A DNA stretch of 64,000 nt, from NCBI RefSeq assembly GCF_030384885.1, contig NZ_CP128613.1; one strand, written 5' to 3'. A program made the translations under genes and the position numbers. The notes below the pieces were generated by a model. It was not told where the DNA came from. It made no database searches and saw nothing but the letters and a program-made list of their open reading frames with translations. Of the stretch, positions 1-64,000 are shown one piece after another (positions within the stretch are counted from its first letter, which is position 1; the number at the start of each line of letters is the position of its first letter). The DNA comes from Escherichia coli. Lineage in GTDB: Bacteria > Pseudomonadota > Gammaproteobacteria > Enterobacterales > Enterobacteriaceae.

Positions 1-554
1 TGTCCAAAATCGCTGACCAGCTGATCGTGGGTGGTGGTATCGCTAACACCTTTATCGCGGCACAAGGCCACGATGTGGGTAAATCCCTGTACGAAGCTGA
101 CCTGGTTGACGAAGCAAAACGTCTGCTGACCACCTGCAACATTCCGGTTCCGTCTGACGTTCGCGTAGCAACTGAGTTCTCTGAAACTGCACCGGCTACC
201 CTGAAATCTGTTAACGATGTGAAAGCTGACGAGCAGATCCTGGATATCGGCGATGCTTCTGCGCAGGAACTGGCTGAAATCCTGAAGAATGCGAAAACCA
301 TTCTGTGGAACGGCCCGGTTGGCGTGTTCGAATTCCCGAACTTCCGCAAAGGTACTGAAATCGTGGCTAACGCTATCGCAGACAGCGAAGCGTTCTCCAT
401 CGCTGGTGGCGGTGACACTCTGGCAGCAATCGACCTGTTCGGCATTGCTGACAAAATCTCCTACATCTCCACTGGCGGCGGCGCATTCCTCGAATTCGTG
501 GAAGGTAAAGTACTGCCTGCAGTAGCGATGCTCGAAGAGCGCGCTAAGAAGTAA
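1..554 (+). CDS. pgk: Phosphoglycerate kinase, C-terminal part (5' end lies outside the window)
   Basis: ORF open from the window edge to TAA at 552-554; translation ends ...[14 protein letters not shown], matching Pgk C-terminus; followed by fbaA as in the pgk-fbaA operon. Confidence 0.93.
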
Positions 555-616
555 AAAATCACAGGGCAGGGAAACCTGCCCTTGTTGCAGCGCGCTTTTA
601 GAGCACGCATTTTTTC

Positions 617-742
617 ATACTCTAAATAATTCGAGTTGCAGGAAGGCGACAAGAGAGTGAATCCCCTGGAGCTTACATAAGTAAGTGACTGGGGTGAGCG
701 AACGCAGACGCAGCACATGCAACTTGAAGTATGACGAGTATA
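617..742 (+). repeat. ERIC/IRU enterobacterial repetitive intergenic consensus element (126 bp)
   Basis: Contains GTGAATCCCCTGGAGCTTACAT and AAGTAAGTGACTGGGGTGAGCG (the ERIC1R-complement and ERIC2 primer motifs); 126 bp near-identical (2 mismatches) to the inverted copy at 12369-12494. Confidence 0.9.
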
Positions 743-768
743 AGGCCCGACGATACAGGACAAGAGAC

Positions 769-1848
769 ATGTCTAAGATTTTTGATTTCGTAAAACCTGG
801 CGTAATCACTGGTGATGACGTACAGAAAGTTTTCCAGGTAGCAAAAGAAAACAACTTCGCACTGCCAGCAGTAAACTGCGTCGGTACTGACTCCATCAAC
901 GCCGTACTGGAAACCGCTGCTAAAGTTAAAGCGCCGGTTATCGTTCAGTTCTCCAACGGTGGTGCTTCCTTTATCGCTGGTAAAGGCGTGAAATCTGACG
1001 TTCCGCAGGGTGCTGCTATCCTGGGTGCGATCTCTGGTGCGCATCACGTTCACCAGATGGCTGAACACTATGGTGTTCCAGTGATCCTGCACACCGACCA
1101 CTGCGCGAAAAAACTGCTGCCGTGGATCGACGGTCTGCTGGACGCGGGTGAAAAACACTTCGCAGCTACCGGTAAGCCGCTGTTCTCTTCTCACATGATC
1201 GACCTGTCTGAAGAATCTCTGCAAGAGAACATCGAAATCTGCTCTAAATACCTGGAGCGTATGTCCAAAATCGGCATGACTCTGGAAATCGAACTGGGTT
1301 GCACCGGTGGTGAAGAAGACGGCGTGGACAACAGCCACATGGACGCTTCTGCACTGTACACCCAGCCGGAAGACGTTGATTACGCATACACCGAGCTGAG
1401 CAAAATCAGCCCGCGCTTCACCATCGCAGCGTCCTTCGGTAACGTACACGGCGTATACAAGCCGGGTAACGTTGTTCTGACTCCGACCATCCTGCGTGAC
1501 TCTCAGGAATATGTTTCCAAGAAACACAACCTGCCGCACAACAGCCTGAACTTCGTATTCCACGGCGGTTCCGGTTCTACTGCTCAGGAAATCAAAGACT
1601 CCGTAAGCTACGGCGTAGTGAAAATGAACATCGATACCGATACCCAATGGGCAACCTGGGAAGGTGTTCTGAACTACTACAAAGCGAACGAAGCTTATCT
1701 GCAGGGTCAGTTGGGCAACCCGAAAGGCGAAGATCAGCCGAACAAGAAATACTACGATCCGCGCGTATGGCTGCGTGCCGGTCAGACTTCGATGATCGCT
1801 CGTCTGGAAAAAGCATTCCAGGAACTGAACGCGATCGACGTTCTGTAA
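769..1848 (+). CDS. fbaA: Fructose-bisphosphate aldolase class II (359 aa)
   Basis: Protein begins MSKIFDFVKPGVITGDDVQK; start ATG 769 preferred over the track's in-frame ATG 685, which lies inside the ERIC repeat. Confidence 0.95.
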   Translation: MSKIFDFVKPGVITGDDVQKVFQVAKENNFALPAVNCVGTDSINAVLETAAKVKAPVIVQFSNGGASFIAGKGVKSDVPQGAAILGAISGAHHVHQMAEHYGVPVILHTDHCAKKLLPWIDGLLDAGEKHFAATGKPLFSSHMIDLSEESLQENIEICSKYLERMSKIGMTLEIELGCTGGEEDGVDNSHMDASALYTQPEDVDYAYTELSKISPRFTIAASFGNVHGVYKPGNVVLTPTILRDSQEYVSKKHNLPHNSLNFVFHGGSGSTAQEIKDSVSYGVVKMNIDTDTQWATWEGVLNYYKANEAYLQGQLGNPKGEDQPNKKYYDPRVWLRAGQTSMIARLEKAFQELNAIDVL

Positions 1849-1872
1849 GATATTCCTTTCTGCTTATCTCAA

Positions 1873-1897
1873 GGCCCGCTCTGCGGGTCTTTTTTTC
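1873..1897 (+). terminator. Rho-independent terminator after fbaA
   Basis: GC hairpin GCCCGCTCTGCGGGT followed by a T7 run. Confidence 0.75.
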
Positions 1898-2038
1898 GCC
1901 AAAAGCAAGGTGATGCAGATGAGAAATCTGTGATCTATTTGGCAAAATTATGCTTTATTGTTTACCCTTGTCAGACTGCCCGTCATAAGGCGGCGGAGTG
2001 TATTTCTCCATTTTGAGTCAGTTGAAAAGGAATATTGA

Positions 2039-2899
<861 letters not shown>

Positions 2900-2908
2900 T
2901 CAACGCTG

Positions 2909-2950
2909 AGGCCAGATAATACTCTCTGGCCTCTCTCTTATTAGTTTTTC
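2909..2950 (+). terminator. Putative intrinsic terminator after mscS
   Basis: Inverted repeat GAGGCCAGA...TCTGGCCTC followed by a T-rich tract. Confidence 0.55.
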
Positions 2951-3037
2951 TGATTGCCAATTAATATTATCAATTTCCGCTAATAACAATCCCGCGATAT
3001 AGTCTCTTCATCAGATACTTAATTCGGAATATCCAAC

Positions 3038-3673
3038 GTGTTTTCTTATTACTTTCAAGGTCTTGCACTTGGGGCAGCTATGATCCTGCCGCTCGGTCCA
3101 CAAAATGCTTTTGTGATGAATCAGGGCATTCGTCGTCAGTACCACATTATGATTGCCTTACTTTGTGCTATCAGCGATTTGGTCCTGATTTGCGCCGGGA
3201 TTTTTGGTGGCAGTGCGTTATTGATGCAGTCGCCGTGGTTGCTTGCGCTGGTCACCTGGGGCGGCGTAGCCTTCTTGCTGTGGTATGGTTTTGGCGCTTT
3301 TAAAACCGCAATGAGCAGTAATATTGAGTTAGCCAGTGCCGAAGTCATGAAGCAAGGCAGATGGAAAATTATCGCCACCATGTTGGCAGTGACCTGGCTG
3401 AATCCGCATGTTTACCTGGATACTTTTGTGGTGCTGGGTAGCCTTGGGGGGCAGCTTGATGTTGAACCAAAACGTTGGTTTGCGCTCGGGACAATTAGCG
3501 CCTCTTTCCTGTGGTTCTTTGGTCTGGCTCTTCTCGCAGCCTGGCTGGCACCGCGCCTGCGCACGGCAAAATCACAGCGCATTATCAATCTGGTAGTGGG
3601 ATGTGTTATGTGGTTTATTGCCTTGCAGCTGGCGAGAGACGGTATTGCTCATGCACAAGCCTTGTTCAGTTAG
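3038..3673 (+). CDS. argO: Arginine exporter ArgO (LysE family, 211 aa), GTG start
   Basis: Translation [25 protein letters not shown]...; LysE-type membrane protein in the position of argO/yggA. Confidence 0.9.
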
Positions 3674-3765
3674 GCGCTATCTGATGGAAAAATAAAACAG
3701 AGGCGCTAAGCTTGCCTCCAGAGGTCCTGAATTTTGGGCAAGTCAATTAACACGGAGAGACTAAC

Positions 3766-4506
3766 GTGAAGTTCAAAGTTATCGCCCTGGCGGCATTAAT
3801 GGGTATTAGCGGGATGGCAGCGCAGGCTAACGAATTGCCGGATGGACCGCATATTGTCACCTCCGGTACGGCAAGCGTGGATGCGGTGCCAGACATTGCC
3901 ACTCTTGCGATTGAAGTCAACGTGGCCGCGAAGGATGCCGCTACTGCCAAGAAACAGGCGGATGAGCGCGTCGCACAATACATTTCCTTCCTTGAACTCA
4001 ATCAGATCGCGAAAAAAGATATCAGCTCAGCGAACTTACGCACCCAGCCAGATTATGATTATCAGGATGGTAAAAGTATCCTGAAAGGCTACCGTGCTGT
4101 GAGAACGGTGGAAGTCACGCTCCGTCAGTTAGACAAACTGAATTCCTTGCTGGATGGTGCGCTGAAGGCGGGTCTTAACGAAATTCGTTCTGTATCGCTG
4201 GGCGTGGCGCAGCCGGATGCCTATAAAGACAAAGCGCGTAAGGCAGCGATTGATAACGCGATTCATCAGGCGCAGGAACTGGCGAACGGCTTTCATCGTA
4301 AACTAGGGCCGGTATATAGCGTGCGCTACCATGTTTCCAACTATCAGCCCAGCCCAATGGTGCGGATGATGAAAGCCGATGCCGCGCCGGTCTCAGCCCA
4401 GGAAACTTACGAGCAGGCTGCTATTCAGTTTGATGATCAGGTCGATGTGGTCTTCCAGTTAGAACCTGTGGATCAACAACCCGCTAAAACACCTGCCGCA
4501 CAATAA
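3766..4506 (+). CDS. yggE: YggE, periplasmic DUF541/SIMPL-family oxidative-stress protein (246 aa)
   Basis: Signal peptide MKFKVIALAALMGISGMAAQA; synteny with argO. Confidence 0.88.
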   Translation: MKFKVIALAALMGISGMAAQANELPDGPHIVTSGTASVDAVPDIATLAIEVNVAAKDAATAKKQADERVAQYISFLELNQIAKKDISSANLRTQPDYDYQDGKSILKGYRAVRTVEVTLRQLDKLNSLLDGALKAGLNEIRSVSLGVAQPDAYKDKARKAAIDNAIHQAQELANGFHRKLGPVYSVRYHVSNYQPSPMVRMMKADAAPVSAQETYEQAAIQFDDQVDVVFQLEPVDQQPAKTPAAQ

Positions 4507-4673
4507 TACTTGTAGCCCGACGTATTGGTCGGGCTAATGCCTTTACCCGATATTGCCTCCTTTTTCTGTAATTTTCTGTAAAACCATGACGTAATCACCT
4601 ATCTTTGCTCGCGGTTTCATCAAGGATAGGCTGACTGAAACGGTTAAGCGGACAAGGATGCGGGGGAGCGGGG

Positions 4674-5570
4674 ATGGACATTTTTATTTCGAAAAAGATG
4701 CGCAATTTCATTTTATTAGCGCAAACCAATAATATTGCCCGGGCGGCAGAAAAAATCCATATGACGGCTTCGCCATTTGGCAAAAGCATTGCCGCGCTGG
4801 AAGAACAAATTGGCTATACGCTATTTACCCGCAAAGATAATAATATCAGCCTCAATAAAGCCGGGCAGGAACTGTATCAAAAACTGTTCCCGGTTTATCA
4901 ACGGCTTTCTGCGATTGATAATGAAATCCATAACTCAGGACGTCGTTCACGAGAAATTGTGATAGGCATAGATAATACTTATCCGACCATTATTTTTGAT
5001 CAGTTGATTAGTCTCGGAGATAAGTACGAAGGCGTGACCGCCCAGCCAGTTGAGTTCAGCGAAAACGGCGTTATCGATAATCTTTTTGACCGTCAGTTAG
5101 ATTTTATAATCTCCCCACAGCATGTATCTGCACGAGTTCAGGAACTGGAAAACCTGACTATCAGTGAACTACCACCGCTGCGATTGGGCTTTCTCGTTTC
5201 TCGCCGTTATGAAGAGCGACAAGAGCAAGAGTTGCTTCAGGAGCTACCGTGGCTACAAATGCGCTTTCAGAACCGGGCCAACTTCGAAGCAATGATTGAT
5301 GCGAATATGCGTCCTTGTGGGATCAATCCCACCATTATTTATCGACCTTACAGTTTTATGGCCAAAATCAGCGCCGTGGAGCGCGGACATTTTCTGACGG
5401 TGATCCCGCATTTTGCCTGGCGACTGGTGAATCCGGCAACGCTGAAATATTTTGATGCGCCGCACAAGCCGATGTATATGCAGGAATATCTTTATTCAAT
5501 CAGAAATCATCGATATACCGCCACGATGCTTCAGCATATTGCTGAAGATCGTGACGGGACGAGTCATTAA
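4674..5570 (+). CDS. ygfI: LysR-family transcriptional regulator YgfI (298 aa)
   Basis: N-terminal HTH (NIARAAEKIHMTASPFGKSIAALEEQIG) and LysR substrate-binding domain; sits next to the sbm operon. Confidence 0.85.
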   Translation: MDIFISKKMRNFILLAQTNNIARAAEKIHMTASPFGKSIAALEEQIGYTLFTRKDNNISLNKAGQELYQKLFPVYQRLSAIDNEIHNSGRRSREIVIGIDNTYPTIIFDQLISLGDKYEGVTAQPVEFSENGVIDNLFDRQLDFIISPQHVSARVQELENLTISELPPLRLGFLVSRRYEERQEQELLQELPWLQMRFQNRANFEAMIDANMRPCGINPTIIYRPYSFMAKISAVERGHFLTVIPHFAWRLVNPATLKYFDAPHKPMYMQEYLYSIRNHRYTATMLQHIAEDRDGTSH

Positions 5571-7045
5571 CCCAGCATCGAGCCGGTTGCGATTAAATTA
5601 CGGTGTAAGTCAAAGACGTGGCTAAGATCGTGGTGAATATGTCCGCCGGGCGCATTTTCCAGATAGCGATGCAGATAATCCCGATACATAGGATGTGCAC
5701 AATTATCAATGATGGTGCGGGCGCGTTGAAGCGGGGAAAGACCACGCAGATCGGCGATCCCTTGTTCGGTGATGATCACTTTGACGCTGTGTTCGCTGTG
5801 ATCAACATGGCTGCACATTGGCACGACGGTTGAGATCTTGCCTTCTTTAGCAATCGACGGGGCCATAAAGATCGACAGATACGCGTTGCGTTCAAAATCA
5901 CCGCTGCCACCGATGCCGTTCATCAGATCGACCCCGGCTACGTGCGTTGAGTTGGCATGCCCGTAAATATCAAACTCCAGGCCGACGTTCAGAGCGATGA
6001 CGCCCAGACGACGGATGATTTCCGGGTTATTGGAAATCTCCTGCGGACGCAACACAATGCGGCTGGCAAAGTAATCCATATTGTCGTAAATCTTGCGCAG
6101 GGAATCGGCCGAGATAGTCAGGCTGGAGGCGCTGGCCCCGCTGATTTTGCCCGTTTCCAGTAAATGCACCACCGATTCCTGTAGCACTTCCGAATACATC
6201 ATGAACGGAGGAATTTCCGGGTTTTCCCCTAGTCGCGCCATGACTGCATTATTGATATTGCCCACGCCACTTTGCAGCGGCAGAAATTCCGGCGGAATAC
6301 GCCCATGCGCCATTTCCTGCAACAAGAACGTGACCACGTTATCGGCAATCTGCTGGCACATGGGATTTTGCTTATCCAGCATATTACCGGCGTCGGGCAA
6401 GTTGGTTTCCACGACGGCGACAATCTTTTTCGGATCGATTTGCACATAGCGGGTACCGACGCGATCCATTGCATGGAAGATCGACACGCTATTGCGCCGC
6501 GGTGGCGCGCCAGGAATCACAATATCCGCCAGTTCTGCAACGCGCGGATCGTGATAGTGATTGAGTTCAATGATCACTTTCTTCGCCCGCAGCAGCCAGG
6601 TCGGCGCATTACCGATCCCGCTGGTTAACCAGACTCGACCATCCGGTGCCAGTGCCGATGCTTCAATGACGGCAACATCAATTTCGCCGAAGAAACCGTA
6701 ATTGACCATTTGCGCCACTTCGCTCAAATGCAGGTCAACGAAACTCACCGCGCCCTGATTGATCTTTTTACGTAAACCGGACGATGTTTGATATGGCGCA
6801 CGCCAGGAAACAGCATCGGCGTCAGAAAGTACATCGTCAGCGGCGGCGCTGATTGACGCCCCCGTCAGCAGGCGGATTTGATACGGCTTTTTGGCCTCAT
6901 GCTGTTCGTTAGCTCTGCGGGCAATCGCGTTGGGTAGGGCTTTCGGCGAACCCGCCGGGGTAAAGCCGCTAAATGCCACCATGTCGTTATGCTGGATAAT
7001 TTCTGCCGCTTCATCGGCGGTCATCCTTGTCCACTGAGTTTCCAT
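5567..7045 (-). CDS. scpC: Propionyl-CoA:succinate CoA-transferase (492 aa)
   Basis: Acetyl-CoA hydrolase/transferase-family sequence; last gene of the sbm-argK-scpB-scpC operon. Confidence 0.92.
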   Translation of the reverse strand: METQWTRMTADEAAEIIQHNDMVAFSGFTPAGSPKALPNAIARRANEQHEAKKPYQIRLLTGASISAAADDVLSDADAVSWRAPYQTSSGLRKKINQGAVSFVDLHLSEVAQMVNYGFFGEIDVAVIEASALAPDGRVWLTSGIGNAPTWLLRAKKVIIELNHYHDPRVAELADIVIPGAPPRRNSVSIFHAMDRVGTRYVQIDPKKIVAVVETNLPDAGNMLDKQNPMCQQIADNVVTFLLQEMAHGRIPPEFLPLQSGVGNINNAVMARLGENPEIPPFMMYSEVLQESVVHLLETGKISGASASSLTISADSLRKIYDNMDYFASRIVLRPQEISNNPEIIRRLGVIALNVGLEFDIYGHANSTHVAGVDLMNGIGGSGDFERNAYLSIFMAPSIAKEGKISTVVPMCSHVDHSEHSVKVIITEQGIADLRGLSPLQRARTIIDNCAHPMYRDYLHRYLENAPGGHIHHDLSHVFDLHRNLIATGSMLG

Positions 7046-7068
7046 TTTTACTCCTTCGATCGCAGGGA

Positions 7069-7854
7069 TTAATGACCAACGAAATTAGGTTTACGTTTTT
7101 CGAGGAAAGCGTTCATCCCTTCCTGGTAATCTTCGCTGTCATAAACCGCGCGGCGCATCCCCTGAATACGTTCAAATTCATCGGAGTTCATGGTGTGCGC
7201 TTCGCCCAGTACACGCAGTTCTTCTTTGATAACGGCAATGGCTAACGGCGCTTTCTCAGAGATGTGGTGCGCCATTTGTAAGGTGAAATCTTCCAGTTCT
7301 TCCACTTCCACAACATGGTTGAGGATGCCGACAGCCAGCGCGCGCTGGGCTGTGATTGGCGAAGCGGTAAAAATCAGCTCTTTGACAATGTGGAAGCCCG
7401 CGTCGCGGGTCAGGTTGTGAATGCCGACCAGGTTATACGGGACGCCGAGGTTTACAGGCGTCATTGAGAAGGTTGAGGTACTGGCGGCGATGATCAGATC
7501 GGAACTCATGATCATTTCAAATGCGCCCCCCCAAACACTACCTTCCACCATCGAAATGATCGGTTTCGGGAATTTTTGGATCATGCGGGTGATTTGACGC
7601 AACGGATCATCATAGGAGAGCGGATCGCGACCGCCAGACGGCAGTTCGTGAATATCGTGACCTGCGGAGAAGACTTTGGATCCACTCGGCGCGCGCAAAA
7701 TGATACAGCGAATTTCCGGCCGGTTGAGATCGCTTAATGCCTGCATAAGATCATCAATAAAGACTTTACTTAAGGCATTAAGTTTTCGGCCATAGTTAAA
7801 CTCAATGACCGCCACTTTGTTGATAGTGACAACGTTCACATACTGATAAGACAT
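7069..7854 (-). CDS. scpB: Methylmalonyl-CoA decarboxylase (crotonase fold, 261 aa)
   Basis: Begins MSYQYVNVVTINKVAVIEFNYGRKLNALSK; start 7854 chosen rather than the track's upstream ATG 7896. Confidence 0.9.
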   Translation of the reverse strand: MSYQYVNVVTINKVAVIEFNYGRKLNALSKVFIDDLMQALSDLNRPEIRCIILRAPSGSKVFSAGHDIHELPSGGRDPLSYDDPLRQITRMIQKFPKPIISMVEGSVWGGAFEMIMSSDLIIAASTSTFSMTPVNLGVPYNLVGIHNLTRDAGFHIVKELIFTASPITAQRALAVGILNHVVEVEELEDFTLQMAHHISEKAPLAIAVIKEELRVLGEAHTMNSDEFERIQGMRRAVYDSEDYQEGMNAFLEKRKPNFVGH

Positions 7855-7864
7855 AAAAATTCCT

Positions 7865-8860
7865 TTAATCAAAATATTGCGTCTGGATAAATTCACTGAG
7901 CTGTCGCAGGCCGGTGCGCGGTGAGAGCGTATTGTTTTTGACCGCTAAAAGCGTCTGGCGGTAATAGCGATCGAAATCTTCATTCGCGAACAGGTGATTC
8001 AGTACTTCTTCTTCGGTTTGTTTACGCAGCCATTCCACCGATTGTTGTTGCCGCACTTGCTGTAAACGACCACTGGCAGTTAGCGCGGTTTTGAAGTCGA
8101 TGATGGCGTGCCAGATCTCATCGATTCCACGTTTTTCCAGTGCGCTACAAGTCAGAACTCGTGGCTGCCATTCGTCGTATTTACGTCGCAGAATATGCAG
8201 GGCACTCTCGTACATATGCCGGGCAATGGCGACATTGGTATGGTTATCGCCATCGTCTTTGTTGATAACGATCAGATCTGCCACTTCCATCAGCCCCTTT
8301 TTAATCCCCTGCAGATCATCGCCGCCACCGGCAATTTGCAACGAGATAAAACAGTCCACCATGCGGGCAACTTCCGTTTCCGACTGTCCGACGCCAACCG
8401 TTTCGACAATCACTACGTCATAACCCGCCGCTTCGCATAACAGCATTAATTCCCGCGCTCGCTGACTGGCACCGCCCAGATGGCCGGAGGATGGTACCGG
8501 GCGAATAAACGCCGCCTCGGCACGCGCCAGGTCATTCATGCGGGTTTTATCCCCGAGAATGCTACCGCCAGTGACCGGGCTGCTGGGATCGACCGCAATA
8601 ACTGCAACCTTTAATCCCTCACGAATCAACAACATGCCAAAGGCTTCAAGAAAGGTACTTTTCCCCGCGCCGGGTGTGCCGGTAACACCCAGTCGCAGGG
8701 CGTTACCACAGAACGGCATAATGGCATCAAGCAGTTGCGTACTTAGCGCCTGATGACGCGGGTGACGGCTTTCCACCAGCGTCATGGCCTGGGCGAGCGT
8801 GGCACGCTCACCCTGACGTAAGCGGCGAATACTTTCTGCCAGCGTGGCTTCATTAATCAT
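7865..8860 (-). CDS. argK: MeaB/ArgK-type GTPase, methylmalonyl-CoA mutase accessory protein (331 aa)
   Basis: P-loop GTPGAGKST; overlaps the scpA stop by 8 nt. Confidence 0.92.
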
Positions 8861-10997
8861 GATGCTGGCTTATCAGATTCAGTACGTCGCGCACGCTGTC
8901 GAGCATAGGCGTACCTGGACCATAAATCGCCGCCACGCCGCGCTCCTGCAGGAAGGCGTAATCCTGCGGTGGAATGACGCCACCCGCGACCACGAAAATA
9001 TCTTCGCGATTCCATTTCTTCAGCGCTTCGACCAGTTCCGGGATCAGCGTTTTATGACCGGCAGCCAGTGAAGATGCGCCCACTATGTGAACGTCGTTTT
9101 CTACTGCCAGGCGGGCGATCTCTTCAGGTGTAGAGAACATCGGGCTTAAATCTACGTCGAAACCGAGATCGGAATAGGCGCTGGCGATCACTTTCGCGCC
9201 GCGATCGTGCCCATCCTGGCCCATTTTGGCGATCAGAATGCGCGGGCGACGACCATTGTCGGCAAGGAACTGCTCTGTTTGCGCAACAATGGCATCGAAC
9301 TCGGAGGCCGATTTTTCCGACTGATGATAGCTTTGCGCAATTACGCCGGTAACACACTGGCTTGGCACCAGATAACGGTCAAAAGCGGCTTCCAGCGCAT
9401 CGGATATTTCACCCAGGGTGGCGCGAACGCGAGCGGCATTAACAGCGGCAGCCAGCAGGTTTTCGTTATGCTGTGCGGCGTGAGTCAGGGCGTTCAACGC
9501 GGCGGTTACGGCGGCATCATCACGGGTGGCGCGAATGCGTTCCAGCGAAGCAATTTGCTCGTTACGCACCATCACGTTGTCGATCTCAAGTACATCGGTT
9601 TCGTCTTCGTGATCCAGTTTGTACTTGTTGACACCAACGATGACACGCTTGCCCTGGTCGATCAACGACTGTTCGCGCGCGGAGGCCTCTTCGATCATTC
9701 GTTTTGGCAGACCTGCTTCGATCGCTTTCGCCATGCCACCGGCTTCGTCGATCTGTTGGATAATGGCTCTGGCTTGTTTGACGATTTGATCGGTCAGCGA
9801 TTCAACGTAATAGGATCCGGCCAGTGGATCGACGGTGCGGCAGAGTTCTGATTCTTCCTGAATGATGATCTGGGTATTGCGGGCAATGCGTGCTGAGAAA
9901 TCGGTAGGCAAACCAAGCGCTTCATCAAAGGCGTTGGTATGCAGTGACTGAGTACCGCCCAGCGTTGCAGCCAGTGCTTCAATGGTGGTGCGGATAACGT
10001 TGTTATACGGATCCTGTTCAGTCAGGCTCCAGCCTGAGGTCTGGCAGTGGGTACGCAGCGCCAGTGATTTCGGATCCTGTGCGCCAAATCCACTGACCGC
10101 TTCGCTCCATAAATAACGTGCCGCACGCAACATGGCGACGTTCATAAACAGATCCATGCCAATGCCGAAGAAAAACGACAGGCGAGGAGCGAAGTCATCA
10201 ATTTTCAGCCCAGCGGAGATTGCTGCTTTGATGTACTCAATCCCATCAGCGAGCGTAAATGCTACCTGCTGCACGCAGTTGGCACCCGCTTCACCCATAT
10301 GGTAACCGCTGATACTGATGGTATTAAAGCGAGGCATGTTGCCAGAACACCAGGCAATGATGTCTGCGATAATACGCATTGACGGTTTCGGCGGGTAAAT
10401 ATAGGTGTTGCGGCAGAGATACTCTTTGAGGATATCGTTCTGAATGGTGCCTGTCAGTTTATCGGGCGTAACTCCTTGCTCTTCTGCGGCGACGATATAA
10501 AACGCCAGTACGGGTAACACTGCGCCATTCATGGTCATCGAAACCGACATTTTATCCAGCGGGATCTGGTCGAACAGGACTTTCATATCTTCCACGGTGT
10601 CGATAGCAACGCCCGCTTTGCCGACGTCGCCCGCCACGCGCGGGTTATCGGAGTCGTAGCCACGGTGGGTGGCAAGGTCAAACGCAACGGAAAGACCTTT
10701 TTGCCCGGCGGCCAGGTTACGGCGATAAAAAGCGTTGGACTCTTTTGCTGTTGAAAAACCAGCATACTGACGGATGGTCCACGGTTGGGCGGTATACATA
10801 GTGGCACGCGGGCCACGAACGTAGGGTGGCAAACCAGGAAGGGTACCGGTCACTTCCAGATTATCGAGATCGGCTTCAGTATACAGCGGCTTGATGGCGA
10901 TCCCTTCTGCGGTTTGCTGAACCAGCGAGTCGACAGTTTTCTCCCGACGGCTCAATTCCTTGTTGGCAAGCTGTTGCCACTCCTGCACGTTAGACAT
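8853..10997 (-). CDS. scpA: Methylmalonyl-CoA mutase (cobalamin-dependent, 'sleeping beauty mutase', 714 aa)
   Basis: Begins [24 protein letters not shown]; C-terminal B12-binding domain (DxHxxG-type, ...[13 protein letters not shown]...). Confidence 0.93.
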
Positions 10998-11200
10998 TAT
11001 TTGCTCCATAAAACGCAATCAAAATGAGGGTATTTGCGCTTACGGTGAGCTTTTTACGTGGGTTTGTCGCCAGCAAAAAAAATGCATTCAGACGTCGTTT
11101 TTTGCCGCCTGAGATTTGTCTATTTTGTGATGTGATTCAAGGAATACAAAAAGAACTGGAGGTGATGCCTGGTATGTATTACCAGGCATTATTTGATGGA

Positions 11201-12094
11201 TTATTCCTGACGAAGAACTTTGTGACCATAATCGAGCAACGCATCAGTGACTTTACGCATCATGCGGCTTTCAGGAGCAAAGCGGTGCCAGTAGAGCATC
11301 CGGCGTTGAAATAGCCCTGGCGTTAAGTCAATCAGTTCGCCGCTGGCCAGTTCTTTCTCGATTTGCAGATGTGGGATCATACAGCAGGTGGTCCCCTGAC
11401 GAGCAAGTTGCACGAACGCTTCTGAAGAATTAACGATATGGCAGGGTACGCTGCCTGGAGGCAGATCAAAGTTTTGCTGCAAAAAGGCCTGGTGCATATC
11501 ATCAAGATGGTCAAACGCGACCACTGGCGCTTTCAGTAATGCCGAACGCGTTACGCCGTTAGGGAAATATTTTTCGGCGAACGGTTTTGAGCTGACGAAC
11601 AGATAGTCGAGCGCACCGAGCTTATCGACAAGACAACTCGGTAGCGCCTGATGTTGAATACTCACCGCGCCGACCACTTCGCCGCGACGCAGACGTTCCT
11701 GAGTGCGGGTTTCATCTTCTACCTGCAAGTTGAGGCGGATAGGCGAATCAGCTAACACAGGAGCCAGCGCCGGAAGCAACCACGTCGCCAGACTGTCAGC
11801 GTTGACCGCCAGTGAAAGCAGCAGCGGAGTTGAACCGGTTTGTTCATCGCCCAGCCACTCTTCTTCCAGTAACTCCACCTGGCGTAGCAGTGCCAGCAGT
11901 TTTTGCCCTTGTTCCGTCGGGCGCGGCGGTACGGTACGCACCAACAGCGGCTGCCCGAACATATTTTCCAGTTGCTTAATGCGCTGTGAGACGGCTGATT
12001 GTGTAATGCACAGCTTTTGTGCCGCGCGCTCAAATCCTCGTTCACGTATCACCGCATCCAGTGCCTGTAATGTTCTGTAGTCCGGGCGTTTCAT
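11201..12094 (-). CDS. argP: LysR-family regulator ArgP/IciA (297 aa)
   Basis: Begins [43 protein letters not shown]; the 22-codon upstream extension in the track is rejected. Confidence 0.92.
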
Positions 12095-12368
12095 TGCTGT
12101 TGTCTGCTCCTGGTAAATGCTTTTTCCTGCACTATGACACAATTTTGCGTCAGGTTGCATATACCGAAGCCGTCGGCGGGTACATTTGTATCAGTGGTTA
12201 AACACGCAGCTTAAAAGATCAGGGATTTGCGCTATTGCATTTCGCTCAGCGAGTTCGCGCCCTGGAGCGGCATACCCAGAACTTTATATGCTTTGTTTGC
12301 GGGGCGAAAGTTTATGGATGAGTTAACCACGCGACTTGCCAACGGGGTCTGAATCGCTTTTTTTTGTA

Positions 12369-12494
12369 TATACTCGTCATACTTCAAGTTGCATGTGCTG
12401 CGTCTGCGTTCGCTCACCCCAGTCACTTACTTCTGTAAGCTCCTGGGGATTCACTCTCTTGTCGCCTTCCTGCAACTCGAATTATTTAGAGTAT
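12369..12494 (-). repeat. ERIC/IRU element, inverted copy
   Basis: Reverse complement of 617-742 with 2 mismatches; lies in the argP-rpiA intergenic region. Confidence 0.9.
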
Positions 12495-12531
12495 AATGCG
12501 AGTGAAATTTCATACCACAGGCGAAACGATC

Positions 12532-13191
12532 ATGACGCAGGATGAATTGAAAAAAGCAGTAGGATGGGCGGCACTTCAGTATGTTCAGCCCGGCACCATT
12601 GTTGGTGTAGGTACAGGTTCCACCGCCGCACACTTTATTGACGCGCTCGGCACGATGAAAGGCCAGATTGAAGGGGCCGTTTCCAGTTCGGATGCGTCCA
12701 CTGAAAAACTGAAAAGCCTCGGCATTCACGTTTTTGATCTCAACGAAGTCGACAGCCTTGGCATCTACGTCGACGGTGCAGATGAAATCAACGGCCACAT
12801 GCAGATGATCAAAGGCGGCGGCGCGGCGCTGACCCGTGAAAAAATCATTGCTTCGGTTGCGGAAAAATTTATCTGTATTGCAGACGCTTCTAAGCAGGTT
12901 GATATTCTGGGCAAATTCCCGCTGCCAGTAGAAGTTATCCCGATGGCACGTAGTGCAGTGGCGCGCCAGCTGGTGAAACTGGGCGGTCGTCCGGAATACC
13001 GCCAGGGCGTGGTGACCGATAACGGCAACGTGATCCTCGACGTCCACGGCATGGAAATCCTTGACCCAATAGCGATGGAAAACGCCATAAATGCGATTCC
13101 GGGCGTGGTGACTGTTGGCTTATTTGCTAACCGTGGCGCGGACGTTGCGCTGATTGGCACACCTGACGGTGTCAAAACCATTGTGAAATGA
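12532..13191 (+). CDS. rpiA: Ribose-5-phosphate isomerase A (219 aa)
   Basis: Begins [39 protein letters not shown]; start 12532 sits outside the ERIC repeat (track start 12496 is inside it). Confidence 0.94.
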
Positions 13192-13195
13192 TCTG

Positions 13196-13218
13196 ACGGG
13201 GGAATCTCCCCCGTTAAA
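13196..13218. terminator. Stable hairpin after rpiA (possible terminator)
   Basis: ACGGGGGAATCTCCCCCGT palindrome; the flanking run is A-rich on the + strand, so terminator function is uncertain. Confidence 0.35.
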
Positions 13219-13446
13219 AAAATTCTCTTCGTTAAATTTGGTGACATGTGTCACGTTTTTACCTGGCTATTGTCGATTGCTCTAAATAAATCCTCTAATC
13301 CAGCATATTCATCCAAGAAAAACCTTTGCGTGATATTTCCTCAACATCGCGACGCAAACGTTCATATTGCCGCAATATTATTTTTTGATATGTTGAAAGG
13401 CGGATGCAAATCCGCACACAACATTTCAAAAGACAGGATTGGGTAA

Positions 13447-14679
13447 ATGGCAAAGGTATCGCTGGAGAAAGACAAGATTAAGTTTCTGCTGGTAGAAGGC
13501 GTGCACCAAAAGGCGCTGGAAAGCCTTCGTGCAGCGGGTTACACCAACATCGAATTTCACAAAGGCGCGCTGGATGATGAACAATTAAAAGAATCCATCC
13601 GCGATGCCCACTTCATCGGCCTGCGATCCCGTACCCATCTGACTGAAGACGTGATCAACGCCGCAGAAAAACTGGTCGCTATTGGCTGTTTCTGTATCGG
13701 AACAAACCAGGTTGATCTGGATGCAGCTGCAAAACGCGGGATCCCGGTATTTAACGCACCGTTCTCTAATACGCGCTCTGTTGCGGAGCTGGTAATTGGC
13801 GAACTTCTGCTGCTATTGCGCGGCGTACCGGAAGCCAACGCTAAAGCGCACCGTGGTGTCTGGAACAAGCTGGCAGCTGGCTCTTTTGAAGCGCGCGGCA
13901 AAAAGCTGGGTATCATCGGCTATGGTCATATTGGTACACAGTTGGGCATTCTGGCTGAATCGCTGGGAATGTATGTTTACTTTTATGATATTGAAAACAA
14001 ACTACCGCTGGGCAACGCCACTCAGGTACAGCATCTTTCTGATCTGCTGAATATGAGCGATGTGGTGAGTTTGCATGTGCCAGAGAATCCGTCTACCAAA
14101 AATATGATGGGCGCGAAAGAGATTTCGCTAATGAAGCCCGGCTCGTTGCTGATTAATGCCTCGCGCGGAACGGTGGTGGATATTCCGGCACTGTGCGATG
14201 CGCTGGCAAGCAAGCACCTGGCTGGAGCGGCAATCGACGTATTCCCGACGGAACCGGCGACTAACAGCGATCCGTTTACCTCTCCGCTGTGCGAGTTCGA
14301 CAACGTCCTTCTGACGCCACATATTGGCGGTTCGACTCAGGAAGCACAGGAGAATATCGGCCTGGAAGTTGCAGGTAAATTAATCAAGTACTCTGACAAT
14401 GGCTCAACGCTCTCTGCGGTGAACTTCCCGGAAGTATCGCTGCCACTGCATGGTGGGCGTCGTCTGATGCACATCCACGAAAACCGTCCGGGCGTGCTAA
14501 CTGCGCTCAACAAAATTTTTGCCGAGCAGGGCGTCAACATCGCCGCGCAATATCTGCAAACTTCCGCCCAGATGGGTTATGTAGTTATTGATATTGAAGC
14601 CGACGAAGACGTTGCCGAAAAAGCTCTGCAGGCAATGAAAGCTATTCCGGGTACCATTCGCGCCCGTCTGCTGTACTAA
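13447..14679 (+). CDS. serA: D-3-phosphoglycerate dehydrogenase (410 aa)
   Basis: Begins MAKVSLEKDKIKFLLVEGVHQKALESLRAAGYTNIEFHKGALDDEQLKESIRDAHFIGLRSRT; NAD-binding GxGxxG and C-terminal ACT domain. Confidence 0.96.
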   Translation: MAKVSLEKDKIKFLLVEGVHQKALESLRAAGYTNIEFHKGALDDEQLKESIRDAHFIGLRSRTHLTEDVINAAEKLVAIGCFCIGTNQVDLDAAAKRGIPVFNAPFSNTRSVAELVIGELLLLLRGVPEANAKAHRGVWNKLAAGSFEARGKKLGIIGYGHIGTQLGILAESLGMYVYFYDIENKLPLGNATQVQHLSDLLNMSDVVSLHVPENPSTKNMMGAKEISLMKPGSLLINASRGTVVDIPALCDALASKHLAGAAIDVFPTEPATNSDPFTSPLCEFDNVLLTPHIGGSTQEAQENIGLEVAGKLIKYSDNGSTLSAVNFPEVSLPLHGGRRLMHIHENRPGVLTALNKIFAEQGVNIAAQYLQTSAQMGYVVIDIEADEDVAEKALQAMKAIPGTIRARLLY

Positions 14680-14698
14680 ATCCCCTTCTCTGAAAATC

Positions 14699-14731
14699 AA
14701 CGGGCAGATCACTGACTTGCCCGTTTTTTTA
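14699..14731 (+). terminator. Rho-independent terminator after serA
   Basis: Hairpin CGGGCAGATCACTGACTTGCCCG followed by T7. Confidence 0.8.
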
Positions 14732-14863
14732 TCCCTTCTCCACACCGTTGCCGCATTGCGCATTCTACTTTGCGAGTCTGCTCCAGAAAATAAATCAAAG
14801 TCAGATCAATGCGTTGTGTTTATTTAATGGGGATTTACGATGGCAGGGCAGCATGGGGCTGTA

Positions 14864-15006
14864 ACGGTAAAGCCCTCACCGAAGCGAGGGCTTGAAGGAG
14901 AAGGGTTATGATGCGACTTGTCATCATACTGATTGTACTGTTACTCATAAGTTTCCCAGCTTATTAACAGTCAGTCACAGGGGAGGAGCAATCCTCCCTT
15001 ACCCTT
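14864..15006 (-). ncRNA. sibC: SibC (RygC) antisense antitoxin sRNA, about 140 nt; ends approximate
   Basis: Minus-strand promoter-like TTGACA (15042-15037), 17-nt spacer, TAATTT (15019-15014); hairpin AGCCCTCACCGAAGCGAGGGCT at 14871-14892 near the predicted 3' end; fully covers ibsC on the opposite strand. Confidence 0.6.
14908..14967 (+). CDS. ibsC: Type I toxin IbsC, 19-aa hydrophobic peptide (MMRLVIILIVLLLISFPAY)
   Basis: ATGATG start 8 nt downstream of AAGGAG; a single TM-like hydrophobic peptide matching the Ibs toxin family; located between serA and fau, where K-12 has ibsC/sibC; too short for the ORF track. Confidence 0.75.
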   Translation: MMRLVIILIVLLLISFPAY

Positions 15007-15067
15007 ACTCACTAAATTAGGTTAAAGAATCAACGATGTCAATCAGGGCGATGCAGGTGTGTCGCCC

Positions 15068-15616
15068 TCACCACTCCCAGACTTTCGACGGCGTAACTAC
15101 TGCAGGAAGTGGAATATCCCACTCTTCAACGGGGAGTTTTTCCACCAACTGACAATCATGCGCATAACCCACCGGTTGCATTTGATAGCGCTGCCAGTTT
15201 TGTAAGGTCCGATCATAAAAACCACCGCCCATTCCCAGGCGCTGACCGTACTCATCAAAGGCGACCAGCGGTGTGATCAACACGTCTAATCGGGAAAGGG
15301 GTAGCACGTCACGCACATCCAGTTTTGGCTCATGGATCTTCAACCAGTTCATCACCAGTTCGCTTTGCGGATGGTAATTCAGGAACAGCAAATTACCGGC
15401 ACTAAAGGGATGCAAAACTGGAAGATATACGCGCTTACCGGCGCGCCAGAGTTGTTCTATGAGTGGCTGGGTGTCGAGTTCGCCATCAAAAGAGAGGAAT
15501 ACAGCGACCGTATGTGCCATCACCACCGGGGGATAAGTCATCATCCGGGTAGCGGCTTGTTGACCCATTTCCTGCTGTTGTTCCGGCGTTAACGCACGAC
15601 GACGTTGCCGAATCAT
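15068..15616 (-). CDS. fau: 5-formyltetrahydrofolate cyclo-ligase (182 aa; in-frame upstream ATG at 15670 would give 200 aa)
   Basis: Sequence matches YgfA/Fau; immediately downstream of ssrS in the zapA-ssrS-fau transcription unit. Confidence 0.85.
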   Translation of the reverse strand: MIRQRRRALTPEQQQEMGQQAATRMMTYPPVVMAHTVAVFLSFDGELDTQPLIEQLWRAGKRVYLPVLHPFSAGNLLFLNYHPQSELVMNWLKIHEPKLDVRDVLPLSRLDVLITPLVAFDEYGQRLGMGGGFYDRTLQNWQRYQMQPVGYAHDCQLVEKLPVEEWDIPLPAVVTPSKVWEW

Positions 15617-15688
15617 TTTGCGGATTTCTTGTCGGGATAATGTCAGTGGGATTTCTGGTAGTTGCGTCATGGCTGGTGCCAGATAAGA

Positions 15689-15874
15689 AGGGAATCTCCG
15701 AGATGCCGCCGCAGGCTGTAACCCTTGAACCCTTGGTTCAAGGTGAATGTGTCGTCACAGTTTTAAGGCTTCTCGGACGGACCGAGCATGCTCACCAACC
15801 GCGGAGCGCCACATTCTTGTGGTATGAAATATCGGCTCAGGGGACTGGCCCGCTTGCGAACATCTCAGAGAAAT
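15689..15874 (-). ncRNA. ssrS: 6S RNA (SsrS), regulator of sigma70-RNA polymerase
   Basis: Reverse complement reads AUUUCUCUGAGAUGUUCGCAAGCGGGCCAGUCCCCUGAGCCGAUAUUUCAUACC ... GGCAUCUCGGAGAUUCCCU, the E. coli 6S RNA sequence; ends within a few nt. Confidence 0.93.
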
Positions 15875-15915
15875 TTTGTCTTCACGGTTACTCTACCACA
15901 GTAAACCGAAAAGTG

Positions 15916-16311
<396 letters not shown>

Positions 16312-16412
16312 CTATAGCTACCCTGATGAGAAGAGACAAGCCCTTTTCTGGTCCACCAGGGCCCAAAGTGGTAGCATATCATGAATATTCCTCCCTTTGA
16401 CGACGAATGCTT

Positions 16413-16991
16413 ATGTCTATACAGAACGAAATGCCTGGTTACAACGAAATGAACCAGTATCTGAACCAACAAGGGACGGGTCTGACCCCTGCTGAGATGC
16501 ATGGTTTAATCAGTGGGATGATATGTGGTGGTAACGATGACAGCTCATGGCTGCCGCTGCTTCACGACCTGACGAACGAAGGCATGGCTTTCGGTCATGA
16601 GCTGGCACAGGCATTGCGCAAAATGCACTCTGCTACCAGCGATGCCCTGCAGGATGACGGCTTCCTTTTTCAGCTTTATCTGCCTGATGGCGATGATGTC
16701 AGTGTTTTCGATCGTGCTGATGCGCTGGCAGGTTGGGTCAATCACTTCCTGCTTGGTCTTGGCGTTACGCAACCGAAGCTGGACAAAGTGACCGGCGAAA
16801 CCGGTGAAGCCATCGACGATCTGCGTAACATCGCGCAGCTGGGCTACGACGAAGACGAAGATCAGGAAGAGCTGGAAATGTCGCTTGAAGAGATCATCGA
16901 GTACGTCCGTGTTGCCGCGCTGTTATGCCACGACACCTTTACTCATCCGCAACCGACCGCGCCAGAAGTACAAAAACCGACTCTACACTAA
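16413..16991 (+). CDS. ygfB: UPF0149-family protein YgfB (192 aa)
   Basis: Begins [21 protein letters not shown]; directly upstream of pepP. Confidence 0.88.
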
Positions 16992-17016
16992 AAACAAAAA
17001 ACGTAAGGAGAGTGTT

Positions 17017-18342
17017 ATGAGTGAGATATCCCGGCAAGAATTTCAGCGTCGCCGTCAGGCCCTGGTAGAGCAAATGCAACCCGGCAGCGCCGCGCTGATT
17101 TTTGCTGCACCAGAAGTAACACGTAGCGCCGACAGCGAATACCCCTATCGTCAGAACAGTGACTTTTGGTACTTCACCGGCTTTAACGAACCGGAAGCGG
17201 TGCTGGTGCTGATTAAAAGTGATGACACTCATAACCACAGCGTTCTGTTTAACCGCGTTCGCGACCTGACGGCAGAGATCTGGTTTGGTCGTCGCTTAGG
17301 CCAGGATGCCGCGCCAGAGAAACTGGGCGTTGACCGCGCACTGGCATTCAGCGAAATCAATCAGCAACTTTATCAACTACTTAATGGTCTGGATGTGGTT
17401 TACCACGCCCAGGGCGAATATGCGTATGCTGATGAAATCGTGAACAGTGCGCTGGAAAAACTGCGTAAAGGCTCGCGACAGAATCTCACCGCCCCGGCAA
17501 CGATGATCGACTGGCGTCCTGTTGTTCATGAAATGCGCCTGTTCAAATCGCCGGAAGAGATCGCCGTACTTCGCCGCGCGGGGGAAATCACTGCCCTGGC
17601 GCATACACGGGCGATGGAAAAATGCCGTCCGGGAATGTTTGAGTACCATCTGGAAGGCGAAATTCACCACGAATTTAACCGCCACGGTGCGCGCTATCCT
17701 TCCTATAACACTATTGTCGGCAGCGGTGAAAACGGCTGCATTCTGCACTATACCGAAAACGAGTGTGAACTGCGTGACGGTGACCTGGTGTTGATTGACG
17801 CGGGTTGTGAATACAAAGGTTACGCTGGCGATATTACCCGCACCTTCCCGGTTAACGGTAAATTCACTCAGGCTCAGCGTGAAATCTACGACATTGTGCT
17901 GGAGTCTCTTGAAACCAGCCTGCGCCTGTATCGTCCGGGAACGTCCATTCAGGAAGTCACCGGTGAAGTGGTGCGCATCATGGTTAGCGGCCTGGTAAAA
18001 CTCGGCATCCTGAAAGGTGATGTTGAAGAACTGATCGCCCAAAACGCCCATCGTCCTTTCTTTATGCATGGCCTTAGCCACTGGTTAGGTCTGGATGTCC
18101 ATGATGTTGGTATTTATGGTCAGGATCGCTCGCGCATTCTGGAACCGGGCATGGTACTGACCGTAGAGCCGGGGCTGTACATTGCGCCGGATGCGGATGT
18201 ACCAGAACAATATCGCGGTATCGGCATTCGTATCGAAGACGACATTGTGATTACCGAAACCGGCAATGAAAACCTCACTGCCAGCGTAGTGAAAAAGCCG
18301 GAAGAAATTGAAGCGTTGATGGCTGCTGCGAGAAAGCAATGA
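17017..18342 (+). CDS. pepP: Xaa-Pro aminopeptidase (aminopeptidase P II, 441 aa)
   Basis: Begins MSEISRQEFQRRRQALVEQMQPGSAALIF with RBS TAAGGAG at 17004-17010; M24 metal-binding motifs; the track's ORF from 16804 is an upstream extension overlapping ygfB. Confidence 0.94.
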   Translation: MSEISRQEFQRRRQALVEQMQPGSAALIFAAPEVTRSADSEYPYRQNSDFWYFTGFNEPEAVLVLIKSDDTHNHSVLFNRVRDLTAEIWFGRRLGQDAAPEKLGVDRALAFSEINQQLYQLLNGLDVVYHAQGEYAYADEIVNSALEKLRKGSRQNLTAPATMIDWRPVVHEMRLFKSPEEIAVLRRAGEITALAHTRAMEKCRPGMFEYHLEGEIHHEFNRHGARYPSYNTIVGSGENGCILHYTENECELRDGDLVLIDAGCEYKGYAGDITRTFPVNGKFTQAQREIYDIVLESLETSLRLYRPGTSIQEVTGEVVRIMVSGLVKLGILKGDVEELIAQNAHRPFFMHGLSHWLGLDVHDVGIYGQDRSRILEPGMVLTVEPGLYIAPDADVPEQYRGIGIRIEDDIVITETGNENLTASVVKKPEEIEALMAAARKQ

Positions 18343-19517
18343 GCGTAATCATCGTCGGTGGCGGCATGGCGGGCGCGACGCTGGCGCTGGCTATTTCCCG
18401 GTTAAGTCACGGGGCGCTGCCGGTACATTTGATTGAAGCGACCGCGCCAGAGTCTCATGCTCATCCGGGCTTTGATGGACGAGCTATTGCGCTGGCGGCG
18501 GGTACTTGTCAGCAACTGGCGCGCATCGGCGTCTGGCAATCTCTGGCTGATTGCGCAACCGCCATCACCAGCGTGCATGTCAGCGATCGTGGTCATGCCG
18601 GATTCGTCACCCTCGCCGCAGAAGATTACCAACTGGCGGCGCTGGGGCAGGTTGTCGAATTGCATAATGTCGGGCAACGGCTGTTTGCATTGCTGCGCAA
18701 AGCACCTGGCGTAACGCTGCATTGCCCTGATCGCGTGGCTAACGTTGCCCGTGCTCAGAGTCACGTTGAAGTGACGCTGGAGAGTGGCGAGACGCTGACG
18801 GGCTGCGTGCTGGTAGCCGCTGATGGCACCCATTCAGCGTTAGCCACTGTGTGCGGCGTTGACTGGCAGCAGGAGCCTTACGAACAACTGGCCGTGATTG
18901 CGAACGTTGCGACTTCCGTTGCGCACGAAGGCCGGGCGTTTGAGCGTTTCACACAATATGGCCCGTTGGCGATGTTGCCGATGTCTGACAGACGCTGTTC
19001 GCTGGTCTGGTGCCATCCACTGGAACGGCGCGAAGAGGTGCTGTCGTGGAGCGACGAGACGTTTTGCCGTGAACTCCAGTCGGCCTTTGGCTGGCGACTG
19101 GGGCAAATTACCCACGCTGGTAAACGCAGTGCTTACCCGCTGGCGTTAACCCGCGCCGCCAGACCTGTTACCCATCGTACCGTGCTGGTGGGCAATGCGG
19201 CGCAAACTCTGCACCCGATTGCCGGGCAAGGGTTCAACCTCGGTATGCGAGATGTGATGAGCCTTGCGGAAACCCTGACTCAGGCGCAAGAGCGCGGAGA
19301 AGACATAGGTGATTACGGCGTATTGTGCCGTTATCAGCAGCGTCGGCAGAGCGATCGCGAAGCAACCATCGGCGTCACGGACAGCCTTGTACATCTTTTT
19401 GCCAACCGTTGGACGCCGCTGGTTGTCGGGCGCAACATCGGGCTGATGGCAATGGAATTATTCACTCCGGCACGCGATGTGCTGGCGCAGCGCACCCTCG
19501 GTTGGGTGGCGCGTTAA
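18339..19517 (+). CDS. ubiH: 2-octaprenyl-6-methoxyphenol hydroxylase (FAD monooxygenase, 392 aa)
   Basis: N-terminal FAD fold VIIVGGGMAGATLALA; ATGA overlap with the pepP stop. Confidence 0.93.
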   Translation: MSVIIVGGGMAGATLALAISRLSHGALPVHLIEATAPESHAHPGFDGRAIALAAGTCQQLARIGVWQSLADCATAITSVHVSDRGHAGFVTLAAEDYQLAALGQVVELHNVGQRLFALLRKAPGVTLHCPDRVANVARAQSHVEVTLESGETLTGCVLVAADGTHSALATVCGVDWQQEPYEQLAVIANVATSVAHEGRAFERFTQYGPLAMLPMSDRRCSLVWCHPLERREEVLSWSDETFCRELQSAFGWRLGQITHAGKRSAYPLALTRAARPVTHRTVLVGNAAQTLHPIAGQGFNLGMRDVMSLAETLTQAQERGEDIGDYGVLCRYQQRRQSDREATIGVTDSLVHLFANRWTPLVVGRNIGLMAMELFTPARDVLAQRTLGWVAR

Positions 19518-19539
19518 AGGCGGCTTTAAGGAATAAACA

Positions 19540-20742
19540 ATGCAAAGTGTTGATGTAGCCATTGTTGGCGGCGGCATGGTGGGGCTGGCGGTTGCCTGCG
19601 GCTTGCAGGGCAGTGGCTTACGCGTTGCCGTACTGGAGCAGCGCGTACCGGAACCCCTGGCGGCGGATGCACCACCACAACTGCGCGTTTCGGCTATCAA
19701 TGCCGCCAGCGAAAAATTACTCACCCGTCTTGGCGTCTGGCAGGAGATCCTCTCCCGCAGGGCCAGTTGCTATCACGGCATGGAAGTGTGGGACAAAGAC
19801 AGTTTTGGTCACATTTCGTTTGACGATCAAAGCATGGGCTATAGCCATCTTGGGCATATCGTTGAAAATTCAGTCATTCACTACGCGCTGTGGAACAAAG
19901 CACAGCAGTCCTCAGATATCAGCCTGCTAGCCCCTGCAGAATTACAGCAAGTCGCCTGGGGAGAGAACGAAACCTTCCTGACGCTGAAAGACGGCAGCAT
20001 GTTAACGGCGCGTCTGGTAATTGGCGCAGACGGCGCTAATTCCTGGTTGCGCAACAAAGCCGATATTCCGCTGACTTTCTGGGATTATCAGCATCACGCG
20101 CTGGTGGCGACCATTCGCACGGAAGAACCGCATGATGCGGTGGCGCGACAGGTTTTCCATGGCGAAGGCATTCTGGCCTTTTTGCCGCTTAGCGATCCGC
20201 ATCTTTGCTCAATTGTCTGGTCACTGTCGCCAGAGGAAGCACAGCGGATGCAGCAGGCAGGCGAAGACGAATTTAACCGCGAGTTAAATATCGCTTTTGA
20301 TAATCGCCTGGGCTTATGCAAGGTTGAGAGTGAACGCCTGGTGTTCCCGCTGACTGGGCGTTATGCGCGCCAGTTTGCCGCGCACCGTCTGGCGCTGGTG
20401 GGCGACGCCGCGCATACCATTCACCCGTTGGCGGGGCAGGGGGTGAATCTCGGCTTTATGGATGCTGCAGAGCTGATTGCTGAACTGAAACGGTTGCATC
20501 GTCAGGGTAAAGACATCGGGCAGTACATTTACCTGCGTCGCTATGAGCGTAGCCGCAAGCACAGTGCGGCGCTGATGCTGGCAGGTATGCAGGGATTCCG
20601 CGATCTGTTTTCCGGGGCTCATCCGGCGAAAAAACTGCTGCGTGATATTGGCCTGAAACTGGCCGACACGCTTCCTGGCGTTAAACCACAACTTATCCGT
20701 CAGGCAATAGGATTAAACGATTTGCCTGAATGGCTGCGCTAA
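19540..20742 (+). CDS. ubiI: 2-octaprenylphenol hydroxylase UbiI (VisC, 400 aa)
   Basis: UbiH paralog with FAD-binding VAIVGGGMVGLAVACGL; position downstream of ubiH. Confidence 0.93.
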   Translation: MQSVDVAIVGGGMVGLAVACGLQGSGLRVAVLEQRVPEPLAADAPPQLRVSAINAASEKLLTRLGVWQEILSRRASCYHGMEVWDKDSFGHISFDDQSMGYSHLGHIVENSVIHYALWNKAQQSSDISLLAPAELQQVAWGENETFLTLKDGSMLTARLVIGADGANSWLRNKADIPLTFWDYQHHALVATIRTEEPHDAVARQVFHGEGILAFLPLSDPHLCSIVWSLSPEEAQRMQQAGEDEFNRELNIAFDNRLGLCKVESERLVFPLTGRYARQFAAHRLALVGDAAHTIHPLAGQGVNLGFMDAAELIAELKRLHRQGKDIGQYIYLRRYERSRKHSAALMLAGMQGFRDLFSGAHPAKKLLRDIGLKLADTLPGVKPQLIRQAIGLNDLPEWLR

Positions 20743-20784
20743 AAATTTCTCTTCTGCTGTTTATTTGATACCCATCACACTTTC

Positions 20785-20815
20785 ATCTCCCGGTTTTTTC
20801 GCCGGGAGATTTTCC
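20785..20815 (+). terminator. Rho-independent terminator after ubiI
   Basis: ATCTCCCGG TTTTTTCG CCGGGAGAT hairpin followed by TTTTCC. Confidence 0.75.
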
Positions 20816-21189
20816 TCATTTGAAATAAACTAATTTCACCTCCGTTTTCGCATTATATTTTCTAATGTTACGAATTTTTGATTTAGTGTTTTTTGACATT
20901 TTTTCAGTTCTTAATATTGTCTTATTCAAATTAAGTTTCTCATCACATCATCTTTGTATAGAAAGTGGAATGTTTTTTGGTTTTTTATTCTGTTGCTATT
21001 CTGGCGTTTTTTAACCATAAGCTAATGTGATGATCAATTTTACCTTATGGTTAACAGTCTGTTTCGGTGGTAAGTTCAGGGAAAAGAGAACGATTGCGTT
21101 GGGGACCGGGAGTGGCTCCGATGCTGGGTTTCGTGGTGATAATTTCACCATGAAAAAGTTGTCAGCCCCGCTTATTCAATGAGGACAAG
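20816..21189 (+). promoter_or_regulatory. gcvT promoter/control region (AT-rich)
   Basis: About 370 bp AT-rich untranslated region upstream of gcvT; from established knowledge this is the GcvA/Lrp/PurR/CRP-controlled gcv promoter. Individual sites not mapped here. Confidence 0.5.
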
Positions 21190-22284
21190 ATGGCACAACA
21201 GACTCCTTTGTACGAACAACACACGCTTTGCGGCGCCCGCATGGTGGATTTCCACGGCTGGATGATGCCGCTGCATTACGGTTCGCAAATCGACGAACAT
21301 CATGCGGTACGTACCGATGCCGGAATGTTTGATGTGTCACATATGACCATCGTCGATCTTCGCGGCAGTCGCACCCGGGAGTTTCTGCGTTATCTGCTGG
21401 CGAACGATGTGGCGAAGCTCACCAAAAGCGGCAAAGCCCTCTACTCGGGGATGTTGAATGCCTCTGGCGGTGTGATAGATGACCTCATCGTCTACTACTT
21501 TACTGAAGATTTCTTCCGCCTCGTTGTTAACTCCGCCACCCGCGAAAAAGACCTCTCCTGGATTACCCAACACGCTGAACCCTTCGGTATCGAAATTACC
21601 GTTCGTGATGACCTCTCCATGATTGCCGTACAAGGGCCGAATGCGCAGGCAAAAGCTGCCACACTGTTTAATGATGCTCAGCGTCAGGCGGTGGAAGGGA
21701 TGAAACCCTTCTTTGGCGTGCAGGCGGGCGATCTGTTTATTGCCACCACCGGTTATACCGGTGAAGCGGGCTACGAAATTGCGCTGCCCAATGAAAAAGC
21801 GGCGGATTTCTGGCGAGCGCTGGTGGAAGCGGGCGTTAAGCCCTGCGGTCTGGGCGCGCGTGACACGCTGCGTCTGGAAGCGGGTATGAATCTTTATGGT
21901 CAGGAGATGGACGAAACCATTTCTCCTTTAGCAGCCAACATGGGCTGGACCATCGCCTGGGAACCGACTGATCGTGACTTTATCGGTCGTGAAGCTCTGG
22001 AAGCGCAGCGTGAACATGGCACAGAAAAACTGGTTGGTCTGGTGATGACCGAAAAAGGCGTGCTGCGTAATGAACTGCCGGTACGTTTTACCGATGCGCA
22101 GGGCAATCAGCATGAAGGCATTATCACCAGCGGTACTTTCTCCCCGACGTTGGGTTACAGCATTGCGCTGGCACGCGTGCCGGAAGGTATTGGCGAAACG
22201 GCGATTGTGCAAATTCGCAACCGTGAAATGCCAGTAAAAGTGACGAAACCTGTTTTTGTGCGTAACGGCAAAGCCGTCGCGTGA
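21190..22284 (+). CDS. gcvT: Glycine cleavage system T protein, aminomethyltransferase (364 aa)
   Basis: Begins [41 protein letters not shown]. Confidence 0.96.
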
Positions 22285-22307
22285 TTTACTTTTTTGGAGA
22301 TTAATTG

Positions 22308-22697
22308 ATGAGCAACGTACCAGCAGAACTGAAATACAGCAAAGAACACGAATGGCTGCGTAAAGAAGCCGACGGCACTTACACTGTTGGCATCACTGAG
22401 CACGCTCAGGAGCTGTTAGGCGATATGGTGTTTGTTGACCTGCCGGAAGTGGGCGCAACGGTAAGCGCGGGCGATGACTGCGCGGTTGCCGAATCGGTAA
22501 AAGCGGCGTCAGACATTTATGCGCCAGTAAGCGGTGAAATCGTGGCGGTAAACGACGCACTGAGCGATTCTCCGGAACTGGTGAACAGCGAACCGTATGC
22601 AGGCGGCTGGATCTTCAAAATCAAAGCCAGCGATGAAAGCGAACTGGAATCACTGCTGGATGCGACCGCATACGAAGCATTGTTAGAAGACGAGTAA
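22308..22697 (+). CDS. gcvH: Glycine cleavage system H protein (lipoyl carrier, 129 aa)
   Basis: Begins [19 protein letters not shown]; lipoyl-lysine motif in ...[16 protein letters not shown]... Confidence 0.95.
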
Positions 22698-22815
22698 CGG
22701 CTTTATTCCTCTTCTGCGGAAGAGGATTAGGGTGAGGAACATTTACGCCTCACCCTCACTCTCTTCGCAAGGAGAGAGGTTCACAATTCACTGCACGTTT
22801 CAGGAACCATCGCTC

Positions 22816-25689
22816 ATGACACAGACGTTAAGCCAGCTTGAAAACAGCGGCGCTTTTATTGAACGCCATATCGGACCGGACGCCGCGCAACAGCAAGAAA
22901 TGCTGAATGCCGTTGGCGCACAATCGTTAAACGCGCTGACCGGCCAGATTGTGCCGAAAGATATTCAGCTTGCGACACCACCGCAGGTTGGCGCACCGGC
23001 GACCGAATACGCCGCGCTGGCAGAACTCAAGGCTATTGCCAGTCGCAATAAACGCTTCACGTCTTACATCGGCATGGGTTACACCGCCGTGCAGCTACCG
23101 CCGGTTATCCTGCGTAACATGCTGGAAAATCCGGGCTGGTATACCGCGTATACTCCGTATCAACCTGAAGTCTCCCAGGGCCGGCTTGAAGCACTGCTTA
23201 ACTTCCAGCAGGTAACGCTGGATTTGACCGGGCTGGATATGGCCTCTGCTTCTTTGTTGGATGAAGCCACCGCTGCCGCCGAAGCAATGGCGATGGCAAA
23301 ACGCGTCAGTAAACTGAAAAATGCCAACCGCTTCTTCGTTGCTTCTGACGTGCATCCGCAAACCTTAGATGTAGTACGTACACGCGCAGAAACCTTTGGT
23401 TTTGAAGTGATTGTCGACGATGCGCAAAAAGTTCTCGATCACCAGGACGTCTTCGGTGTGCTGTTACAGCAGGTTGGCACTACCGGTGAAATTCACGACT
23501 ACACTGCGCTTATCAGCGAACTGAAATCACGCAAAATTGTAGTCAGCGTCGCCGCCGATATTATGGCGCTGGTGCTGTTAACTGCACCGGGTAAACAGGG
23601 CGCGGATATTGTCTTTGGTTCGGCGCAACGCTTTGGCGTACCGATGGGCTACGGTGGCCCACATGCGGCATTCTTTGCGGCGAAAGATGAATACAAACGC
23701 TCAATGCCGGGCCGTATTATCGGTGTATCGAAAGATGCAGCTGGCAATACCGCTCTGCGCATGGCGATGCAGACTCGCGAGCAACATATTCGCCGTGAGA
23801 AAGCGAACTCCAATATTTGTACTTCCCAGGTACTGCTGGCAAACATCGCCAGTCTGTATGCCGTTTATCACGGTCCGGTTGGCCTGAAACGTATCGCTAA
23901 CCGCATCCACCGTCTGACCGATATCCTGGCGGCGGGCCTGCAACAAAAAGGTCTGAAGCTGCGCCATGCGCACTATTTCGATACTTTGTGTGTGGAAGTG
24001 GCCGACAAAGCGGGCGTGCTGGCGCGTGCCGAAGCGGCTGAAATCAACCTGCGTAGCGATATTCTGAATGCGGTTGGGATCACCCTTGATGAAACCACCA
24101 CGCGCGAAAACGTGATGCAGCTTTTCAGCGTACTGCTGGGCGATAATCACGGACTGGACATCGACACGCTGGACAAAGACGTGGCTCACGACAGCCGTTC
24201 TATTCAGCCTGCAATGCTGCGCGATGACGAAATTCTCACCCATCCGGTGTTTAATCGCTACCACAGCGAAACCGAAATGATGCGCTATATGCACTCGCTG
24301 GAGCGTAAAGATCTGGCGCTGAATCAGGCTATGATCCCGCTGGGTTCCTGCACCATGAAACTGAACGCCGCCGCCGAGATGATCCCAATCACCTGGCCGG
24401 AATTTGCCGAACTGCACCCGTTCTGCCCGCCGGAACAGGCCGAAGGTTATCAGCAGATGATCGCGCAACTGGCTGACTGGCTGGTGAAACTGACCGGTTA
24501 CGACGCCGTCTGTATGCAGCCGAACTCTGGCGCTCAGGGCGAATACGCGGGGCTGCTGGCGATTCGTCATTATCATGAAAGCCGCAACGAAGGGCATCGC
24601 GATATCTGCCTGATCCCGGCTTCTGCGCATGGCACTAACCCGGCTTCCGCGCATATGGCAGGAATGCAGGTGGTGGTTGTGGCGTGTGATAAAAACGGCA
24701 ACATCGATCTGACTGACCTGCGCGTGAAAGCGGAACAGGCGGGCGATAATCTCTCCTGCATTATGGTGACCTATCCTTCCACCCACGGCGTGTATGAAGA
24801 AACGATCCGTGAAGTGTGTGAAATCGTGCATCAGTTCGGCGGTCAGGTTTACCTTGATGGTGCGAACATGAACGCCCAGGTTGGCATCACTTCGCCGGGC
24901 TTTATTGGCGCGGACGTTTCGCACCTTAACCTGCATAAAACTTTCTGCATTCCGCACGGCGGTGGTGGTCCGGGTATGGGACCGATCGGCGTGAAAGCGC
25001 ATTTGGCACCGTTTGTTCCGGGTCATAGCGTGGTGCAAATCGAAGGCATGTTAACCCGTCAGGGCGCGGTTTCTGCAGCACCGTTCGGTAGCGCTTCTAT
25101 TCTGCCAATTAGCTGGATGTACATCCGCATGATGGGCGCAGAAGGGCTGAAAAAAGCAAGCCAGGTGGCAATCCTCAACGCCAACTATATTGCCAGCCGC
25201 CTGCAGGATGCTTTCCCGGTGCTGTATACCGGTCGCGACGGTCGCGTGGCGCATGAATGTATTCTCGATATTCGCCCGTTGAAAGAAGAAACCGGCATCA
25301 GCGAGCTGGATATTGCCAAGCGCCTGATCGACTATGGTTTCCACGCGCCGACTATGTCGTTCCCGGTGGCGGGTACGCTGATGGTTGAACCGACTGAATC
25401 TGAAAGCAAAGTGGAACTGGATCGTTTTATCGATGCGATGCTGTCTATCCGCGCAGAAATCGACCAGGTGAAAGCCGGTGTTTGGCCGCTGGAAGATAAC
25501 CCGCTGGTGAACGCGCCGCACATTCAGAGCGAACTGGTCGCCGAGTGGGCGCATCCGTACAGCCGTGAAGTTGCAGTATTCCCGGCAGGCGTGGCAGACA
25601 AATACTGGCCAACAGTGAAACGTCTGGATGATGTTTACGGCGACCGTAACCTGTTCTGCTCCTGCGTACCGATTAGCGAATACCAGTAA
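22816..25689 (+). CDS. gcvP: Glycine dehydrogenase (decarboxylating), P protein (957 aa)
   Basis: Begins [30 protein letters not shown]; PLP-dependent; the track's start at 22732 is an upstream extension. Confidence 0.95.
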
Positions 25690-25711
25690 TTTACTGATTC
25701 GACTATCTTCT

Positions 25712-25738
25712 AAAGGCGCTTTGGCGCCTTTATTTTTG
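25712..25738 (+). terminator. Rho-independent terminator after gcvP
   Basis: AAAGGCGC TTTG GCGCCTTT hairpin followed by ATTTTTG. Confidence 0.8.
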
Positions 25739-25748
25739 GGGAAAACAA

Positions 25749-26492
25749 ATGGCTATAGCACTTGTGACGGGTGGCAGTCGTGGCATCGGGCGAGCAACGG
25801 CGTTACTGTTGGCGCAAGAAGGATATACGGTGGCGGTTAATTATCAGCAAAACCGCCACGCAGCGCAGGAAGTTGTGAACTTAATAACTGAAGCAGGTGG
25901 CAAAGCGTTTGCGCTCCAGGCGGATATCAGTGACGAAAACCAGGTGGTGGTGATGTTTGCGGCAATCGACCAGCGCGATGAACCGCTAGCCGCACTGGTC
26001 AATAACGCAGGAATTTTGTTTACCCAATGCTCAGTGGAAAATCTCACCGCAGAGCGAATCAACCGGGTACTTTCCACCAATGTGACGGGATATTTTCTTT
26101 GTTGCCGCGAGGCGGTAAAACGCATGGCGCTTAAAAATGGCGGTAATGGCGGTGCTATCGTCAACGTCTCTTCAGTAGCCTCACGGCTGGGATCTCCGGG
26201 GGAATACGTTGATTATGCGGCCTCGAAAGGGGCGATTGATACGTTAACCACAGGGCTGTCGCTGGAAGTCGCCGCGCAGGGGATCCGCGTTAACGGCGTG
26301 CGGCCAGGGTTTATTTATACCGAAATGCACGCCAGCGGTGGCGAACCTGGACGCGTTGATCGCGTTAAGTCGAACATCCCCATGCAGCGTGGCGGACAGG
26401 CGGAAGAGGTCGCGCAGACCATCGTCTGGCTGTTAAGTGATAAAGCCTCTTATGTCACGGGAAGTTTTATCGATTTGGCGGGTGGAAAATAA
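25749..26492 (+). CDS. ygfF: Short-chain dehydrogenase/reductase YgfF (247 aa)
   Basis: SDR glycine-rich motif TGGSRGIG and catalytic YxxxK (YAASK). Confidence 0.88.
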   Translation: MAIALVTGGSRGIGRATALLLAQEGYTVAVNYQQNRHAAQEVVNLITEAGGKAFALQADISDENQVVVMFAAIDQRDEPLAALVNNAGILFTQCSVENLTAERINRVLSTNVTGYFLCCREAVKRMALKNGGNGGAIVNVSSVASRLGSPGEYVDYAASKGAIDTLTTGLSLEVAAQGIRVNGVRPGFIYTEMHASGGEPGRVDRVKSNIPMQRGGQAEEVAQTIVWLLSDKASYVTGSFIDLAGGK

Positions 26493-26507
26493 AACAGGAA
26501 AGTTATC

Positions 26508-26540
26508 TGACCGGATGCAACGAGTATTGCATCCGGTACT
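26508..26540. terminator. Hairpin between convergent ygfF and bglA (probable bidirectional terminator)
   Basis: ACCGGATGCAA CGAGTAT TGCATCCGGT inverted repeat. Confidence 0.55.
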
Positions 26541-26548
26541 TCATCGAC

Positions 26549-28009
<1,461 letters not shown>

Positions 28010-28026
28010 TTACAGGAAATAGTACC

Positions 28027-28338
28027 ATGCAGCCAAACGACATCACTTTTTTTCAACGTTTCCAGGATGACATTCTGGCTGGGCGTAAAACCATCACCAT
28101 CCGCGACGAGTCTGAATCGCACTTCAAAACGGGTGATGTGCTTCGTGTCGGGCGCTTTGAAGATGACGGTTATTTTTGCACGTTTGAAGTCACTGCAACC
28201 TCAACCGTAACGCTGGATACACTGACGGAAAAACATGCAGAGCAGGAAAATATGACCCTGACTGATCTGAAAAAGGTCATTGCCGATATCTATCCCGGCC
28301 AGACACAGTTTTATGTGATTGAATTTAAATGCCTTTAA
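28027..28338 (+). CDS. yqfB: ASCH-domain protein YqfB (N4-acetylcytidine amidohydrolase, 103 aa)
   Basis: 103-aa [31 protein letters not shown] matching YqfB. Confidence 0.85.
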
Positions 28339-28498
28339 ATTGAACTCACGCCTGTTAGTTGAAATTTCGCATTTAATTTCATGATTTTTCGGAGATTAGT
28401 CTCAAATCAGAATTTATTTTAGCTAACAGGTGTTCACTGGAACTATTCTCAGTTACGCTGGAGAAGTGTTCACGTGCGTGTACGTTTCTCCGGAGTAA

Positions 28499-29161
<663 letters not shown>

Positions 29162-29169
29162 TTGGTGCG

Positions 29170-29350
<181 letters not shown>

Positions 29351-29356
29351 AGAGAT

Positions 29357-30337
29357 TTACTCTTCCAGCGAATAGGGCAGCGGCTCGATATGCAATGTAT
29401 TCGCATCGTCGCGTACGCGGAAGATGCTGTCCGGTTCCATATCGTTATTCATGACGACCTGTACCACGACCTGACCATCTTCCAGTTTTACCGCAGCCAG
29501 CACCGTACCGGTACGACGCCAGTTCTCGCCCATTTTCAGCTCTAAATCTTCACCCGCTTCCGGCAGTCGGCTGGCGCTACCTGCCAGCAGCCAGAGGGCG
29601 CGTTTGTTGGCACCGCGGAATTTAGCTCGTGCCACCATCTCTTGTCCGGTATAGCAGCCTTTTTTAAAGCTGATGCCGCCCAGCGCCTGGAGGTTGGTCG
29701 CCTGTGGGATAAACTGCCCGCTGTTGGCGGCATCAATCACCGGAAAACCCGCTTCAATGTTTAATGCCAGCCACTGTTGGCTATTGTTCAGTTCCGCTTC
29801 ACCGCGCAGTTTATCGGTCAGCGTATTGGCGGTAGCTTCATCGGTTACGATCAGGAAACGTTCTGCCGGGTGTTCAAACCATAGCAAAGTGGTCGCGCCT
29901 TCTTTAACTACCTGTTTTTCTTTCGTAGGCAGTTCACTAAAGAGATTTGCCAGCGCGGCGCGCGCCTGAAAACCGGCAACACCAAGCAGCACACGTTCAT
30001 CGTCTGGCGCGATGGTCACTTTAGAGAACACCGCATATTTTTTCAGTTCAGTCAGCTGCGGTTCACGCACGCTGCGCCGTTCAATCCATGCAAAGCCATC
30101 GCCGTCGCGGAACAGACGTAAATTGCTCCACATTTTACCTTTGGCGTCGCAATGGGCGGCGAGCAGGTGCTGATCTTCTGTCATCTGGCTGACATCTGCT
30201 GTCACCTGACCCTGCATATATTTTTCGCTGTCCGTGCCAGTAATGGTGGCAAGCGCCCAGTCATCAAGCGTCATCAGCGTCAGCGGTAAACGGGCAGAAG
30301 CCGTAGGCTGACGGGGAGGAAAAGGTGTAAAAGCCAT
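29357..30337 (-). CDS. ygfZ: Folate-binding Fe-S cluster repair protein YgfZ (326 aa)
   Basis: Begins [44 protein letters not shown]; conserved KGCYTGQE motif; the track start at 30403 is extended. Confidence 0.9.
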
Positions 30338-30576
30338 AATGGAGTCCTGTTTTACAAACGGCGTATTTATGACTAATGGTAAAAGAGCTATGAGGCAATG
30401 CAAGTGCTTTCACTACGCGATCTGTGCCTTCTGATATGCTTTGCGAGGCGACTTCCAAAAAAATGAATCCCTTGAAATATTGTGGGTTAATTTCGCGATC
30501 GCGATTGTGTTTACTGATATTCCCGCAAAAGAAGTCGAAAAACACGTTACAATAGCCTGGTACTGGATTTTCGTGA

Positions 30577-31243
<667 letters not shown>

Positions 31244-31282
31244 AGATGACGGCAAAGCCTGTGCGCTAAGCCGTCAGTGACG

Positions 31283-31804
31283 TCAGGCGTAATGCTCTGC
31301 CATTTCGTTGAGGATTTGCTCGCACCAGCTCTGAATACGCTCGTCGCTAAGGTCATACTGATTAGTTTCGTCCAGCGCCAGACCCACGAACAGTTGCCCG
31401 TCAGCAATCACCGGTTTCGGGCTGGTAAACTCATATCCTTCCGTTGGCCAGTAGCCGACGAACTTCACGCCTTTGGTCGAGAGTTTGTCATGCAGCATGC
31501 CGAGCGCATCGAGGAACCACTCGCCGTACCCCAGTTGATCGCCAAGCCCATACAGCGCAACAATTTTACCTTCGAGATTCAGGTCGTCGAGCTGATCCCA
31601 GACAGCTTCCCAGTCTTCCTGGATTTCGCCAAAATCCCAGGTCGGGATACCCAGAATGAGCACATCGTACTGCTCCATTAATTTCGGGGAGTCGTCCTTG
31701 AGGTTATGTAAGGTCACCAGTTCTGGGCCGATAATATCGCGGATTTTTTCTGCCGCCATTTCGGTATAACAGGTGCTGGAACCATAAAAAAGACCCATAT
31801 TCAT
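31283..31804 (-). CDS. fldB: Flavodoxin 2 (173 aa)
   Basis: Begins [21 protein letters not shown], with the flavodoxin FMN-binding signature. Confidence 0.93.
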
Positions 31805-31915
31805 AACGTAAGCTTCTCGATTCTGCTGTGGCTTTTGCGGCTAGTGTATCAGAATCGCTTTAGTCACGGCACAATAAGGCATAATGGATCAAATGAGTGA
31901 CCATAAGGGGCGCAA

Positions 31916-32812
31916 GTGAAACAGGATCTGGCACGCATCGAGCAGTTTCTTGATGCTCTGTGGCTGGAAAAAAATCTGGCTGAAAATACGTTGAACGCAT
32001 ACCGTCGCGATCTGTCAATGATGGTGGAGTGGTTGCATCACCGCGGGTTGACGCTGGCGACGGCGCAAAGTGACGATTTGCAGGCATTACTGGCAGAACG
32101 GCTGGAGGGGGGGTATAAAGCCACCAGCTCAGCGCGTTTGCTGAGTGCAGTGCGCCGATTGTTCCAGTATCTTTATCGCGAAAAGTTTCGTGAAGACGAT
32201 CCCAGCGCGCATCTCGCTTCGCCGAAATTGCCCCAGCGTTTGCCAAAAGATTTAAGCGAAGCGCAGGTCGAACGATTATTACAGGCACCATTAATTGATC
32301 AGCCACTGGAGCTGCGCGATAAAGCCATGCTTGAAGTGTTGTATGCTACCGGGCTGCGAGTCTCTGAACTGGTCGGGCTGACAATGAGTGATATCAGCCT
32401 GCGTCAGGGCGTAGTGCGGGTCATTGGTAAAGGCAACAAAGAACGCCTTGTGCCGTTAGGTGAAGAGGCGGTTTACTGGCTGGAAACTTATCTGGAACAC
32501 GGGCGACCGTGGTTGCTAAACGGTGTGTCAATTGACGTGTTGTTTCCCAGCCAGCGCGCGCAGCAGATGACGAGACAAACCTTCTGGCACCGCATTAAAC
32601 ATTATGCTGTGCTGGCGGGGATCGACAGCGAAAAGTTGTCACCGCATGTGTTGCGTCACGCCTTTGCCACTCATTTATTAAATCATGGTGCGGATTTACG
32701 CGTGGTTCAGATGCTACTGGGCCACAGCGATCTCTCCACCACGCAAATTTATACGCATGTCGCTACCGAGCGTCTGCGGCAACTTCATCAACAGCATCAC
32801 CCGCGGGCGTGA
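31916..32812 (+). CDS. xerD: Site-specific tyrosine recombinase XerD (298 aa), GTG start
   Basis: Catalytic R..HxxR..Y motif (...LRHAFATHLLNHGADLRVVQMLLGHSDLSTTQIYTHV...). Confidence 0.95.
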   Translation: MKQDLARIEQFLDALWLEKNLAENTLNAYRRDLSMMVEWLHHRGLTLATAQSDDLQALLAERLEGGYKATSSARLLSAVRRLFQYLYREKFREDDPSAHLASPKLPQRLPKDLSEAQVERLLQAPLIDQPLELRDKAMLEVLYATGLRVSELVGLTMSDISLRQGVVRVIGKGNKERLVPLGEEAVYWLETYLEHGRPWLLNGVSIDVLFPSQRAQQMTRQTFWHRIKHYAVLAGIDSEKLSPHVLRHAFATHLLNHGADLRVVQMLLGHSDLSTTQIYTHVATERLRQLHQQHHPRA

Positions 32813-32836
32813 TGTCTGAAAAGAACGGGAAGATTT

Positions 32837-33547
32837 ATGAAGAAAGGTTTTATGTTATTTACGTTGTTGGCGGCGTTTTCTGGTTTTGCTCAGGCTGATG
32901 ACGCGGCAATTCAACAAACGTTAGCCAAAATGGGCATCAAAAGCAGTGATATTCAGCCTGCGCCCGTGGCTGGTATGAAGACAGTTCTGACTAACAGCGG
33001 TGTGTTGTACATCACTGATGATGGTAAACATATCATTCAGGGACCAATGTATGACGTTAGCGGAACGACTCCGGTCAATGTCACTAATAAGATGTTGTTA
33101 AAGCAGCTGAACGCGCTTGAAAACGAGATGATCGTTTATAAAGCGCCGCAGGAAAAACACGTCATTACCGTGTTTACTGATATTACCTGTGGTTACTGCC
33201 ACAAACTGCATGAGCAAATGGCAGACTACAACGCGCTGGGGATCACCGTGCGTTATCTTGCTTTCCCTCGCCAGGGGCTGGAGAGCCAGGCTGAGCAACA
33301 AATGAAAGCCATCTGGTGTGCGAAAGATAAAAAGAAAGCGTTTGATGATGTGATGGCGGGTAAAGCTGCCACTCCGGCAAGTTGCGATATCGATATTGCC
33401 GATCATTACGCACTTGGCGTCCAGCTTGGCGTTAGTGGCACTCCGGCAATTGTGCTGAGCAATGGCACACTTGTTCCGGGTTACCAGCCGCCGAAAGAGA
33501 TGAAAGAATTCCTCGACGAACACCAAAAAATGACCAGCGGTAAATAA
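32837..33547 (+). CDS. dsbC: Periplasmic disulfide isomerase DsbC (236 aa)
   Basis: Signal peptide and CGYC active site (TDITCGYCHKLH). Confidence 0.95.
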   Translation: MKKGFMLFTLLAAFSGFAQADDAAIQQTLAKMGIKSSDIQPAPVAGMKTVLTNSGVLYITDDGKHIIQGPMYDVSGTTPVNVTNKMLLKQLNALENEMIVYKAPQEKHVITVFTDITCGYCHKLHEQMADYNALGITVRYLAFPRQGLESQAEQQMKAIWCAKDKKKAFDDVMAGKAATPASCDIDIADHYALGVQLGVSGTPAIVLSNGTLVPGYQPPKEMKEFLDEHQKMTSGK

Positions 33548-33552
33548 TTCGC

Positions 33553-35286
33553 GTGAAACAACAGATACAACTTCGTCGCCGTGAAGTCGATGAAACGGCA
33601 GACTTGCCCGCTGAATTGCCTCCCTTGCTGCGCCGTTTATATGCCAGCCGGGGAGTACGCAGTGCGCAAGAACTGGAACGTAGTGTAAAAGGTATGCTGC
33701 CCTGGCAGCAACTGAGCGGCGTCGAAAAGGCCGTTGAGATCCTTTACAACGCTTTTCGCGAAGGAACGCGGATTATGGTGGTCGGTGACTTCGACGCCGA
33801 CGGTGCCACCAGCACGGCTCTAAGCGTGCTGGCGATGCGTTCGCTTGGTTGCAGCAATATCGACTATCTGGTACCAAACCGTTTCGAAGACGGTTACGGC
33901 TTAAGCCCGGAAGTGGTCGATCAGGCCCATGCCCGTGGCGCGCAGTTAATTGTCACGGTGGATAACGGCATTTCCTCCCATGCGGGGGTTGAACATGCTC
34001 GATCGTTGGGCATTCCGGTTATTGTTACCGATCACCATTTGCCGGGCGAAACATTACCCGCGGCGGAAGCGATCATTAACCCTAACTTGCGCGACTGCAA
34101 TTTCCCGTCGAAATCACTGGCAGGCGTGGGTGTGGCGTTTTATCTAATGCTGGCGCTGCGCACCTTTTTGCGCGATCAGGGCTGGTTTGATGAGCGCGAC
34201 ATCGCAATTCCTAACCTGGCAGAACTGCTGGATCTGGTCGCATTGGGGACAGTGGCAGACGTCGTGCCGCTGGATGCTAATAATCGCATTCTGACCTGGC
34301 AGGGGATGAGTCGCATCCGTGCCGGAAAGTGCCGTCCAGGGATTAAAGCGTTGCTGGAAGTGGCCAACCGCGATGCGCAAAAACTCGCCGCCAGCGATTT
34401 AGGTTTTGCGCTGGGGCCACGTCTCAATGCAGCCGGGAGACTGGATGATATGTCCGTTGGTGTGGCGCTGTTGCTGTGCGACAACATCGGCGAAGCGCGA
34501 GTACTGGCAAATGAACTCGATGCGCTAAACCAGACGCGAAAAGAGATCGAACAGGGAATGCAGGTTGAAGCCCTGACCCTGTGCGAGAAACTGGAGCGCA
34601 GCCGCGACACGCTACCCGGCGGGCTGGCAATGTATCACCCGGAATGGCATCAGGGCGTGGTTGGTATTCTGGCTTCGCGTATTAAAGAGCGTTTTCACCG
34701 TCCGGTTATCGCTTTTGCGCCTGCGGGTGACGGTACGCTGAAAGGTTCCGGTCGCTCCATTCAGGGGCTGCATATGCGTGATGCGCTGGAGCGGCTAGAC
34801 ACACTCTACCCCGGCATGATGCTGAAGTTTGGCGGTCATGCGATGGCGGCAGGCCTGTCGCTGGAAGAGGATAAATTCGAACTCTTTCAGCAACGGTTTG
34901 GCGAACTGGTTACTGAGTGGCTGGACCCTTCGCTATTGCAAGGCGAAGTGGTGTCAGACGGCCCGCTAAGCCCAGCCGAAATGACCATGGAAGTGGCGCA
35001 ACTGCTGCGCGATGCTGGCCCGTGGGGGCAGATGTTCCCGGAGCCGCTGTTTGACGGTCATTTCCGTCTGCTGCAACAGCGGCTGGTGGGCGAGCGTCAT
35101 TTGAAAGTCATGGTCGAACCGGTCGGCGGCGGTCCGCTGCTGGACGGTATTGCTTTTAATGTCGATACCGCCCTCTGGCCGGATAACGGCGTGCGCGAAG
35201 TGCAACTGGCTTACAAGCTGGATATCAACGAGTTTCGCGGCAACCGCAGCCTGCAAATTATCATCGACAATATCTGGCCAATTTAG
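33553..35286 (+). CDS. recJ: Single-stranded-DNA-specific 5'-3' exonuclease RecJ (577 aa), GTG start
   Basis: DHH phosphoesterase motifs (VVGDFDADGATS, ITDHH). Confidence 0.95.
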   Translation: MKQQIQLRRREVDETADLPAELPPLLRRLYASRGVRSAQELERSVKGMLPWQQLSGVEKAVEILYNAFREGTRIMVVGDFDADGATSTALSVLAMRSLGCSNIDYLVPNRFEDGYGLSPEVVDQAHARGAQLIVTVDNGISSHAGVEHARSLGIPVIVTDHHLPGETLPAAEAIINPNLRDCNFPSKSLAGVGVAFYLMLALRTFLRDQGWFDERDIAIPNLAELLDLVALGTVADVVPLDANNRILTWQGMSRIRAGKCRPGIKALLEVANRDAQKLAASDLGFALGPRLNAAGRLDDMSVGVALLLCDNIGEARVLANELDALNQTRKEIEQGMQVEALTLCEKLERSRDTLPGGLAMYHPEWHQGVVGILASRIKERFHRPVIAFAPAGDGTLKGSGRSIQGLHMRDALERLDTLYPGMMLKFGGHAMAAGLSLEEDKFELFQQRFGELVTEWLDPSLLQGEVVSDGPLSPAEMTMEVAQLLRDAGPWGQMFPEPLFDGHFRLLQQRLVGERHLKVMVEPVGGGPLLDGIAFNVDTALWPDNGVREVQLAYKLDINEFRGNRSLQIIIDNIWPI

Positions 35287-35376
35287 CGTCATATTATCTA
35301 TAAAAAAGAGCGTGGATTGGGTACAATCCCGCTCTTATCACCGCATTTTGACTAGCTCAATAAAAGAAATCAGACC

Positions 35377-36475
35377 ATGTTTGAAATTAATCCGGTAAAT
35401 AATCGCATTCAGGACCTCACGGAACGCTCCGACGTTCTTAGGGGGTATCTTTGACTATGACGCCAAGAAAGAGCGTCTGGAAGAAGTAAACGCCGAGCTG
35501 GAACAGCCGGATGTCTGGAACGAACCCGAACGCGCACAGGCGCTGGGTAAAGAGCGTTCCTCCCTCGAAGCCGTTGTCGACACCCTCGACCAAATGAAAC
35601 AGGGGCTGGAAGATGTTTCTGGTCTGCTGGAGCTGGCTGTAGAAGCTGACGACGAAGAAACCTTTAACGAAGCCGTTGCTGAACTCGACGCCCTGGAAGA
35701 AAAACTGGCGCAGCTTGAGTTCCGTCGTATGTTCTCTGGCGAATATGATAGCGCCGACTGCTACCTCGATATTCAGGCAGGTTCTGGCGGTACGGAAGCA
35801 CAGGACTGGGCGAGCATGCTTGAGCGTATGTATCTGCGCTGGGCTGAATCGCGTGGTTTCAAAACTGAAATTATCGAAGAGTCGGAAGGTGAAGTGGCGG
35901 GTATTAAATCCGTGACTATCAAAATCTCCGGCGATTACGCTTACGGCTGGCTGCGTACAGAAACTGGCGTTCACCGCCTGGTGCGTAAGAGCCCGTTTGA
36001 CTCCGGCGGTCGTCGCCACACGTCGTTCAGCTCCGCGTTTGTTTACCCGGAAGTCGATGATGATATCGATATCGAAATCAATCCGGCGGATCTGCGCATC
36101 GACGTTTATCGCGCATCCGGCGCGGGTGGTCAGCACGTTAACCGTACCGAATCTGCGGTGCGTATTACTCACATCCCAACCGGGATTGTGACCCAATGCC
36201 AGAACGACCGTTCCCAGCACAAGAACAAAGACCAGGCCATGAAGCAGATGAAAGCGAAGCTTTATGAACTGGAGATGCAGAAGAAAAATGCCGAGAAACA
36301 GGCGATGGAAGATAATAAATCTGATATCGGCTGGGGCAGCCAGATTCGTTCTTATGTCCTTGATGACTCCCGCATTAAAGATCTGCGCACCGGGGTAGAA
36401 ACCCGCAACACGCAGGCAGTGCTGGACGGCAGCCTGGATCAATTTATCGAAGCAAGTTTGAAAGCAGGGTTATGA
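35377..36475 (+). CDS. prfB: Peptide chain release factor 2, made by programmed +1 frameshift (365 aa)
   Basis: Frame 1 encodes [25 protein letters not shown] then an in-frame TGA at 35452-35454; the +1 frame continues [11 protein letters not shown]... through SPF and GGQ motifs to 36475. Confidence 0.93.
35440..35455 (+). promoter_or_regulatory. prfB autoregulatory +1 frameshift site
   Basis: AGGGGG TAT CTT TGA C: an internal Shine-Dalgarno-like element 3 nt upstream of the slippery CUU-UGA-C. Confidence 0.93.
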
Positions 36476-36484
36476 GGAACCAAC

Positions 36485-38002
36485 ATGTCTGAACAACACG
36501 CACAGGGCGCTGACGCGGTAGTCGATCTTAATAATGAGCTGAAAACGCGTCGTGAGAAGCTGGCGAACCTGCGTGAGCAGGGGATTGCCTTCCCGAACGA
36601 TTTCCGTCGCGATCATACCTCTGACCAATTGCACGCAGAATTCGACGGCAAAGAAAACGAAGAACTGGAAGCGCTGAACATCGAAGTTGCCGTTGCTGGC
36701 CGCATGATGACCCGTCGTATTATGGGTAAAGCCTCCTTCGTTACTCTGCAGGATGTCGGTGGTCGCATTCAGCTGTATGTGGCTCGTGACGATCTGCCGG
36801 AAGGTGTTTATAACGATCAATTCAAAAAATGGGATCTCGGCGATATCCTCGGCGCGAAAGGTAAACTGTTCAAAACCAAAACTGGCGAACTGTCGATCCA
36901 TTGCACCGAGCTGCGTCTGCTGACCAAAGCACTGCGTCCGCTGCCGGACAAATTCCACGGTTTGCAGGATCAGGAAGCGCGCTATCGTCAGCGTTATCTG
37001 GATCTCATTTCTAACGATGAATCCCGCAACACCTTTAAAGTGCGTTCGCAGATCCTCTCTGGCATTCGCCAGTTCATGGTGAATCGTGGCTTTATGGAAG
37101 TTGAAACGCCGATGATGCAGGTGATCCCAGGCGGCGCGGCGGCGCGTCCGTTTATCACCCATCACAATGCGCTGGATCTCGACATGTACCTGCGTATCGC
37201 GCCGGAACTGTACCTCAAGCGTCTGGTGGTTGGTGGCTTCGAGCGTGTATTCGAAATCAACCGTAACTTCCGTAACGAAGGTATCTCCGTACGTCATAAC
37301 CCAGAGTTCACCATGATGGAACTCTATATGGCTTACGCGGATTACAAAGATTTGATCGAGCTGACCGAATCGCTGTTCCGTACTCTGGCACAGGATATTC
37401 TCGGTAAGACCGAAGTGACCTACGGCGACGTGACGCTGGACTTCGGTAAACCGTTCGAAAAACTGACCATGCGTGAAGCGATCAAGAAATATCGCCCGGA
37501 AACCGACATGGCGGATCTGGACAACTTCGACTCTGCGAAAGCGATTGCTGAATCTATCGGCATCCACGTTGAGAAGAGCTGGGGTCTGGGCCGTATCGTT
37601 ACCGAGATCTTCGAAGAAGTGGCAGAAGCACATCTGATTCAGCCGACCTTCATTACTGAATATCCGGCAGAAGTTTCTCCGCTGGCGCGTCGTAATGACG
37701 TTAACCCGGAAATCACTGACCGCTTTGAGTTCTTCATTGGTGGTCGTGAAATCGGTAACGGTTTTAGCGAGCTGAATGACGCGGAAGATCAGGCGCAGCG
37801 CTTCCTGGATCAGGTTGCCGCGAAAGACGCAGGCGACGACGAAGCGATGTTCTACGACGAAGATTACGTCACCGCACTGGAACACGGCTTACCGCCGACA
37901 GCAGGTCTGGGAATTGGTATCGACCGTATGGTAATGCTGTTCACCAACAGCCATACCATCCGCGACGTTATTCTGTTCCCGGCGATGCGTCCGGTGAAAT
38001 AA
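36485..38002 (+). CDS. lysS: Lysyl-tRNA synthetase, constitutive (505 aa)
   Basis: Class II aaRS motifs; begins [33 protein letters not shown]; cotranscribed downstream of prfB. Confidence 0.96.
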
Positions 38003-38020
38003 GCATTACGTTATGCTCAC

Positions 38021-38048
38021 AACCCCGGCAAATGTCGGGGTTTTTTAT
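38021..38048 (+). terminator. Rho-independent terminator after lysS (overlaps the idi stop)
   Basis: CCCCGGCAAATGTCGGGG hairpin followed by TTTTTTATTT. Confidence 0.8.
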
Positions 38049-38593
38049 TTAAGCTGGGTAAATGCAGATAATCGTTTTCTGGCTTCGCGATTTGTCGCCT
38101 GCATCACCATCCACGGACTGAACGCCCACGGCGTGGCATCAATACCGCGTAAAACCGCTGCTAAATCACACCATTGATAATCCATCACTTCATCATCGTT
38201 GATCTGTAACGCACTGGTCGTGCGTGCGGCAAATACCGGACATACTTCATTTTCTACAATGCCATTCGGATCGGTGGCGCGGTAGCGAAAGTCAGGATAG
38301 ACCGGTTCTGGTGCTGTTATTTCCACACCCAGTTCAAAGCGGCAACGGCGGATCACCGCGTCTTCGTTGCTTTCGCCCAGTTGTGGGTGCCCACAAACCG
38401 AGTTAGTCCACACGCCCGGCCATGCTTTTTTGCTAAGGGCGCGGCGGGTAACTAATAATTGCCCTTTGGCATTAAACAGCCAGCAGGAGAACGCGAGATG
38501 TAAGAGAGTGTCTGCCGTGTGTGCGGCATACTTTTCCAGCGTACCCGTGGGAACTCCCTGTGCATTCAATAAAATGACGTGTTCCGTTTGCAT
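38045..38593 (-). CDS. idi: Isopentenyl-diphosphate delta-isomerase (Nudix-type, 182 aa)
   Basis: Begins [41 protein letters not shown]; conserved Cys/Glu active-site region. Confidence 0.93.
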
Positions 38594-38841
38594 AATTTCT
38601 CACATGTAATTCTAATCACTCATCATTATAGATAATTGAAGAGTGAAATGATTAACCAAGTGAGCGTTTATCGACAACCGCCCGTTTTGAGCGGATGTCG
38701 ACAGGTAAAACCATTTAAAAAAGCAGCATCATATATTTGAAGCGACTTTCAATGGCCATTGCAACACAGTCAGAAATGACAGGAATAGAGAGAGTAAAAA
38801 GCAACAACAGACTGAATATAGCGCGCATTAAAAGATTCATA

Positions 38842-40290
38842 TTATTCTCCATGCTCATTTTTCTTCAGCTTGCGCATCAGAAGCCACATACGTACTGTCC
38901 TGACTTTTAAATCTTTATCAGAGACGGATTCCTTCACCAGATCAGCATGATGCTGATAGCCATTAAAGAAGACGTTCAGCACAACGGCGCTAAGGGTTGC
39001 GAGCATAATGCCGCTATGCAGCAACGGTTGCAGTACGGCCGGTAACTTAGAAAAGAAATCGTGAGAAAGCGTCGGAGTCATGCCAACGCCGAGACTGATC
39101 GCCACAATATAGAGGTTGTAACGGTTAGTGGTGTAGTTACAGCGCGACAGAATTCGAATCCCCGTCGCCAGTACCATGCCGAACATCACCAGCCCTGCGC
39201 CGCCAAGCACAAATTGCGGAATCGAGGCTACCAGCACCGCCATTTTGGGCACCATGCCAAACATGATTAATATGATCCCCGAAGAAATACACACCCAGCG
39301 ACTATGAACGCGAGTCACGCTAACCAGGCCAACGTTTTGAGAAAATGACGTGTGGGGGAAGCTGTTAAACGTTCCGCCTAACATTGTCCCTACACCATCG
39401 ACACGCAGCCCGCGAATAATATCGTGCGAAGAGAGTTTACGACCGACTATTTCACCCAGTGCCAGGAACATCCCCATCGACTCGATAAACACGATGATTA
39501 ACACAGCGGTCATGGTTAGAATAGAAACGGGGTCAAATACCGGCATACCAAACGACATTGGGGTGACAATCGCAAACCACGAAGCATCATGTAGCCCGGA
39601 CAAATTGACTTCATTCATCATCCACGAAAGTAAAAAGCCAAATACAATCCCCAGTAATACGGCGACGTTGGACATAAATCCTTTCGCATAGCGAGTAATG
39701 AGCAAGATAAAAATTAAGACGGCAAAGGAGATACCTAAATAAACGGGATTACCATATTGCGGATTCCCTTTACCTCCAGCGGCCCAGTCAATACCGACCT
39801 GAATAATGCTAAGCCCGATAGAAGTAATAACCACACCGGTAACCAGTGGCGGGAATAAAGGCATTAAGCGACCGATAAGTGGTGCTAATAATGTGGTGAT
39901 AAATCCCGCGGCGATAGTGGCACCAAATATCCCCAGCAGGCCGATATCCGGGTTCATGCCAATGGCTATCATTGGTGTTACAGCAGCAAAGGTTACCGAC
40001 ATAATCACCGGCAGACGGATCCCCATAAAGCGGCCGATGCCGATACATTGTAATAATGTGACGATCCCGCAGCAAAAGAGATCCGAGCTAATGAGCATCG
40101 CAATAGCTTCTTTTGAGAGGCCCAGTCGGTCACCAATCATAAGAGGAACAGCGACTGCACCTGCGTACATTACAAGGACGTGTTGCAGACCGAGTATGAT
40201 CAGCTTTCCTGGTGATAATATGCGGTCAACCTCATCAGTTGGGCGGTCTTGCCCTTGAGATGAGGGAAGTTGGGAATCTATGGCGCTCAT
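38842..40290 (-). CDS. uacT: Uric acid/xanthine permease UacT (YgfU, NCS2/NAT family, 482 aa)
   Basis: NAT-family polytopic membrane protein; begins MSAIDSQLPSSQGQDRPTDEV; the track start at 40419 is extended. Confidence 0.88.
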   Translation of the reverse strand: MSAIDSQLPSSQGQDRPTDEVDRILSPGKLIILGLQHVLVMYAGAVAVPLMIGDRLGLSKEAIAMLISSDLFCCGIVTLLQCIGIGRFMGIRLPVIMSVTFAAVTPMIAIGMNPDIGLLGIFGATIAAGFITTLLAPLIGRLMPLFPPLVTGVVITSIGLSIIQVGIDWAAGGKGNPQYGNPVYLGISFAVLIFILLITRYAKGFMSNVAVLLGIVFGFLLSWMMNEVNLSGLHDASWFAIVTPMSFGMPVFDPVSILTMTAVLIIVFIESMGMFLALGEIVGRKLSSHDIIRGLRVDGVGTMLGGTFNSFPHTSFSQNVGLVSVTRVHSRWVCISSGIILIMFGMVPKMAVLVASIPQFVLGGAGLVMFGMVLATGIRILSRCNYTTNRYNLYIVAISLGVGMTPTLSHDFFSKLPAVLQPLLHSGIMLATLSAVVLNVFFNGYQHHADLVKESVSDKDLKVRTVRMWLLMRKLKKNEHGE

Positions 40291-40725
40291 CAGTGTTTCT
40301 CCTTTCGCCCGCCAGAGTAAAAAGCAACCGTTTACGTTATTGAAACTGTCTAAACATATGCTCGTGGAGTGCCAGTTTTTGCGAGGAAGGGGAGTTAGAG
40401 ACAGGAATTGCGGAGGCAATCACATAATCGTGGTTAAACCATGAAAATGAGAAGAGAACCTGACAATGGAATTATCTGTAATTTTCTCATATTGATATTT
40501 CATTAATCATTCTGGCATGTCGCACTCTCGCATTTAATCGTTTTTATCTGGATAGCGCTCTTTTGGTCGGCAATGTTGAAATAATGAAAGCGGCACAGAT
40601 TGAGGGGCAATAATTTGAACTCAGTCGCAAAATTATAATTAAAACGGTCATGCTACCTAATATATGCCCGTTTATTGCATCGCGAAATTTGAGAAGACAT
40701 AACTCATTAAATGAAAGGGATGCAA

Positions 40726-42645
40726 ATGAATAAGTTTATCGCTGCTGAAGCTGCGGAATGTATAGGCTGTCATGCTTGTGAAATTGCCTGTGCGGTGGCA
40801 CATAATCAAGAAAACTGGCCGCTGAGTCACAGTGACTTTCGACCGCGTATCCACGTTGTAGGGAAAGGCCAGGCTGCGAATCCGGTGGCCTGTCATCACT
40901 GCAACAATGCTCCTTGCGTTACGGCTTGTCCGGTTAATGCTCTGACTTTCCAGCCCGATAGCGTACAACTGGACGAGCAAAAATGTATTGGTTGTAAAAG
41001 ATGCGCAATCGCTTGCCCCTTTGGCGTCGTTGAGATGGTCGATACGATTGCGCAGAAATGCGACCTTTGTAACCAGCGCAGTTCCGGCACGCAAGCCTGT
41101 ATTGACGTATGCCCAACACAGGCGTTACGGCTGATGGACGATAAAGGGTTGCAGCAGATAAAGGTGGCCCGCCAGCGCAAAACGGCAGCAGGAAAAGCGT
41201 CATCAGACGCTCAGCCATCTCGCAGTGCAGCATTGCTCCCCGTTAACTCGCGTAAAGGCGCAGATAAAATTTCAGCGAGTGAACGGAAAACCCACTTTGG
41301 CGAAATTTATTGCGGGCTGGATCCACAACAAGCGACTTATGAGAGTGACCGCTGTGTTTATTGTGCCGAAAAAGCTAACTGCAACTGGCATTGCCCGCTG
41401 CATAACGCTATTCCGGATTACATCCGTCTGGTACATGAAGGAAAGATTATTGAAGCGGCAGAACTCTGCCACCAGACCAGCTCCTTACCAGAAATCTGCG
41501 GCAGGGTATGTCCACAGGACCGTCTTTGTGAAGGCGCATGTACTTTGAAAGATCACTCTGGCGCAGTCTCTATCGGTAATCTGGAGCGCTACATCACCGA
41601 TACTGCGTTGGCGATGGGCTGGCGTCCCGATGTCAGCATGGTAGTTCCCCGTATCGAAAAAGTGGCGGTGATTGGCGCTGGGCCTGCAGGATTAGGGTGT
41701 GCTGATATCCTGGCGCGCGCGGGAGTTCAGGTTGATGTCTTTGATCGCCATCCAGAAATTGGCGGTATGCTGACTTTTGGCATTCCTCCTTTCAAACTCG
41801 ATAAAACAGTCTTAAGCCAGCGGCGAGAGATATTCACCGCAATGGGAATCGACTTTCATCTTAACTGTGAAATTGGCCGCGATATTACCTTTAGCGATTT
41901 AACTTCTGAATATGATGCAGTTTTCATCGGCGTGGGGACTTACGGGATGATGCGAGCAGATCTGCCGCATGAAGATGCGCCCGGTGTCATTCAGGCTCTA
42001 CCGTTCCTGACTGCCCATACCCGCCAGTTGATGGGATTGCCGGAGTCTGAAGAGTATCCGCTGACGGATGTGGAAGGTAAGCGAGTCGTGGTATTGGGCG
42101 GTGGCGATACGACCATGGATTGTTTGCGTACCTCCATCCGCCTCAATGCTGCCAGCGTGACCTGCGCCTATCGTCGTGATGAAGTCAGTATGCCGGGCTC
42201 GCGTAAAGAGGTGGTCAATGCGCGCGAGGAAGGTGTCGAGTTTCAATTCAATGTTCAGCCGCAATATATCGCTTGTGACGAAGATGGGCGTTTAACTGCG
42301 GTGGGCCTTATTCGTACCGCTATGGGTGAGCCGGGTCCGGATGGACGCCGTCGTCCTCGTCCGGTAGCGGGTTCAGAGTTTGAGCTGCCTGCCGATGTTC
42401 TGATTATGGCCTTTGGTTTCCAGGCGCATGCCATGCCGTGGTTGCAAGGCAGCGGAATTAAGCTCGATAAATGGGGCCTGATTCAAACCGGGGACGTCGG
42501 GTATTTACCTACCCAGACGCACCTGAAAAAAGTCTTTGCTGGTGGGGATGCAGTTCATGGCGCGGATCTGGTTGTCACTGCAATGGCCGCAGGAAGGCAG
42601 GCGGCGCGCGATATGTTATCTCTGTTTGATTCGAAGGCATCGTGA
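40726..42645 (+). CDS. ygfT: Fused 4Fe-4S ferredoxin / GltD-like NAD(P)H-dependent oxidoreductase YgfT (639 aa)
   Basis: N-terminal CxxCxxCxxxCP clusters ([13 protein letters not shown]..., [12 protein letters not shown]) and a C-terminal pyridine-nucleotide disulfide-oxidoreductase fold ([14 protein letters not shown]). Confidence 0.88.
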
Positions 42646-43133
42646 TGAAATCGTTAATTATCGTTAATCCGGCTGATTGTATTGGCTGCCGTACTTGTGA
42701 AGTAGCCTGTGTGGTCGCTCACCTTTCAGAACAGGAGTTGAATGCCGATGTCTTTTTGCCTCGGCTGAAGGTACAGCGACTGGACAGCATCAGTGCGCCG
42801 GTGATGTGCCATCAGTGTGAAAACGCCCCTTGTGTCGGCGCTTGCCCCGTGCAGGCGCTGACGATGGGCGAGCAGGTGGTGCAGGCAAATTCTGCCCGTT
42901 GTATTGGCTGTCAGAGTTGCGTCAGTGCGTGTCCGTTTGGGATGATCACCATTCAGTCGTTGCCGGGGGATACCCGGCAACAAATTGTGAAATGCGATCT
43001 CTGTGAACAGCGGGAAGAGGGGTCTGCCTGCGTTGAATCTTGCCCGACACAGGCGCTGCAGTTGCTTACTGAAAGAGAACTCAGGCGAGTCCGCCAGCAG
43101 CGTATTGTTGCCAGCGGTGAGAATCCTCTCTGA
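42642..43133 (+). CDS. ygfS: 4Fe-4S ferredoxin-type protein YgfS (162-163 aa)
   Basis: Multiple Cys4 ferredoxin motifs ([24 protein letters not shown]); ATGA overlap with ygfT. Confidence 0.87.
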
Positions 43134-43137
43134 AAGA

Positions 43138-43165
43138 ATTCTCCGCGCTGAAAGGCGCGGAGAAT
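43138..43165. terminator. Bidirectional terminator hairpin between convergent ygfS and ghxQ
   Basis: ATTCTCCGCGC TGAAAG GCGCGGAGAAT perfect 11-bp stem. Confidence 0.65.
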
Positions 43166-43168
43166 CTA

Positions 43169-44536
43169 TTAGATAGCCCATCCACCCGCGTAAAATGCGA
43201 CCAGTGCGGCAGTAATGATTACCGTACCAATATTCAGCTTTTGCCATTCGCGTGCAAAGACGCGGCCTACGACCAGTGTCACAAAGCCCAGCATAATACC
43301 GGTAACGATATTACAAGTCAGAACGATAAACACGGCACACACCAGGCCAGCCATTGCGTCAATAAAATCGTTGAAATCCAGCTTCGAGACGTTACTTAAC
43401 ATCAGCAAACCTACGTACATCAGAGCGGGTGCAGTGGCGTAACCAGGGATCAAAAATGACAGTGGTGATAAAAACAGAATCAACAGGAATAACGCCCCCA
43501 CTACGGTTGCGGTCAACCCTGTTTTACCCCCGGCGGCGGTTCCTGCCGCTGATTCGATATAAACCGCTGCGGGCGCAGCACCCACCAGGCCGGAGAATAT
43601 TGAACTTACTGAGTCACTGGTCAGGGCTTTACCGCCGTTGATGATCTGGTTGTCTTTATCTAACAAATTCGCCTGACCGGCGACGGCACGGATGGTACCG
43701 GTGGCGTCGAACACTGCGGTCATCACCAATGCCAGTACACTCGGAAGTACAGTTGGCTGGAGTGCCCCCATAATATCGAGGCTGAAAATCAGAGACTTAC
43801 CATCTTCGCCAGTCAGACTGGGCATCGCCACCAGACCGTGGTACTTCACCGCTGGATCAAAGATTAAGCCGATGATCGAAATTGCAATAATCACCAACAA
43901 GATCCCGCCAGGTACGCGGCACTTTTCCAGACCGAAGATGACCGCCAGACCCAGTAAGCTCATCATCACCGGGAAGGAGGTAAACGCACCGAGCGCCACC
44001 GGCAAGCCTTCAATCGGGTTTTTGATAACCATTCCCACACCGTTAGCAGCAATCAGCAGCAGAAACAGGCCGATACCGATACCTGTGCCGTGAGCGATAC
44101 CCATCGGTAAATTACGTAATATCCAGGTTCGCACACCGGTTACAGAAATGGCGGTGAAGATGACGCCCATCAGAAAGACCGCACCCAGTGCGACAGGAAC
44201 GCTAATTTGTTGCCCGAGTACCAGACTGAATGCGGTAAATGCCGTTAAGGAAATAGCGCAACCAATCGCCATTGGCAAGTTGGCCCACAAGCCCATCAGC
44301 AACGAGCCGAAGCCCGCGACCAGACAGGTGGCAACAAACACAGCTGCGGGAGGAAAACCTGCTTTGCCCAGCATTCCCGGAACGACGATAACGGAATAAA
44401 CCATGGCCAGAAAGGTCGTTAAGCCAGCCAGTACTTCCTGACGAACGGTACTGCCACGAGCGGTAATTTTAAAATAATTATCCAGCGCGCCTTGTGGCTT
44501 TGGTGCGTCCGGTGTTTGTAGGATGTCTCCAGACAT
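43169..44536 (-). CDS. ghxQ: Guanine/hypoxanthine permease GhxQ (YgfQ, AzgA-like NCS2, 455 aa)
   Basis: AzgA-family membrane transporter sequence; synteny with guaD. Confidence 0.88.
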
Positions 44537-44571
44537 AATGATGTCCTCACGAGGATGTTAAAGTTTTATTA

Positions 44572-45891
44572 TTAGTTGCGTTCGTACACCAGACGACCAT
44601 CAACGTAGGTGCGGTAGATCGAACGGTCATCGCCCAACGTCATCATCACGAACAATTTGTCGACTAAAGAAACAGAGTTGTCATAGCGCAGCTGCTGTAG
44701 CGGGGTGGCGGTGGGTTCCATCACCACGAAATCAGCCTCTTTGCCAGGTAAAAAGTTGCCAATCAAATCGTCAAGGCCCAGAGATTTCGCCCCGCCGAGC
44801 GTGGCAAGGTAAAACGCTTCATATGCCGAGAGGCGATAGCCTTGTAATTGCAACACTTTGTAGGCTTCGTTCAGCGTTTGCAGCATGTTGAAAGTTGTTC
44901 CTGCGCCAATGTCAGTCCCCATGCCCACTTTGACTTTCTTCTGCCATGCTTTTTTCAAGTTGAATAAGCCACTGCCGAGGTAAAGGTTGGAGGTAGGACA
45001 GAAAGCAATGCTGGATTTGGTTTCGCTGAGACGATCCCACTCTTTCTCTTCGAGATGGACGCAGTGAGCAAAGACACAATTTTTACCTGTCAGACCGTAC
45101 TGATGGTAAACATCCAGATAACCATCATGGTCAGGATAAAGCGATTTGACCCAGGCAATTTCATCTTTATTTTCACAAAGATGGGTATGTACCCATGTGT
45201 CGGGATACTCTTCTTTCAGGCGTTGCGCCATCGCCATCTGTTCAGGAGATGAGGTTGGGGCGAAGCGTGGCGTAATCGCATACAACAGACGACCATTTTT
45301 GTGCCAGCGTTCGATCAGTTCTTTGCTTTGGTGATAGCTGCTTTCGGCAGTGTCGAGCAGATAATCCGGTGCGTTGCGGTCCATCATCACCTTACCGGCA
45401 ATCATACGCATATTGATATGACTGGCGGCTTCAAACAGCGCATCAACGGATTGCGGATGAACGGTACCAAACACCAACGCTGTGGTGGTTCCGTTACGTA
45501 AAAGCTGCTTGATGAAGAACGCCGACATTTCGCGGGCGTACTCTAAATCCTCATAACGACGTTCAGTAGGGAAGGTGTGTTTATTCAACCACTCCAACAA
45601 TTGTTCACCATAGGCCCCAACCATTTCACTTTGCGGATAATGGATATGTGTATCGACAAAGCCCGGTACTACCAGTTTGCCGCGATAGTCGCGCACGCGA
45701 ATGGTGTCAGGAATTTGATGCTTTCCGTCTTCCCATTCGCCAAACCATTCCACTTTTCCCTGTTTAATGAGTAATAAACCATCCTCAATAAACCGCAGCG
45801 CAGAGGCAATCTCTTCCGGGTTATCGACCGTACGGGTGACATCAATAAAACTGCCTCGTACCGCTTTTAACGTGTGTTCTCCTGACATCAT
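44572..45891 (-). CDS. guaD: Guanine deaminase (amidohydrolase, 439 aa)
   Basis: Begins MMSGEHTLKAVRGSFIDV; metal-binding HxH (FVDTHIHYPQ); the track start at 46011 is extended. Confidence 0.92.
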   Translation of the reverse strand: MMSGEHTLKAVRGSFIDVTRTVDNPEEIASALRFIEDGLLLIKQGKVEWFGEWEDGKHQIPDTIRVRDYRGKLVVPGFVDTHIHYPQSEMVGAYGEQLLEWLNKHTFPTERRYEDLEYAREMSAFFIKQLLRNGTTTALVFGTVHPQSVDALFEAASHINMRMIAGKVMMDRNAPDYLLDTAESSYHQSKELIERWHKNGRLLYAITPRFAPTSSPEQMAMAQRLKEEYPDTWVHTHLCENKDEIAWVKSLYPDHDGYLDVYHQYGLTGKNCVFAHCVHLEEKEWDRLSETKSSIAFCPTSNLYLGSGLFNLKKAWQKKVKVGMGTDIGAGTTFNMLQTLNEAYKVLQLQGYRLSAYEAFYLATLGGAKSLGLDDLIGNFLPGKEADFVVMEPTATPLQQLRYDNSVSLVDKLFVMMTLGDDRSIYRTYVDGRLVYERN

Positions 45892-45905
45892 TGACTCCTT
45901 TACTG

Positions 45906-47306
45906 TTAATCCATCTCTTCCGCTGAGGTAATACCAGGCAGAACGTTTTCCTGTCGATAGCCACCAGGGAGGATAATATTTAATAAAATCGCAGTTAATC
46001 CACCAGCACAAATAGGGTTTTCAACTAATACATAAATAGAGGCTGGCAATATTTTAAAAATTTCCGGGTCGTAGGAGACGCCAAGCCCTAAACCTAAAGA
46101 AGTGGCGACAATAAGTGTTTCACGGCGCTTTAATCCGTTGGTGATGATGATGCGAATCCCAGCGATGGCAATCATGGAAAACATCAACGTCATTGCGCCT
46201 CCCAGAACAGCCGAGGGAATGGTCGTGAAGAAGCCGCCAATCATTGGAAACAAGCCGAGAATAACCAACATGACCGCGATGGTTCGCCCGACATAACGTG
46301 AAGCGACACCGGTCATCTGAATAACCCCATTATTTTGCGCAAACGTGGTTAACGGTAATGAACCGACAGCGGAAGCGATAACCGAAACCAGGCCATCTGC
46401 CAGTACGCCGCCTTTCAGACGCGACTGATACTCTTCTCCCTGGATGGGGCGGCGGGAAACCATTGCCGTGGCGGTGATATCGCCGACAGCTTCCAGCACG
46501 CTAAGCAAATAAATCGTGCCGACCACCAGGAACTGATGGAAGCTGAAACTAAACCCGTATTTGAACGGATGCGGGATGGTGATTAACGGCAAATTGCGCA
46601 TACTGCTGAAATCCACCATGCCCAGGCATAACGACGCGATATAACCGACACATAGCCCAATGGCAATCCCTCCCATGCGTAGTAACGGACTGCGGCAGCA
46701 GTTAAAGCCGATCACCACAATCAAAACCAATAAACCAACGCCGAGATGTTCGTAATTGCCGAACGTACCGCTGCTTTTGGCAGCAAATCCTCCACCAAAA
46801 TCGATAATGCCGACTTTAATCAGGCTTAAGCCGATCATCAGCACCACAATGCCGCTAACGGTAGGTGTAATAACCCGACGTAAATAGGGCAGGATAAAAG
46901 AAGAGCCGACAACCAGAAATGCGCCAACGAAGGAGACGCCGAGAAGCGACGACATGATTAACTCTTCGTGAAAACCATCGCTTTTCATGCTGCTGCCCAG
47001 CGCAATCATGACTGTAACAAATGAAAAATTGACTGACTGAATTGAGAGTAGGCCAGAACCGACGATGCCATAGCGGTTTACCTGTAACCAGGTACCAATA
47101 CCAGAGGCGATCATCGCCATAGAAACAAGATAGGCGGTTGTTTCAGCGGAAAGCTGTAAGGCCGCACCCACGATTAACGCAGGGGTTACCATCGGAACGA
47201 AAATTGCCAACAGATGGGTAATGGCACCAACGAAAGCCTGATGAAAGGGAGGGCGATCCTCCAGTTCAAATATAAGGTCAGAACCTGCATGGTTTATATC
47301 AGACAT
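45906..47306 (-). CDS. xanQ: Xanthine permease XanQ (YgfO, NAT family, 466 aa)
   Basis: Begins MSDINHAGSDLIFELEDRPPFHQAF; NAT-family signature region. Confidence 0.9.
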   Translation of the reverse strand: MSDINHAGSDLIFELEDRPPFHQAFVGAITHLLAIFVPMVTPALIVGAALQLSAETTAYLVSMAMIASGIGTWLQVNRYGIVGSGLLSIQSVNFSFVTVMIALGSSMKSDGFHEELIMSSLLGVSFVGAFLVVGSSFILPYLRRVITPTVSGIVVLMIGLSLIKVGIIDFGGGFAAKSSGTFGNYEHLGVGLLVLIVVIGFNCCRSPLLRMGGIAIGLCVGYIASLCLGMVDFSSMRNLPLITIPHPFKYGFSFSFHQFLVVGTIYLLSVLEAVGDITATAMVSRRPIQGEEYQSRLKGGVLADGLVSVIASAVGSLPLTTFAQNNGVIQMTGVASRYVGRTIAVMLVILGLFPMIGGFFTTIPSAVLGGAMTLMFSMIAIAGIRIIITNGLKRRETLIVATSLGLGLGVSYDPEIFKILPASIYVLVENPICAGGLTAILLNIILPGGYRQENVLPGITSAEEMD

Positions 47307-47470
47307 CCCTTCACTCCTTTTAAAGTAAATTTGATCATCTGAATCAGTAAAATAAATTCCCACGAATTTGGGGCGCAGGACGCCTTGAGAACGGCTTATC
47401 TCATTTTCGCAGTCACTATTTAGTCATCGTTCAAACAGAGAAACAGGCCGCCGAAGCGGCCATTTATTAT

Positions 47471-50341
47471 TTATATTTTTTCCAGCGCGGTGAGTATTTT
47501 CTCCGGTGTGAAATGCCATTCGCGTAACCAGATGCCGCAGGCATCGTGAATTGCGGTAGCAATCGCCGGAGCTGCGCCATTTACACCGATTTCTGAGATT
47601 GATTTCGCCCCGAATGGGCCGACTTTATCGTCGCTCGGCACCAGCACAGCGCGGAAATCACGCGGAATGTCACCAATTTTCGGTGCGCCGTAACTGCGTA
47701 AATCACGCGTTAACGGGTGGCCTTCGGCGTCATAAATGATTTCTTCGCTCATACTGTGCCCGATAGCACGCAGGGTGGCTCCGTAGATTTGTCCCAACGC
47801 TAACTCTGGATTGACCGGTGTACCACAGTCCAGCAAGGCATAGAATTTATCCAGGCGGATTTCACCCGTACGTGTGTTGACGGCAACTTCAGCAAAGTTT
47901 GCGCCATACGGGAAGGCGAAATCAGGCGTGATATAACTGGCAGTTCCCACCAGTGAACCAAAACCGGTGCCGGTTTCGCCTTTATGGGCAATATCCCCGA
48001 AACTAACTTCGCCTTTCTTGCCGCGCACGACGCCCGGCGTTGCCAGTTGAACATCCTCCAGGGGTTCCCCCAGCATTTGTGCACCGTGGAACAGGATTTT
48101 CTCTCGGAGGTTTTCTGCCGCCATACGCGCCGCGTTGCCGGAGAAACATGTACCGGACGAGGCATATGCGCCTTTATCAAACAGCGCATGATCGGTATCA
48201 CCGGAGATAACATGCACGTCCTGCGGTGGGCAGTGCAGCACTTCTGCTGCCAGTTTCGTCACCACGGTATCCAGACCAGTACCAATATCCGCACCGCCAG
48301 AATGAACGATAAAGGTACCGTCTGATTCCAGTTTGATCATGCAGTTAGCCTGATCGATATCCGGGATCCCTGATTTCTGCATGATAATGGCGACGCCACG
48401 ACCGATGTGCCAGTCACCGTTTTGTGGTTTTGGTGAAGACCATTGGATCATCTCGCGACCCTGACGCAGGATCTCTTCCAGTGCGCAGCTGGCGGCGGAA
48501 GGAACGGAGGTCGGCGCTTTACCTTCACCGATTGCACCGAGAATTTTCAGCTCTTGCCCTTCGTGTACCCGGTTACGTTCGATAATTTCCAGTTGGTCGA
48601 TCTGTAACTGTTCAGCCAGTTCCGCTAATGCCATGGTGATAGCGAAGTTACCTTTCGGTGCGCCATAACCCTGATAAGCACCATTTGGGCAAATGTTGCT
48701 GTAGTAGGTGGTGACCTGGAAATCGACGTTATCGCACGGATATAACGGCAGCGACAGCGCCGGTCCGTTACACGGTACGGTGAGTGAGTGGTTGCCGTAA
48801 GGGCCTGTGTTGGCGCGGAAATCCATCTTCACAGCCGTCAGGCGACCATCTTTCTTTGCCCCCAGTTTGACGGTGACTTTCGCGACGTGACGGGAGGTGT
48901 TAGCAATAAACTCTTCTTCACGGGTGTAGCGGAACAGTACCGGACGCCCGGTCACGCAGGTTGCCCAAGCGCACACTTCTTCCAGCAGGATGTCCTGTTT
49001 AGACCCAAAACCGCCGCCAACTCGCTCTTTAATGACATGAACTTTATGTTGTTTCATGCCCACGAGGCGCGCGACCTGGCGGCGTAAGTGCCATGGTACC
49101 TGGGTGGAGGCGTGGATAACCAGACGATCGCCGTCCATACGGGTAAAGCAGATATGAGTTTCAGTCGGGCACTGCTGCGCCTGAGTTGAGTTATAGGTTC
49201 GCTCAATGATCACATCGGCATCGGCAAAGCCTTTATCCATATCGCCAATATGACCATGAATACTGGCGGCGATATTTTTACGAGGGCGAGAACCGATAGG
49301 GAAGTTGATAATCATATGCTCGCCGCGCTGGGCTGCATGGCTGTTATCGTCTTCCAGAGTGTCTGGCGCACCCGCCACATACACCACCGGTTCATCGTGT
49401 ACGACAGGCGCATCTTCCGCCATTGCTTCGTCGATCGACATTACAGGTTTAAGCACTTCATATTCAACGTCGATGAGCTTCAGTGCTTCGAGCGCAATTT
49501 CTTCACTTTCTGCGACGACCGCAGCAACGCGATCGCCGACGTGACGCATTTTCTTGCCGAACATACGGCGGTCAAGCGGTGACGGTTCCGGTGCGCTCTG
49601 ACCACCCGGGGTATAGTAGATATCCGGGCAATTCAGGTGAGTAATAACGTGAACGACGCCCGGTAAGGCTTCAGCTTTGCTGACATCCAGATGAGTAATC
49701 AGTGCGTGAGCGTGTGGGCTACGTAACATTTTAATGACGCAGGCGTCAGCCGTTACGCGGTCTTCAACATAGCAGGGTTTCGCCTGCACCATTTTTGCGG
49801 CATCAGTTTTAGGATAATGCTTACCAATGACTTCAAGGTCATCGCGGAAAGTCGGAGCGATATCAATGGTGGCCTGCGGGTTATTTTTACGTGCAATTGC
49901 CAGTTCAACGACCTGATAGTATTGTTGCCAGCCTGCATCGCGACTGAACAAACCAGAAAGCGCGTCGTCGATCTCTTCGCGGGTCGGTGCGGCGATACGC
50001 TCGAGCAGATCAGTGATAATCAGAGCCGCAGCTGGATCGTTATAACCAGACTGCACCACGCCAACATCAACCATGGCCTGTTGAACCAGACTTAACTCAT
50101 TCCATTTGCCCAGAGATTCTGCGGTACGAATATCTGCCTTCTCTAACTGTGCGGCAATAAGCAAGGACGCGTTAACGATATTACCGTTAAAGATTATTGC
50201 GTCAGAACCGGCAAACCCGAAGCCATCATCACTGTTGCGTACAGAGTGCATTCCCATGTTAAACAACAGCTTTTGCACGTTTTCGCCTGGATTAACGGTT
50301 AGCTCCTGAGGCGCGCCATTTAAAGTAAAGTGGATGATCAT
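47471..50341 (-). CDS. xdhD: Molybdopterin-binding xanthine-dehydrogenase-family hydroxylase XdhD (956 aa)
   Basis: N-terminal 2Fe-2S-like region plus aldehyde-oxidase/xanthine-dehydrogenase Mo-binding domains; ATGA overlap with ygfM. Confidence 0.9.
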   Translation of the reverse strand: MIIHFTLNGAPQELTVNPGENVQKLLFNMGMHSVRNSDDGFGFAGSDAIIFNGNIVNASLLIAAQLEKADIRTAESLGKWNELSLVQQAMVDVGVVQSGYNDPAAALIITDLLERIAAPTREEIDDALSGLFSRDAGWQQYYQVVELAIARKNNPQATIDIAPTFRDDLEVIGKHYPKTDAAKMVQAKPCYVEDRVTADACVIKMLRSPHAHALITHLDVSKAEALPGVVHVITHLNCPDIYYTPGGQSAPEPSPLDRRMFGKKMRHVGDRVAAVVAESEEIALEALKLIDVEYEVLKPVMSIDEAMAEDAPVVHDEPVVYVAGAPDTLEDDNSHAAQRGEHMIINFPIGSRPRKNIAASIHGHIGDMDKGFADADVIIERTYNSTQAQQCPTETHICFTRMDGDRLVIHASTQVPWHLRRQVARLVGMKQHKVHVIKERVGGGFGSKQDILLEEVCAWATCVTGRPVLFRYTREEEFIANTSRHVAKVTVKLGAKKDGRLTAVKMDFRANTGPYGNHSLTVPCNGPALSLPLYPCDNVDFQVTTYYSNICPNGAYQGYGAPKGNFAITMALAELAEQLQIDQLEIIERNRVHEGQELKILGAIGEGKAPTSVPSAASCALEEILRQGREMIQWSSPKPQNGDWHIGRGVAIIMQKSGIPDIDQANCMIKLESDGTFIVHSGGADIGTGLDTVVTKLAAEVLHCPPQDVHVISGDTDHALFDKGAYASSGTCFSGNAARMAAENLREKILFHGAQMLGEPLEDVQLATPGVVRGKKGEVSFGDIAHKGETGTGFGSLVGTASYITPDFAFPYGANFAEVAVNTRTGEIRLDKFYALLDCGTPVNPELALGQIYGATLRAIGHSMSEEIIYDAEGHPLTRDLRSYGAPKIGDIPRDFRAVLVPSDDKVGPFGAKSISEIGVNGAAPAIATAIHDACGIWLREWHFTPEKILTALEKI

Positions 50342-51117
50342 ACGGCTTCCTCCCCAGCCTGTTGGCAGTCGGCATAAAGGTCGGCTACCAGAACTCCCGT
50401 GATATAGCGTTTATAGGCCACGCTGCCCCGCAAATCTTCCTGCGGGAAAATGGCGTTGGCGACAGCCTGTTCAAGGGCATCGCCTTCCAGGTTTTGTTTT
50501 TCAACATCGTGCAGACGCAGTGCTTTACTGGCCACGCCATCCAACGCAATTCGCATACCGTCGTGATCGGTTAACGCAACGGCTGCCGTTACTACCGTTA
50601 ACCCAGCCTGAGAACGGCTAATTTTGCGAGTCGCACAGGTGCGATACGGATCTTTAATGATGATTTCGGTTAGCAGGCGATCGCATGGGCAGGCCAGGTA
50701 CTCCTCAATTGACAGAGTTTCACCGTTGCCAAAAACCAGTTCGGCATCCAGTGCCAGCAGGACGGGAAGCAGCACCGACTCTTCCTGCCGGGCGGCGATT
50801 TCACCACCAATGGTCGACTGATTACGAATATGGCGAGAGTAGACAAAGCCGAGAGCCTCACGCAGTGCTGCAGGAATAAACCGTGCATCACGCAGTGTTT
50901 GCAAGCGAGACATCGCGCCAATCCGCAATGCACCGTTATCCCAGTCAACCCAGTCCAGTTCCAGATCCTGTAAGGATATGGCAATCTTTTTATCGGTACG
51001 GGTTGGTGTGGCGTTGAGTTTACTGCCTCCGGCGAACCAGACGGCTTCATCCTGGTAGCGGCGCTTCAGTTCCAGCGCCTGTTCGACAGAGTCGGGCCTG
51101 AAAAATTGTTCAATCAT
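50338..51117 (-). CDS. ygfM: FAD-binding subunit of a molybdo-hydroxylase, YgfM (259 aa)
   Basis: CO-dehydrogenase/XdhB-type FAD-binding domain; operon position. Confidence 0.88.
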   Translation of the reverse strand: MIEQFFRPDSVEQALELKRRYQDEAVWFAGGSKLNATPTRTDKKIAISLQDLELDWVDWDNGALRIGAMSRLQTLRDARFIPAALREALGFVYSRHIRNQSTIGGEIAARQEESVLLPVLLALDAELVFGNGETLSIEEYLACPCDRLLTEIIIKDPYRTCATRKISRSQAGLTVVTAAVALTDHDGMRIALDGVASKALRLHDVEKQNLEGDALEQAVANAIFPQEDLRGSVAYKRYITGVLVADLYADCQQAGEEAV

Positions 51118-51167
51118 CTTCTTTCCTTATTTAACCCTCTTCCCTGCGGGAAGAGGGTATTTGTCAT

Positions 51168-52496
51168 TTATGCCAGCGCATCCATCCGACGCCACATAGC
51201 AGCGGCGGCTTTTTGGGCTTGCGCATAAATGGAATCGCAATCGAAGTTAAACTGACGGTCTTCATAGACCATAACGCCGTTGACCATCACGCTGTGGACG
51301 CTGCCTGAACCCATGCCGAAAGCGATATGTCCAGCGATATTGTCTGCCAGCAGTGGCGTCGGCGAGTTGTAATCGCAAATGGTTAAATCGGCTTTATAAC
51401 CGGTTTCCAGCAGGCCAAATTTCGCGCCAAAGTTGCGGCTCATCAGTTCGTTGCCGTTAGACAGAGCTTTGGCAAAGCTGTCAGGCCACAGCGGACCACC
51501 CGCATCGCGATGTTTAAAGAAGGCAAATTTCATCTCTTCAAACATATCTGAACCAATACCGTCCGTACCCAACGCCAGATTGCGGATGTCGCAAAGATGA
51601 TGGTTGTAGCCGACATGGTTGTTCATGTTTGAACGGGCGTTATGCACCAGGAATGCATCACGCTGATTGAGCAACGCGATGTCGTCTTTAGACAGATAAA
51701 GCCCATGAGCGACCAGCGTTTTGCTGTCGATGAGATCGAATTGCGCTAATCGTGCCAGCAGATCTTTGCCGTACCAGTGATGACTATGGGAAACATCGTA
51801 AAGGTCTTCCGCAGCGTGAATATGTAAACCACGGCCTGTGGCTTTCACGGCCTCACGCAGCATTTCCAGACCGGCATCCGGCACAGTAAACGGCGCGTGA
51901 GCACCAATATGAGCTTCTACCAGATACGGTTCAGTTGCCGCTTTCTTCGCATCATCAATCTGACGGGCGAAGCGGATATTTTCCTCTACTCCTTCCTGTA
52001 GTTCTTTAATGCCGTTGTTACGGTCAGTGGTTTCAAAACAGGTCATCGCACGCAAGCCAACTTTTAAAAATGCGTTGCGCAATGTGGAGAGCGACCCGCT
52101 GATATACGCCGGAGAGGCATGGTGATCGATAACAGATGTACAGCCGCTCTTAATCGCTTCCAGTGAACAAATCAGCCCGCTGTAATAGAGCGACTCTTCA
52201 TCAAGGGCGCGATCGAGCCGCCACCAGAGATTTTTCAGCGTTGAAATGAAATCCGGGCAGGGGGCGATGTTTGCCATAATTCCACGGGAAAGCCCCGAGT
52301 AAAAATGGTTGTGCGAGCAGACAATTCCCGGCATCACAATCCGACCATGCATCTCTTTGTAGTTGGCATCGGGGTAGCGTTGCGTCAGCGCATCGCCGAT
52401 AGCGACAATCACATCATTTTCGATGGCGATATCAACGCCTTCCTGCACTTTCGCCGGGTGTAACTGCACTGCGGTGACATTCTTCAGAATCAACAT
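51168..52496 (-). CDS. ssnA: Putative aminohydrolase SsnA (chlorohydrolase/cytosine-deaminase-like, 442 aa)
   Basis: Amidohydrolase metal-binding motif (GIVCSHNHFYS...) and fold. Confidence 0.88.
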   Translation of the reverse strand: MLILKNVTAVQLHPAKVQEGVDIAIENDVIVAIGDALTQRYPDANYKEMHGRIVMPGIVCSHNHFYSGLSRGIMANIAPCPDFISTLKNLWWRLDRALDEESLYYSGLICSLEAIKSGCTSVIDHHASPAYISGSLSTLRNAFLKVGLRAMTCFETTDRNNGIKELQEGVEENIRFARQIDDAKKAATEPYLVEAHIGAHAPFTVPDAGLEMLREAVKATGRGLHIHAAEDLYDVSHSHHWYGKDLLARLAQFDLIDSKTLVAHGLYLSKDDIALLNQRDAFLVHNARSNMNNHVGYNHHLCDIRNLALGTDGIGSDMFEEMKFAFFKHRDAGGPLWPDSFAKALSNGNELMSRNFGAKFGLLETGYKADLTICDYNSPTPLLADNIAGHIAFGMGSGSVHSVMVNGVMVYEDRQFNFDCDSIYAQAQKAAAAMWRRMDALA

Positions 52497-52498
52497 GA

Positions 52499-55400
52499 TT
52501 ACACCTCCACGCGGCCCAGCAGATAATGATGATGCTGGTGGACATGGCTAATGATGCGGCACATATCGTTCAGCTCCGGTGGTACGTTGTTGAACTGACC
52601 TTCGCTGTCGATGTTTAACACCCAGCTTTGGTTATTCAGACGTATGCGTACCTGGCAATCTTCCACAAGGAAGCCTGGGTTGCTGCTGTTATCAAAGTCT
52701 TGCGACAGGCTGAATACGGTGATTTTGTCTTTATATGGTTTACCGTTCCACGGGCAGAACTGGGCGCAGTTGCCGCATTCGTTACAGTAAGCGTCGAGGT
52801 GCAGCGTCTGGAAACGGTTCTGGAATCCAGGGACCGCAATTGAGACATTGGCGCGGTTAGGGCAGACATCCACACACTTGCTGCAAACGTAGTTACATTC
52901 AAGACAGCGAGAAGCTTCCTGAGCGACAAACGCATCACGATCGTCGCTGTTCACCAGGGTGACTGAGATATCGCCTTTACGTTGGTAGATTTCCGCCGGA
53001 TTGACGTTGTTCCAGTATTTATCGTTCTGGTGGGAACGGATATTTTCCCGACTAAGGATGGCATCGGTCGCCCGACGCGCGGTTCCGACAGCAGCGACAA
53101 TGGAGGATGGTCCGCGCTGTACGTCGCCGATCATAAAGACGTCAGTCAGACGAGTTTCGCCATTATGGTCGACGTCTGGCCAGCCGTTTTTGTCCAGCGG
53201 CACGCCCATCGCATTCAGGGCTTCAGTATCCTGCTGTTCACCAATGGCGGTGATCAGGCTGTCTACATGCAGTGTTACTGTTTCGTTGGTTTCAACCGGA
53301 CGGCGACGACCTTTCTCATCAGGTTCGCCAAGCGACATAACGCGCAAGGTTAAGGTGCCATCAGCATCGAAACGTTCCGGATTATTCAGGAAACGGAACT
53401 CCACGCCGTCGTGCAACGCTTCTTCATACTCTTCGCGCCATGCTGGCATCTCTTGCAGTGAACGACGGTAAACGACCGTTGCTTTTTCTACGCCTGGAAC
53501 GCGTAACGCCGCACGAGCGCAGTCCATTGCGGTGTTACCCGCCCCGACAACGACCACATGTTTGCCCAGCTTGAGCGCTGTGCCCTTGTTGTATTCACGC
53601 AGGAAGGGGAGTGATTTCCAGACATTTTGGTTGTCGCCCGCCAGTTTCACACCGCTATTTTTATCAGTGCCGGTGGCAATCAGAACATAGTGGAAGCCCT
53701 GATTTTTTAACTGTTCAACGGTCAGATCGGGTGAGCAGCCATACTCAAATTTCACGCCGTGAGCGGCAACAAAATCGATATCGTGCTGAATTAACTCTGC
53801 AGGAATACGGAACTGAGGAATGATATTTTTCACCACGCCGCCCGCATTGGCTTCGCGTTCAAACAGCGTAACCGGATGGCCCGCTCTGGCAAGGAAGTAA
53901 CCTGCTGCCAGACCCGCCGGACCTGCACCAATCACGGCAACTGGATGGCGTGAACCAGAACCGGCTGGTTTGTGCCAGCGTTGCTTATATTCATCCCAAC
54001 CTTTTTCCAGCGCGACTTTTTTCAGTTCGCGGATATTCAGCGCACTGTCGTAATCCAGGCGGGTACAGTTGTATTGGCACTGGTGATCGCAAATATGACC
54101 GGTAATGGCGGGCAGGGCGTTGCGTTGGTAGATGAGTTCCAGTGCGTCGGCATAGCGGTGTTCGCCAAGCAGACGTATGTATTCCGGAATATCCTGTTTA
54201 ATGGCGCAAGCAGTAACGCACGGTGCAACGTAGCAGTCGGTCAGCGGCAGGTCTTCTGCCACTTCAATACGCTCTTCTGGCTTCCAGTGTTTCTGAGTGT
54301 ATTCCATGGTTAACGCGTCTGCTGCCAGTTTGTTCAGTCGTTCGACGTCAACATGGTCAAGCCCCCAGGCGTCGGAGCCTTCCAGCTCGCGCATGCAGGC
54401 ACTTAAGCGCAGATAGCCGCCAGGTTTCAGCAGGTCGGTTGCCATAGTAATAGGGCGAATACCAGTATCAAAAATATCGCGGATAGTCAGCTGACTGGCA
54501 CCACCGGAATAAGAAATGGGCAGTTTGCCGTCAAAGGCGCGAGAGAGAACTGCTGCAACATTGATGGAGAGCGGGAACAGCGCACGGCCTGACATATACA
54601 TCTCTTCACCAGGCAGTGCGCCTTTATTGTTGATGGTGCCGAGAGTGTTAGTCAGTTTTACGCCAAAGCCGAGTGATTTTTCTTTTGCCAGTACCATCAG
54701 GCGTTCCAGCATTTCCAGCGCTTGCGTCAGCTTGAGGTCGTGATCAAATGACTCTTCTTTTAAGCCTATGTAACCGAAACCGCAGACATCGAGGATCTCA
54801 CGAACACGCGCGTACCCCAGTAAGGTCGGGTTGAGTTTCACAAAGGTATTGAGCCCTTTTTCTTCCAGCATGTAGCGGCAAATGGCTTCGATTTCATGCG
54901 GAGGACAGCCGTGCATCGTGGAGAGGGTAACGCCTTGTACCATGCTGGTGGGGATGCGTGCCGGTAAGGCCTGCAAGCATTCGCGTTTTTCCTGTAAGCC
55001 GTGGCGGGCTAAAAATGCGTCATCCTGGAGTAATTCATTCAGCGTATCGCGATATTGAGCGAATTTCGGATGGTCAGATGCGTCCATCATATTGTCGATG
55101 AACTGTTGCATCGGCGGTTGCTTAATACCTTCGAGGTTGTAACCGACGCTCATATTAAAGATGAACGATTTACCGGAATCAGAAGGCTGGAACATCGCTT
55201 CGAGAAGGTGCAGGGCAAACCAGGCTTTGAGGTATTCATCCCAGGCTTTAAGCAGGGTAAATTCGGTGGACCATTCGGTGTTAAAGCACTCGTCTTCGGC
55301 ATCAATACAGGGCTTTTCCAGCTCCAGGCGGTCAAGAATTTGGACGGTTTTTAGTTCGATGAAGCGTCCGCCAGTCAGCCAGGATGTGACAATATTTTGC

Positions 55401-55597
55401 GCGAGCTGCGTGTGCGGACCAGCGGCAGGGCCGACGGGAGTGGCACAGGTTTCACCGAAGACGCTAATAGTTTTACCTTTTACGGGTGAGTAAAACTGTT
55501 GCTCGGGAATACCAAAGATTGAGCGTTGTTGTTGGTATTCATCAAATATGCGCGTCAAAAGTTCCTCAAACGGAATGGGACGCATAATATCCCCCAT
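52499..55597 (-). CDS. ygfK: Large Fe-S/flavin oxidoreductase YgfK (GltD-like plus dihydropyrimidine-dehydrogenase-like and ferredoxin domains; putative selenate-reductase-associated, 1032 aa)
   Basis: 1032-aa ORF with pyridine-nucleotide disulfide-oxidoreductase GxGxxG motifs ([14 protein letters not shown]) and C-terminal Cys clusters. Confidence 0.88.
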   Translation of the reverse strand: MGDIMRPIPFEELLTRIFDEYQQQRSIFGIPEQQFYSPVKGKTISVFGETCATPVGPAAGPHTQLAQNIVTSWLTGGRFIELKTVQILDRLELEKPCIDAEDECFNTEWSTEFTLLKAWDEYLKAWFALHLLEAMFQPSDSGKSFIFNMSVGYNLEGIKQPPMQQFIDNMMDASDHPKFAQYRDTLNELLQDDAFLARHGLQEKRECLQALPARIPTSMVQGVTLSTMHGCPPHEIEAICRYMLEEKGLNTFVKLNPTLLGYARVREILDVCGFGYIGLKEESFDHDLKLTQALEMLERLMVLAKEKSLGFGVKLTNTLGTINNKGALPGEEMYMSGRALFPLSINVAAVLSRAFDGKLPISYSGGASQLTIRDIFDTGIRPITMATDLLKPGGYLRLSACMRELEGSDAWGLDHVDVERLNKLAADALTMEYTQKHWKPEERIEVAEDLPLTDCYVAPCVTACAIKQDIPEYIRLLGEHRYADALELIYQRNALPAITGHICDHQCQYNCTRLDYDSALNIRELKKVALEKGWDEYKQRWHKPAGSGSRHPVAVIGAGPAGLAAGYFLARAGHPVTLFEREANAGGVVKNIIPQFRIPAELIQHDIDFVAAHGVKFEYGCSPDLTVEQLKNQGFHYVLIATGTDKNSGVKLAGDNQNVWKSLPFLREYNKGTALKLGKHVVVVGAGNTAMDCARAALRVPGVEKATVVYRRSLQEMPAWREEYEEALHDGVEFRFLNNPERFDADGTLTLRVMSLGEPDEKGRRRPVETNETVTLHVDSLITAIGEQQDTEALNAMGVPLDKNGWPDVDHNGETRLTDVFMIGDVQRGPSSIVAAVGTARRATDAILSRENIRSHQNDKYWNNVNPAEIYQRKGDISVTLVNSDDRDAFVAQEASRCLECNYVCSKCVDVCPNRANVSIAVPGFQNRFQTLHLDAYCNECGNCAQFCPWNGKPYKDKITVFSLSQDFDNSSNPGFLVEDCQVRIRLNNQSWVLNIDSEGQFNNVPPELNDMCRIISHVHQHHHYLLGRVEV

Positions 55598-55918
55598 AAC
55601 CCTCTCCTTAGCTTATACAGATATCATTGAATGACCGGTGTTGAGAAATCCGGTGGTTTACGGGGATAGAGCAACAATCGCACCACTCTTGCCAGGTTTA
55701 GTGGGAAATATAAAAAAATGTGAGGCGGCTCGAAACTTAAGGGCTTTTTGTGAATGAACTCACAGGTGCCAAATGAGAATTAAAATCACTCCTGAAAATT
55801 ATTATTACCAGCCCATTTATCACTTTTTCTCTTTTCTCAAAATCAGTGATTCCTTATCATAATGATAAAGAAGGCTGGATGGTTTAAATATTTGAACGCA
55901 AACGTTTAACTACGTTTT

Positions 55919-56497
55919 CTAAATTTCAGTATACCTTTTTTGCGCTGTAATAAAGTCGTCCGGAGTATCAATATCTAAAATTATTTCTGCATTTTCTATT
56001 TCGACGGAATAATGTTCTCCCATAAGGAGTGCCTGACGCATATTGGTGACATTGGGTCGCTGGGTTGCCTGCATCAGGCATGGCTTTGACACTAAAATCG
56101 GATGGCCGGGGATACCTTTATGGAGTGGCAGTATTGAGCCATCATTACGTAACGACCAGATTTTTCTAAAAATATCGATGGTGAGGGTTGGCATGTCACC
56201 GTGGGTGAGAAAACAATGTTCGGTTTGCACCGCGGGTACTGCGGCCTTTACTGATGTCAGTAAACCCTGCGCATAATTTGGGTTGTGGATAATAGTGATA
56301 TTACTCTGGTTCGCATAACGTTCGTGCAGTTCATTACCACGATAGCCGGTGACTAAAATAATTCGGCTACAAAACTGCAACGCATTTTTGATACTTGCAT
56401 CAAGAATTGTTCCCTCTTGCCAGGGTAACATCATTTTCCATTGCCCCATTCTTGATGATAATCCGGCAGCGGTAATTATACAGTCGATGGCTGACAT
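55919..56497 (-). CDS. mocA: Molybdenum cofactor cytidylyltransferase MocA (YgfJ, 192 aa)
   Basis: MobA-like nucleotidyltransferase N-terminus (AIDCIITAAGLSSRMG). Confidence 0.88.
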   Translation of the reverse strand: MSAIDCIITAAGLSSRMGQWKMMLPWQEGTILDASIKNALQFCSRIILVTGYRGNELHERYANQSNITIIHNPNYAQGLLTSVKAAVPAVQTEHCFLTHGDMPTLTIDIFRKIWSLRNDGSILPLHKGIPGHPILVSKPCLMQATQRPNVTNMRQALLMGEHYSVEIENAEIILDIDTPDDFITAQKRYTEI

Positions 56498-56599
56498 AGT
56501 GGTTCCATTATTTATAGGGGCTAATAACGCCTGATAATTGCGTTACTTCCTGATGGATTAAGTTGGGGATAATTTATCCCAGAGAGGTCATAAAGACTC

Positions 56600-57370
56600 G
56601 TGAAAAGTATAGTTGACCCATCGGCATTATTCATTGATTTAGGCGCGCAGAAACGTCCCACTGTGATTTCTGTTGTTGGGGCTGGGGGGAAAACCAGCTT
56701 GCTTTTTTGGCTGGCAGAACTGCTCCAGGCTAGCGGCAGGCGAGTGTTAATCACTACGACGACACATATGTTTATGCCAACGTCTCACTGGCCCGTGGTT
56801 TTCTGTCGTGATCCCGCCATGCTTCCTCATGCGTCTCTTACATCCCCCATTTCATTTTGTTTTCACAGCTGGAAAGCGAACCAGGGAAAAGTGCAGGGAT
56901 TTATGCCAGAAGCGATTGATGCACTGGTGCAACGACCAGAGTGTGACGTAATTCTCATTGAGGCAGATGGCTCGCGTGGAATGCCGTTAAAAGCGCCTGA
57001 TGAGCACGAACCTTGCATACCCAAAAGCAGTTGCTGCGTGATTGCTGTGATGGGAGGACATATTTTGGGTGCGAAAGTGAGCACAGAAAATGTCCATCGC
57101 TGGTCGCAGTTTGCTGATATTACCGGGTTAACACCTGATGCAACCTTGCAACTGAGCGATCTCGTTGCGCTGGTTCGCCACCCTCAGGGCGCATTTAAAA
57201 ACGTACCGCAAGGTTGTCGGCGAGTCTGGTTCATTAACCGTTTTTCTCAATGTGAGAATGCGATTGCGCAAAGCGAGCTCCTTCAACCGCTGCAACAACA
57301 CGACGTAGAGGCAATCTGGCTGGGCGATATACAAGAACATCCTGCAATCGCGCGCAGATTTGTGAATTAG
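56600..57370 (+). CDS. yqeC: YqeC, marker protein of selenium-dependent molybdenum hydroxylase loci (256 aa)
   Basis: P-loop-like VVGAGGKTS; pairs with yqeB. Confidence 0.85.
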   Translation: MKSIVDPSALFIDLGAQKRPTVISVVGAGGKTSLLFWLAELLQASGRRVLITTTTHMFMPTSHWPVVFCRDPAMLPHASLTSPISFCFHSWKANQGKVQGFMPEAIDALVQRPECDVILIEADGSRGMPLKAPDEHEPCIPKSSCCVIAVMGGHILGAKVSTENVHRWSQFADITGLTPDATLQLSDLVALVRHPQGAFKNVPQGCRRVWFINRFSQCENAIAQSELLQPLQQHDVEAIWLGDIQEHPAIARRFVN

Positions 57371-57417
57371 CGGCCCGGGTATTCCGGGTTACTGAAAGGA
57401 TATCCATTGAGGTTGGT

Positions 57418-59042
57418 ATGAATATTTTCACAGAGGCTGCAAAACTTGAAGAGCAAAATTGTCCGTTTGCGATGGCGCAAATTGTTGATAGCCGAGGCTC
57501 GACTCCCCGCCATTCTGCACAAATGTTAGTGCGCGCCGATGGTTCTATCGTCGGTACAATTGGTGGTGGAATGGTTGAGCGGAAGGTGATTGAAGAGTCG
57601 CTTCAGGCATGCAGGAACGTAAGCCGCGATTATTCCATGGACGTATGGCTCGTAACGGTGTGGATGCTGTCGGGTCAGATTGTGGAGGTGCAATGTCCGT
57701 GTTTATCAGCGTCCATGGTATGCGTCCTCGTCTGGTGTTGATTGGCGCGGGGCATGTCAATCGGGCGATAGCCCAGAGTGCGGCGCTATTAGGATTTGAT
57801 ATTGCCGTTGCCGATATTTATCGCGAAAGCCTTAATCCTGAATTATTCCCATCATCAACCACGCTTCTCCATGCTGAGTCGTTTGGTGCGGCAGTGGAAG
57901 CACTGGATATTCGCCCTGATAATTTTGTCCTGATTGCCACGAATAATCAGGATCGTGAAGCCCTCGACAAACTCATTGAACAGCCCATTGCATGGCTGGG
58001 GTTGCTGGCAAGTCGCCGCAAGGTTCAGCTTTTCCTACGTCAATTGCGTGAGAAAGGCGTGGCTGAAGAACATATTGCCCGTTTACATGCGCCCGTTGGT
58101 TACAACATAGGTGCGGAAACGCCGCAGGAGATCGCCATCAGCGTGCTGGCAGAAATATTACAGGTGAAAAATAACGCGCCGGGTGGGCTGATGATGAAAC
58201 CTTCTCATCCTTCCGGACACCAGCTGGTGGTGATTCGCGGTGCGGGGGATATCGCCAGTGGTGTGGCGCTACGTCTGTATCATGCGGGTTTTAAAGTGAT
58301 CATGCTGGAAGTGGAAAAACCGACAGTGATTCGTTGTACCGTGGCGTTTGCCCAGGCCGTGTTCGATGGCGAAATGACGGTCGAAGGCGTCACTGCCCGC
58401 CTGGCAACCAGCTCTGCGGAAGCGATGAAACTTACCGAACGCGGATTCATCCCTGTGATGGTAGATCCCGCCTGTTCATTGCTTGATGAACTGAAACCGC
58501 TTTGCGTGGTGGACGCTATTCTGGCGAAACAGAATTTGGGTACGCGGGCAGATATGGCACCAGTAACAATCGCGCTTGGGCCGGGCTTTACTGCTGGGAA
58601 GGATTGCCATGCGGTAATTGAAACAAATCGCGGGCACTGGCTCGGTCAGGTGATTTACTCTGGTTGTGCGCAGGAGAATACCGGTGTTCCCGGCAATATT
58701 ATGGGGCATACCACCCGACGGGTGATCCGTGCTCCTGCTGCAGGCATTATGCGATCCAACGTGAAATTAGGCGATCTGGTGAAAGAGGGCGATGTGATTG
58801 CCTGGATTGGTGAGCATGAAATTAAAGCACCGTTGACGGGGATGGTGCGTGGCTTGTTGAACGACGGACTGGCGGTGGTCGGTGGTTTTAAAATTGGTGA
58901 TATCGATCCACGTGGTGAAACGGCTGATTTCACCAGCGTTTCTGATAAAGCCCGGGCAATTGGCGGCGGCGTACTTGAGGCGTTAATGATGTTGATGCAT
59001 CAGGGCGTTAAAGCGACAAAAGAAGTGCTGGAAGTGGCTTAA
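57418..59042 (+). pseudogene. yqeB: XdhC-family molybdo-hydroxylase maturation protein YqeB, reading frame interrupted in this sequence (N-terminal 107-aa ORF and 477-aa ORF in different frames)
   Basis: XdhC N-domain (MNIFTEAAKLEEQNCPFAMAQIVDSRGSTPRHSAQMLVRADGSIVGTIGGGMVERKVIEESLQA) is in frame 1 and stops at 57741; the rest (RKPRLFHGRMARNGVDAVGSDCGGAMSVF..., Rossmann LVLIGAGHV...) is in frame 0, open from 57594. The span is 1625 nt, one short of the 1626 nt needed for a single 541-aa reading frame. Confidence 0.55.
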
Positions 59043-59047
59043 ATGAA

Positions 59048-59080
59048 AATGGCCGGATGGTATTACCCACCCGGCCTTTA
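59048..59080. terminator. Hairpin between convergent yqeB and yqeA (probable bidirectional terminator)
   Basis: GGCCGGATGGTATTACCCACCCGGCC inverted repeat flanked by A/T. Confidence 0.55.
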
Positions 59081-59082
59081 AA

Positions 59083-60015
59083 TTACTGACAAATCACCGT
59101 TCCGGTTTTGCCTTCAATCCCTTCTTTCGCTTTGCTCAATACGGTAATCAGTGCTTCGCGTCCAGCGCGAGAGCGAGCAAACGAGGCGGCTGCTTCCACT
59201 TTAGGCAGCATAGAACCTTTCGCAAAATGACCTTCTTCGATAAAGCGTTCAGCATCACTTAATGACAGGCGATCGAGCCACTGTTCGTTCTCTTTACCGA
59301 AGTTAATGGCCACTTTTTCTACCGCAGTCAGAATGATCAGCATATCGGCATCAATCATTTCTGCTAAACGGGCGCTGGCCCAGTCTTTATCAATAACCGC
59401 GCTGGCACCACGCAGATGGTTACCTTCACGAATAACAGGAATACCACCACCGCCAACGGTGATCACTACCTGGCCTGCATCTACCAGAGCTTTAACCGTT
59501 TCTTTTTCAATGATATCAACCGGTTTTGGCGAGGCAACAACACGGCGATAGCCGCGACCAGCATCTTCTTTCAGAGTGTAACCCTGTTTTGTCAGTTGCT
59601 CGGCTTCCTGCTCGGTAAAGAACGAACCGATCGGCTTGGTCGGGTTGAGGAATGCCGGATCGTTAGCGTCGACTTCGACCTGGGTAACCAGCGTTGCTAC
59701 AGGTTTATTAATGCCACGAGAAAGCAGTTCTTCTCTTAAGGCGTTTTGTAGATCGTAACCAATATAACCCTGGCTTAAGGCAACACAGACAGACATCGGC
59801 AGCATTGGCGAGTGCGCTTCAGTTTTTGCCGCGGCTTCAAAGGCCTGGTTAATCATGCCTACCTGCGGCCCGTTACCATGAGTGACGATGACCTCATGTC
59901 CCTGGGCAATTAAATCAACAATTGCCTGAGACGTAATTTTTACCGCTTTCATTTGTCCGGCTAGATCGTCGCCCAGCGCATTCCCGCCCAGGGCGAGAAC
60001 AATTTTCTTACTCAT
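59083..60015 (-). CDS. yqeA: Carbamate kinase-like protein YqeA (310 aa)
   Basis: Amino-acid kinase family, ArcC-like N-terminus (MSKKIVLALGGNALG). Confidence 0.9.
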   Translation of the reverse strand: MSKKIVLALGGNALGDDLAGQMKAVKITSQAIVDLIAQGHEVIVTHGNGPQVGMINQAFEAAAKTEAHSPMLPMSVCVALSQGYIGYDLQNALREELLSRGINKPVATLVTQVEVDANDPAFLNPTKPIGSFFTEQEAEQLTKQGYTLKEDAGRGYRRVVASPKPVDIIEKETVKALVDAGQVVITVGGGGIPVIREGNHLRGASAVIDKDWASARLAEMIDADMLIILTAVEKVAINFGKENEQWLDRLSLSDAERFIEEGHFAKGSMLPKVEAAASFARSRAGREALITVLSKAKEGIEGKTGTVICQ

Positions 60016-60062
60016 TTTTCCTCACTCATCATTCTTGATTGTGTATAGATCCCTGGCAGTGG

Positions 60063-61448
60063 TTAGAGCACGGGAGGGACAAACGGTTTGCGTCGCAGGA
60101 AACGACCTCGCCCGGCTTTACCTGTAAAGGTGCCGTCACAGAAAATCGTTTCACCACGGGATAATGTTCTGACAATTGCGCCCTGACAGGTAAAACCCTC
60201 CCAGGGCGAGTAGTCGGCGTTGTCGTGGAGATGGCGGTGTTGAATTTGTTGACTCTGACGTGGGTCGATAATTACCACATCACCATCTGAGCCGGGCGCT
60301 AATAATCCTTTTTGTGGCCACAGGCCAAATAGCCTGGCGGGCATCGCACTGGTCAATTCAACAAAACGCTCCGGTGTGATACGTCCCGTCATCACGCCAC
60401 TGGAGAACAGCAACTGCATGCGGTTTTCCACACCGGGCAAGCCATTTGGGCAGCGGCTGAAATCGCCTTTAGAAATTTGCAGGCGTTGAGCCATCGAGAA
60501 GGTGCAGTGATCGGTCGCCACCACGTCAATCGCACCATCACTAATGCCACACCACAGTTTGTCCTGCTCACGCACGTTACGCAGTGGTGGGCTAAGAATG
60601 AACTTCATGCCGTCTTCTGTATCGTAACTGCGTTCGTCCAGCAGGAGATATTGCGGGCAGGTTTCAACCCAGACTGGCTGGTGATTCGCGCGGGCAAGAC
60701 GCAGATAATCCAGACCTAAGCCGTTAGAGAGGTGGACGATATAGAGCGGGGCGTTACCGGCAATTTGTGCCAGGTTAATCATGCGTGCGATGGCTTCCGC
60801 TTCGCATTCCAGAGGGCGACTCAAGGCGTGATAGCGCGGCGCGGTTAACCCTGCGGCGATAAACTCCGCCCGCTTGCTGGCGATAGCTGCATCATTTTCC
60901 GGGTGCACGGTGGTCAGCGCGCCGGACTCATGCAAGCGGCGTAACGCCTGCAAAACCTCGTCATCGTTGAGTTTGTATTGATAGGTTAAATAGAGTTTAA
61001 AACTGCTCAGTCCTTCTTCGACCATCATCGGAATTTCGTCGAGGATGGCGTGATTAATGTGCTGGATAACACCGTGAAAGCTGTAGTCAATAACCGCTTT
61101 ATGGGCGGCATAACCACGATAAACTTCCAGTTGATGGCGTAATCGGCAGCCATTTGGTCCAAATCCCATATGGTCAATAATGGTTGTTGTACCGCCACAC
61201 GCAGCTGCGCGGGTACCGGTAAAAAAATCATCACAACTGCGCGCGATGCCGACATCAATATTGAAGTGTGTATGGACATCTACGCCGCCAGGGAAAACGT
61301 AACAGCCAGTAGCATCAATTTCTTCATAAGGGAGCTGCGGCGAAATATCGGTGCCCAACTGGCGAACAATCCCGCTTTCAATCAGCAAATCCTGTTTGGC
61401 TTGTCCATCTGCGTTAACGATAGTGCCGTTTTTGATCAATACGCGCAT
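60063..61448 (-). CDS. hyuA: D-phenylhydantoinase / dihydropyrimidinase-like cyclic amidohydrolase HyuA (YgeZ, 461 aa)
   Basis: Begins MRVLIKNGTIVNADGQ; metal-binding GGVDVHTHF motif. Confidence 0.9.
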   Translation of the reverse strand: MRVLIKNGTIVNADGQAKQDLLIESGIVRQLGTDISPQLPYEEIDATGCYVFPGGVDVHTHFNIDVGIARSCDDFFTGTRAAACGGTTTIIDHMGFGPNGCRLRHQLEVYRGYAAHKAVIDYSFHGVIQHINHAILDEIPMMVEEGLSSFKLYLTYQYKLNDDEVLQALRRLHESGALTTVHPENDAAIASKRAEFIAAGLTAPRYHALSRPLECEAEAIARMINLAQIAGNAPLYIVHLSNGLGLDYLRLARANHQPVWVETCPQYLLLDERSYDTEDGMKFILSPPLRNVREQDKLWCGISDGAIDVVATDHCTFSMAQRLQISKGDFSRCPNGLPGVENRMQLLFSSGVMTGRITPERFVELTSAMPARLFGLWPQKGLLAPGSDGDVVIIDPRQSQQIQHRHLHDNADYSPWEGFTCQGAIVRTLSRGETIFCDGTFTGKAGRGRFLRRKPFVPPVL

Positions 61449-61500
61449 AGCAAACTCCAAAAACCCTCCGGCGAACCGGAGGGGAATAAGTTAAGAATAA

Positions 61501-62712
61501 TTATTCGGTTGCCAGCCAGCTTAACGGGATTGCAGCGTACATAGCGGCACAGGTCACCAGGTGAGATTTCCAGGTTTTTTCGTTAGGTGCGTGCGCTTCA
61601 GGTTCTTTACCAGGGCCAAAACCGATCACCGGAATGCCGTGACGACCCATGATGGAGACGCCGTTAGTTGAGAAGGTCCACTTATCAACAACCGGCGCTT
61701 TGCCAAACAGCCCTTCGTAGGCATTCACCAGTGCTTTAACAGTGAAGTGATCTTCTTCCACTTTCCAGGTCGGGAAGTAGCATTCGGTTGGGTAAACCAG
61801 GCCAGTCCAGGACGGACGGTCGTAGTTGTACATAGAAACAACCGCGTTAGCTTTCTGTACCGCAGGCAGGGCGCGGATTTCGTCCAGCGCGCCTTCCCAG
61901 GTTTCGCCCCAGGTCAGACGACGGTCAATTGAAACTGCGCAGCTGTCTGCTACAGCGCAACGGCTTGGAGATGTGAAGAAGATTTCAGAAACGGTGAGGG
62001 TGCCTTTGCCGAGGAATTCGTCATAGCCCAGGCGCTGGGAGAGTTCCTGCAATTCGCCAAGAATCGGACCCATTTTGAAAATGGCGTTATCACCGCGCTC
62101 TGGCGCAGAGCCGTGGCAGCTAACGCCCTGAACATCAATGCGAATTTCCATACGACCGCGTTGACCACGATATACCTGGCAGTCGGTTGGTTCGGTACTG
62201 ACCACAAATTCCGGGCGAATGCCAGATTGTTCAATAATGTACTGCCAGCACAGACCGTCGCAGTCTTCTTCCTGCACAGTGCCGGTGACCAGCAGGGTGT
62301 ATTCATCTTCCAGACCGAGGTCTTTAATGATTTTACCGGCATAAACCATAGATGCCATGCCGCCTTCCTGGTCGGAAGTACCACGGCCGCCGATCAGCTC
62401 ATCAGTTTCCATGCCTTCGTACGGATCGAAGTCCCAGTTTTTGATGTTGCCAATGCCGACGGTGTCGATATGCGCGTCCATCGCCACCAGACGCGGGCCG
62501 TGACCGATATAACCGAGCACGTTGCCCATCGGGTCGATTTCAACTTTATCGAAGCCGACTTTTTCCATCTCTTCTTTAATACGATGTACTACGCGTTTTT
62601 CATCGCAGCTTTCACTGGGAATAGCAACCATATCGCGCAGAAAGCGAGTCATGTCTGCCTGGTAATCTTTTGCTTTTTCAAGAATCAGTTTGAATGGAAT
62701 ATTCTTAGCCAT
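61501..62712 (-). CDS. ygeY: M20-family peptidase / amidohydrolase YgeY (403 aa)
   Basis: ArgE/DapE/CPG2-type metallopeptidase fold and motifs. Confidence 0.88.
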
Positions 62713-62769
62713 TATTTTTCTCCAGATTTTTTACTCCCCGTTTGGCGGGGAGCAGTTCCAATAGGGTGA

Positions 62770-63966
62770 TTAAGGTGCTACAGAGTGTTTGCCTTCCCAG
62801 ACAACTTCGCGGTAGTGCTTCACGTCGGTGTCGCCTTCAGTGCTGATAACCAGCACCACTGCATCTTTGTTCAGCGCCAGTTTTTCCATCAGGCTTTGAC
62901 GTTGCGGGTGATAATGAACCGCCGCGAGAACGCCTAAACCGACAGCGCCGGATTCACCGGAGATGATGCGCGGGTCGTTGCCGTACGGATTACCCAGCAC
63001 GCGCATACCTAATGCGGCAACGCTGTCCTGGCAGGAGATGAATTGGGTGGCGCAGTTACGTAGGATTTCCCAGCCCAGTGGGTTAGGTTCGCCGCAAGCC
63101 AGGCCCGCCATGATAGTGGCCATATCGCCGCCAACGTTGACGATGTCGCCTTTGACACCAGAACGATAGATACAGTCAGCTTTGTCAGGTTCAACAATAA
63201 TGCTGTGCAGATTTTGCGGGCTGTAGACGTCGACCAGATAACCCAGTACGCCGCCGGCCATCGCGCCGACACCGGCTTGCAGCAGAACGTGTGTTGGGGT
63301 TACGCCCATTTCACGCATTTGCTCGACGGCTTCATCTGCCAGAGTGGCATAGCCCTGCATGATCCAGGTTGGGATTTTGGTGTAGCCTTCCCAGGCGGTA
63401 TCTTGCACCACTTCCCAGCCGTGTTGCTGCGCGTGTTGCATGGTCAGACGAACGGTATCGTCATAGTTCATATCAGTGACGATGCACTCGGCTCCGAGGT
63501 TCAGAATGGCGTCAACGCGTTCCTGAGCGGAACCTTTCGGCATGTAAATTACCGCGTTCTGACCGAGTTGCTGTGCTGCCCAGGCAACACCGCGCCCGTG
63601 GTTGCCGTCGGTCGTTGTAGCAAATGTCATTTTTTCGCCGATGGCACTTTTCAGATGCTCGAATGACAGTGTTTCGATATCAAGATGATATTTTTCGCAC
63701 AACAACTGAGCGATGGCATATGCGCCGCCGAGCATTTTGAATGCGTTCAGACCGAATCGTTTTGATTCGTCCTTAACGAGAATTTTTTTCACCCCAAAAA
63801 GGTTTGCGAGATCGTCCAGCGCGCAAAGTGGTGTTGGGCGATAGCCAGCAATTTTCTGGTGGAACTGGCGCGCCAGTTTTGCCTGGCTTTGCGAAAAGAG
63901 CGGTGATGTTTCGCCGTTGAAAAATTTGTTATCGGCGATATCAATCTTCAATGAGAAAACGGACAT
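62770..63966 (-). CDS. ygeX: 2,3-diaminopropionate ammonia-lyase (PLP-dependent, 398 aa)
   Basis: PLP fold-type II sequence; begins MSVFSLKIDIADNKFFNGETSPLFSQSQAKLARQFHQKIAGYRPTPL. Confidence 0.9.
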   Translation of the reverse strand: MSVFSLKIDIADNKFFNGETSPLFSQSQAKLARQFHQKIAGYRPTPLCALDDLANLFGVKKILVKDESKRFGLNAFKMLGGAYAIAQLLCEKYHLDIETLSFEHLKSAIGEKMTFATTTDGNHGRGVAWAAQQLGQNAVIYMPKGSAQERVDAILNLGAECIVTDMNYDDTVRLTMQHAQQHGWEVVQDTAWEGYTKIPTWIMQGYATLADEAVEQMREMGVTPTHVLLQAGVGAMAGGVLGYLVDVYSPQNLHSIIVEPDKADCIYRSGVKGDIVNVGGDMATIMAGLACGEPNPLGWEILRNCATQFISCQDSVAALGMRVLGNPYGNDPRIISGESGAVGLGVLAAVHYHPQRQSLMEKLALNKDAVVLVISTEGDTDVKHYREVVWEGKHSVAP

Positions 63967-64000
63967 ATCCTATCCTTTTGGCCTCTGGAAATAGAGAGCC

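Follow-up and report, generated by a model that had tools for sequence, protein, structure and literature searches.

The window, by which we mean the whole 64-kb stretch of DNA that was analyzed, carries the 3′ part of pgk, followed by fbaA and, further downstream, the divergent genes argP and rpiA, with a 126-nt repeat in each of the pgk-fbaA and argP-rpiA spacers (Table 1). A repeat search of the 64-kb window reported these repeats as inverted arms that are 98% complementary and lie 11,626 nt apart. Between them are fbaA, mscS, argO, yggE, srsR/ygfI, scpC, scpB, meaB, scpA, and argP, gene names that were taken from the annotation of the nearest complete genome, strain 2013C-4282.

Table 1. 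Features of the pgk-fbaA and argP-rpiA regions (positions are those of the window)
Feature	Position	Strand	Remarks
pgk, 3′ part	27..554	+	ORF and annotation
G+C-rich hairpin directly after pgk, conserved across genera	563..582	+	Candidate weak terminator or stabilizer between pgk and copy 1
ERIC copy 1, 126-nt imperfect palindrome	617..742	+	Begins 62 nt past pgk stop, ends 26 nt before fbaA ATG; sense to operon transcript
fbaA	769..1848	+	True start ATG at 769; ORF track begins at GTG 685 within copy 1 (28 false codons)
argP, divergent from rpiA	11201..12094	-	ORF and annotation
Remnant of yqfE (LysR-fragment) region	12095..12368		89-bp and 24-bp deletions relative to K-12
False 64-aa ORF	12232..12426	-	From the same ERIC GTG, antisense through yqfE remnant, towards argP and not rpiA
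ERIC copy 2, rare polymorphic insertion	12369..12494	-	Ends 37 nt before rpiA ATG; 274 nt from argP ATG
TATAAT hexamer, probable rpiA -10 box	12492..12497	+	First three bases inside the 126-nt repeat
rpiA	12532..13191	+	ORF and annotation

A preliminary description of this DNA had reported two ERIC/IRU copies of about 98% identity, in inverted orientation and flanking fbaA through argP, and had named a finding of unrelated sequences as grounds for giving up that account. The alignment, once run, showed instead that 124 of 126 positions agree, the exceptions being 51 (T/A) and 62 (T/G) in element numbering, and both the copies and their classification are borne out. Given E values of 1e-62 and 6e-60 in a BLAST search within the window, the match between the two copies is not due to chance. 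The same search found no third copy in the 64 kb. A second inverted pair (2945-2986 and 4713-4754, 42 nt at 71%) looks like chance and was set aside.

Membership of the ERIC/IRU family is supported by several features. Both copies contain GTGAATCCCC(T/A)GGAGCTTACA(T/G), the complement of primer ERIC1R, from which copy 1 departs only at position 51 and copy 2 only at position 62, as well as an exact AAGTAAGTGACTGGGGTGAGCG, the ERIC2 site; we take the ERIC-PCR primers ERIC1R and ERIC2 to match the element core. The element ends (TACTC... and ...GAGTA) are mutually inverted, and the sequence between them is an imperfect palindrome for which a long hairpin is predicted in both copies and both orientations (z of -3.8 to -7.6; none of 200 shuffles folded as well). 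Both copies are intergenic: copy 1 in a cotranscribed spacer, copy 2 upstream of a conserved, probable rpiA -10 box. Filled and empty alleles differ by the ERIC element plus its TA-rich ends, and highly similar ERIC sequences occur at a median of 5 to 6 and a maximum of 11 places per E. coli genome (megablast). Known ERIC/IRU elements have the same make-up: an imperfect palindrome of 126 nt, a core that holds both primer sites, ends and targets rich in TA, a location between genes, multiple copies in a genome, and presence or absence depending on the strain. As here, individual loci also occur in short forms with internal deletions and in long forms with internal inserts of ∼70 nt; we saw no structural difference.

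To our knowledge, no ERIC transposase has been established, and none is named in the sources consulted. Fourteen ERIC loci outside K-12 were reportedly covered by Wilson and Sharp in 2006, and our literature search found no published description of an ERIC locus between argP and rpiA. [quoted passage not shown] 1991; Wilson and Sharp 2006, as cited in PMC3184786, PMC2229807, and PMC10969869), and reviews class the element as a MITE that has terminal inverted repeats, duplicates its target site, and ends in TA. At gathering thresholds, no Rfam family covers ERIC. RF02818 (V_AS5, Vibrio RNA AS5) aligned over its full length (1-129) with the ERIC-sense strand of both copies (E = 1e-6 and 9e-8), at scores of 36.8 and 41.4 bits that are far under the gathering score of 96, so the ERIC copies are not members; RF02818 itself probably represents a Vibrio ERIC-like transcript.

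The preliminary description had pointed to the high similarity of the two copies, which comparison with other members of the family shows to be ordinary. ERIC copies at five further loci, recognized through neighboring genes (YbhJ-type, CusC, PreT-like, GyrA, and PanC), are 96.8 to 98.4% identical to copy 2, a baseline drawn from metagenome contigs that were chosen by an exact 20-nt core and therefore biased upward. In genomes without copy 2, the best match to copy 2 was 97.6 to 99.2% identical and, in the one case checked, was the pgk-fbaA copy. Judging from these loci, a value of 98% is usual for ERIC copies in E. coli and reflects a uniform family. We consider it very probable that the window holds two ERIC (IRU) copies that are independent of each other and do not form a functional pair, ERIC being the enterobacterial miniature inverted-repeat element of 126/127 bp.

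A comparison of presence and absence across E. coli, as the preliminary description had proposed, separates the two sites sharply: copy 1 is near universal and copy 2 is rare. Copy 1 was found in 5,414 of 5,426 complete E. coli genomes, counted as an intact pgk-ERIC-fbaA junction with a 246-nt query and an 80% threshold. In empty alleles of this site (L007 and L009), the TA occupies the corresponding position. No start of transcription was found within the 214-nt pgk-fbaA spacer (PMC2759082), and copy 1 is an intercistronic element inside the epd-pgk-fbaA polycistronic mRNA. We take it to be an old insertion that entered this spacer at a TA and is now fixed in E. coli. The hairpin predicted for its RNA (-44.2 kcal/mol, z = -5.8) would be cotranscribed, with the pgk-distal hairpin on one side and the fbaA ribosome-binding site on the other. 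In a terminator search, the pgk-distal stem scored on the minus strand; read in the plus direction, it runs into TTGTTGC rather than a T run.

A function for copy 1 can be proposed by analogy. In Yersinia, ERIC modulates mRNA decay in an orientation-dependent manner, through unmasking of an RNase E site (De Gregorio et al. 2005, as summarized in reviews). Like the Yersinia elements, copy 1 is transcribed together with the cistrons on either side and has the same long hairpin as its predicted fold; unlike them, it lies 62 nt past the pgk stop and behind another hairpin. An effect on mRNA stability is plausible on this analogy, and copy 1 may influence segmental mRNA processing or stability at pgk-fbaA. 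The analogy does not extend to copy 2, which is probably not transcribed together with rpiA.

Copy 2 is filled in 66 of the 5,426 genomes (∼1.2%), and the argP-rpiA site of K-12 is empty. The empty site reads GTATATAATGCG, versus GTATATA, the 119-nt core, and TATAATGCG in the filled allele, a gain of the core plus TATA. In 68 of 68 related species loci, an exact TATAAT precedes the rpiA ATG by 30 to 45 nt; this conservation, together with the perfect consensus hexamer, indicates that the TATAAT listed in Table 1 is probably the rpiA -10 box. A sigma-70 scan of the rpiA upstream region returned no full promoter match for either allele, filled or empty, as both have a weak -35 region. Since copy 2 lies upstream of the conserved TATAAT, it is probably part of the promoter-proximal DNA rather than of the rpiA 5′ UTR. 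The preliminary description had placed each copy in a 5′ UTR; it applies to neither in that form, copy 2 being upstream of the hexamer and copy 1 intercistronic in an mRNA that does not start in the spacer (PMC2759082).

The arrangement at rpiA suggests how the insertion could have spared the promoter. We take copy 2 to be one fairly old, still polymorphic insertion into a TATATA run that holds the probable -10 box. Because the first three bases of TATAAT fall within the repeat, the TA-rich insertion end regenerates the hexamer, and the native DNA upstream of it would be replaced by 126 bp of ERIC. With the core promoter retained, copy 2 would lie outside the rpiA mRNA made from the TATAAT promoter. 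For its minus strand, a hairpin of -48.8 kcal/mol (z = -7.6) is predicted. Any effect of copy 2 on rpiA transcription would be hypothetical.

The copies also disturb gene calling. The preliminary description held that each ERIC creates an in-frame upstream ATG. For fbaA, a false in-frame extension ("MTGVSERRR") does exist, and its start is GTG; copy 2 is out of frame with rpiA. The false 64-aa ORF beside rpiA is annotated by PGAP as a "hypothetical protein" in some genomes. For annotation, the practical value of recognizing ERIC lies in discarding this product and the false N-terminal extension of fbaA. ERIC is also a breakpoint for short-read assemblies.

The preliminary description had raised the possibility of inversion, and one rival reading is that homologous recombination between the inverted copies turns the 11.6-kb fbaA-argP segment around and yields inversion isoforms. 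A repeat of 126 nt at 98% identity is in principle enough for RecA-dependent recombination, and on such general grounds the length and identity of the copies are adequate. No genome bore this out: an inverted junction (a chimeric query of the pgk flank, ERIC, and the reverse complement of the argP-side flank, with ≥80% coverage required) was found in 0 of 5,426 complete E. coli genomes, including the 66 with both copies, complete assemblies giving one consensus arrangement per strain and passing over rare inversion subpopulations within a culture. The intact pgk-ERIC-fbaA junction in 5,414 of these genomes also argues against inversion, and several two-copy genomes have the same relative order and strand as the window. 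In some metagenome contigs (L202 and L154), the pgk flank is fused to sequence that flanks ERIC at other loci, which could be taken in favor of rearrangement; however, these joins are most simply short-read assembly chimeras at the repeat. Within a 14-genome lineage, T51 and G62 are each private to their own copy, with no sign of exchange. The gene fbaA is essential, and inversion would part it from its only mapped promoters. These promoters lie upstream and would be lost, no start lying in the spacer (PMC2759082). Programmed invertible segments (fimS and Hin/Gin-type switches) are likewise flanked by inverted repeats, but here the segment holds ten housekeeping genes in one orientation only across 5,426 genomes, and no recombinase gene is annotated within or beside it. 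Taken together, we regard inversion as highly improbable. Still less credence can be given to cooperation of the copies at the RNA level, whereby a plus-strand transcript of copy 2 would be antisense to copy 1 in the fbaA mRNA and couple expression of rpiA and fbaA. The copies would be complementary at 124 of 126 positions if both were transcribed from the plus strand, and RF02818, a family described as Vibrio "antisense RNA", matches ERIC over its full length, albeit below threshold. Against such coupling, no known plus-strand transcript runs over copy 2, given its place upstream of the rpiA -10 box; each ERIC RNA would fold on itself; ∼99% of E. coli genomes lack copy 2; and any two oppositely transcribed ERICs would act alike.

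The reading of two independent copies leaves the source of copy 2 to be considered. Five sequenced E. coli alleles of its site (the window, E2348/69, 06-00048, O139:H1, and MFDS1022581) have ERIC at the same nucleotide, in the same orientation, and with the private G62, as does Escherichia sp. MOD1-EC7003; a metagenome contig with ERIC at this site (L093) is the sole sampled copy with G62. By these shared characters, copy 2 has a single origin. We had considered copy 1 as its unique closest relative by best match, an argument that was dropped when other loci in the metagenome sample proved nearly as similar, leaving only A38. This base is common to both sites, while nearly all sampled copies elsewhere have C or T (the exceptions are one yeiS/preT-flank contig and contigs with a site-1 flank). 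Apart from the private G62, copy 2 is identical to K-12-type copy 1, and for two of ∼7 highly similar copies to fall within 12 kb in a genome of 5.03 Mb, the prior probability is roughly 0.1. A38 and the 11.6-kb proximity thus hint that copy 2 derived from copy 1. That it is a local daughter, made by short-range transposition or gene conversion rather than supplied by an unrelated master element, strikes us as possible but somewhat short of an even chance: the argument hangs on one informative nucleotide in a family whose 97 to 99% uniformity gives poor resolution, the loci were sampled only in part and all with the exact 20-nt core, and site 2 also has long variants whose internal modules are missing from copy 1. 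Alternatively, copy 2 may have been ancestral in those Escherichia lineages that carry a LysR island between argP and rpiA, and have been lost precisely in ∼99% of E. coli. The same G62 insertion is present in another Escherichia species, adjoining an intact island (L008), and E. coli carriers span at least four diverged flank haplotypes, including that of phylogroup B2 strain E2348/69. Such a history, which we hold to be unlikely, demands many independent exact excisions that all leave GTATATAATGCG, whereas one insertion spread between lineages by homologous recombination gives the same pattern; in addition, part of the island is present in "E. coli" SCPM-O-B-8794 (L007), which lacks the ERIC.

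ERIC elements, their strain polymorphism, and their hairpin transcripts have been known since 1990 to 2006, and the two copies carry little weight for wider biology. With the rare argP-rpiA copy, filled and empty alleles can be compared cleanly; the pair documents insertion at a TA site by a conserved promoter box and is usable for testing the effect of ERIC on expression of a neighboring gene. More speculatively, and with a low probability in our estimate, ERIC may have been recently mobile in Escherichia with a preference for the TA-rich -10 regions of promoters, the rpiA copy rebuilding TATAAT and replacing all upstream DNA. If so, ∼1% of E. coli would carry a natural promoter rewiring of rpiA, a central pentose-phosphate gene. 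In Intestinirhabdus alba, which belongs to another genus, an ERIC lies beside rpiA at the same nucleotide and in the same orientation; under recent mobility, this coincidence would mark a genuine insertion hotspot or a selected promoter effect.

The two inverted repeats, copy 1 (in the pgk-fbaA spacer) and copy 2 (in the argP-rpiA spacer), belong to a repeat family known for a long time, and both are ordinary examples of it. A repeat finder applied to the first 14 kb of the window reported a single strong inverted pair, with arms of 126 nt that are 98% complementary and lie 11,626 nt apart. Alignment of copy 1 (plus strand) with copy 2 (minus strand) gave 124/126 identical positions. Element position 51 is T in copy 1 and A in copy 2, position 62 is T in copy 1 and G in copy 2, and similarity breaks off sharply at either end. 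Both copies contain the targets of the typing primers ERIC1R, with 1 mismatch in each copy, and ERIC2, with none. Repeat finder, alignment, and primer sites agree with the preliminary description of two inverted 126-nt ERIC copies of 98% identity, and ERIC is the right label for both. A sensitive BLAST search of the whole 64-kb window with the element retrieved the two copies (E = 1e-62 and 6e-60) and no third.

At its threshold, Rfam assigned no family to ERIC. With permissive settings, RF02818 (Vibrio RNA AS5) aligned end to end with both copies, but membership in this family was rejected, as the alignments scored 37-41 bits where 96 are required; the family was probably built on the transcript of a Vibrio ERIC-like repeat. 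Other Rfam matches in the window, all above threshold and on the minus strand, were SIB RNA (a type I antitoxin adjoining ibsC; 14892-15042), 6S RNA (ssrS; 15691-15874), and naRNA4 (29178-29255). The mscS-argO and yggE-srsR spacers contain the arms of a second, A+T-rich inverted pair (2945-2986 and 4713-4754; 42 nt, 71% complementarity), whose similarity looks fortuitous.

Presence or absence at both sites, a comparison for which the preliminary description had called, was scored in 5426 complete E. coli genomes. With a tight query (60 nt of flank, the ERIC, and 60 nt of flank), copy 1 was in place in 5414 genomes; copy 2, with a tight query requiring at least 80% coverage, was found in 66, and the K-12 argP-rpiA site is empty. 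Copy 1 is the species-wide pgk-fbaA ERIC; copy 2 is a rare polymorphic ERIC whose landing place is its only mildly interesting property. ERIC polymorphism between strains is already documented: PMC10969869 credits Wilson & Sharp (2006) with 14 additional E. coli ERICs in intergenic regions unoccupied in K-12. The complete genome closest to the window is that of E. coli 2013C-4282 (100% and 99.9% identity over two 726-nt test stretches), and the annotated order is pgk, copy 1, fbaA, mscS, argO, yggE, srsR, scpC, scpB, meaB, scpA, argP, copy 2, rpiA, serA.

Coordinates of the ERIC copies and related features (L-numbers denote fetched loci)
Feature	Position	Strand	Remark
Copy 1	617-742	+	begins 62 nt past pgk stop codon, ends 26 nt ahead of fbaA ATG (769)
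G+C-rich hairpin	563-582		between pgk stop codon and copy 1
Copy 2	12369-12494	-	divergent argP-rpiA spacer; 37 nt before rpiA ATG (12532), 274 nt from argP ATG
Putative rpiA -10 (TATAAT)	12492-12497
RF02818 alignments	615-734; 12373-12496	+; -	sub-threshold; gathering score 96
Short pgk-fbaA ERICs (E. albertii, Escherichia sp. E1V33)	L010 6587-6640; L011 5731-5767
I. alba long-form ERIC	L048 8334-8544		abuts rpiA TATAAT; nucleotide and orientation exactly as copy 2
argP-rpiA island or remnant	window 12095-12368; L008 10904-13247; L009 18334-20738; L007 18329-19076
Length forms of argP-rpiA ERIC	L003 665-939; L004; window 12369-12494		L003, E. coli E2348/69; L004, 06-00048

[quoted passage not shown] Copy 1 is therefore intercistronic and is carried in sense on this polycistronic mRNA. 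Folding prediction gives its RNA a long hairpin (-44.2 kcal/mol, z = -5.8), in which T51, the base at element position 51 in the window lineage, breaks one predicted pair; A51, the base in K-12 and in copy 2, retains it. Reviews describe co-transcribed Yersinia ERICs as changing the stability of neighboring mRNA segments in an orientation-dependent manner, via an RNase E site; by analogy, a similar role for copy 1 is plausible.

The empty argP-rpiA allele reads GTATATAATGCG, and the filled allele reads GTATATA, a 119-nt core, and TATAATGCG. K-12 has a TATAAT hexamer 34 nt before the rpiA ATG, and an exact TATAAT lies 30-45 nt upstream of rpiA in 68/68 species loci containing the gene; we infer that it is the rpiA -10 box. 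Since in the window its first three bases fall within the repeat, the insertion would retain this putative box, with 126 bp of ERIC displacing the spacer, the -35 region, and upstream DNA. Copy 2, standing upstream of the box, would thus be promoter-proximal DNA and not part of the rpiA 5' untranslated region. The earlier placement of each copy in a 5' untranslated region was half right. A simple scan found no full sigma-70 promoter in the filled or the empty allele, both having a weak -35, and it is therefore silent on any change of promoter strength. Likewise half right was the spurious in-frame upstream ATG ascribed to each copy, which holds for fbaA only: the codon is a GTG inside the element, and it opens the frame 'VTGVSERRRSTCNLKYDEY'. 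From copy 1 the frame continues into fbaA, adding 28 false codons, whereas at copy 2 it runs on the minus strand, stops after 64 codons, and reaches no gene; PGAP calls the latter a 'hypothetical protein' in some genomes.

Across six aligned argP-rpiA alleles, every filled allele has the ERIC at one nucleotide, in one orientation, and with a private G at element position 62 (G62). The flanks of filled alleles vary. The yqfE fragment is intact and K-12-like in E2348/69; 45 bp are deleted in others (porcine ETEC, O139:H1, 06-00048), 89 bp in MFDS1022581, and both 89 bp and 24 bp in the window and 13 further genomes. A contig end of Escherichia sp. MOD1-EC7003 shows the identical insertion with G62, after an intact LysR gene. 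This constancy of position, orientation, and G62 indicates one insertion event, either old enough to span several haplotypes or moved between them by recombination; copy 2 may have inserted later and spread, or it may have been present ancestrally and then lost repeatedly. Its 98% identity to copy 1 is not special. When metagenomes were scanned with a 20-nt ERIC core, E. coli-type ERICs turned up between at least five further sets of flanks (neighbors: a YbhJ-type hydratase, CusC, a PreT-like protein, GyrA, and PanC), and these copies are 96.8-98.4% identical to copy 2. Within the metagenome sample G62 is restricted to the argP-rpiA site. A38 is common to both sites, and nearly all sampled copies elsewhere have C or T, the exceptions being one yeiS/preT-flank contig and contigs with the pgk-fbaA flank. 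The prior chance that two of ~7 highly similar copies lie within 12 kb is roughly 0.1. The A38 pattern and this proximity hint that copy 2 descended from, or was converted by, copy 1, which we consider possible though not quite probable.

The suggestion that the inverted repeats could support inversion of the intervening segment found no counterpart among the genomes. A query joining the pgk flank, the ERIC, and the reverse complement of the argP-side flank detected an inverted junction in 0/5426 genomes, with coverage never exceeding 59%, the value expected without inversion. Genomes with both copies have the order and strand of the window; in NZ_AP022207.1 the copies lie at 957995 and 969947, both on the plus strand. 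No exchange of T51 and G62 between copies was seen in the 14-genome lineage, and no recombinase is among the annotated genes in or beside the segment. The fbaA gene is essential. Because it also lacks a promoter of its own (PMC2759082), cells with the segment inverted would probably die or be strongly selected against. In five metagenome contigs (L202, L154, L116, L197, and L182), one flank of an ERIC locus (pgk-fbaA or another) meets the opposite flank of a different locus; chimeric assembly of short reads over the 126-nt repeat is the likeliest cause, although the joins may be real ERIC-mediated rearrangements.

For comparison across species, the region was fetched from 80 species representatives, anchored on YggE. 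In most genera the pgk-fbaA spacer is about 90-100 nt and ERIC-free. E. albertii and Escherichia sp. E1V33 have an internally deleted short ERIC there, and the site is empty in E. whittamii and in one 'E. coli'-labeled representative (SCPM-O-B-8794, L007). Kosakonia pseudosacchari (L084) carries a diverged ERIC-like element in the E. coli orientation, apparently at the same TA, and similar elements of that orientation occupy the spacer in Raoultella (L061, L063, L066, L069), Kosakonia arachidis (L076), and a MAG (L018), with 70-78% identity for those of Raoultella and Kosakonia. Either old orthology with losses or recurrent insertion would account for this distribution. At rpiA, apart from the copy 2 insertion itself, Intestinirhabdus alba alone has an ERIC. 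No ERIC occurs there in E. albertii, Salmonella, Citrobacter, Klebsiella, or Enterobacter, which makes an independent insertion the simpler explanation; the coincidence with copy 2, whether an insertion hotspot or convergence, hints at a preferred target. An argP-rpiA island of about 2.3 kb, with a LysR-family regulator and divergently oriented genes, is intact in MOD1-EC7003 and E. whittamii, and the yqfE fragment of E. coli is its decayed remnant; E. albertii and other genera lack the island and have spacers of 126-213 nt.

The argP-rpiA ERIC occurs in three lengths: 126 nt, with a further 71 nt, and with about 80 and 71 nt added. Homologous to each other and rich in hairpins, the two inserted modules are in direct orientation and occupy mirror-image positions in the palindrome. 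Internal ERIC insertions of about 70 bp are known, and these forms fit them. Long and short forms also occur among metagenome contigs at the gyrA-adjacent (L127 vs L159) and PreT-adjacent (L176 vs L191) loci, which implies repeated gain or loss of internal modules at fixed loci.

Follow-up and report, generated by a model that had tools for sequence, protein, structure and literature searches.

Comparative evidence tying the LysR-type gene srsR (ygfI) to the sbm operon of Escherichia coli

Genes and junctions of the sbm locus

The window (the whole 64,000-nucleotide stretch of DNA analysed here) is E. coli chromosome; it matches 14 complete E. coli genomes at 100% DNA identity and K-12 at 97.5%. 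Positions 4674-11200 are the ordinary E. coli locus srsR(ygfI)-scpC-scpB-argK-scpA, with the known "sleeping beauty mutase" operon in the intact form that the majority of genomes carry (Table 1), and the same genes are annotated in K-12 and, by PGAP, in one of the 100%-identical genomes. The full-length region is found in 4275 of 5426 complete E. coli genomes (about four in five); a further 1114 share one common 4.3-kb deletion and have lost most of the operon.

An earlier note on this DNA had assigned positions 7069-10997 to the whole operon together with ygfI, a span that covers scpA, argK and scpB only, with scpC and ygfI lying to the left of it. Its statement that the four reading frames are intact holds: all have the K-12 length, an ATG start, a TAA stop and zero internal stops, and all lie on the minus strand in the order mutase, MeaB GTPase, decarboxylase, CoA-transferase, as in K-12 (ORF map and PGAP annotation). 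The spacing, given as overlap or 10 nt, is right for the 8-nt overlap of scpA with argK and for the 10-nt gap between argK and scpB, but scpB and scpC are 23 nt apart. Nor is ygfI divergently placed; it lies 3' of scpC, is transcribed convergently, and the 3' ends overlap by 4 nt. Since there is no intergenic space, there is no room for a terminator between these two genes. A scan of 4300-12600 found no terminator-like site on the plus strand just past the srsR stop; for scpC, the sole one that follows sits within srsR, about 185 nt in (minus strand, 5384-5371). Directly upstream of scpA and on the same strand is argP (11201-12094), also of the LysR family, which the note had not mentioned.

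Table 1. Coordinates of genes and sequence features at the sbm locus
Feature	Position in window	Strand	Evidence
srsR (ygfI), LysR-type transcription factor, 298 aa	4674..5570	+	NCBIfam NF047842 (SrsR equivalog), 635.3 bits, cut-off 425
Stop-codon overlap scpC/srsR, TTAA, 4 nt	5567..5570	.	annotation coordinates and sequence
scpC (ygfH), propionyl-CoA:succinate CoA-transferase, 492 aa	5567..7045	-	TIGR03458 (YgfH subfamily), 754.3 bits, cut-off 658.7
scpB (ygfG), methylmalonyl-CoA decarboxylase, 261 aa	7069..7854	-	NCBIfam NF008506, 486.9 bits, cut-off 257
argK (ygfD/meaB), GTPase chaperone of the mutase, 331 aa	7865..8860	-	NCBIfam NF006958, 494.5 bits, cut-off 329
scpA (sbm), adenosylcobalamin-dependent methylmalonyl-CoA mutase, 714 aa	8853..10997	-	NCBIfam NF006944, 1250.6 bits, cut-off 876
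argP-scpA intergenic region, holding the operon's control region	10998..11200	-	sequence and within-species conservation
Invariant 16-nt box TTTTTTGCTGGCGACA (consensus TTTTTTGCNNGCGACA), candidate operator or core promoter element	11065..11080	-	
Conserved A-rich box GCAAAAAACGACG, possible -10 element	11093..11105	-	cross-species alignment
CRP/FNR-like dyad CTTGAATCACATCACA (TtTGA-N6-TCACA, or TTGAA-N4-ATCAC), candidate only	11126..11141	-	conserved across genera

All four operon proteins passed curated NCBIfam cut-offs (equivalog models for scpA, argK and scpB; the YgfH subfamily model for scpC). ScpA differs from its K-12 counterpart at 6 residues and carries the B12-binding DxHxxG motif as DGHDRG at residue 595. 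ArgK has 2 differences, a P-loop (GTPGAGKS) at residue 61 and a full-length match to the solved E. coli YgfD structure 2P67 (E=2.5e-218). ScpB is unchanged and matches the solved E. coli structure 1EF8 over its full length (E=1.4e-172); its true start is placed at 7854 because the profile alignment begins at residue 15 of a longer GTG reading frame. ScpC differs at 4 residues, and its relatives in the PDB are acetyl-CoA hydrolase/transferase family proteins, including succinyl-CoA:acetate CoA-transferases. SrsR has a single amino acid difference from K-12.

In K-12, ScpA converts succinyl-CoA to methylmalonyl-CoA with adenosylcobalamin, the GTPase ArgK/MeaB serving to load and protect the mutase, ScpB decarboxylates the product to propionyl-CoA, and ScpC moves the CoA onto a new succinate with release of propionate. 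The 99-100% identity to the K-12 proteins and the full-length structural matches suggest that the mutase, decarboxylase and CoA-transferase activities are also present in the window strain, and we regard the operon's identity and enzymology, taken jointly, as practically certain. The description of a complete succinate-to-propionate module is accurate for the four intact genes but too generous for the route. ScpA was reported to yield the (R)-methylmalonyl-CoA enantiomer, and a foreign epimerase had to be added to obtain propionate from glucose (PMC5512728); moreover, E. coli is unable to synthesize its own B12 cofactor (PMC3850637). The route depends on imported B12, and by that one published study it lacks an epimerase; the ORF map and PGAP annotation place no epimerase gene within the cassette.

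The epithet "cryptic" is likewise half right, as expression of the operon is described in the literature as very weak, but its genes are not decaying. Against K-12, E. albertii, Citrobacter and K. oxytoca, dN/dS is 0.00-0.08 for the four operon genes and srsR, similar to the flanking argP and rpiA, and we therefore conclude that the operon genes are kept by selection.

Conserved sequence upstream of scpA

The argP-scpA spacer at 10998-11200 corresponds to NC_000913.3 3060647-3060849 in K-12. The roughly 150 nt adjoining scpA are almost invariant among E. coli genomes with the full-length operon and carry extra changes in genomes of the deletion lineage. Within this region, the invariant box has its one occurrence in the window, with zero mismatches. 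Of the 41 species loci covering the region, 39 have an exact copy upstream of scpA, L005 has one with a single mismatch and L044 has none, while column identity of the sequence around it averages 55%. The box is also absent in L048; L044 and L048 hold the two most distant SrsR orthologues. No box was found in scp cassettes that have no srsR, one of which has a divergent IclR-family gene, and a second copy near srsR, as autoregulation might use, was found in none of 42 loci. Readings of the box as a sigma-54 or a FadR/Cra-type site were rejected by eye on spacing. A comparison with the published ChIP-exo dhaK site turned up only short common strings (ACCGTAA; GGAGCAAA-TAATG at the ribosome-binding site), which were judged likely to be chance.

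At the possible -10 position the sequence reads TAATAAT in Yersinia, AAAAAT or GAAAAT in Kosakonia and Aeromonas, and AAAAAC in E. coli, Citrobacter, Klebsiella and Salmonella. A sigma-70 scan of 4300-12600 returned fewer promoter-like sites than shuffled sequence, and just one of them is near the intergenic region, where it overlaps argP at its end. Within the window alone, CRP-type dyads are not above chance (37 matches against 27 expected at ≤2 mismatches), and the dyad upstream of scpA is kept as a candidate on the strength of its conservation. The published SrsR box TCAGATTTTGC, at ≤2 mismatches, gives 32 matches in the window against 25 expected, none of them upstream of scpA (10998-11200) or of srsR.

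An A-run/T-run dyad had raised the idea of a conserved leader RNA or attenuator, which we rejected: the 128-nt fold has a z-score of only -1.9, and the stems suggested in different genera, compared by eye, neither match nor covary. With a permissive threshold, an Rfam scan of 3500-13500 gave one match, a repeat element that lies away from the scpA upstream region; ahead of scpA it showed neither a cobalamin riboswitch nor any other leader RNA. Kosakonia has a strong terminator-like hairpin at the leader position, which the other genera do not share.

Linkage of srsR to the operon and its decay after deletion

In every one of 42 species-level loci with an SrsR orthologue (64-99% identity), srsR directly adjoins scpC in convergent orientation, followed by scpB-argK-scpA. 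One of these loci (L021) is cut by a contig end, and all four operon genes are kept in the 41 that are untruncated. A Sodalis locus found separately via ScpB has the same arrangement, and its SrsR orthologue contains both LysR Pfam domains (PF00126 and PF03466). The flanking genes of E. coli are absent in 12 of the 42 loci, and a reading of flanking ORF translations gives at least six chromosomal contexts, which indicates that the five genes travelled as a unit. The tblastn matches to scpC and srsR end ≤12 nt apart in 37 of the 42 loci and 16-156 nt apart in the other five; in the most distant orthologues, those of L044 and L048 (61-64% identity), the spacing is 156-187 nt.

The common deletion offers a natural experiment on this linkage. 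In the deletion allele, carried for example by strains MS8345, FEX669 and GN03449, the stretches matching window positions 5721-9978 and 10018-10070 are missing, so that scpA loses its 3' half and scpC most of its length, and argK and scpB are gone altogether. Flanking genes are as in the window, and srsR, argP and the scpA promoter region are kept; unlike in the window, however, srsR carries damaging substitutions or stop codons. We compared 11 deletion-carrying with 11 full-length E. coli genomes. Segregating changes in srsR comprise 14 synonymous and 13 nonsynonymous in the deletion group (piN/piS 0.33, n=11), versus 55 and 5 in the full-length group (piN/piS 0.025, n=11), a difference with Fisher p=6e-5 in a small sample of 22 genomes and with phylogeny ignored. 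The deletion lineages are not independent, because the clade descends from one deletion event. In the deletion group, the flanking yggE and argP stay constrained (27 to 5). All srsR alleles of the deletion lineage are marked either by the nonsense change S92* or by P34R together with A234D, and both P34 and A234 are invariant in 43 of 43 orthologues. Single strains break the association in both directions: in O157:H7 strain F8492 a stop codon interrupts srsR and the operon is intact, and O104:H4 shows the reverse, with a stop codon in scpA. Overall, srsR loses constraint in E. coli lineages that have lost the operon, which supports a functional tie rather than any particular mechanism.

SrsR as a candidate regulator and comparison with known systems

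Published data on SrsR lend the regulator idea no support. Genomic SELEX with the purified protein gave 10 sites, none at scp, with targets that include yfdO/yfdP, fucAO, bluR and paaZ among others. When YgfI was mapped by ChIP-exo in glucose minimal medium, 2 sites emerged (dhaK and mdtL), again none at scp; further published YgfI targets are dhaKLM, pflB and hyc, and the scp genes are not mentioned in the RNA-seq of a ygfI deletion as reported. The SELEX and ChIP-exo lists are the sole direct data on SrsR at scp, and they are negative; because they have no site in common, the SrsR regulon itself is unsettled. A sigma-S RNA polymerase ChIP-seq peak has been assigned to scpA (PMC4447067), and srsR mRNA rises in stationary phase (PMC9181523). 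In the searchable library, no paper contained "ygfI" together with "methylmalonyl-CoA mutase", and none was found with "scpA", "argK" and "CRP" together. The earlier proposal of ygfI as a natural candidate regulator thus gains from the synteny (42 of 42 loci plus Sodalis) and from the loss of constraint, and loses from these binding data.

On balance, the best overall explanation (probability roughly 0.6) is the known operon with srsR as the cassette's own regulator. Functional coupling of srsR to the operon is quite probable on the comparative evidence, whereas direct transcriptional control of scpA by SrsR has only slightly better than even chances. We infer the regulatory role; synteny and decay speak to the tie, not to how it works. 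In the proposed mechanism, srsR would be no chance neighbour but one of five genes in a cassette that moves and decays as a whole, and would most likely encode the cassette's own LysR-type regulator, working at the conserved region upstream of scpA; there, the invariant box TTTTTTGCNNGCGACA is the strongest candidate for an SrsR site. We give even odds to the fuller version, in which SrsR is a dedicated, metabolite-responsive regulator of the sbm operon acting through that box rather than a stress or dhaKLM/formate regulator. The operon might then "sleep" in laboratory cultures because the metabolite signal of SrsR and B12 are missing. Counted against SrsR as the cassette's regulator are the negative SELEX, ChIP-exo and RNA-seq results, the lack of a TCAGATTTTGC match in 10998-11200, the convergent position, strain F8492, the small and non-independent sample, and the missing box in L044 and L048.

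Alternatively, SrsR could have no role at scp and serve, as published, in general stationary-phase, stress or glycerol-formate regulation; its adjacency to scpC would then be inherited gene order only, and the box would be read by other factors such as sigma-S polymerase, CRP or FNR, or ArgP. All published targets in both sets lie outside scp, the sigma-S peak and the conserved CRP/FNR-like dyad lie upstream of scpA, and O157:H7 keeps its operon despite a truncated srsR. We nevertheless consider this unlikely. Inherited gene order fails to account for five genes found together in at least six unrelated contexts, and an independent regulon should have kept srsR under constraint after the deletion, yet it is srsR, not yggE or argP, that loses it; the two target sets, moreover, do not overlap.

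Coupling could also arise from convergent transcription itself, if read-through produced antisense RNA or polymerase collisions so that srsR expression would hold down scpC, or scpC expression srsR, with no SrsR binding at the scpA promoter. The 4-nt stop-codon overlap, the close tblastn ends in 37 of 42 loci and the position of the nearest scpC terminator-like site inside srsR, with none just beyond the srsR stop, all fit such an arrangement. It leaves the pattern at the protein level unexplained, however, as the residues changed in the deletion lineages are invariant DNA-binding-helix and effector-domain residues conserved in 43 species, and the genes stand 156-187 nt apart in L044 and L048; we therefore regard it as improbable. 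The view of the operon as a silent relic drifting to loss, intact here only as a matter of time, is disfavoured as scarcely credible: its very weak expression, the 1114 genomes without most of it and the scpA stop codon of O104:H4 are outweighed by dN/dS values that remain at 0.00-0.08 up to dS of about 1.5, like those of housekeeping neighbours, by the retention of all four genes in 41 of 41 untruncated species loci, and by intact catalytic motifs.

As a textbook operon of E. coli in the form most often found, the locus itself adds nothing new, and the only new point is the comparative evidence that ties ygfI/srsR evolutionarily to it. The regulator link, if true, is of modest value. It would, with a defined regulator and operator, make testable what wakes the operon and what its role in the gut is, and it would revise the mutually inconsistent annotations of YgfI (SrsR versus DhfA). 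Metabolic engineers currently bypass the sbm operon promoter. The deletion with its accompanying srsR decay is a tidy system that can be scaled to thousands of genomes.

Compared with K-12 b2917-b2920 and srsR/ygfI (b2921), the window has the same order, orientation, lengths, junctions and intergenic sequences, with proteins 99-100% identical; at about 2.5% nucleotide divergence, the two are one locus seen in different strains. A difference lies in the argP-rpiA spacer, where the window lineage has an ERIC-type repeat instead of a portion of the yqfE remnant. The gene for a LysR regulator typically diverges from its target, and classical LysR-regulated catabolic operons have a T-N11-A site near -65. 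SrsR likewise belongs to the LysR family and is tightly linked to one metabolic operon, but srsR is convergent, at the far operon end and about 6 kb from the promoter to which its product may bind. The Yersinia enterocolitica-type cassette (L047) has scpA-meaB-scpB-scpC in the same order and a ScpB 74% identical; unlike the E. coli cassette, it has no srsR, an IclR-family gene divergent from scpA, and an unrelated upstream region without the invariant box. Compared with the propionibacterial methylmalonyl-CoA (Wood-Werkman) pathway, E. coli has the biotin-independent crotonase-type decarboxylase ScpB in place of a transcarboxylase and, by published report, no epimerase, whereas the B12-dependent mutase, the MeaB-type chaperone and the CoA-transferase step are common to both.

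Gene content and integrity

The window is chromosomal E. coli DNA; over positions 4500-12300 it matches 14 complete genomes at 100% identity and K-12 at 97.5%, and the gene map was taken from the PGAP annotation of an identical genome together with the K-12 record. All five genes concerned (scpA, argK, scpB, scpC, and srsR, also named ygfI) exceed their curated NCBIfam cut-offs, have K-12 length, an ATG start, a TAA stop and no internal stops, and their proteins differ from K-12 at 0 to 6 residues. ScpB and ArgK match the solved E. coli structures 1EF8 and 2P67, respectively, over their full length; ScpA carries the B12-binding motif, and ArgK its P-loop. Within the operon, scpA and argK overlap by 8 nt, with gaps of 10 nt between argK and scpB and 23 nt between scpB and scpC. 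Gene lengths, the absence of internal stops and the catalytic motifs thus bear out the intact operon described in the earlier note. The observation is real, yet its position and orientation were misstated: the span 7069-10997 covers three of the four operon genes, leaving scpC and ygfI outside, and ygfI is not divergent but convergent with scpC, TTAA at 5567-5570 being common to both stop codons.

Coordinates of genes and features in the window
Feature	Position	Strand	Remark
yggE	3766-4506	+	
yggE-srsR spacer	4507-4673		
srsR (ygfI)	4674-5570	+	
scpC	5567-7045	-	
Common deletion	5721-9978 and 10018-10070		
scpB	7069-7854	-	
argK/meaB	7865-8860	-	
scpA	8853-10997	-	
Invariant box	11065-11080		TTTTTTGCNNGCGACA
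A-rich box	11093-11105		TAATAAT or AAAAAT in some genera; AAAAAC in E. coli group
CRP/FNR-like dyad	11126-11141		
Hairpin after argP stop	11166-11189		ATGCCTGGTA / TACCAGGCAT
argP	11201-12094	-	
Insertion in argP-rpiA spacer	12373-12496		
rpiA	12532-13191	+	

Neither new nor rare, the locus is found with its full-length region in 4275 of 5426 complete E. coli genomes, so an intact operon is the majority state and unremarkable. In comparisons with K-12, E. albertii, Citrobacter and K. oxytoca, the five genes have dN/dS values of 0.00-0.08, similar to the flanking argP and rpiA, which speaks strongly against reading the operon as a relic. Its published expression is very weak (PMC3850637). The description "complete succinate-to-propionate module" holds for the four intact genes but is overstated, because external B12 is reported to be needed (PMC3850637) and the epimerase step to be missing from the pathway (PMC5512728).

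Three further differences from K-12 or landmarks lie nearby. The perfect 10-bp hairpin directly after the argP stop is probably the argP terminator; relative to K-12 its stem has paired changes, so that complementarity is preserved. The argP-rpiA spacer carries a ~124-nt insertion relative to K-12, which resembles the ERIC/IRU enterobacterial repeat; its Rfam match to 'Vibrio RNA AS5' is sub-threshold, at 41 bits where the gathering score is 96. The window's lineage also lacks ~113 nt of what remains of the yqfE pseudogene.

Synteny and the region upstream of scpA

Querying with SrsR and keeping one genome per species yielded 42 loci, from Escherichia, Citrobacter, Salmonella (subspecies arizonae and diarizonae), the Klebsiella oxytoca group, Kosakonia, six Yersinia species, an Aeromonas isolate, Superficieibacter, Yokenella, Pluralibacter and a record labelled Martelella. 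In all 42, srsR adjoins scpC convergently, with scpB, argK and scpA next in order (one locus ends at a contig edge). The E. coli flanking genes (argO/yggE, argP/rpiA) are missing in 12 of these loci, and, judged from translated flanking ORFs, the surroundings differ between Aeromonas, Superficieibacter, two Kosakonia arrangements, Yersinia and 'Martelella'; on the scpA side, the 'Martelella' locus has neighbours similar to those at the Sodalis locus. With flanks differing and the gene set constant, the five genes behave as a single transferable cassette. A second search, seeded with ScpB, added three cases: the Sodalis locus, with a convergent LysR gene 61% identical to SrsR; a Yersinia enterocolitica-type cassette (L047, 4855-10296), with a divergent IclR-family gene and srsR absent; and a metagenomic three-gene version with no adjoining regulator gene. 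The scpA-meaB-scpB-scpC set of L047 is a second, more divergent cassette, with ThrE-family genes downstream and an AT-rich, unrelated upstream region.

Aligning the scpA upstream region from 13 representative species (mean column identity 55%) revealed an invariant 16-nt block. This box occurs as a single copy per locus, and 39 of the 41 loci covering the region have it without mismatch; L005 has one mismatch and L044 lacks it. It was not found in the cassettes without srsR, nor in the two loci whose SrsR is most distant. Two more conserved blocks lie upstream of it, the A-rich box and the CRP/FNR-like dyad, the latter not above chance frequency within the window alone; they may represent a weak -10 element and a class-II activator site, respectively. 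In three Kosakonia loci (L034, L035 and L046), ~110 nt upstream of scpA, the A-rich motif lies inside a strong terminator-like hairpin followed by a T-run (in L046, ACCTGCGGCAA...TTGCCGCAGGT CTTTTTTT), immediately preceding the invariant box; this stem is absent in other genera. Upstream of srsR, the yggE-srsR spacer contains TTCTGT-N7-CTGTAAAA, kept in Escherichia, Citrobacter, Klebsiella and Salmonella, and also in Superficieibacter, where the cassette occupies another chromosomal context.

Decay of srsR alongside operon loss

One common deletion, counted with a junction-specific query, is present in 1114 of the 5426 genomes (20.5%). With it argK and scpB are lost entirely, as are the 3' half of scpA and the greater part of scpC; what remains is a 5' piece of scpA and a 153-nt 3' piece of scpC. 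We compared 11 full-length with 11 deletion genomes, drawn mainly at even spacing from hit listings, with the window, K-12 and the species representative of E. coli included. Synonymous to nonsynonymous segregating changes in srsR were 55:5 in the full-length group and 14:13 in the deletion group (piN/piS 0.025 and 0.33), against 140:8 and 27:5 for yggE and argP combined. The srsR contrast between groups gave Fisher p=6e-5 (n=11+11) and that between srsR and flanks within the deletion group p=0.01 (n=11), in a small sample with a single ancestral deletion and with tests uncorrected for phylogeny.

Premature stops in srsR occur in 5/11 deletion genomes and 1/11 full-length genomes (O157:H7). 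Without exception, deletion-lineage alleles carry either S92* (5/11) or the pair P34R and A234D. Residues P34, A234, G172, L174 and R201 are altered in deletion lineages and invariant in 43/43 orthologues, and P34, judged against the typical helix-turn-helix of LysR proteins, would lie in the DNA-recognition helix; full-length-group variants fall at variable positions. The scpA control region also has extra changes in the deletion group. If the value of srsR to the cell depended on the operon, such decay would be predicted. Among individual genomes, O157:H7 F8492 has srsR W193* with an intact operon, W193* recurs in three deletion-lineage genomes, and O104:H4 2009EL-2071, with the full-length region, has an internal stop in scpA and an intact srsR.

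SrsR as a candidate regulator

Genomic SELEX, from which the name SrsR derives, reported stationary-phase induction and 10 sites, including yfdO/yfdP, fucA/fucP, bluR and paaZ/paaA (PMC9181523). The name DhfA comes from ChIP-exo, which placed two YgfI sites at dhaK and mdtL in a study that also analysed deletion-mutant RNA-seq (PMC8464067 supplement, PMC9068703). The two site lists share no entry, the scp genes are unmentioned in both studies, and our literature search returned no paper pairing 'ygfI' with 'methylmalonyl-CoA mutase'. Sigma-S polymerase ChIP-seq assigned one peak to scpA (PMC4447067); with a coordinate offset inferred from the yggE entry of the same table, its position would be some 120-275 nt upstream of where scpA begins.

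The proposal of ygfI as scp regulator thus meets two negative published screens and no direct support for regulation on one side, and a comparative tie to the operon on the other. We consider direct regulation of the scp operon by SrsR about an even bet. A functional tie between srsR and the operon is likely, because synteny in differing contexts, the cassette-specific invariant box and co-decay point to it as three independent lines of comparison.

What the first reader, a model, noticed from the sequence alone, without database searches (positions are those of the whole stretch)
14864..15006. Type I toxin-antitoxin locus ibsC/sibC hidden in the serA-fau intergenic region
A 19-codon ORF (MMRLVIILIVLLLISFPAY) with a strong RBS is invisible to the 60-aa ORF track. 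It is fully overlapped on the opposite strand by a promoter-to-hairpin unit of about 140 nt, consistent with the SibC antisense RNA. Ibs peptides are membrane-depolarising toxins repressed by their Sib RNAs. The final residues read FPAY here; I recall FSAY for the K-12 copy but this is from memory.
Basis: partly seen in the sequence, partly recalled or inferred. Interest (0 to 1): 0.5.

Follow-up and report, generated by a model that had tools for sequence, protein, structure and literature searches.

The report
Known E. coli ibsC/sibC toxin-antitoxin locus
This is the well-known ibsC/sibC type I toxin-antitoxin pair of Escherichia coli, sitting in its usual place between serA and fau; it is ordinary, and its one protein difference from the K-12 reference (Pro17 instead of Ser17) is the commoner of the two main alleles among complete E. 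coli genomes.

Summary
The observation and the interpretation both hold. A 19-codon ORF (14908-14967, +) encodes MMRLVIILIVLLLISFPAY, with an AAGGAG Shine-Dalgarno 7 nt upstream. It matches Pfam Ibs_toxin end to end (47.3 bits against a cut-off of 27). The opposite strand matches Rfam SIB_RNA (139.8 bits against 56, E 8e-29). Transferring the K-12 annotation through a gap-free alignment puts SibC at 15006 to 14866 (-), 141 nt. The gene order rpiA-serA-ibsC/sibC-fau-ssrS-zapA is that of K-12. The locus is present in 5424-5425 of 5426 complete E. coli genomes, and RefSeq already annotates this exact sequence as IbsC.

The only coding difference is codon 17, AGC in K-12 and CCA here. These three adjacent bases are SibC nt +49 to +51, inside the +46 to +53 core of target-recognition domain 1. 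An exact 30-mer carrying CCA occurs in 2789 genomes and the K-12 30-mer in 2165, so the window carries the commoner allele.

Small corrections: the SibC 3' end is 14866, not 14864. The sibC promoter (15014-15042) and the ibsC promoter and 5' UTR (about 14814-14848) lie outside the stated range.

Nothing here is new. The only open point is a minor one: whether the recognition-domain allele changes cross-talk with the SibD/ibsD pair.

The parts
14908..14967 (+). ibsC coding sequence: 19 codons plus stop, MMRLVIILIVLLLISFPAY
   Evidence: Translation. Pfam PF13956 Ibs_toxin, 47.3 bits against a cut-off of 27, profile positions 1-19 of 19. It differs from K-12 ibsC at 3 of 60 nt. RefSeq annotates the same coordinates as ibsC in an identical genome.
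14895..14900 (+). ibsC Shine-Dalgarno AAGGAG, 7 nt upstream of the ATG
   Evidence: Read directly. Identical to K-12.
14866..15006 (-). SibC antitoxin sRNA, 141 nt: +1 at 15006, 3' end at 14866
   Evidence: K-12 sibC (b4446, NC_000913.3 3056851-3056991) mapped through gap-free alignment A1. Rfam RF00113 at 139.8 bits. Minimum-free-energy fold -53.9 kcal/mol, z -4.84.
15014..15042 (-). sibC promoter: -35 TTGACA at 15042-15037, 17-nt spacer, -10 TAATTT at 15019-15014; one SNP against K-12 at 15023
   Evidence: Read. The Rfam model starts at this TTGACA. The position relative to the K-12 SibC 5' end comes. The simple consensus scan does not call it, because the -10 matches only 3 of 6. The promoter assignment is an inference.
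14870..14893 (-). SibC terminator hairpin: 10-bp stem, UUCG loop, short U tract
   Evidence: Fold (SibC nt 114-137). The SibC 3' end lies 4 nt downstream according to the K-12 annotation. The simple terminator scan does not call it because the U tract is short.
14939..14961 (-). SibC target-recognition domain 1 (TRD1, SibC +46 to +68; core +46 to +53 at 14954-14961). It contains the allelic triplet at 14956-14958, which is codon 17 of ibsC
   Evidence: TRD1 coordinates from Han et al. 2010, PMC2943612, mapped as window = 15007 - n. The numbering was checked against the paper's G47, G49, U51 and A54 in the K-12 sequence. In the fold, +47 to +54 is a hairpin loop.
14892..14908 (-). SibC target-recognition domain 2 (TRD2, SibC +99 to +115), complementary to the ibsC Shine-Dalgarno and start codon
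   Evidence: Coordinates from PMC2943612. The sequence is identical to K-12 and differs from the K-12 A, B, D and E paralogs at 8-11 of 20 alignment columns.
14814..14848 (+). Inferred ibsC promoter (-35-like TTGTGT at 14814-14819, -10 TACGAT at 14836-14841) and transcription start at about 14848; the mRNA of about 159 nt would run 14848-15006
   Evidence: Inference. PMC2943612 states that the ibsC mRNA is 159 nt with an 18-nt 5' overhang beyond the SibC duplex, and 141 + 18 = 159. The region is identical to K-12. The figure showing the mapped start was not available.

Best explanation
This is the chromosomal ibsC/sibC type I toxin-antitoxin locus of Escherichia coli.

The + strand gives a short ibsC mRNA, inferred to be about 159 nt from about 14848. 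It encodes the 19-residue hydrophobic inner-membrane peptide IbsC.

The - strand gives the 141-nt SibC RNA (15006 to 14866). SibC is complementary to the whole ORF, the Shine-Dalgarno sequence and most of the 5' UTR.

By analogy with the K-12 locus, SibC makes first contact through two independent sites. TRD1 is a hairpin loop that pairs with the 3' part of the ORF. TRD2 is a single-stranded stretch that pairs with the Shine-Dalgarno and start codon. Pairing then spreads, translation is blocked, and the partial duplex becomes an RNase III substrate, so IbsC is not made. If SibC is lost or outrun, IbsC inserts into the inner membrane and depolarises it, which causes growth arrest or death.

Shown here: the sequence anatomy, the family membership of both genes, the synteny, and the allele frequencies. 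Inferred from K-12 experiments: transcription, repression and toxicity.

The window carries the Pro17 (CCA) allele rather than the K-12 Ser17 (AGC) allele. Because the pair is encoded in cis, toxin codon 17 and SibC +49 to +51 change together and complementarity is kept.
For: - RNA family: Rfam SIB_RNA at 139.8 bits against a gathering score of 56, E 8.3e-29, full-length.
- Peptide family: Pfam Ibs_toxin at 47.3 bits against 27, positions 1-19 of 19.
- Peptide sequence confirmed; K-12 has FSAY.
- The 388-bp intergenic region aligns without gaps to K-12 with 10 differing columns. The Shine-Dalgarno, TRD2, terminator hairpin and ibsC promoter region are all identical.
- Same gene neighbourhood as K-12: rpiA, serA, ibsC, fau, ssrS, zapA.
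- Present in 5425 of 5426 (388-nt query) and 5424 of 5426 (143-nt query) complete E. coli genomes, and annotated there as ibsC or as an Ibs family toxin.
- Both RNAs fold much better than shuffles (z -4.84 and -5.31), and the TRD1 core falls in a hairpin loop.
- Mechanism: PMC2943612 for TRD1, TRD2, partial duplex, RNase III and specificity; PMC8309996 for depolarisation, psp induction and residues 6-19 being needed for toxicity.
- Allele counts by exact 30-mer: CCA in 2789 genomes and AGC in 2165.
Against: No direct evidence of transcription, repression or toxicity for this allele can be obtained with these tools. The simple sigma-70 and terminator scans call neither the sibC promoter nor its terminator, because the -10 matches only 3 of 6 and the U tract is short; the K-12 locus has the same -10 hexamer and U tract and is experimentally expressed. 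NCBIfam gave no hit for the peptide padded to 20 aa. Residue 17 lies in the C-terminal segment (residues 6-19) reported as needed for toxicity, and Pro17 was not tested. However, K-12 IbsB and IbsE also have Pro at this position.
Confidence: 0.97

Rival explanations
1. The locus is a decayed, non-functional relic of ibsC/sibC. The Ser17-to-Pro change, or the SNP in the promoter spacer, would have inactivated the toxin or the antitoxin.
For: Residue 17 lies in the C-terminal segment reported as necessary for IbsC toxicity. One SNP lies at -17 of the sibC promoter, window 15023. Type I loci are known to degenerate in some strains (PMC2887945).
Against: The ORF, Shine-Dalgarno, start and stop codons, both inferred promoters and the terminator are intact and, apart from one spacer SNP, identical to K-12. 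The CCA triplet matches the Rfam consensus at that position. Pro17 occurs in K-12 IbsB and IbsE. The allele is carried by 2789 of 5426 genomes, which is not what a recent inactivating lesion would look like.
Confidence: 0.03
2. It is not IbsC proper but another paralog, or a gene-conversion product of one, sitting at the serA-fau site. The FPAY ending is the same as in K-12 IbsB.
For: The last four residues, FPAY, equal those of K-12 IbsB. Three adjacent base changes in one codon are unusual for independent point mutation and could reflect a micro-conversion or paired indels. PGAP labels some carriers of the CCA 30-mer only as 'Ibs family toxin'.
Against: The ORF differs from K-12 ibsC at 3 of 60 positions, against 8 to 17 for ibsA, B, D and E. 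TRD2 is identical to ibsC and differs from the others at 8-11 of 20 columns. None of the four K-12 paralogs has CCA at codon 17: they have CAG, CCC, GCA and CCG. Synteny is that of ibsC. A conversion tract, if there was one, would cover at most a few bases and would not change the identity of the locus.
Confidence: 0.03
3. A chance short ORF next to an unrelated hairpin.
For: Short ORFs are abundant by chance: 79 ORFs of at least 20 aa overlap 4 kb.
Against: Rfam E 8.3e-29, Pfam E 1.8e-12, conservation in essentially all E. coli genomes, and experimental characterisation of the orthologous K-12 locus (PMC2943612).
Confidence: 0

Closest known systems
E. coli K-12 ibsC (b4665) / sibC (b4446, formerly RygC or QUAD1c) type I toxin-antitoxin pair
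   Same: Same genomic position between serA and fau. Same sizes: 141-nt sRNA and 19-codon ORF. Identical Shine-Dalgarno, TRD2, terminator hairpin and ibsC promoter region. Within the 141-nt unit, 137 of 141 nt are identical.
   Different: Codon 17 is CCA (Pro) instead of AGC (Ser), which changes SibC +49 to +51 from GCU to UGG inside the TRD1 core. SibC +30 is U instead of A. There is one SNP at -17 of the sibC promoter. These are common allelic differences: CCA in 2789 genomes and AGC in 2165.
Paralogous pairs ibsA/sibA, ibsB/sibB, ibsD/sibD and ibsE/sibE of E. coli K-12
   Same: Same architecture and family. The peptides are 68-84% identical to the window peptide. Pro17 is shared with IbsB and IbsE.
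   Different: They sit at other loci (yegL-mdtA and yqiK-hldE). They differ from the window ORF at 8-17 of 60 positions and have a clearly different TRD2.
Other cis-antisense type I systems (hok/sok, ldr/rdl, symE/symR)
   Same: A small toxic protein repressed by an antisense RNA that base-pairs with the toxin mRNA (background from PMC2943612).
   Different: Sib covers the entire ORF and translation-initiation region of its target and uses two independent recognition domains. There is no sequence relationship to those families.

Membership tests
Ibs toxin family (Pfam PF13956) | An 18-19-residue hydrophobic peptide matching the Ibs_toxin profile above its gathering score | tested here: met
   47.3 bits against a cut-off of 27, E 1.8e-12, profile positions 1-19 of 19. 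The query was padded with one upstream codon to reach the tool's 20-aa minimum. The nine columns invariant across the window peptide and the five K-12 Ibs peptides (M1 M2 I6 I7 L11 L12 S15 F16 Y19) include the window's residues.
Ibs toxin family (Pfam PF13956) | A translatable ORF with a Shine-Dalgarno sequence and a start codon | tested here: met
   AAGGAG at 14895-14900, 7-nt spacer, ATG at 14908, TAA at 14965-14967.
Ibs toxin family (Pfam PF13956) | Overexpression is toxic and depolarises the inner membrane | not testable with these tools
   Reported for K-12 IbsC (review PMC8309996). The Pro17 allele is untested.
ibsC orthologue specifically | Located between serA and fau, and closest in sequence to K-12 ibsC among the paralogs | tested here: met
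   Gene order. It differs from ibsC at 3 of 60 ORF positions, against 8-17 for the other paralogs.
Sib RNA family (Rfam RF00113) | Match to the covariance model above the gathering score | tested here: met
   139.8 bits against 56, E 8.3e-29, model positions 1-147 of 147.
Sib RNA family (Rfam RF00113) | Encoded antisense to an ibs ORF and overlapping it completely, including its translation-initiation region | tested here: met
   SibC at 14866-15006 (-) contains ibsC at 14908-14967 (+) and the Shine-Dalgarno at 14895-14900.
Sib RNA family (Rfam RF00113) | Its own promoter and intrinsic terminator, giving a transcript of about 140 nt | tested here: inconclusive
   TTGACA, 17 nt, TAATTT and a 10-bp GC-rich hairpin are present at the positions that fit the K-12 RNA ends. 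The generic consensus scan calls neither. Transcription itself cannot be tested here.
Sib RNA family (Rfam RF00113) | Two target-recognition domains, TRD1 in a hairpin loop and TRD2 single-stranded next to the terminator | tested here: met
   In the predicted fold, +47 to +54 is a hairpin loop and +107 to +113 is unpaired between the closing stem and the terminator. This matches the P5 loop and J1/7 of PMC2943612. It is a structure prediction only.
Sib RNA family (Rfam RF00113) | Represses the cognate ibs mRNA | not testable with these tools
   Shown for K-12 SibC and ibsC by co-transformation and gel shift (PMC2943612).

The most novel reading that the evidence does not exclude
The Ser17/Pro17 dimorphism may be more than a neutral toxin polymorphism: it could act as a natural specificity allele of the antitoxin.

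The three adjacent changed bases are SibC +49 to +51, in the 8-nt core of TRD1, which helps Sib RNAs tell cognate from non-cognate ibs mRNAs. With CCA, the TRD1 target of ibsC differs from K-12-type ibsD at only 2 of 23 nt (1 of 8 in the core). With the K-12 AGC allele the differences are 4 of 23 and 3 of 8.

At least 699 complete genomes must carry both ibsC-CCA and ibsD-GCA, because 2789 + 3336 exceeds 5426. NZ_OZ392432.1 appears in both lists.

In those strains SibC and SibD might partly cross-repress each other's toxin mRNAs through TRD1. That would make the C and D pairs partly redundant.
Probability: 0.12. Interest if true: 0.3.

Novelty: already known. Interest (0 to 1): 0.07.

Why it matters
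It matters little beyond annotation. The locus is a textbook type I toxin-antitoxin pair that ORF-length filters routinely miss, so recognising it is correct and useful for annotating the window. RefSeq already annotates this exact allele as IbsC. The one point a specialist might take up is the common two-allele polymorphism in the core of SibC's first target-recognition domain. In many strains it brings the C pair within two mismatches of the D pair. This offers a natural test of how much sequence difference is needed for Sib RNAs to discriminate between paralogous targets.

Tried and rejected
- The generic promoter and terminator scan over 14600-15200 found nothing. I do not count this against the locus, because the K-12 -10 hexamer (TAATTT, 3 of 6) and the short U tract are the same in the expressed K-12 copy.
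- NCBIfam gave no hit for the peptide padded to 20 aa. Pfam did.
- The primary paper (Fozo et al. 2008, PMC2597788) and the 2008 review (PMC2593563) are not held. Toxicity and depolarisation are therefore cited second-hand through PMC8309996 and PMC2943612.
- I first translated 14909-14968, which is one base out of frame. This was corrected.
- I tested the idea that ibsC TRD1 alleles co-vary with ibsD alleles so as to keep at least 4 mismatches. In K-12 and in strain 2013C-4282 the nearest paralog at the yqiK-hldE locus is indeed 4 mismatches away. The genome counts refute any such rule: at least 699 genomes combine ibsC-CCA with K-12-type ibsD, which leaves only 2 mismatches.
- I looked for a second Sib/Ibs copy in the window. 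There is none: Rfam gives one hit, and the motif search finds only the known site plus one 2-mismatch match at the level expected by chance.
- I did not locate the ibsA/ibsB locus of strain 2013C-4282, because the coordinates could not be predicted.

Full report
**Observation**

Window 14908-14967 on the + strand translates to MMRLVIILIVLLLISFPAY followed by a stop. My first attempt was one base out of frame. AAGGAG lies at 14895-14900, 7 nt before the ATG. The ORF lister cannot show the ORF because its minimum is 20 aa.

On the opposite strand, an Rfam scan of the whole window gives a full-length match to SIB_RNA (RF00113) at 15042-14892. The score is 139.8 bits against a gathering score of 56, E 8.3e-29. 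The peptide, padded with one upstream codon to reach the tool's 20-residue minimum, matches Pfam Ibs_toxin (PF13956) over all 19 profile positions. The score is 47.3 bits against a cut-off of 27. A 19-codon ORF alone would not be significant, but these family matches are.

**Identity and coordinates**

The 388-bp serA-fau intergenic region is 100% identical to 14 complete E. coli chromosomes. It is found in 5425 of 5426 complete E. coli genomes, where the feature under the match is annotated ibsC. In strain 2013C-4282 the gene order is rpiA, serA, ibsC, fau, ssrS, zapA, ygfB, pepP. K-12 MG1655 has the same order and annotates both sibC (b4446, 141 nt) and ibsC (b4665).

The window aligns to K-12 without gaps and with 10 differing columns out of 388. 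The K-12 annotation therefore transfers exactly:

- SibC is window 15006 (+1) to 14866 on the - strand.
- ibsC is 14908-14967.

It does not include the sibC promoter, which I read as TTGACA at 15042-15037, a 17-nt spacer, and TAATTT at 15019-15014. The Rfam model in fact begins at that TTGACA. The range also omits the ibsC promoter and 5' UTR.

Han et al. 2010 state that the ibsC mRNA is 159 nt with an 18-nt 5' overhang beyond the SibC duplex (PMC2943612). Since 141 + 18 = 159, this places the start at about 14848, downstream of a TACGAT -10-like hexamer at 14836-14841. That step is an inference, because I could not see the figure.

**Structure**

SibC folds to -53.9 kcal/mol (z = -4.84, 0 of 200 shuffles as stable). 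The fold has a closing stem, three internal hairpins and a 10-bp terminator hairpin with a UUCG loop at 14870-14893. The inferred ibsC mRNA folds to -64.2 kcal/mol (z = -5.31). A generic promoter and terminator scan calls none of these elements. The -10 matches only 3 of 6 and the U tract is short, but the -10 hexamer and U tract are identical in the experimentally expressed K-12 locus.

**Mechanism (inferred from K-12 work, not tested here)**

- Sib RNAs are about 140 nt, are constitutively expressed, and span the entire ibs ORF and translation-initiation region (PMC2943612).
- SibC has two independent target-recognition domains. TRD1 is +46 to +68, in the P5 loop, and targets the 3' part of the ORF. 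TRD2 is +99 to +115, in J1/7, and targets the Shine-Dalgarno and start codon.
- Pairing spreads from these contacts into a partial duplex that RNase III can cut.
- In window coordinates TRD1 is 14939-14961 and TRD2 is 14892-14908.
- Overexpressed IbsC depolarises the inner membrane within minutes and induces the psp operon. Residues 6-19 are needed for toxicity (review PMC8309996).
- A 2025 preprint reports that Salmonella IbsA inhibits the Fo sector of ATP synthase. This may refine the idea of a simple membrane-damaging toxin, but it concerns another paralog and species.

**The FPAY/FSAY difference**

The only coding difference is codon 17, AGC in K-12 and CCA here, with all three bases changed.

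Position 17 is the most variable position of the family. It is Ser, Gln, Pro, Ala and Pro in K-12 IbsC, A, B, D and E respectively. The CCA triplet matches the Rfam consensus at that position.

Mapped onto SibC, the triplet is +49 to +51: GCU in K-12 and UGG here. This lies inside the +46 to +53 segment that Han et al. found essential for TRD1 function. I checked the numbering against their G47, G49, U51 and A54. One of the three natural changes, U51G, was made artificially in that study and did not impair repression of K-12 ibsC. Because the pair is encoded in cis, both strands change together and complementarity is preserved.

**Population frequency**

An exact 30-mer centred on the codon occurs in 2789 of 5426 complete genomes for the CCA allele and in 2165 for the K-12 AGC allele. 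Each occurs once per genome, apart from three extra places for the K-12 30-mer (2168 places in 2165 records). The window therefore carries the commoner allele. RefSeq already names its product IbsC (WP_071525914.1). Nothing about the locus is novel.

**A small lead that I partly tested**

The CCA allele brings the TRD1 target of ibsC closer to K-12-type ibsD: 2 of 23 mismatches and 1 of 8 in the core. For the K-12 allele the figures are 4 of 23 and 3 of 8.

In strain 2013C-4282, which has the window's ibsC allele, the two paralogs at the yqiK-hldE locus carry CAG-GCT and CCG-ACT at this site. Each is 4 mismatches from ibsC, the same minimum distance as in K-12. That suggested compensatory co-variation.

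The counts refute it as a rule. The K-12-type ibsD 30-mer is in 3336 genomes. At least 699 genomes must therefore combine it with ibsC-CCA, and NZ_OZ392432.1 is visibly in both lists. TRD2 stays very different between the C and D pairs, at 9 of 20 alignment columns including a 3-nt indel. Whether TRD1 similarity in those strains allows cross-repression is untested. I give it a low probability and modest interest.

**Rivals**

- A decayed relic is unlikely. All elements are intact and the allele is carried by half of the species sample.
- Replacement by another paralog is excluded by sequence distance and synteny. The window ORF differs from ibsC at 3 of 60 positions, against 8-17 for the others, and TRD2 is identical to ibsC. 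A micro-conversion limited to the codon cannot be excluded, but none of the four K-12 paralogs has CCA there.
- Chance is excluded by the family scores.

**Verdict**

Observation confirmed and interpretation supported. The locus is already known, and interest is low.

Noticed in passing
window 15691-15874 (-): 6S RNA gene ssrS (Rfam RF00013, 138.1 bits) lies immediately upstream of fau on the same strand, as in K-12. This is a known arrangement.
   Followed up: partly
window 29178-29255 (-): Rfam match to naRNA4 (RF02564, 69.8 bits against a gathering score of 59.5), a family of nucleoid-associated RNAs derived from REP elements. I did not examine its context.
   Followed up: no
window 15068-15670 (-): The fau ORF is 200 aa here and in the PGAP annotation of the identical strain, but K-12 annotates 182 aa (549 nt). 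This is most likely only a difference in which start codon was chosen; the two sequences were not compared over this stretch.
   Followed up: no
window 15023 (-17 of the sibC promoter spacer): Single SNP in the sibC promoter spacer. On the SibC strand it is A here and G in K-12 and in the Rfam consensus. The effect on promoter strength is unknown.
   Followed up: no
window 14956-14958; L004:1315-1317: Codon 17 of the Ibs peptides is the hypervariable position of the family and coincides with the SibC TRD1 core. At least 699 complete E. coli genomes combine ibsC-CCA with K-12-type ibsD-GCA, which leaves only 2 of 23 TRD1 mismatches between the C and D pairs.
   Followed up: partly
L006:5582-5722 and L006:5959-6099 (strain 2013C-4282, yqiK-hldE intergenic region): The two Ibs/Sib units at this locus are not arranged as in K-12. 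The yqiK-side copy has the K-12 ibsE-type TRD1 (CCG ACT), and the hldE-side copy has CAG at codon 17. This suggests shuffling or conversion among the tandem paralogs.
   Followed up: partly
E. coli genome collection: One plasmid-borne copy of the ibsC/sibC region was counted among the 20,395 records. One or two of the 5426 genomes lack a match. Neither was inspected.
   Followed up: no

Follow-up and report, generated by a model that had tools for sequence, protein, structure and literature searches.

In the malE-malF operon of Escherichia coli, an intercistronic palindromic repeat of the REP/BIME type blocks 3'-5' exonucleases and raises the level of the upstream cistron (Newbury 1987). Protective 3' structures were catalogued by Dar & Sorek (2018; PMC5927463), whose tables contain the exact gcvH/gcvP site that is the subject of this paper. 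The site is an anonymous hairpin in that work; the hairpins 1 and 3 described below, the palindrome and the repeat family are unmentioned, and site-specific mutagenesis was not part of the study. According to its S3 and S6 Tables, gcvH and gcvP form a differentially decaying pair with stabilisation of the first gene: the half-life ratio is 2.21±0.02, the steady-state mRNA ratio 5.03±1.33, and the independent Moffitt data give a ratio of 1.42. The same slot of the same operon in Dickeya dadantii contains an internal terminator that yields more gcvTH than gcvP message (Forquet 2022; PMC9239193). The Dickeya site is a canonical GC hairpin followed by a U-tract, with a termination probability estimated at 71% (PMC9239193), whereas E. 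coli has no U-tract, and the published reading of the E. coli gcvH/gcvP difference is decay as opposed to termination.

A second body of literature concerns the BoxC repeats, later named PIT and then TMECO (Bergler 1992; Bachellier 1999; Hoyne 2000; Holder et al. 2015, PMC4666352). E. coli K-12 has 23 copies, five as inverted pairs, and the TMECO consensus reads CCCTCNCCC-N3-6-GGGNGAGGG-N3-GGGNGAGGG (Holder et al. 2015, PMC4666352). As far as the earlier assays of Hoyne and Maher are relayed by Holder et al. (2015, PMC4666352), the elements have no terminator or promoter activity, and RNA polymerase and reverse transcriptase are unaffected by them. The family has had no accepted function since 1992, and no RNA-level function has been assigned to it.

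This paper describes the gcvH-gcvP spacer in an E. coli window, by which we mean the whole stretch of 64,000 nucleotides that was analysed. The stabilisation of the gcvTH message is already known and is documented in two public datasets; the addition made here is a modest one, consisting of the repeat-family origin of the hairpins and the picture of an interchangeable hairpin slot.

The operon is encoded on the + strand in the order gcvT (21190-22284), gcvH (22308-22697, 129 aa; the stabilised upstream cistron) and gcvP (22816-25689, 957 aa; the less stable downstream cistron). The gcvH assignment is based on the open reading frame, its translation and the RefSeq annotation of identical DNA, and that of gcvP on the open reading frame, the RefSeq annotation and the conserved N-terminus MTQTLSQLE. 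With gcvH ending at 22697 and the gcvP ATG at 22816, the spacer therefore comprises 22698-22815 (118 nt), and both the gene assignment and the spacer length of the initial annotation agree with the RefSeq gcvH and gcvP on either side. An in-frame GTG at 22732 was considered as an alternative gcvP start and rejected, as it lies inside hairpin 2 and lacks a Shine-Dalgarno sequence; moreover, the region is swapped in other genera while the MTQTLSQLE N-terminus is unchanged. Over a stretch of 301 nt around the feature, several complete E. coli genomes are 100% identical to the window, and 5425 of 5426 have an identity of at least 95%. The K-12 RefSeq annotation lists no repeat or RNA feature inside the gcvH-gcvP spacer, and an Rfam 15 covariance-model scan of 20500-26000 at E-values up to 1 returned no match.

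Three inverted repeats had been proposed in the spacer, and these are present exactly as placed, at 22708-22725, at 22730-22737 with 22748-22755, and at 22759-22778; each of them, as RNA, is predicted to fold into a stable hairpin. Hairpin 1 (22707-22726, + strand) pairs 22707-22714 with 22719-22726 in 8 bp around the loop UGCG (-13.2 kcal/mol, z -4.4). Hairpin 2 (22729-22756, + strand) pairs 22729-22737 with 22748-22756 in 9 bp around a 10-nt loop (-15.6 kcal/mol, z -4.8), and hairpin 3 (22759-22778, + strand) pairs 22759-22766 with 22771-22778 in 8 bp around the loop GCAA (-12.2 kcal/mol, z -3.7). Folded as one element, 22698-22782 reaches -40.9 kcal/mol (z -5.8), which none of 200 dinucleotide shuffles equalled; the three-hairpin feature is real and well beyond chance. 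The hairpins are not independent of each other, however, as they belong to a single imperfect palindrome whose 29-nt arms (22709-22737 and 22748-22776) are 76% complementary. In an alternative fold, hairpin 2 forms the tip of one long hairpin; this fold lies 0.1-2.2 kcal/mol from the three-hairpin fold, depending on the allele, and hairpin 2 is the constant feature of both.

The position at which the message ends in vivo has been mapped in two laboratories. In the S6 Table of Dar & Sorek (PMC5927463), the term-seq 3' end lies at BW25113 3042456, after ...GGGTGAGGAAAATTTATGCCTCACCCTCACT, and hairpin 2, with a listed fold energy of -15.7 kcal/mol, is the protective structure. Adams et al. (2021; PMC7815308, Supplementary file 1) place a 3' end at MG1655 3049097(-), with three entries in that file, which covers three growth conditions; two of the entries score 412219 and 171112, versus 36065 for the gcvP terminator. 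On conversion of the coordinates (MG1655 3049159 equals window 22698, with the listing format calibrated on the entry for the gcvP terminator), both positions correspond to window 22760 on the + strand, so that the published data from two laboratories and two K-12 strains give the identical 3'-end nucleotide. This dominant in vivo end follows the stem of hairpin 2 by 4 nt and falls within the 5' arm of hairpin 3. In two Adams listings (PMC7815308), 3049097 is the sole curated 3' end between 3048758 and 3050602, and none is recorded after hairpin 3. The differential stabilisation of the gcvTH message that had been suggested from the hairpins is supported by the published half-life and mRNA ratios (2.21 and 5.03) and by a 3' end directly after hairpin 2.

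For the class of sites to which this one belongs, Dar & Sorek report the lack of a U-tract and no significant bicyclomycin-sensitive (Rho-dependent) termination, and they read such hairpins as barriers to 3'-5' exonucleases like the malE-malF REP (PMC5927463). The table of Rho termination regions of Adams et al. (PMC7815308) contains no gcv gene name. A scan for terminator and sigma-70 promoter consensus sequences, which recovered the true terminator of gcvP (25711-25732), found no site in 22698-22815; neither a canonical terminator in the spacer nor an internal promoter for gcvP is therefore supported. The site has properties of a protective stem-loop, i.e., a stable stem that is not followed by a U-tract, a 3' end a few nucleotides downstream, and an upstream segment that is longer-lived and more abundant, and the GC-rich hairpin with subsequent U-run of an intrinsic terminator is not found in the spacer. 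The SMRT-Cappable-seq supplements of Yan (2018) contain no gcv entries. Literature searches for a role of an sRNA, Hfq or RNase E at E. coli gcvH retrieved nothing relevant, and those for site-directed experiments retrieved none on any gcvH-gcvP hairpin.

Three further - strand ends of Adams et al. (2021; PMC7815308) lie within the operon, at 3050723 in the gcvT 5' leader, at 3050602, 65 nt into gcvT, and at 3048758, 283 nt into gcvP; if the genomes are collinear, they correspond to approximately 21134, 21255 and 23099 of the window. These ends hint at additional premature termination or processing in the gcv operon.

The arrangement of the three hairpins looks like that of a degenerate inverted BoxC pair, although the sequence similarity from which we infer this ancestry is modest. 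BoxC-like element A (22707-22738, + strand) consists of TCCTCTTC, the loop TGCG, GAAGAGGA, the loop TTA and GGGTGAGGA, and BoxC-like element B (22748-22779, - strand, read from 22779 to 22748) reads CCTCTCTCC-TTGC-GAAGAGAG-TGA-GGGTGAGG. Both are eroded, and they face each other across AACATTTACG. Hairpin 1 corresponds to the Watson-Crick hairpin of element A and hairpin 3 to that of element B on the mRNA strand, while hairpin 2 arises from pairing between the third block of each element (GGGUGAGG and CCUCACCC).

The spacer shares with BoxC the three-block layout, in which one pyrimidine block is followed by two purine blocks, as well as the TTA-type second loop, an intergenic position, and the inverted-pair architecture in which two elements face each other over a short spacer, as at the five K-12 loci; the short central AACA...ATTTAC spacer is that of the K-12 pairs #7+8, #10+11 and #12+13. 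The K-12 pair that is located just downstream of gcvP has the same layout and also carries AACA...ATTTAC in its central spacer. The gcvH-gcvP element differs from canonical BoxC in that erosion has left T/A in place of the CCC and GGG ends, so that it does not conform to the published consensus, and in that its central spacer is approximately 19 nt shorter. By hand count, element A deviates from the TMECO consensus at 6 of the 26 specified bases in the window allele and at 5 in K-12. The strict consensus is not matched: its two purine blocks are found with 3 mismatches, for which 0.34 occurrences are expected by chance in the window, and a single-element TMECO profile search of the window gave only a weak match (E=0.24). 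A composite profile made from four K-12 BoxC inverted pairs, however, matches 22714-22778 on both strands (E=1.1e-4 and 2.1e-4 in 64 kb; approximately 0.009 when scaled to the whole genome), with the next-best match in the window at E=0.23. The two-block motif GGAGAGG-N4-GGGTGAGG is present on each of the two strands, with 2 matches versus 0.06 expected. In a blastn search of 5426 E. coli genomes the spacer is single-copy and finds only itself, so that, as it now stands, it is unlikely to be an active dispersed repeat; judged by its sequence, it is best described as a diverged BoxC relic and not as an active copy. The tables of Holder et al. (PMC4666352), which list the 23 K-12 copies, include the gcvP-ygfF pair and do not include the gcvH-gcvP spacer.

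To place the spacer in an evolutionary context, 80 gcvH loci from different species were fetched and their gcvH-gcvP spacers extracted. Since hairpin 3 fell out of register when these palindromic and indel-rich spacers were aligned with MAFFT, the sequences were folded one by one. Strong folding is widespread: 67 of the 74 spacers from other species that are at least 40 nt long have z below -2 relative to shuffles (median -4.1), and the only five spacers that lack a hairpin are 8-23 nt long and belong to Erwinia and Rosenbergiella. The sequences that occupy the slot are diverse. Canonical BoxC pairs, collinear and with the same boundaries, are found in Enterobacter cloacae (locus L017, 50 bits), E. 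asburiae (L033, 49 bits), Pseudocitrobacter (L025, 52 bits) and Buttiauxella (L036, 57 bits). Intermediate or eroded forms occur in Siccibacter (intermediate, as judged by eye), in two further enterobacterial genomes and in a second Escherichia species, and single BoxC hairpins in Cedecea, Phytobacter and others. REP/BIME sequences fill the slot in Citrobacter, Lelliottia and some Enterobacter, ERIC sequences in some Citrobacter and Kluyvera, and a classic GC hairpin with a T-run in Photorhabdus, Serratia, Yersinia, Providencia and Dickeya. In Salmonella, of which the GcvH protein is identical to that of E. coli, the spacer consists of a 162-nt REP pair, and a 3' end after the REP hairpin and an mRNA ratio of 2.64 have been reported (Dar & Sorek 2018; PMC5927463). 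The malE-malF REP differs from the E. coli gcvH-gcvP element in repeat family and sequence, but a pair of REP elements is just what Salmonella has at this position.

One of the Escherichia spacers deserves separate mention. A separate Escherichia species-representative entry (locus L011, 1091-1203) has the same eroded BoxC pair in its spacer; at minimum energy the spacer folds into a single perfect hairpin of 18 bp (GGGAGAGTTAGGGTGAGG with CCTCACCCTAACTCTCTC), not three hairpins, and its hairpin 1 can instead close on a UUCG tetraloop.

Within E. coli, the window allele is rare, with identical sequences in approximately 20 genomes. Six alleles were distinguished by seven polymorphic sites. Four of these, all that hairpin 2 contains, fall in its loop; the hairpin 3 loop and the linker have one each. 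The seventh, A22720G, is carried by the common E. coli allele and is located in the stem of hairpin 1, where it changes a U-A into a U.G pair and keeps the pairing. The bias towards unpaired sites within the 72-nt element has a binomial p of approximately 0.005 in this small sample, and DNA-level correction of the palindrome could yield the same pattern. A structural variant was encountered in E. coli VTB96775v (locus L005), which has a 52-nt tandem duplication of the module formed by hairpins 2 and 3 (columns 51-102 of the spacer alignment) and, with a variant hairpin 3 (CTCTCTCCTTACGAAGAGAG), a five-hairpin spacer.

Taken together, the spacer is probably a decayed BoxC pair that is transcribed within the gcvTHP mRNA, and of which hairpin 2 would serve as the exonuclease barrier that leaves a stable gcvT-gcvH message. 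In the transcript, the elements' own arms would form hairpins 1 and 3, and the facing third blocks hairpin 2. We infer an initiating endonuclease cut of the polycistronic RNA somewhere downstream, after which 3'-to-5' exonucleases, presumed here as to their identity, would trim the RNA back and stall a few nucleotides after hairpin 2, where the 3' end is observed in vivo and where neither a U-tract nor a recorded Rho site is present. The product would be a gcvT-gcvH message ending in ...CCUCACCCUCACU, to which the measured lifetime of approximately 2 times and level of approximately 5 times those of the gcvP part would be attributable. In this way the message amounts for the T and H proteins would be uncoupled from that for the large P protein, by the same mechanism as that of the REP stabiliser between malE and malF. 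The causal role assigned to hairpin 2 is based on correlative evidence. Some points weigh against this reading, among them the modest similarity to BoxC and the negative results of the earlier assays of PIT/BoxC elements relayed by Holder et al. (2015, PMC4666352). The two genes differ more in steady-state mRNA (5.0) than in half-life (2.2), and the approximately 2.3-fold that is left over counts against decay alone; partial termination or polarity may therefore contribute. In stability, hairpin 3 comes close to hairpin 2; although it is the more downstream of the two, no 3' end is recorded after it, which a simple model of trimming back to the first barrier does not explain. Finally, the conservation of the stems in the palindrome can stem from DNA-level template switching instead of selection on the RNA.

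The leftover difference in mRNA level is also the point from which a different explanation can be argued, namely that hairpin 2 is a weak non-canonical terminator or pause site at which part of the RNA polymerases stop after gcvH, an explanation that we consider unlikely as a replacement for exonuclease protection. It has a precedent in Dickeya dadantii, where the internal site after gcvH stops approximately 71% of the transcripts (Forquet 2022; PMC9239193). The GC hairpins with T-run in the slot of Photorhabdus, Serratia, Yersinia, Providencia and Dickeya point in the same direction, and the ratios of 5.0 and 2.2 leave room for an approximately 2.3-fold difference in synthesis. However, the sequence that follows hairpin 2 in E. 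coli (UCACUCUCUUCG) is not a U-tract, and the consensus scan of the spacer is empty. Ends generated by terminators are usually located approximately 7-9 nt from the stem, and the distance of only 4 nt that is observed here is a better fit to trimmed ends. Moreover, operons with terminator motifs or with substantial known Rho-dependent termination had been dropped beforehand by Dar & Sorek (PMC5927463), and PIT/BoxC elements had no terminator activity in the earlier assays, as far as these are relayed by Holder et al. (2015, PMC4666352).

Less likely still is that the pair is a selfish or neutral relic, or that it acts at the level of the DNA through an intrastrand triplex or local instability, and that the RNA 3' end is an unselected by-product. 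BoxC/TMECO loci have been reported as rearrangement hot spots, with which the 52-nt tandem duplication in one strain at the gcvH-gcvP locus is consistent, as is the canonical BoxC pair downstream of gcvP that is present in K-12 and absent from the window strain. In addition, when blocks 2 and 3 are read by hand in the canonical purine-motif register, 7 allowed triplets follow one another in the K-12 allele, versus 5 plus 1 in the allele of the window. Against these points, nearly every sampled lineage keeps a strong hairpin in the slot though the sequence family changes, Salmonella conserves the differential expression with an unrelated hairpin, the polymorphism avoids the stems, and the canonical elements showed no stable triplex in vivo. 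Exonuclease protection by a transcribed hairpin accordingly remains the preferred reading of the spacer.

The translation initiation region of gcvP (22781-22815, + strand), with the Shine-Dalgarno sequence AGGA at 22802-22805, is located outside the hairpins, and 22780-22840 is predicted to be unstructured (z +1.06). Immediately upstream of the gcvP ATG, approximately 35 nt (in most genera ...GATTCACTGCACGTTTCAGGAACCATCGCTC) hardly vary in Enterobacteriaceae even where the rest of the spacer is replaced, and the conservation of 22781-22815 exceeds the need of a Shine-Dalgarno sequence alone. According to the initial annotation, the third hairpin overlapped the gcvP ribosome-binding region and could modulate gcvP translation; control of translation by hairpins that mask or expose this site, an idea probably prompted by the resemblance of the 3' arm of hairpin 3 (GGAGAGAGG) to a Shine-Dalgarno sequence, is highly improbable and close to refuted by geometry, since the ribosome-binding site had been misplaced: the end of hairpin 3, at 22778, is 23 nt before the true AGGA and 37 nt before the ATG, the hairpin arms pair only with each other in the minimum free energy fold and not with the predicted unstructured initiation region, and this region is unchanged in species that carry REP or ERIC sequences in place of the hairpins.

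Two other places in and around the window bear on the distribution of BoxC sequences. The gcvP-ygfF intergenic region is 59 nt long in the window strain (25690-25748) and 266 nt in K-12 (locus L001, 403-668, - strand), where it holds the canonical BoxC inverted pair TMECO #10+11, i.e., a presence/absence polymorphism of approximately 200 nt right after the gcvP terminator. Elsewhere in the window, on the - strand, 51118-51167 is a 50-nt spacer between two same-strand open reading frames (51168-52496 and 50338-51117), which we take to be ssnA and ygfM on the basis of their sizes and the gene order. It contains a hairpin at 51133-51158 (- strand) with a perfect 10-bp stem and BoxC-like arms (ACCCTCTTCC-CTGC-GGAAGAGGGT), which is the second-best match of both BoxC profiles in the window and may be another candidate intercistronic barrier.

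REP elements have known protein partners, and BoxC is not known to have any. Ends that follow BoxC hairpins are also found elsewhere in K-12: Supplementary file 1 of Adams et al. (2021; PMC7815308) lists 3781065(+), 3959467(-) and 847200(-), at 3-5 nt after the Watson-Crick hairpins of TMECO #17 after lldD, of TMECO #20, and of a degenerate copy at around 847.2 kb, in which GGATTAGGGTGAGG of the window's gcv spacer recurs. Though few copies were examined, these ends may hint at a general property of the family. A broader proposal, which is possible but which we hold only tentatively, is that transcribed BoxC elements generally act as REP-like 3'-end barriers, that the gcv spacer has been domesticated for the ratio of T and H to P, and that the slot is, throughout the Enterobacterales, an interchangeable cassette for BoxC, REP, ERIC or terminator sequences.

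The glycine cleavage system needs unequal amounts of the T, H and P proteins, and the spacer splits one transcript into two message pools. From an evolutionary point of view, the barrier appears to have been made from a worn-out repeat family to which no RNA-level function had been assigned. As the slot is taken up in related bacteria by entirely different palindromic repeats, or by terminators, selection would seem to act on the presence of a strong hairpin rather than on its sequence, and dispersed repeats may constitute a ready supply of such hairpin parts.

Follow-up and report, generated by a model that had tools for sequence, protein, structure and literature searches.

The question raised by the prfB locus of this stretch of Escherichia coli DNA (64,000 nt of contig NZ_CP128613.1, referred to throughout as the window) was whether the stop codon that halts its reading frame after 25 codons is a programmed recoding site in a working gene for release factor 2 (RF2), and what the alanine lying four residues before the GGQ motif of the product says about the strain of origin. 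The analysis leaves us nearly certain that the locus is a canonical E. coli prfB, from which RF2 is produced via the classical autoregulatory +1 frameshift, that it carries the Ala246 allele and that its source is non-K-12.

prfB occupies positions 35377-36475 on the plus strand, between recJ (33553-35286) and lysS (36485-38002). On translation, frame 0 ran from the ATG at 35377 through 25 codons (35377..35451, plus strand) and was halted at codon 26 by the TGA at 35452-35454. The +1-frame segment (codons 26-365; 35453..36475, plus strand) opens with GAC (Asp26) and continues for 340 sense codons without interruption to the stop TGA at 36473-36475, and skipping the T of the internal TGA joins the two segments into a product of 365 aa. 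The coordinates match the RefSeq prfB of NZ_CP027579.1, which is annotated as a 'programmed frameshift' in two joined pieces. A preliminary description of the window had called the programmed frameshift intact, and this arrangement, a 25-codon frame 0, a UGA and an open +1 frame, bears that out.

The bacterial prfB +1 programmed frameshift motif is reportedly that of Craigen & Caskey in 1986 and Baranov et al. in 2002; every one of its elements was found in the window, which showed no difference from it and carries the archetype sequence itself. The SD-like AGGGGG (35440..35445, plus strand) lies 3 nt 5' of the CUU codon and is separated by a TAT spacer from the CTT at 35449-35451 on the same strand. 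The shift site CUU-UGA-C (35449..35455, plus strand) is identical to that of K-12, and within it the slippery CUUU (35449-35452) overlaps the in-frame UGA of codon 26 (35452-35454), an RF2-specific stop that is followed by a weak-context C at 35455. The consensus drawn from 8,164 bacterial prfB genes that contain the frameshift is AGGGGG, a 3-nt spacer, CTTT, TGA and C (PMC12421855); the cassette of the window matches it throughout, its SD-like element in both spacing and sequence. The pattern AGGGGGNNNCTTTGAC, with at most one mismatch allowed, was found once in the 64 kb window against a chance expectation of 0.04, and the frameshift motif AGGGGGTATCTTTGAC also had a single occurrence in the window versus 0.04 expected by chance, the chance figure being taken from dinucleotide-preserving shuffles. 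No family covered the recoding site of prfB when the whole window was scanned with Rfam at gathering scores.

The 16-nt cassette (35440-35455) was unchanged in five lineages (the window, K-12, REL606, JJ1886 and O157:H7), as was the frame-0 segment 35377..35451. Both the SD-like AGGGGG and the CUU-UGA-C reported in the preliminary description were present, base for base the same as the K-12 cassette. The 61-mer of the window around the shift site was found exactly in 997 genomes and at 95-99% identity in 4,423 more, so that it is kept in 5,420 of 5,426 genomes. Every sampled match in the 95-99% band had one mismatch, consistent with a silent T/C difference at 35458; the silent T at this position, 3 bases past the shift site, is not unusual, since the exact 61-mer of the window occurs in 997 genomes.

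The joined product was compared with release factor models. It scored 525.9 bits against NCBIfam TIGR00020 (prfB; cut-off 370), with an alignment that covers profile positions 2-353 of 353 and product residues 12-362 and spans the frameshift junction. RF1 models gave 304-306 bits, under their cut-offs of 400 and 423, and the TIGR00020 score exceeded both its own cut-off and the scores of the RF1 and RF-H models. A PCRF domain (PF03462, 207.5 bits) was found at residues 31-219 and an RF-1 domain (PF00472, 146 bits) at residues 228-337. The SPF tripeptide, the RF2 stop-codon recognition motif, is at residues 205-207 (35990..35998, plus strand; AGC CCG TTT), and the GGQ motif at residues 250-252 (36125..36133, plus strand) is the one with a role in peptidyl-tRNA hydrolysis, its Q252 being the site of methylation by PrmC (PMC5373646). 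As the E. coli B protein of identical sequence has been characterised (PMC5373646), the RF2 of the window would be predicted to terminate at UGA and UAA.

An uncorrected list of open reading frames holds at prfB just two ORFs, one of 25 aa and one of 293 aa that starts with ATG, and prfB is annotated as a pseudogene in one other genome, NIPH17_0036; on this footing the interruption at codon 26 might be put down to a mutational frameshift or an error in sequencing, with prfB a pseudogene. This reading is extremely improbable. K-12, REL606, JJ1886 and O157:H7 have the interruption too, within an identical 16-nt cassette, the surrounding 61-mer has the near-universal distribution given above, and the joined product fits the RF2 model end to end, junction included. 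Among the five lineages prfB had 35 polymorphic sites, 34 of them silent, which indicates strong purifying selection on the gene; the single replacement site is the Thr246 of K-12. RF2 is, moreover, the sole release factor that decodes UGA (PMC5373646). The interruption is read here as the programmed frameshift, and gene callers must fuse both frames at this locus.

Codon 246 (36113..36115, plus strand) is GCA (Ala) in the window and ACG (Thr) in K-12. In the context YRASGAGGQ, with GGQ at 250-252, the alanine is residue 246, four before G250, and the position first assigned to it was confirmed on the joined 365-aa product. The prfB of the window differs from that of K-12 EMG2 at 28 nucleotides in 1,099 nt, 27 of them silent, and A246 versus T246 is the sole amino-acid difference from the EMG2 RF2 (WP_010723217.1), the other 364 of the 365 residues being in common. 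The leader, frame-0 ORF and cassette (35300-35457) and the operon context are the same in K-12 as in the window. The preliminary description had ascribed to K-12 a threonine at this position and a less active RF2. The first was found in EMG2, whose codon is ACG and which does not share the alanine, and on the second the literature agrees (PMC5373646, PMC9997739). Thr246 is described as a K-12-specific reduced-function allele (PMC5373646, PMC9997739), its product being poorer in peptidyl-tRNA hydrolysis, less active at UGA and in need of methylation by PrmC (PMC5373646). EMG2, MG1655 and W3110 have the RF2 Thr246 mutation in common, and further K-12 markers are rph-1, rfb-50, the ilvG frameshift and alleles of rpoS and rpsG (PMC9997739), at loci outside the window.

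The window shares GCA at this codon with JJ1886, GCG was found in REL606 and O157:H7, and the ACG of K-12 is separated by a single G>A transition from the GCG of the closest relatives of K-12. The Thr246 of K-12, with its poor termination at UGA, arose by that single change (GCG to ACG). By direct translation the RF2 of the window is that of REL606, JJ1886 and O157:H7, and the accession WP_001701073.1 is annotated in REL606, JJ1886, O157:H7, O104:H4 and the human isolate 2013C-4282. This is the RF2 of E. coli B ('RF2^B' in PMC5373646), the same 365-aa sequence including Ala246, SPF 205-207 and GGQ 250-252. The frameshift cassette and the gene order recJ-prfB-lysS-idi are likewise the same in E. 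coli B as in the window, and REL606 prfB differs by silent changes alone in a genome background that is ~3-4% divergent.

Among solved structures, the best matches of the window RF2 were E. coli RF2 chains. The top-scoring chain, PDB 1GQE / 1MI6 (the E. coli RF2 crystal structure), has Ala246 as in the window and reads ...KLYEVE where the window RF2 reads ...KLYELE. When five distinct E. coli RF2 sequences from the PDB were aligned over window RF2 residues 229-299, Ala246 was seen only in 1GQE/1MI6, and Thr246 was present in the other four, 5DFE, 6OGF, 8P16 and the 1ML5 group (including 5MDV and 5U9F). As four of the five aligned sequences carry the Thr246 of K-12, much structural work uses the atypical protein.

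The distribution of the alleles was surveyed with a 61-mer centred on codon 246, in K-12 context and with each codon in turn, against 5,426 complete E. coli genomes. The version with ACG (Thr) was exact in 338/5,426 genomes and that with GCG (Ala) in 3,046/5,426, counts that are lower bounds because an exact 61-mer misses other silent haplotypes, including that of the window itself. The 151 genomes that gave no megablast match to this 61-mer, the haplotype of the window among them, are accounted for by the lack of a surviving 28-nt exact word. Sixty-four of the 338 Thr carriers were inspected by name and all 64 were K-12 laboratory derivatives, MG1655, C600, J53, DH5alpha, DH1, HMS174, RV308 and RR1 among those named. 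A wider survey of 1.84 billion cluster representatives yielded 150 diverse release factors, 145 of them with a recognisable GGQ; in these 145 the residue four before GGQ was Ala in 79, Ser in 65, Gly in one and Thr in none. Judged by these surveys, Ala246 is the ancestral state common to essentially all E. coli and the Thr246 of K-12 is derived.

It might be argued that with Ala246 the window strain has an allele of special adaptive value or one that marks its lineage, as the nucleotide haplotype of its prfB is rare, with at least 99% identity over 1.2 kb in 10 of 5,425 matching genomes. The rarity of the haplotype is wholly silent, with the protein the same across the sampled lineages, Ala or Ser is near-universal at the position and it is the Thr of K-12 that represents the derived state, so that a special allele is very unlikely. 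Being ancestral and near-general in E. coli, Ala246 excludes an unmodified K-12 but nothing beyond that, and marks no particular lineage.

The strain background was established from the window as a whole. Identity to K-12 EMG2 was 95.7-98.1% across the 64 kb, and identity to REL606 was 96.2-97.0%. The closest comparison was with 2013C-4282 (NZ_CP027579.1 4465996-4529995), an E. coli human stool isolate from the USA. Over 64 kb, 4 SNPs and 2 one-base indels separate it from the window, with no difference in prfB, and the two agree at 100% over a 24 kb piece. That the window might be an exact copy of NZ_CP027579.1 4465996-4529995 was considered and rejected, as direct comparison shows these SNPs and indels. 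The haplotype of positions 24000-48000 was rare, reaching at least 99% identity over 24 kb in 3/5,426 complete E. coli genomes; the best matches over the 24 kb were 2013C-4282 and 'ST3' at 100%, followed by others at 98.4-98.7%, with lower-ranked listed matches at 96.6%.

The non-K-12 origin proposed in the preliminary description from one residue was upheld by these comparisons, namely the divergence from EMG2 and the near-identity to 2013C-4282. Swaps of the RF2-B allele have been used in RF1-knockout and ribosome-profiling strains. K-12 RF2^B constructs exist (PMC5373646), and an engineered K-12 whose prfB had been 'repaired' to T246A would carry Ala246 in a K-12 background. For the window the chance of this is next to nil, given 27 more, silent, prfB differences from K-12, several intergenic indels with respect to EMG2 in addition to the low identity over 64 kb, and a distance of no more than 4 SNPs and 2 one-base indels to an isolate from human stool. 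Another candidate source, E. coli B (BL21 or REL606), is classically the laboratory strain with Ala246, and REL606 has the same RF2 protein, WP_001701073.1. Here too the probability is negligible, with codon 246 GCA in the window versus GCG in REL606 and with the nucleotide identity to REL606 given above. The nucleotide divergence rules out K-12, a T246A derivative of K-12 and E. coli B far more strongly than residue 246 does. On sequence grounds the window is from a natural, non-K-12 E. coli near-identical to 2013C-4282.

From published work on the identical sequence, with PMC12421855 for the mechanism, we infer how the frameshift operates, how it responds to the level of RF2 and that the Ala246 protein is the more active one. 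Ribosomes would read the 25 codons of frame 0 and arrive at UGA-C, a weak stop recognised only by RF2. With RF2 abundant, termination at UGA-C would free a 25-residue peptide. With RF2 scarce, the ribosome would pause and AGGGGG would pair with the anti-SD of 16S rRNA, which is located outside the 64 kb window; the peptidyl-tRNA-Leu would slip from CUU to UUU and GAC would be read as codon 26, leading to full-length RF2 (365 aa). The output of RF2 and the shift would in this way form a negative feedback loop. For the K-12 sequence identical to that of the window, it is known that frameshift efficiency drops with rising RF2 (PMC12421855; PMC5373646), and this identity with the studied site suggests that RF2 autoregulation is kept in the window strain.

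Isogenic K-12 strains showed prfB frameshifting of ~28% with the K-12 allele versus ~21% with the B allele, which also gave less RF2 synthesis (PMC5373646). Both decreases fit a more active RF2 that is required in smaller amounts. By analogy, B-allele-like frameshift behaviour would be expected of the window strain.

The 5' region of prfB was compared among the five lineages. No polymorphic site was found in 35300-35457, which takes in a 77 nt leader, the frame-0 ORF and the shift site, and 35300-35631 had one polymorphic site in 332 nt versus 34 in the other 844 nt of the gene. With the polymorphism rate of the remainder of prfB as a rough Poisson expectation, the absence of any site had P ~0.004 over the 158 nt and ~0.06 when only the 81 coding nt were counted. 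Selection on the RNA, extending well past the 16-nt cassette, is one tentative explanation, to which we give a rather low probability; its targets could be, for example, the initiation rate, ribosome spacing or structure tuning frameshift efficiency. Chance and recombination history could also account for the invariant region.

lysS, encoding lysine-tRNA ligase (36485..38002, plus strand), begins 9 nt past the prfB stop on the same strand. In a scan of 35000-38300 no terminator-like site was found between prfB and lysS, and a terminator-like hairpin of 9 pairs (6 G-C) followed by a T-run was located after lysS (38021..38042, plus strand), identified by consensus match only. This combination is consistent with a prfB-lysS transcription unit, and the two genes are probably co-transcribed, with the hairpin at 38021-38042 likely to be the end of the unit. 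A weak hairpin at 35314-35329 was set aside, as it was scored on the minus strand, and only the hairpin after lysS was convincing. A consensus scan of 35000-38300 gave no sigma-70-like promoter at the threshold used, so that the promoter of prfB was not located.

Several further features of the window and of the genomes surveyed were recorded. In yqeB (57418-59042, plus strand), which is assigned to selenium-dependent molybdenum cofactor biosynthesis, one T is missing at window positions 57592-57620 (GGCATGCAG) compared with GGCATTGCAG in 2013C-4282 and K-12. Without this T the gene falls into two ORFs, one of 107 aa (57418-57741) and one of 477 aa (57609-59042); this is either a genuine pseudogene of the source strain, made by frameshift, or an error of sequencing. 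Rfam gathering scores identified a SIB RNA (sibC antitoxin; 14892-15042, minus strand) opposite the 19-codon ibsC toxin gene, the 6S RNA (ssrS; 15691-15874, minus strand) upstream of fau, and naRNA4, a REP-derived nucleoid-associated RNA (29178-29255, minus strand), between trhA and ygfZ.

Two ERIC/IRU elements of 126 bp are present, one in the pgk-fbaA spacer (617-742, plus strand) and one in the argP-rpiA spacer (12369-12494, minus strand). They are 98.4% identical and in opposite orientation, and both contain AAGTAAGTGACTGGGGTGAGCG, which we take to be the ERIC2 primer sequence. EMG2 (K-12) lacks the argP-rpiA copy and retains in that spacer ~100 nt of additional LysR-like ORF remnant. Three sequences, all typed by eye, are found in EMG2 and not in the window: REP/BIME-like sequence between fbaA and mscS (~130 nt; window ~1872-1908), REP/BIME-like sequence between yqeB and arcC (~150 nt; window 59050-59077) and a Box C-like G/C-rich element between gcvP and ygfF (~207 nt; window 25731-25733). 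REL606 also has ~207 nt extra between gcvP and ygfF in comparison with the window.

Among the surveyed genomes, NIPH17_0036 (NZ_AP024561.1) has a prfB that carries a pseudogene annotation ('internal stop; incomplete') and matches at only 95.8% over a shorter span (378-1447 of that locus). A prfB match was absent in 1/5,426 genomes, and one prfB match lay on a plasmid-typed record. These three cases are probably artefacts of assembly or typing.

Both the prfB recoding site and the wild-type RF2 allele are textbook matters, all published and already known. On the evidence of its sequence, the source strain would possess a fully active, ancestral RF2. Findings in K-12 that are tied to weak termination at UGA, such as read-through and a need for PrmC and RF3, should be carried over to this strain only with care. 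The locus bears on a familiar caution, that the termination factor of the K-12 reference is a derived one of reduced function.

Follow-up and report, generated by a model that had tools for sequence, protein, structure and literature searches.

A predicted bidirectional sigma-54 control region between uacT and ygfT-ygfS in the urate regulon of Escherichia coli

How might a urate importer and an Fe-S/flavin oxidoreductase, encoded on opposite strands, be expressed together from the one intergenic region that lies between their genes? In the window, a 64,000-nucleotide stretch of Escherichia coli chromosomal DNA, the coding sequence of the urate:H+ symporter uacT (ygfU; 38842..40290, minus strand) is divergent from ygfT (uacF; 40726..42645, plus strand) and ygfS (42645..43133, plus strand). 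The first-pass annotation had recognised these genes and their divergent layout, and we confirm its coordinates and gene calls. The locus is the known uacT/ygfT-ygfS urate-utilisation locus of E. coli, whose genes and regulators have been described before; the spacer is ordinary in kind, lies in an annotated and partly characterised locus and represents no novel element class. The new part is the map of elements within the spacer, and that map is a prediction. The work of Iwadate and Kato (2019), reportedly the primary uacR/uacF paper, may already define or contradict the predicted sites. Our reading, which we regard as reasonably probable, is that the spacer belongs to the E. coli urate (UacR/YgeV) regulon and controls sigma-54 transcription in both directions.

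The uacT DNA is 100% identical to a record in which RefSeq annotates uacT, and the protein matches TIGR03173 (509 bits) and PF00860 (Xan_ur_permease; 413 bits), which places it in the NCS2 xanthine/urate permease family. Translation starts at the complement of 40288-40290, and a ribosome-binding site, AAGGAGA (40298..40304, minus strand), lies 8-14 nt 5' of the ATG; the corresponding TCTCCTT run is invariant in seven species. YgfT joins a HydN-like 4Fe-4S domain to a GltD-like Fe-S/FAD/NAD(P)H domain, with matches to Fer4_11, Fer4_20 and Pyr_redox_2, and aligns over residues 1-639 of 639 to the NCBIfam equivalog NF009451 (formate-dependent uric acid utilization protein) with 1495 bits against a cutoff of 1154. 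The start at 40726 is favoured over an in-frame ATG at 40711 because an AAGGGA Shine-Dalgarno sequence stands 5 nt before it and RefSeq annotates it. RefSeq annotation and profile matches identify ygfS as a HydN-like 4Fe-4S dicluster ferredoxin. The ygfT TGA and the ygfS ATG share one nucleotide (TGATG), an overlap that suggests translational coupling.

AegA, the paralogue of YgfT, has the same domain layout (YgfT scores 950 bits against the AegA model), and published work shows that both are required for formate-dependent urate degradation. Unlike ygfT, aegA maps to another part of the chromosome, and its induction by urate is reported to be only modest, whereas ygfT has its own equivalog model and is a member of the urate cluster, where ygfS is its partner. 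The first-pass annotation had put forward a possible electron supply from YgfT/YgfS to the nearby molybdo-hydroxylase, which is not supported in its direct form. We see an even chance that YgfT-YgfS, instead of donating electrons directly to XdhD, acts as a module that makes NAD(P)H from formate and so restores the reductant used by XdhD-YgfM and YgfK; electrons would then pass from FdhF through the HydN-like Fe-S chain to the GltD-like flavin. The joining of HydN-like and GltD-like domains in YgfT speaks for such a module, as does the grouping of YgfS and YgfT with the FDH-H-interacting paralogues HydN/YsaA. Moreover, purified XdhD-YgfM was reported to reduce urate in vitro with NADH alone, and a route from formate dehydrogenase through AegA/YgfT to NADP+ or urate has been proposed in print. 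However, the paralogue AegA was published as neither interacting with FdhF nor affecting FDH-H activity, and XdhD may instead receive electrons directly, through an Fe-S wire to its 2Fe-2S clusters. In Citrobacter sp. R56 ygfS is missing while the rest of the cluster is kept, so ygfS, at least, is dispensable there.

The spacer itself, 40291-40725, is exactly 435 bp long, and its AT-richness is as described earlier: GC is 0.391 (39%) against 0.515 (51.5%) for the window, and only 1.1% of 435-bp windows are equally AT-rich. The length was also called unusual, which stands only in a relative sense, as the remaining divergent sigma-54 regions in the cluster measure 478 bp (ygeV-ygeW) and 415 bp (xdhA-actS). 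The segment is 100% identical to that of E. coli 2013C-4282 and was found in 5330 of 5426 complete E. coli genomes; the K-12 spacer is likewise 435 bp and differs at five positions. An Rfam scan of 38000-44000 at a permissive threshold left the spacer without a match even at E values up to 1, and a terminator scan gave none.

The uacT/ygfT-ygfS arrangement is kept in Escherichia species and in two Citrobacter. Footprinting used a spacer alignment of seven species, Escherichia and Citrobacter relatives. A protein search with YgeV returned only E. coli sequences of 99-100% identity, and the chromosome of Citrobacter sp. R56 was used for comparison instead; the window is about 60% identical to R56. 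Across the seven species 49% of the spacer columns are invariant. Seven invariant runs of at least 6 nt occur, and all seven coincide with elements proposed here. A triple TTG-N3-4-GGCAAT repeat seen by eye was dropped, as the alignment shows no conservation of it.

A GG at -24 defines the sigma-54 promoter class. The known ygfT-ygfS promoter, TATGCCCGTTTATTGCA (40663..40679, plus strand; predicted start near 40690), lies within the longest invariant run (19 nt); its -12 element, TTGCA, is perfect, its -24 element reads TG and not GG, and its score with the position weight matrix (PWM) is -0.45 bits. It is identical to motif OS32, a sigma-54 ChIP-seq peak of low enrichment upstream of ygfT (PMC4591121). 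On the other strand we predict a uacT promoter, CTGGCACTCCACGAGCA (40359..40375, minus strand; start near 40348). This candidate reads CTGGCAC-TCCAC-GAGCA, with GG at -24, GC at -12 and the canonical ten-base spacing between them, and is invariant in the seven species except for two positions that follow TGGCA. It is weak by PWM, with 7.2 bits and an A in place of the near-universal T at -14, against a background of 112 sites of at least 6 bits in 150 kb of scanned strand. The sigma-54 ChIP-seq study reports no peak at this candidate (PMC4591121). A further sigma-54-like CTGGCAT at 40512 was rejected; it lacks GC at the right spacing and is unconserved in Citrobacter R56.

Alternatively, sigma-54 and UacR could control ygfT-ygfS only, with uacT transcribed from an unrecognised sigma-70 promoter, perhaps CRP-dependent, and the conserved block at 40358-40379 serving as another factor's site or as a leader element. 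We judge this unlikely. The low PWM score and the missing ChIP-seq peak at the uacT site would agree with it, and a CRP-like site near -70 also fits a class I sigma-70 promoter. However, a sigma-70 scan of the spacer found no promoter where 1.4 were expected by chance. The only -10-like hexamer, TATGTT, was rejected as a uacT -10 because it is destroyed in K-12 and the other species, whereas CTGGCA and GAGCAT are invariant. Furthermore, the distance from the CRP-like site to the -24/-12 elements is that of other sigma-54 promoters of the regulon, and uacT co-varies with sigma-54 genes in the iModulon.

The middle of the spacer holds a dyad, TTCTCATATTGATA (40484..40497; also given as TCTCATATTGATA), at -142.5 from the predicted uacT start and -199.5 from the predicted ygfT start. 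The dyad is invariant in the seven-species alignment and recurs 5' of xdhA, ygeW and ygfK; the ygfK copy is a perfect palindrome. It is the best k-mer common to the four control regions, with two mismatches in total against a minimum of five in shuffled controls, and its exact 12-mer occurs three times in 75 kb, each time 5' of a regulon sigma-54 promoter. In Citrobacter R56, where overall identity is 57-70%, it is kept at all four loci. The regulon dyads lie at -130 to -234 from the predicted starts, which is the usual range for an enhancer-binding protein. The element is symmetric, about 100-250 bp upstream, regulon-wide and conserved, as an enhancer (UAS) should be, and recurrence together with conservation suggests that it is probably the enhancer site of UacR (YgeV). 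A text search of the literature for the dyad sequence found no relevant paper. The second conserved half of the central block, TTAATCATTCTGGCA (40503..40517), contains the invariant run TTAATCATT. It may be a second, weaker dyad at a distance of 20 bp, and it reads AATCA-N3-TGGCA by eye; upstream of xdhA two dyads stand 21 bp apart.

We give rather little credence to the proposal that IHF, a Fur-like protein or some other regulator, and not UacR, binds the dyad in its regulon-wide form TTMTCAYAWTGATW. The dyad is AT-rich and contains TATCAA, the IHF core WATCAA, and PWM matches of 16-17 bits also fall within guaD and yqeC. The ygfK copy presumably resembles a Fur box, ATAATGATAA, with partial overlap with the Fur-box consensus, which would count for the same proposal. 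However, the dyad lacks the TTR part of the IHF consensus, and the spacer holds no IHF match apart from a chance one in the PurR box; positions of -130 to -234 suit an enhancer and not a bend site. Two loci carry identical 15-mers and four loci of a single regulon conserve the dyad, which points to a specific regulator, and YgeV is the only known regulator dedicated to these genes.

A shared control region is consistent with published expression data. Expression of ygfT is lower in a ygeV mutant, urate strongly induces ygfT, and uacF-ygfS has been described as a urate-induced operon. The YgeV iModulon includes both ygfT and uacT, and the conserved spacer elements are placed to serve both directions, which supports the earlier suggestion of shared regulation. 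In addition, glucose represses urate degradation, and a Crp site has been reported at ygeV-ygeW.

Two CRP-like sites flank the dyad, each with two mismatches to TGTGA-N6-TCACA and each centred at -68.5 from a predicted start: TGCGGAGGCAATCACA (40409..40424) for uacT and TTTGAACTCAGTCGCA (40614..40629) for ygfT. In the uacT site the half-sites are conserved and the sequence between them is variable. The ygfT site keeps TTTGA-N6-TCRCA in all seven species and has a single mismatch in three. Matches of this quality are common by chance (37 found in the window against 27 expected); the position, however, is shared by uacT, ygfT, xdhA and ygfK. Four of five promoters have the site at -67.5 or -68.5, and the fifth has it at -77.5.

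Searches for FNR and PurR motifs had been proposed by the first-pass annotation. No FNR site (TTGAT-N4-ATCAA) was found in 40291-40725 with up to two mismatches. The PurR search yielded a near-consensus 16-mer, ACGTAAACGGTTGCTT (minus-strand reading; 40322..40337), which covers nucleotides +12 to +27 of the transcript predicted for uacT. It departs by one mismatch from both published forms of the PurR consensus, fits the 16-bp palindrome ACGNAAACGTTTGCNT with one mismatch and lies within a 16-nt run that is invariant in seven species. PurR ChIP-chip regions have been reported for ygfT-ygfS and ygfK (PMC3159470); the former corresponds to 40428-41464 of the window and stops 91 bp short of the box. 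The motif assigned to it (Table 1 of the same paper), GGGCAAGCGATTGCGC (minus-strand reading; 41003..41018), lies inside ygfT; we confirmed its sequence in the window, where it has four mismatches to the classical PurR consensus. Other members of the PurR ChIP-chip regulon, xanP, yjcD/ghxP, yieG and tsx, resemble uacT in having a near-consensus 16-bp box beside an NCS2-family transporter gene; unlike them, the ChIP region here carries the ygfT-ygfS label, and the box in the uacT leader is a predicted one. For IHF, WATCAANNNNTTR has no exact match in the spacer, and its sole one-mismatch match, inside the PurR box, is ascribed to chance. Consensus scans of the spacer for NarL, NtrC, Nac and ArcA gave nothing credible. 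A PhoB site mapped by ChIP and ascribed to ygfU/ygfT falls 234 bp inside uacT, with unchanged expression, and is irrelevant to the spacer. The sigma-54 promoters, the probable UacR enhancer, the CRP-like sites and the PurR box thus supply predicted regulator sites for a region in which none could previously be assigned by eye.

The same set of elements recurs in the sister control regions. Upstream of xdhA, ygeV-ygeW and ygfK, as in the spacer, the dyad at -130 to -234 accompanies a sigma-54 promoter, and a CRP or CRP-like site lies between about -68 and -98; PurR boxes are present at ygfK and ygeW. The ygfK region (55670..55911, minus strand) comprises a sigma-54 site (55670-55686, minus strand), a CRP-like site (55719-55734), a perfect CRP site (55749-55764), the dyad (55854-55868) and a PurR box (55896-55911), and all of its elements are conserved in Citrobacter R56. 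A PurR-like box just 5' of the xdhA -24 element was set aside, as it is unconserved in Citrobacter. The spacer differs from its sisters in that a single enhancer apparently serves two promoters and in that the PurR box lies downstream, not upstream, of the uacT promoter.

Beyond this regulon, zraP/zraSR (with ZraR) and hycA/hypA (with FhlA) each combine one intergenic enhancer and a dedicated activator with two sigma-54 promoters. The spacer is predicted to share with them an outward-facing sigma-54 promoter pair, and both loci appear as divergent sigma-54 sites in a ChIP-seq table (PMC4591121). In contrast to these systems, the promoters of the spacer are weak or non-canonical (no GG at -24 for ygfT, A at -14 for uacT), both the uacT promoter and the UacR site are predicted, and CRP-like sites stand where IHF usually sits.

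That the spacer is simply a long, H-NS-prone, AT-rich intergenic region whose two units are expressed independently seems very improbable, for its low GC and the low expression of the cluster in standard laboratory conditions, where iModulon activity rarely leaves the reference, would fit, but seven discrete invariant blocks in an otherwise diverged spacer, motifs common to the regulon and published co-expression do not.

Taken together, the bidirectional reading would operate as follows. UacR would bind the central dyad, probably helped by the adjacent conserved half-site, and by DNA looping would reach sigma-54 RNA polymerase at two outward-facing promoters, the known ygfT-ygfS promoter (40663-40679) and the candidate uacT promoter (40359-40375). 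The CRP-like sites at -68.5, one at each promoter, probably supply a DNA bend and would explain glucose repression. Repression by hypoxanthine or guanine would be added through a PurR operator in the uacT leader. The cell would then produce the urate importer along with YgfT-YgfS, a formate-linked Fe-S/flavin oxidoreductase, if urate is present and better carbon or purine sources are absent.

We further hypothesize, more tentatively, that one UacR enhancer in mid-spacer fires two divergent sub-consensus sigma-54 promoters and that a regulon-wide CRP site near -68 (at uacT, ygfT, xdhA and ygfK, with a 9-bp offset at ygeW) replaces IHF in an architectural role. If this is true, sigma-54 transcription would come directly under catabolite control and the PurR boxes would act as a purine veto, giving a three-input logic (urate AND cAMP AND NOT hypoxanthine/guanine) over a pathway that bears on host urate levels.

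Gut bacteria lower host urate by an anaerobic uricolytic pathway, and the cluster is its counterpart in E. coli. The cluster is being engineered into probiotics for gout, with promoter replacement to bypass native regulation. A site-level map of the spacer would account for the silence of the pathway under most laboratory and glucose-rich conditions, would yield defined targets for de-repression, and would offer an operator consensus that can be tested for the poorly characterised activator UacR/YgeV.

The first-pass annotation described uacT and ygfT-ygfS as divergent units around an AT-rich control region, and the coordinates, base composition and family matches agree with this. RefSeq names uacT (38842-40290, minus strand; NCS2 permease family match), ygfT (40726-42645, plus strand; 'formate-dependent uric acid utilization protein'; NF009451 match, 1495 bits) and ygfS (42645-43133, plus strand), the ATG of ygfS overlapping the TGA of ygfT by one base. 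The spacer between them (40291-40725) is exactly 435 bp long. Its GC content is 39.1%, against 51.5% in the window as a whole; of 435-bp segments, just 1.1% are equally AT-rich. It had also been called unusually long; the 435 bp stand, but this length is typical of the cluster's divergent control regions (ygeV-ygeW, 478 bp; xdhA-actS, 415 bp). The DNA is E. coli chromosome: 40100-40900 matches strain 2013C-4282 at 100% identity, and this segment was found in 5330 of 5426 complete E. coli genomes.

Two further observations concern the gene ends. Five codons ahead of the annotated start of ygfT there is an in-frame ATG (40711-40728), GTG in one Citrobacter, from which the frame stays open in all seven species compared; the Shine-Dalgarno position favours the start at 40726 over that at 40711. 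One nucleotide past the uacT stop begins yqfG (38715-38840, minus strand), a 41-aa hydrophobic ORF kept in Citrobacter sp. R56 (L016 7970-8095; MNLLMRAIFSLLLLF... versus MHILLRCILSVLLLM...), which may encode a small membrane protein that partners the transporter UacT.

Earlier publications already cover the locus, its part in urate utilisation and the main regulators (sigma-54, YgeV/UacR and PurR). Sigma-54 ChIP-seq revealed a weak peak, OS32, upstream of ygfT (PMC4591121), whose motif TATGCCCGTTTATTGCA lies at 40663-40679. Urate strongly induces ygfT, ygfT expression is reduced in a ygeV mutant (cited in the YgeV iModulon literature), and uacT is co-expressed with sigma-54 genes of the urate regulon. 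Formate-dependent urate degradation requires aegA, ygfT (uacF) and ygeV (uacR); urate degradation is repressed by glucose, and a Crp site has been described between ygeV and ygeW. PurR ChIP-chip labelled bound regions ygfK-ssnA and ygfT-ygfS (PMC3159470). Using two published motifs as anchors, we placed the latter region at 40428-41464, with the PurR motif assigned in that study at 41003-41018, within ygfT.

Four other Escherichia lineages and two Citrobacter species share the divergent arrangement, with a spacer of 435-455 bp. Aligning all seven leaves 49% of spacer columns without variation; the spacers of the window and of Citrobacter sp. R56 are about 60% identical. Within the spacer we tabulated seven invariant runs of 6 nt or more (plus strand): TCTCCTT at 40298-40304 (uacT ribosome-binding site), AAAAGCAACCGTTTAC at 40320-40335 (PurR box), ATGCTCGTGG at 40358-40367 and TGCCAGTTTT at 40370-40379 (-12 and -24 sides of a uacT sigma-54 candidate), AATCACATAAT at 40418-40428 (CRP-like half-site), TTTCTCATATTGATA at 40483-40497 (central dyad) and TTAATCATT at 40503-40511 (second half of the central block). 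At 40662-40680 the known ygfT sigma-54 site, ATATGCCCGTTTATTGCAT, forms the longest run of all. Since each of these matches an element, every invariant run is assignable.

The candidate uacT sigma-54 promoter (CTGGCACTCCACGAGCA, 40375-40359, minus strand) pairs a perfect -24 element with a correctly spaced GC and varies across species only at the two positions after TGGCA. Judged from sequence alone, the case for it is not strong. A matrix built from 15 unrelated sigma-54 promoters scores it at 7.2 bits, with 112 sites of at least 6 bits in 150 kb of scanned strand; position -14 is A where T is nearly universal; and no sigma-54 ChIP-seq peak is reported there (PMC4591121). The accepted ygfT site, with TG instead of GG at -24, scores -0.45 bits, below the uacT candidate, so matrix scores are a poor guide within this regulon. 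The candidate is backed by block conservation together with a scan of the spacer that detected no sigma-70-type promoter, by co-expression and by a matching upstream architecture.

The promoter blocks 40353-40372 and 40659-40678 are 75% identical direct repeats (common ATGCYCGT-N5-TGC), a similarity that may come simply from the sigma-54 consensus being pseudo-symmetric, or else point to an additional shared factor. Elsewhere the matrix strongly matched CTGGCACGATTAGCGCA (16.9 bits, 51742-51758, minus strand) inside ssnA, sense and upstream of ygfM-xdhD, and ATGGCGCAAACTTTGCT (15.0 bits, 47891-47907, minus strand) inside xdhD, sense and upstream of xanQ. The main text of the ChIP-seq study (PMC4591121) mentions neither; they may be promoters internal to these genes or matches arising by chance.

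The central dyad links the spacer to the rest of the regulon. The exact 12-mer TATCAATATGAG has three copies in about 75 kb, at 40486-40497 and upstream of ygeW and xdhA, and the ygfK upstream region carries the perfect palindrome TATCATAATGATA (55855-55867). When the k-mer best common to the four control regions was sought without bias, the dyad motif emerged, with 2 total mismatches at k=12 and 4 at k=14, versus minima of 5 and 7 in 40 shuffles. We walked the Citrobacter sp. R56 chromosome by three exact-protein look-ups and aligned the sequences upstream of ygfK, ygeW and xdhA with their E. coli counterparts; at 57-70% overall identity, every one keeps its dyad, and xdhA keeps both of its tandem copies. 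The dyads give the consensus TTMTCAYAWTGATW, built on the core ATCA-N3-TGAT. Measured from the predicted starts, they are centred at -131.5 and -152.5 (xdhA), -142.5 (uacT), -199.5 (ygfT), -202 (ygfK) and -233.5 (ygeW), distances that suit an enhancer and not a bend site. The dyad is probably a UacR enhancer: its most likely binder is YgeV/UacR, since no other known activator is dedicated to these genes. A literature search, whose reach excluded the primary uacR paper, found no publication with the motif. Outside the training sites, the next-best dyad-matrix matches were TACGCATATTGATAT (17.3 bits, 45405-45419) inside guaD and TTCTCACATTGAGAA (16.1 bits, 57244-57258) within yqeC, some 160 bp ahead of yqeB.

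Divergent sigma-54 pairs around a shared enhancer are a known kind, as in zraP/zraSR and hyc/hyp. The spacer resembles these, its shared enhancer being predicted.

With promoters anchored on the -12 GC and mismatches counted to TGTGA-N6-TCACA, CRP-like sites are centred at -68.5 for uacT and ygfT and -67.5 for xdhA and ygfK (2 mismatches each), and at -77.5 for ygeW (1 mismatch); ygfK has a second, perfect site at -97.5. Chance alone makes two-mismatch sites frequent (37 in the window versus 27 expected), but the fixed position of these sites and the half-sites kept in Citrobacter speak for a function. They also lend independent support to the uacT promoter call. A consensus scan of the spacer found no IHF site, so CRP may supply the bend; such a role would fit the reported glucose repression.

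Of the motifs that the first-pass annotation proposed to search for, FNR gave no consensus site in the spacer, and PurR gave a near-consensus box at 40322-40337 (ACGTAAACGGTTGCTT; one mismatch), invariant across species. This candidate operator sits 91 bp outside the reported ChIP region and would fall at +12 to +27 of the predicted uacT transcript. PurR boxes at ygfK, where the box is ChIP-confirmed, and ygeW are kept in Citrobacter. The ygfK control region (55670-55911, minus strand), a full paralogous set, combines a sigma-54 site, the CRP-like site at -67.5, the perfect CRP site at -97.5, the palindromic dyad TTATCATAATGATAA and a PurR box, all kept in Citrobacter sp. R56. About 27 kb from the spacer, two PurR-box-like matches with 2 mismatches each (13316-13367) may be the published gcvT PurR region.

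Family searches showed that in YgfT a HydN-like ferredoxin domain with four clusters is joined to a GltD-like Fe-S/FAD/NAD(P)H domain, and that YgfS is a HydN-like ferredoxin on its own. The two proteins fall among the HydN/YsaA paralogues, which are linked to formate dehydrogenase H. As XdhD-YgfM uses NADH to reduce urate to 2,8-dioxopurine, the simplest model has YgfT-YgfS passing electrons from formate to NAD(P)H, or possibly straight into the pathway. A direct wire to XdhD, in line with the electron supply to the nearby molybdo-hydroxylase that the first-pass annotation suggested, is hypothetical. Citrobacter sp. R56 lacks ygfS (L016 10001-13339): ghxQ directly follows ygfT, and the remaining urate cluster is syntenic with E. 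coli. YgfS is therefore not an obligatory partner of YgfT.

Taken together, what is new is a conserved, regulon-wide map of predicted cis-elements: the probable UacR dyad, the candidate uacT promoter, the CRP-like sites near -68 and the PurR box in the uacT leader.
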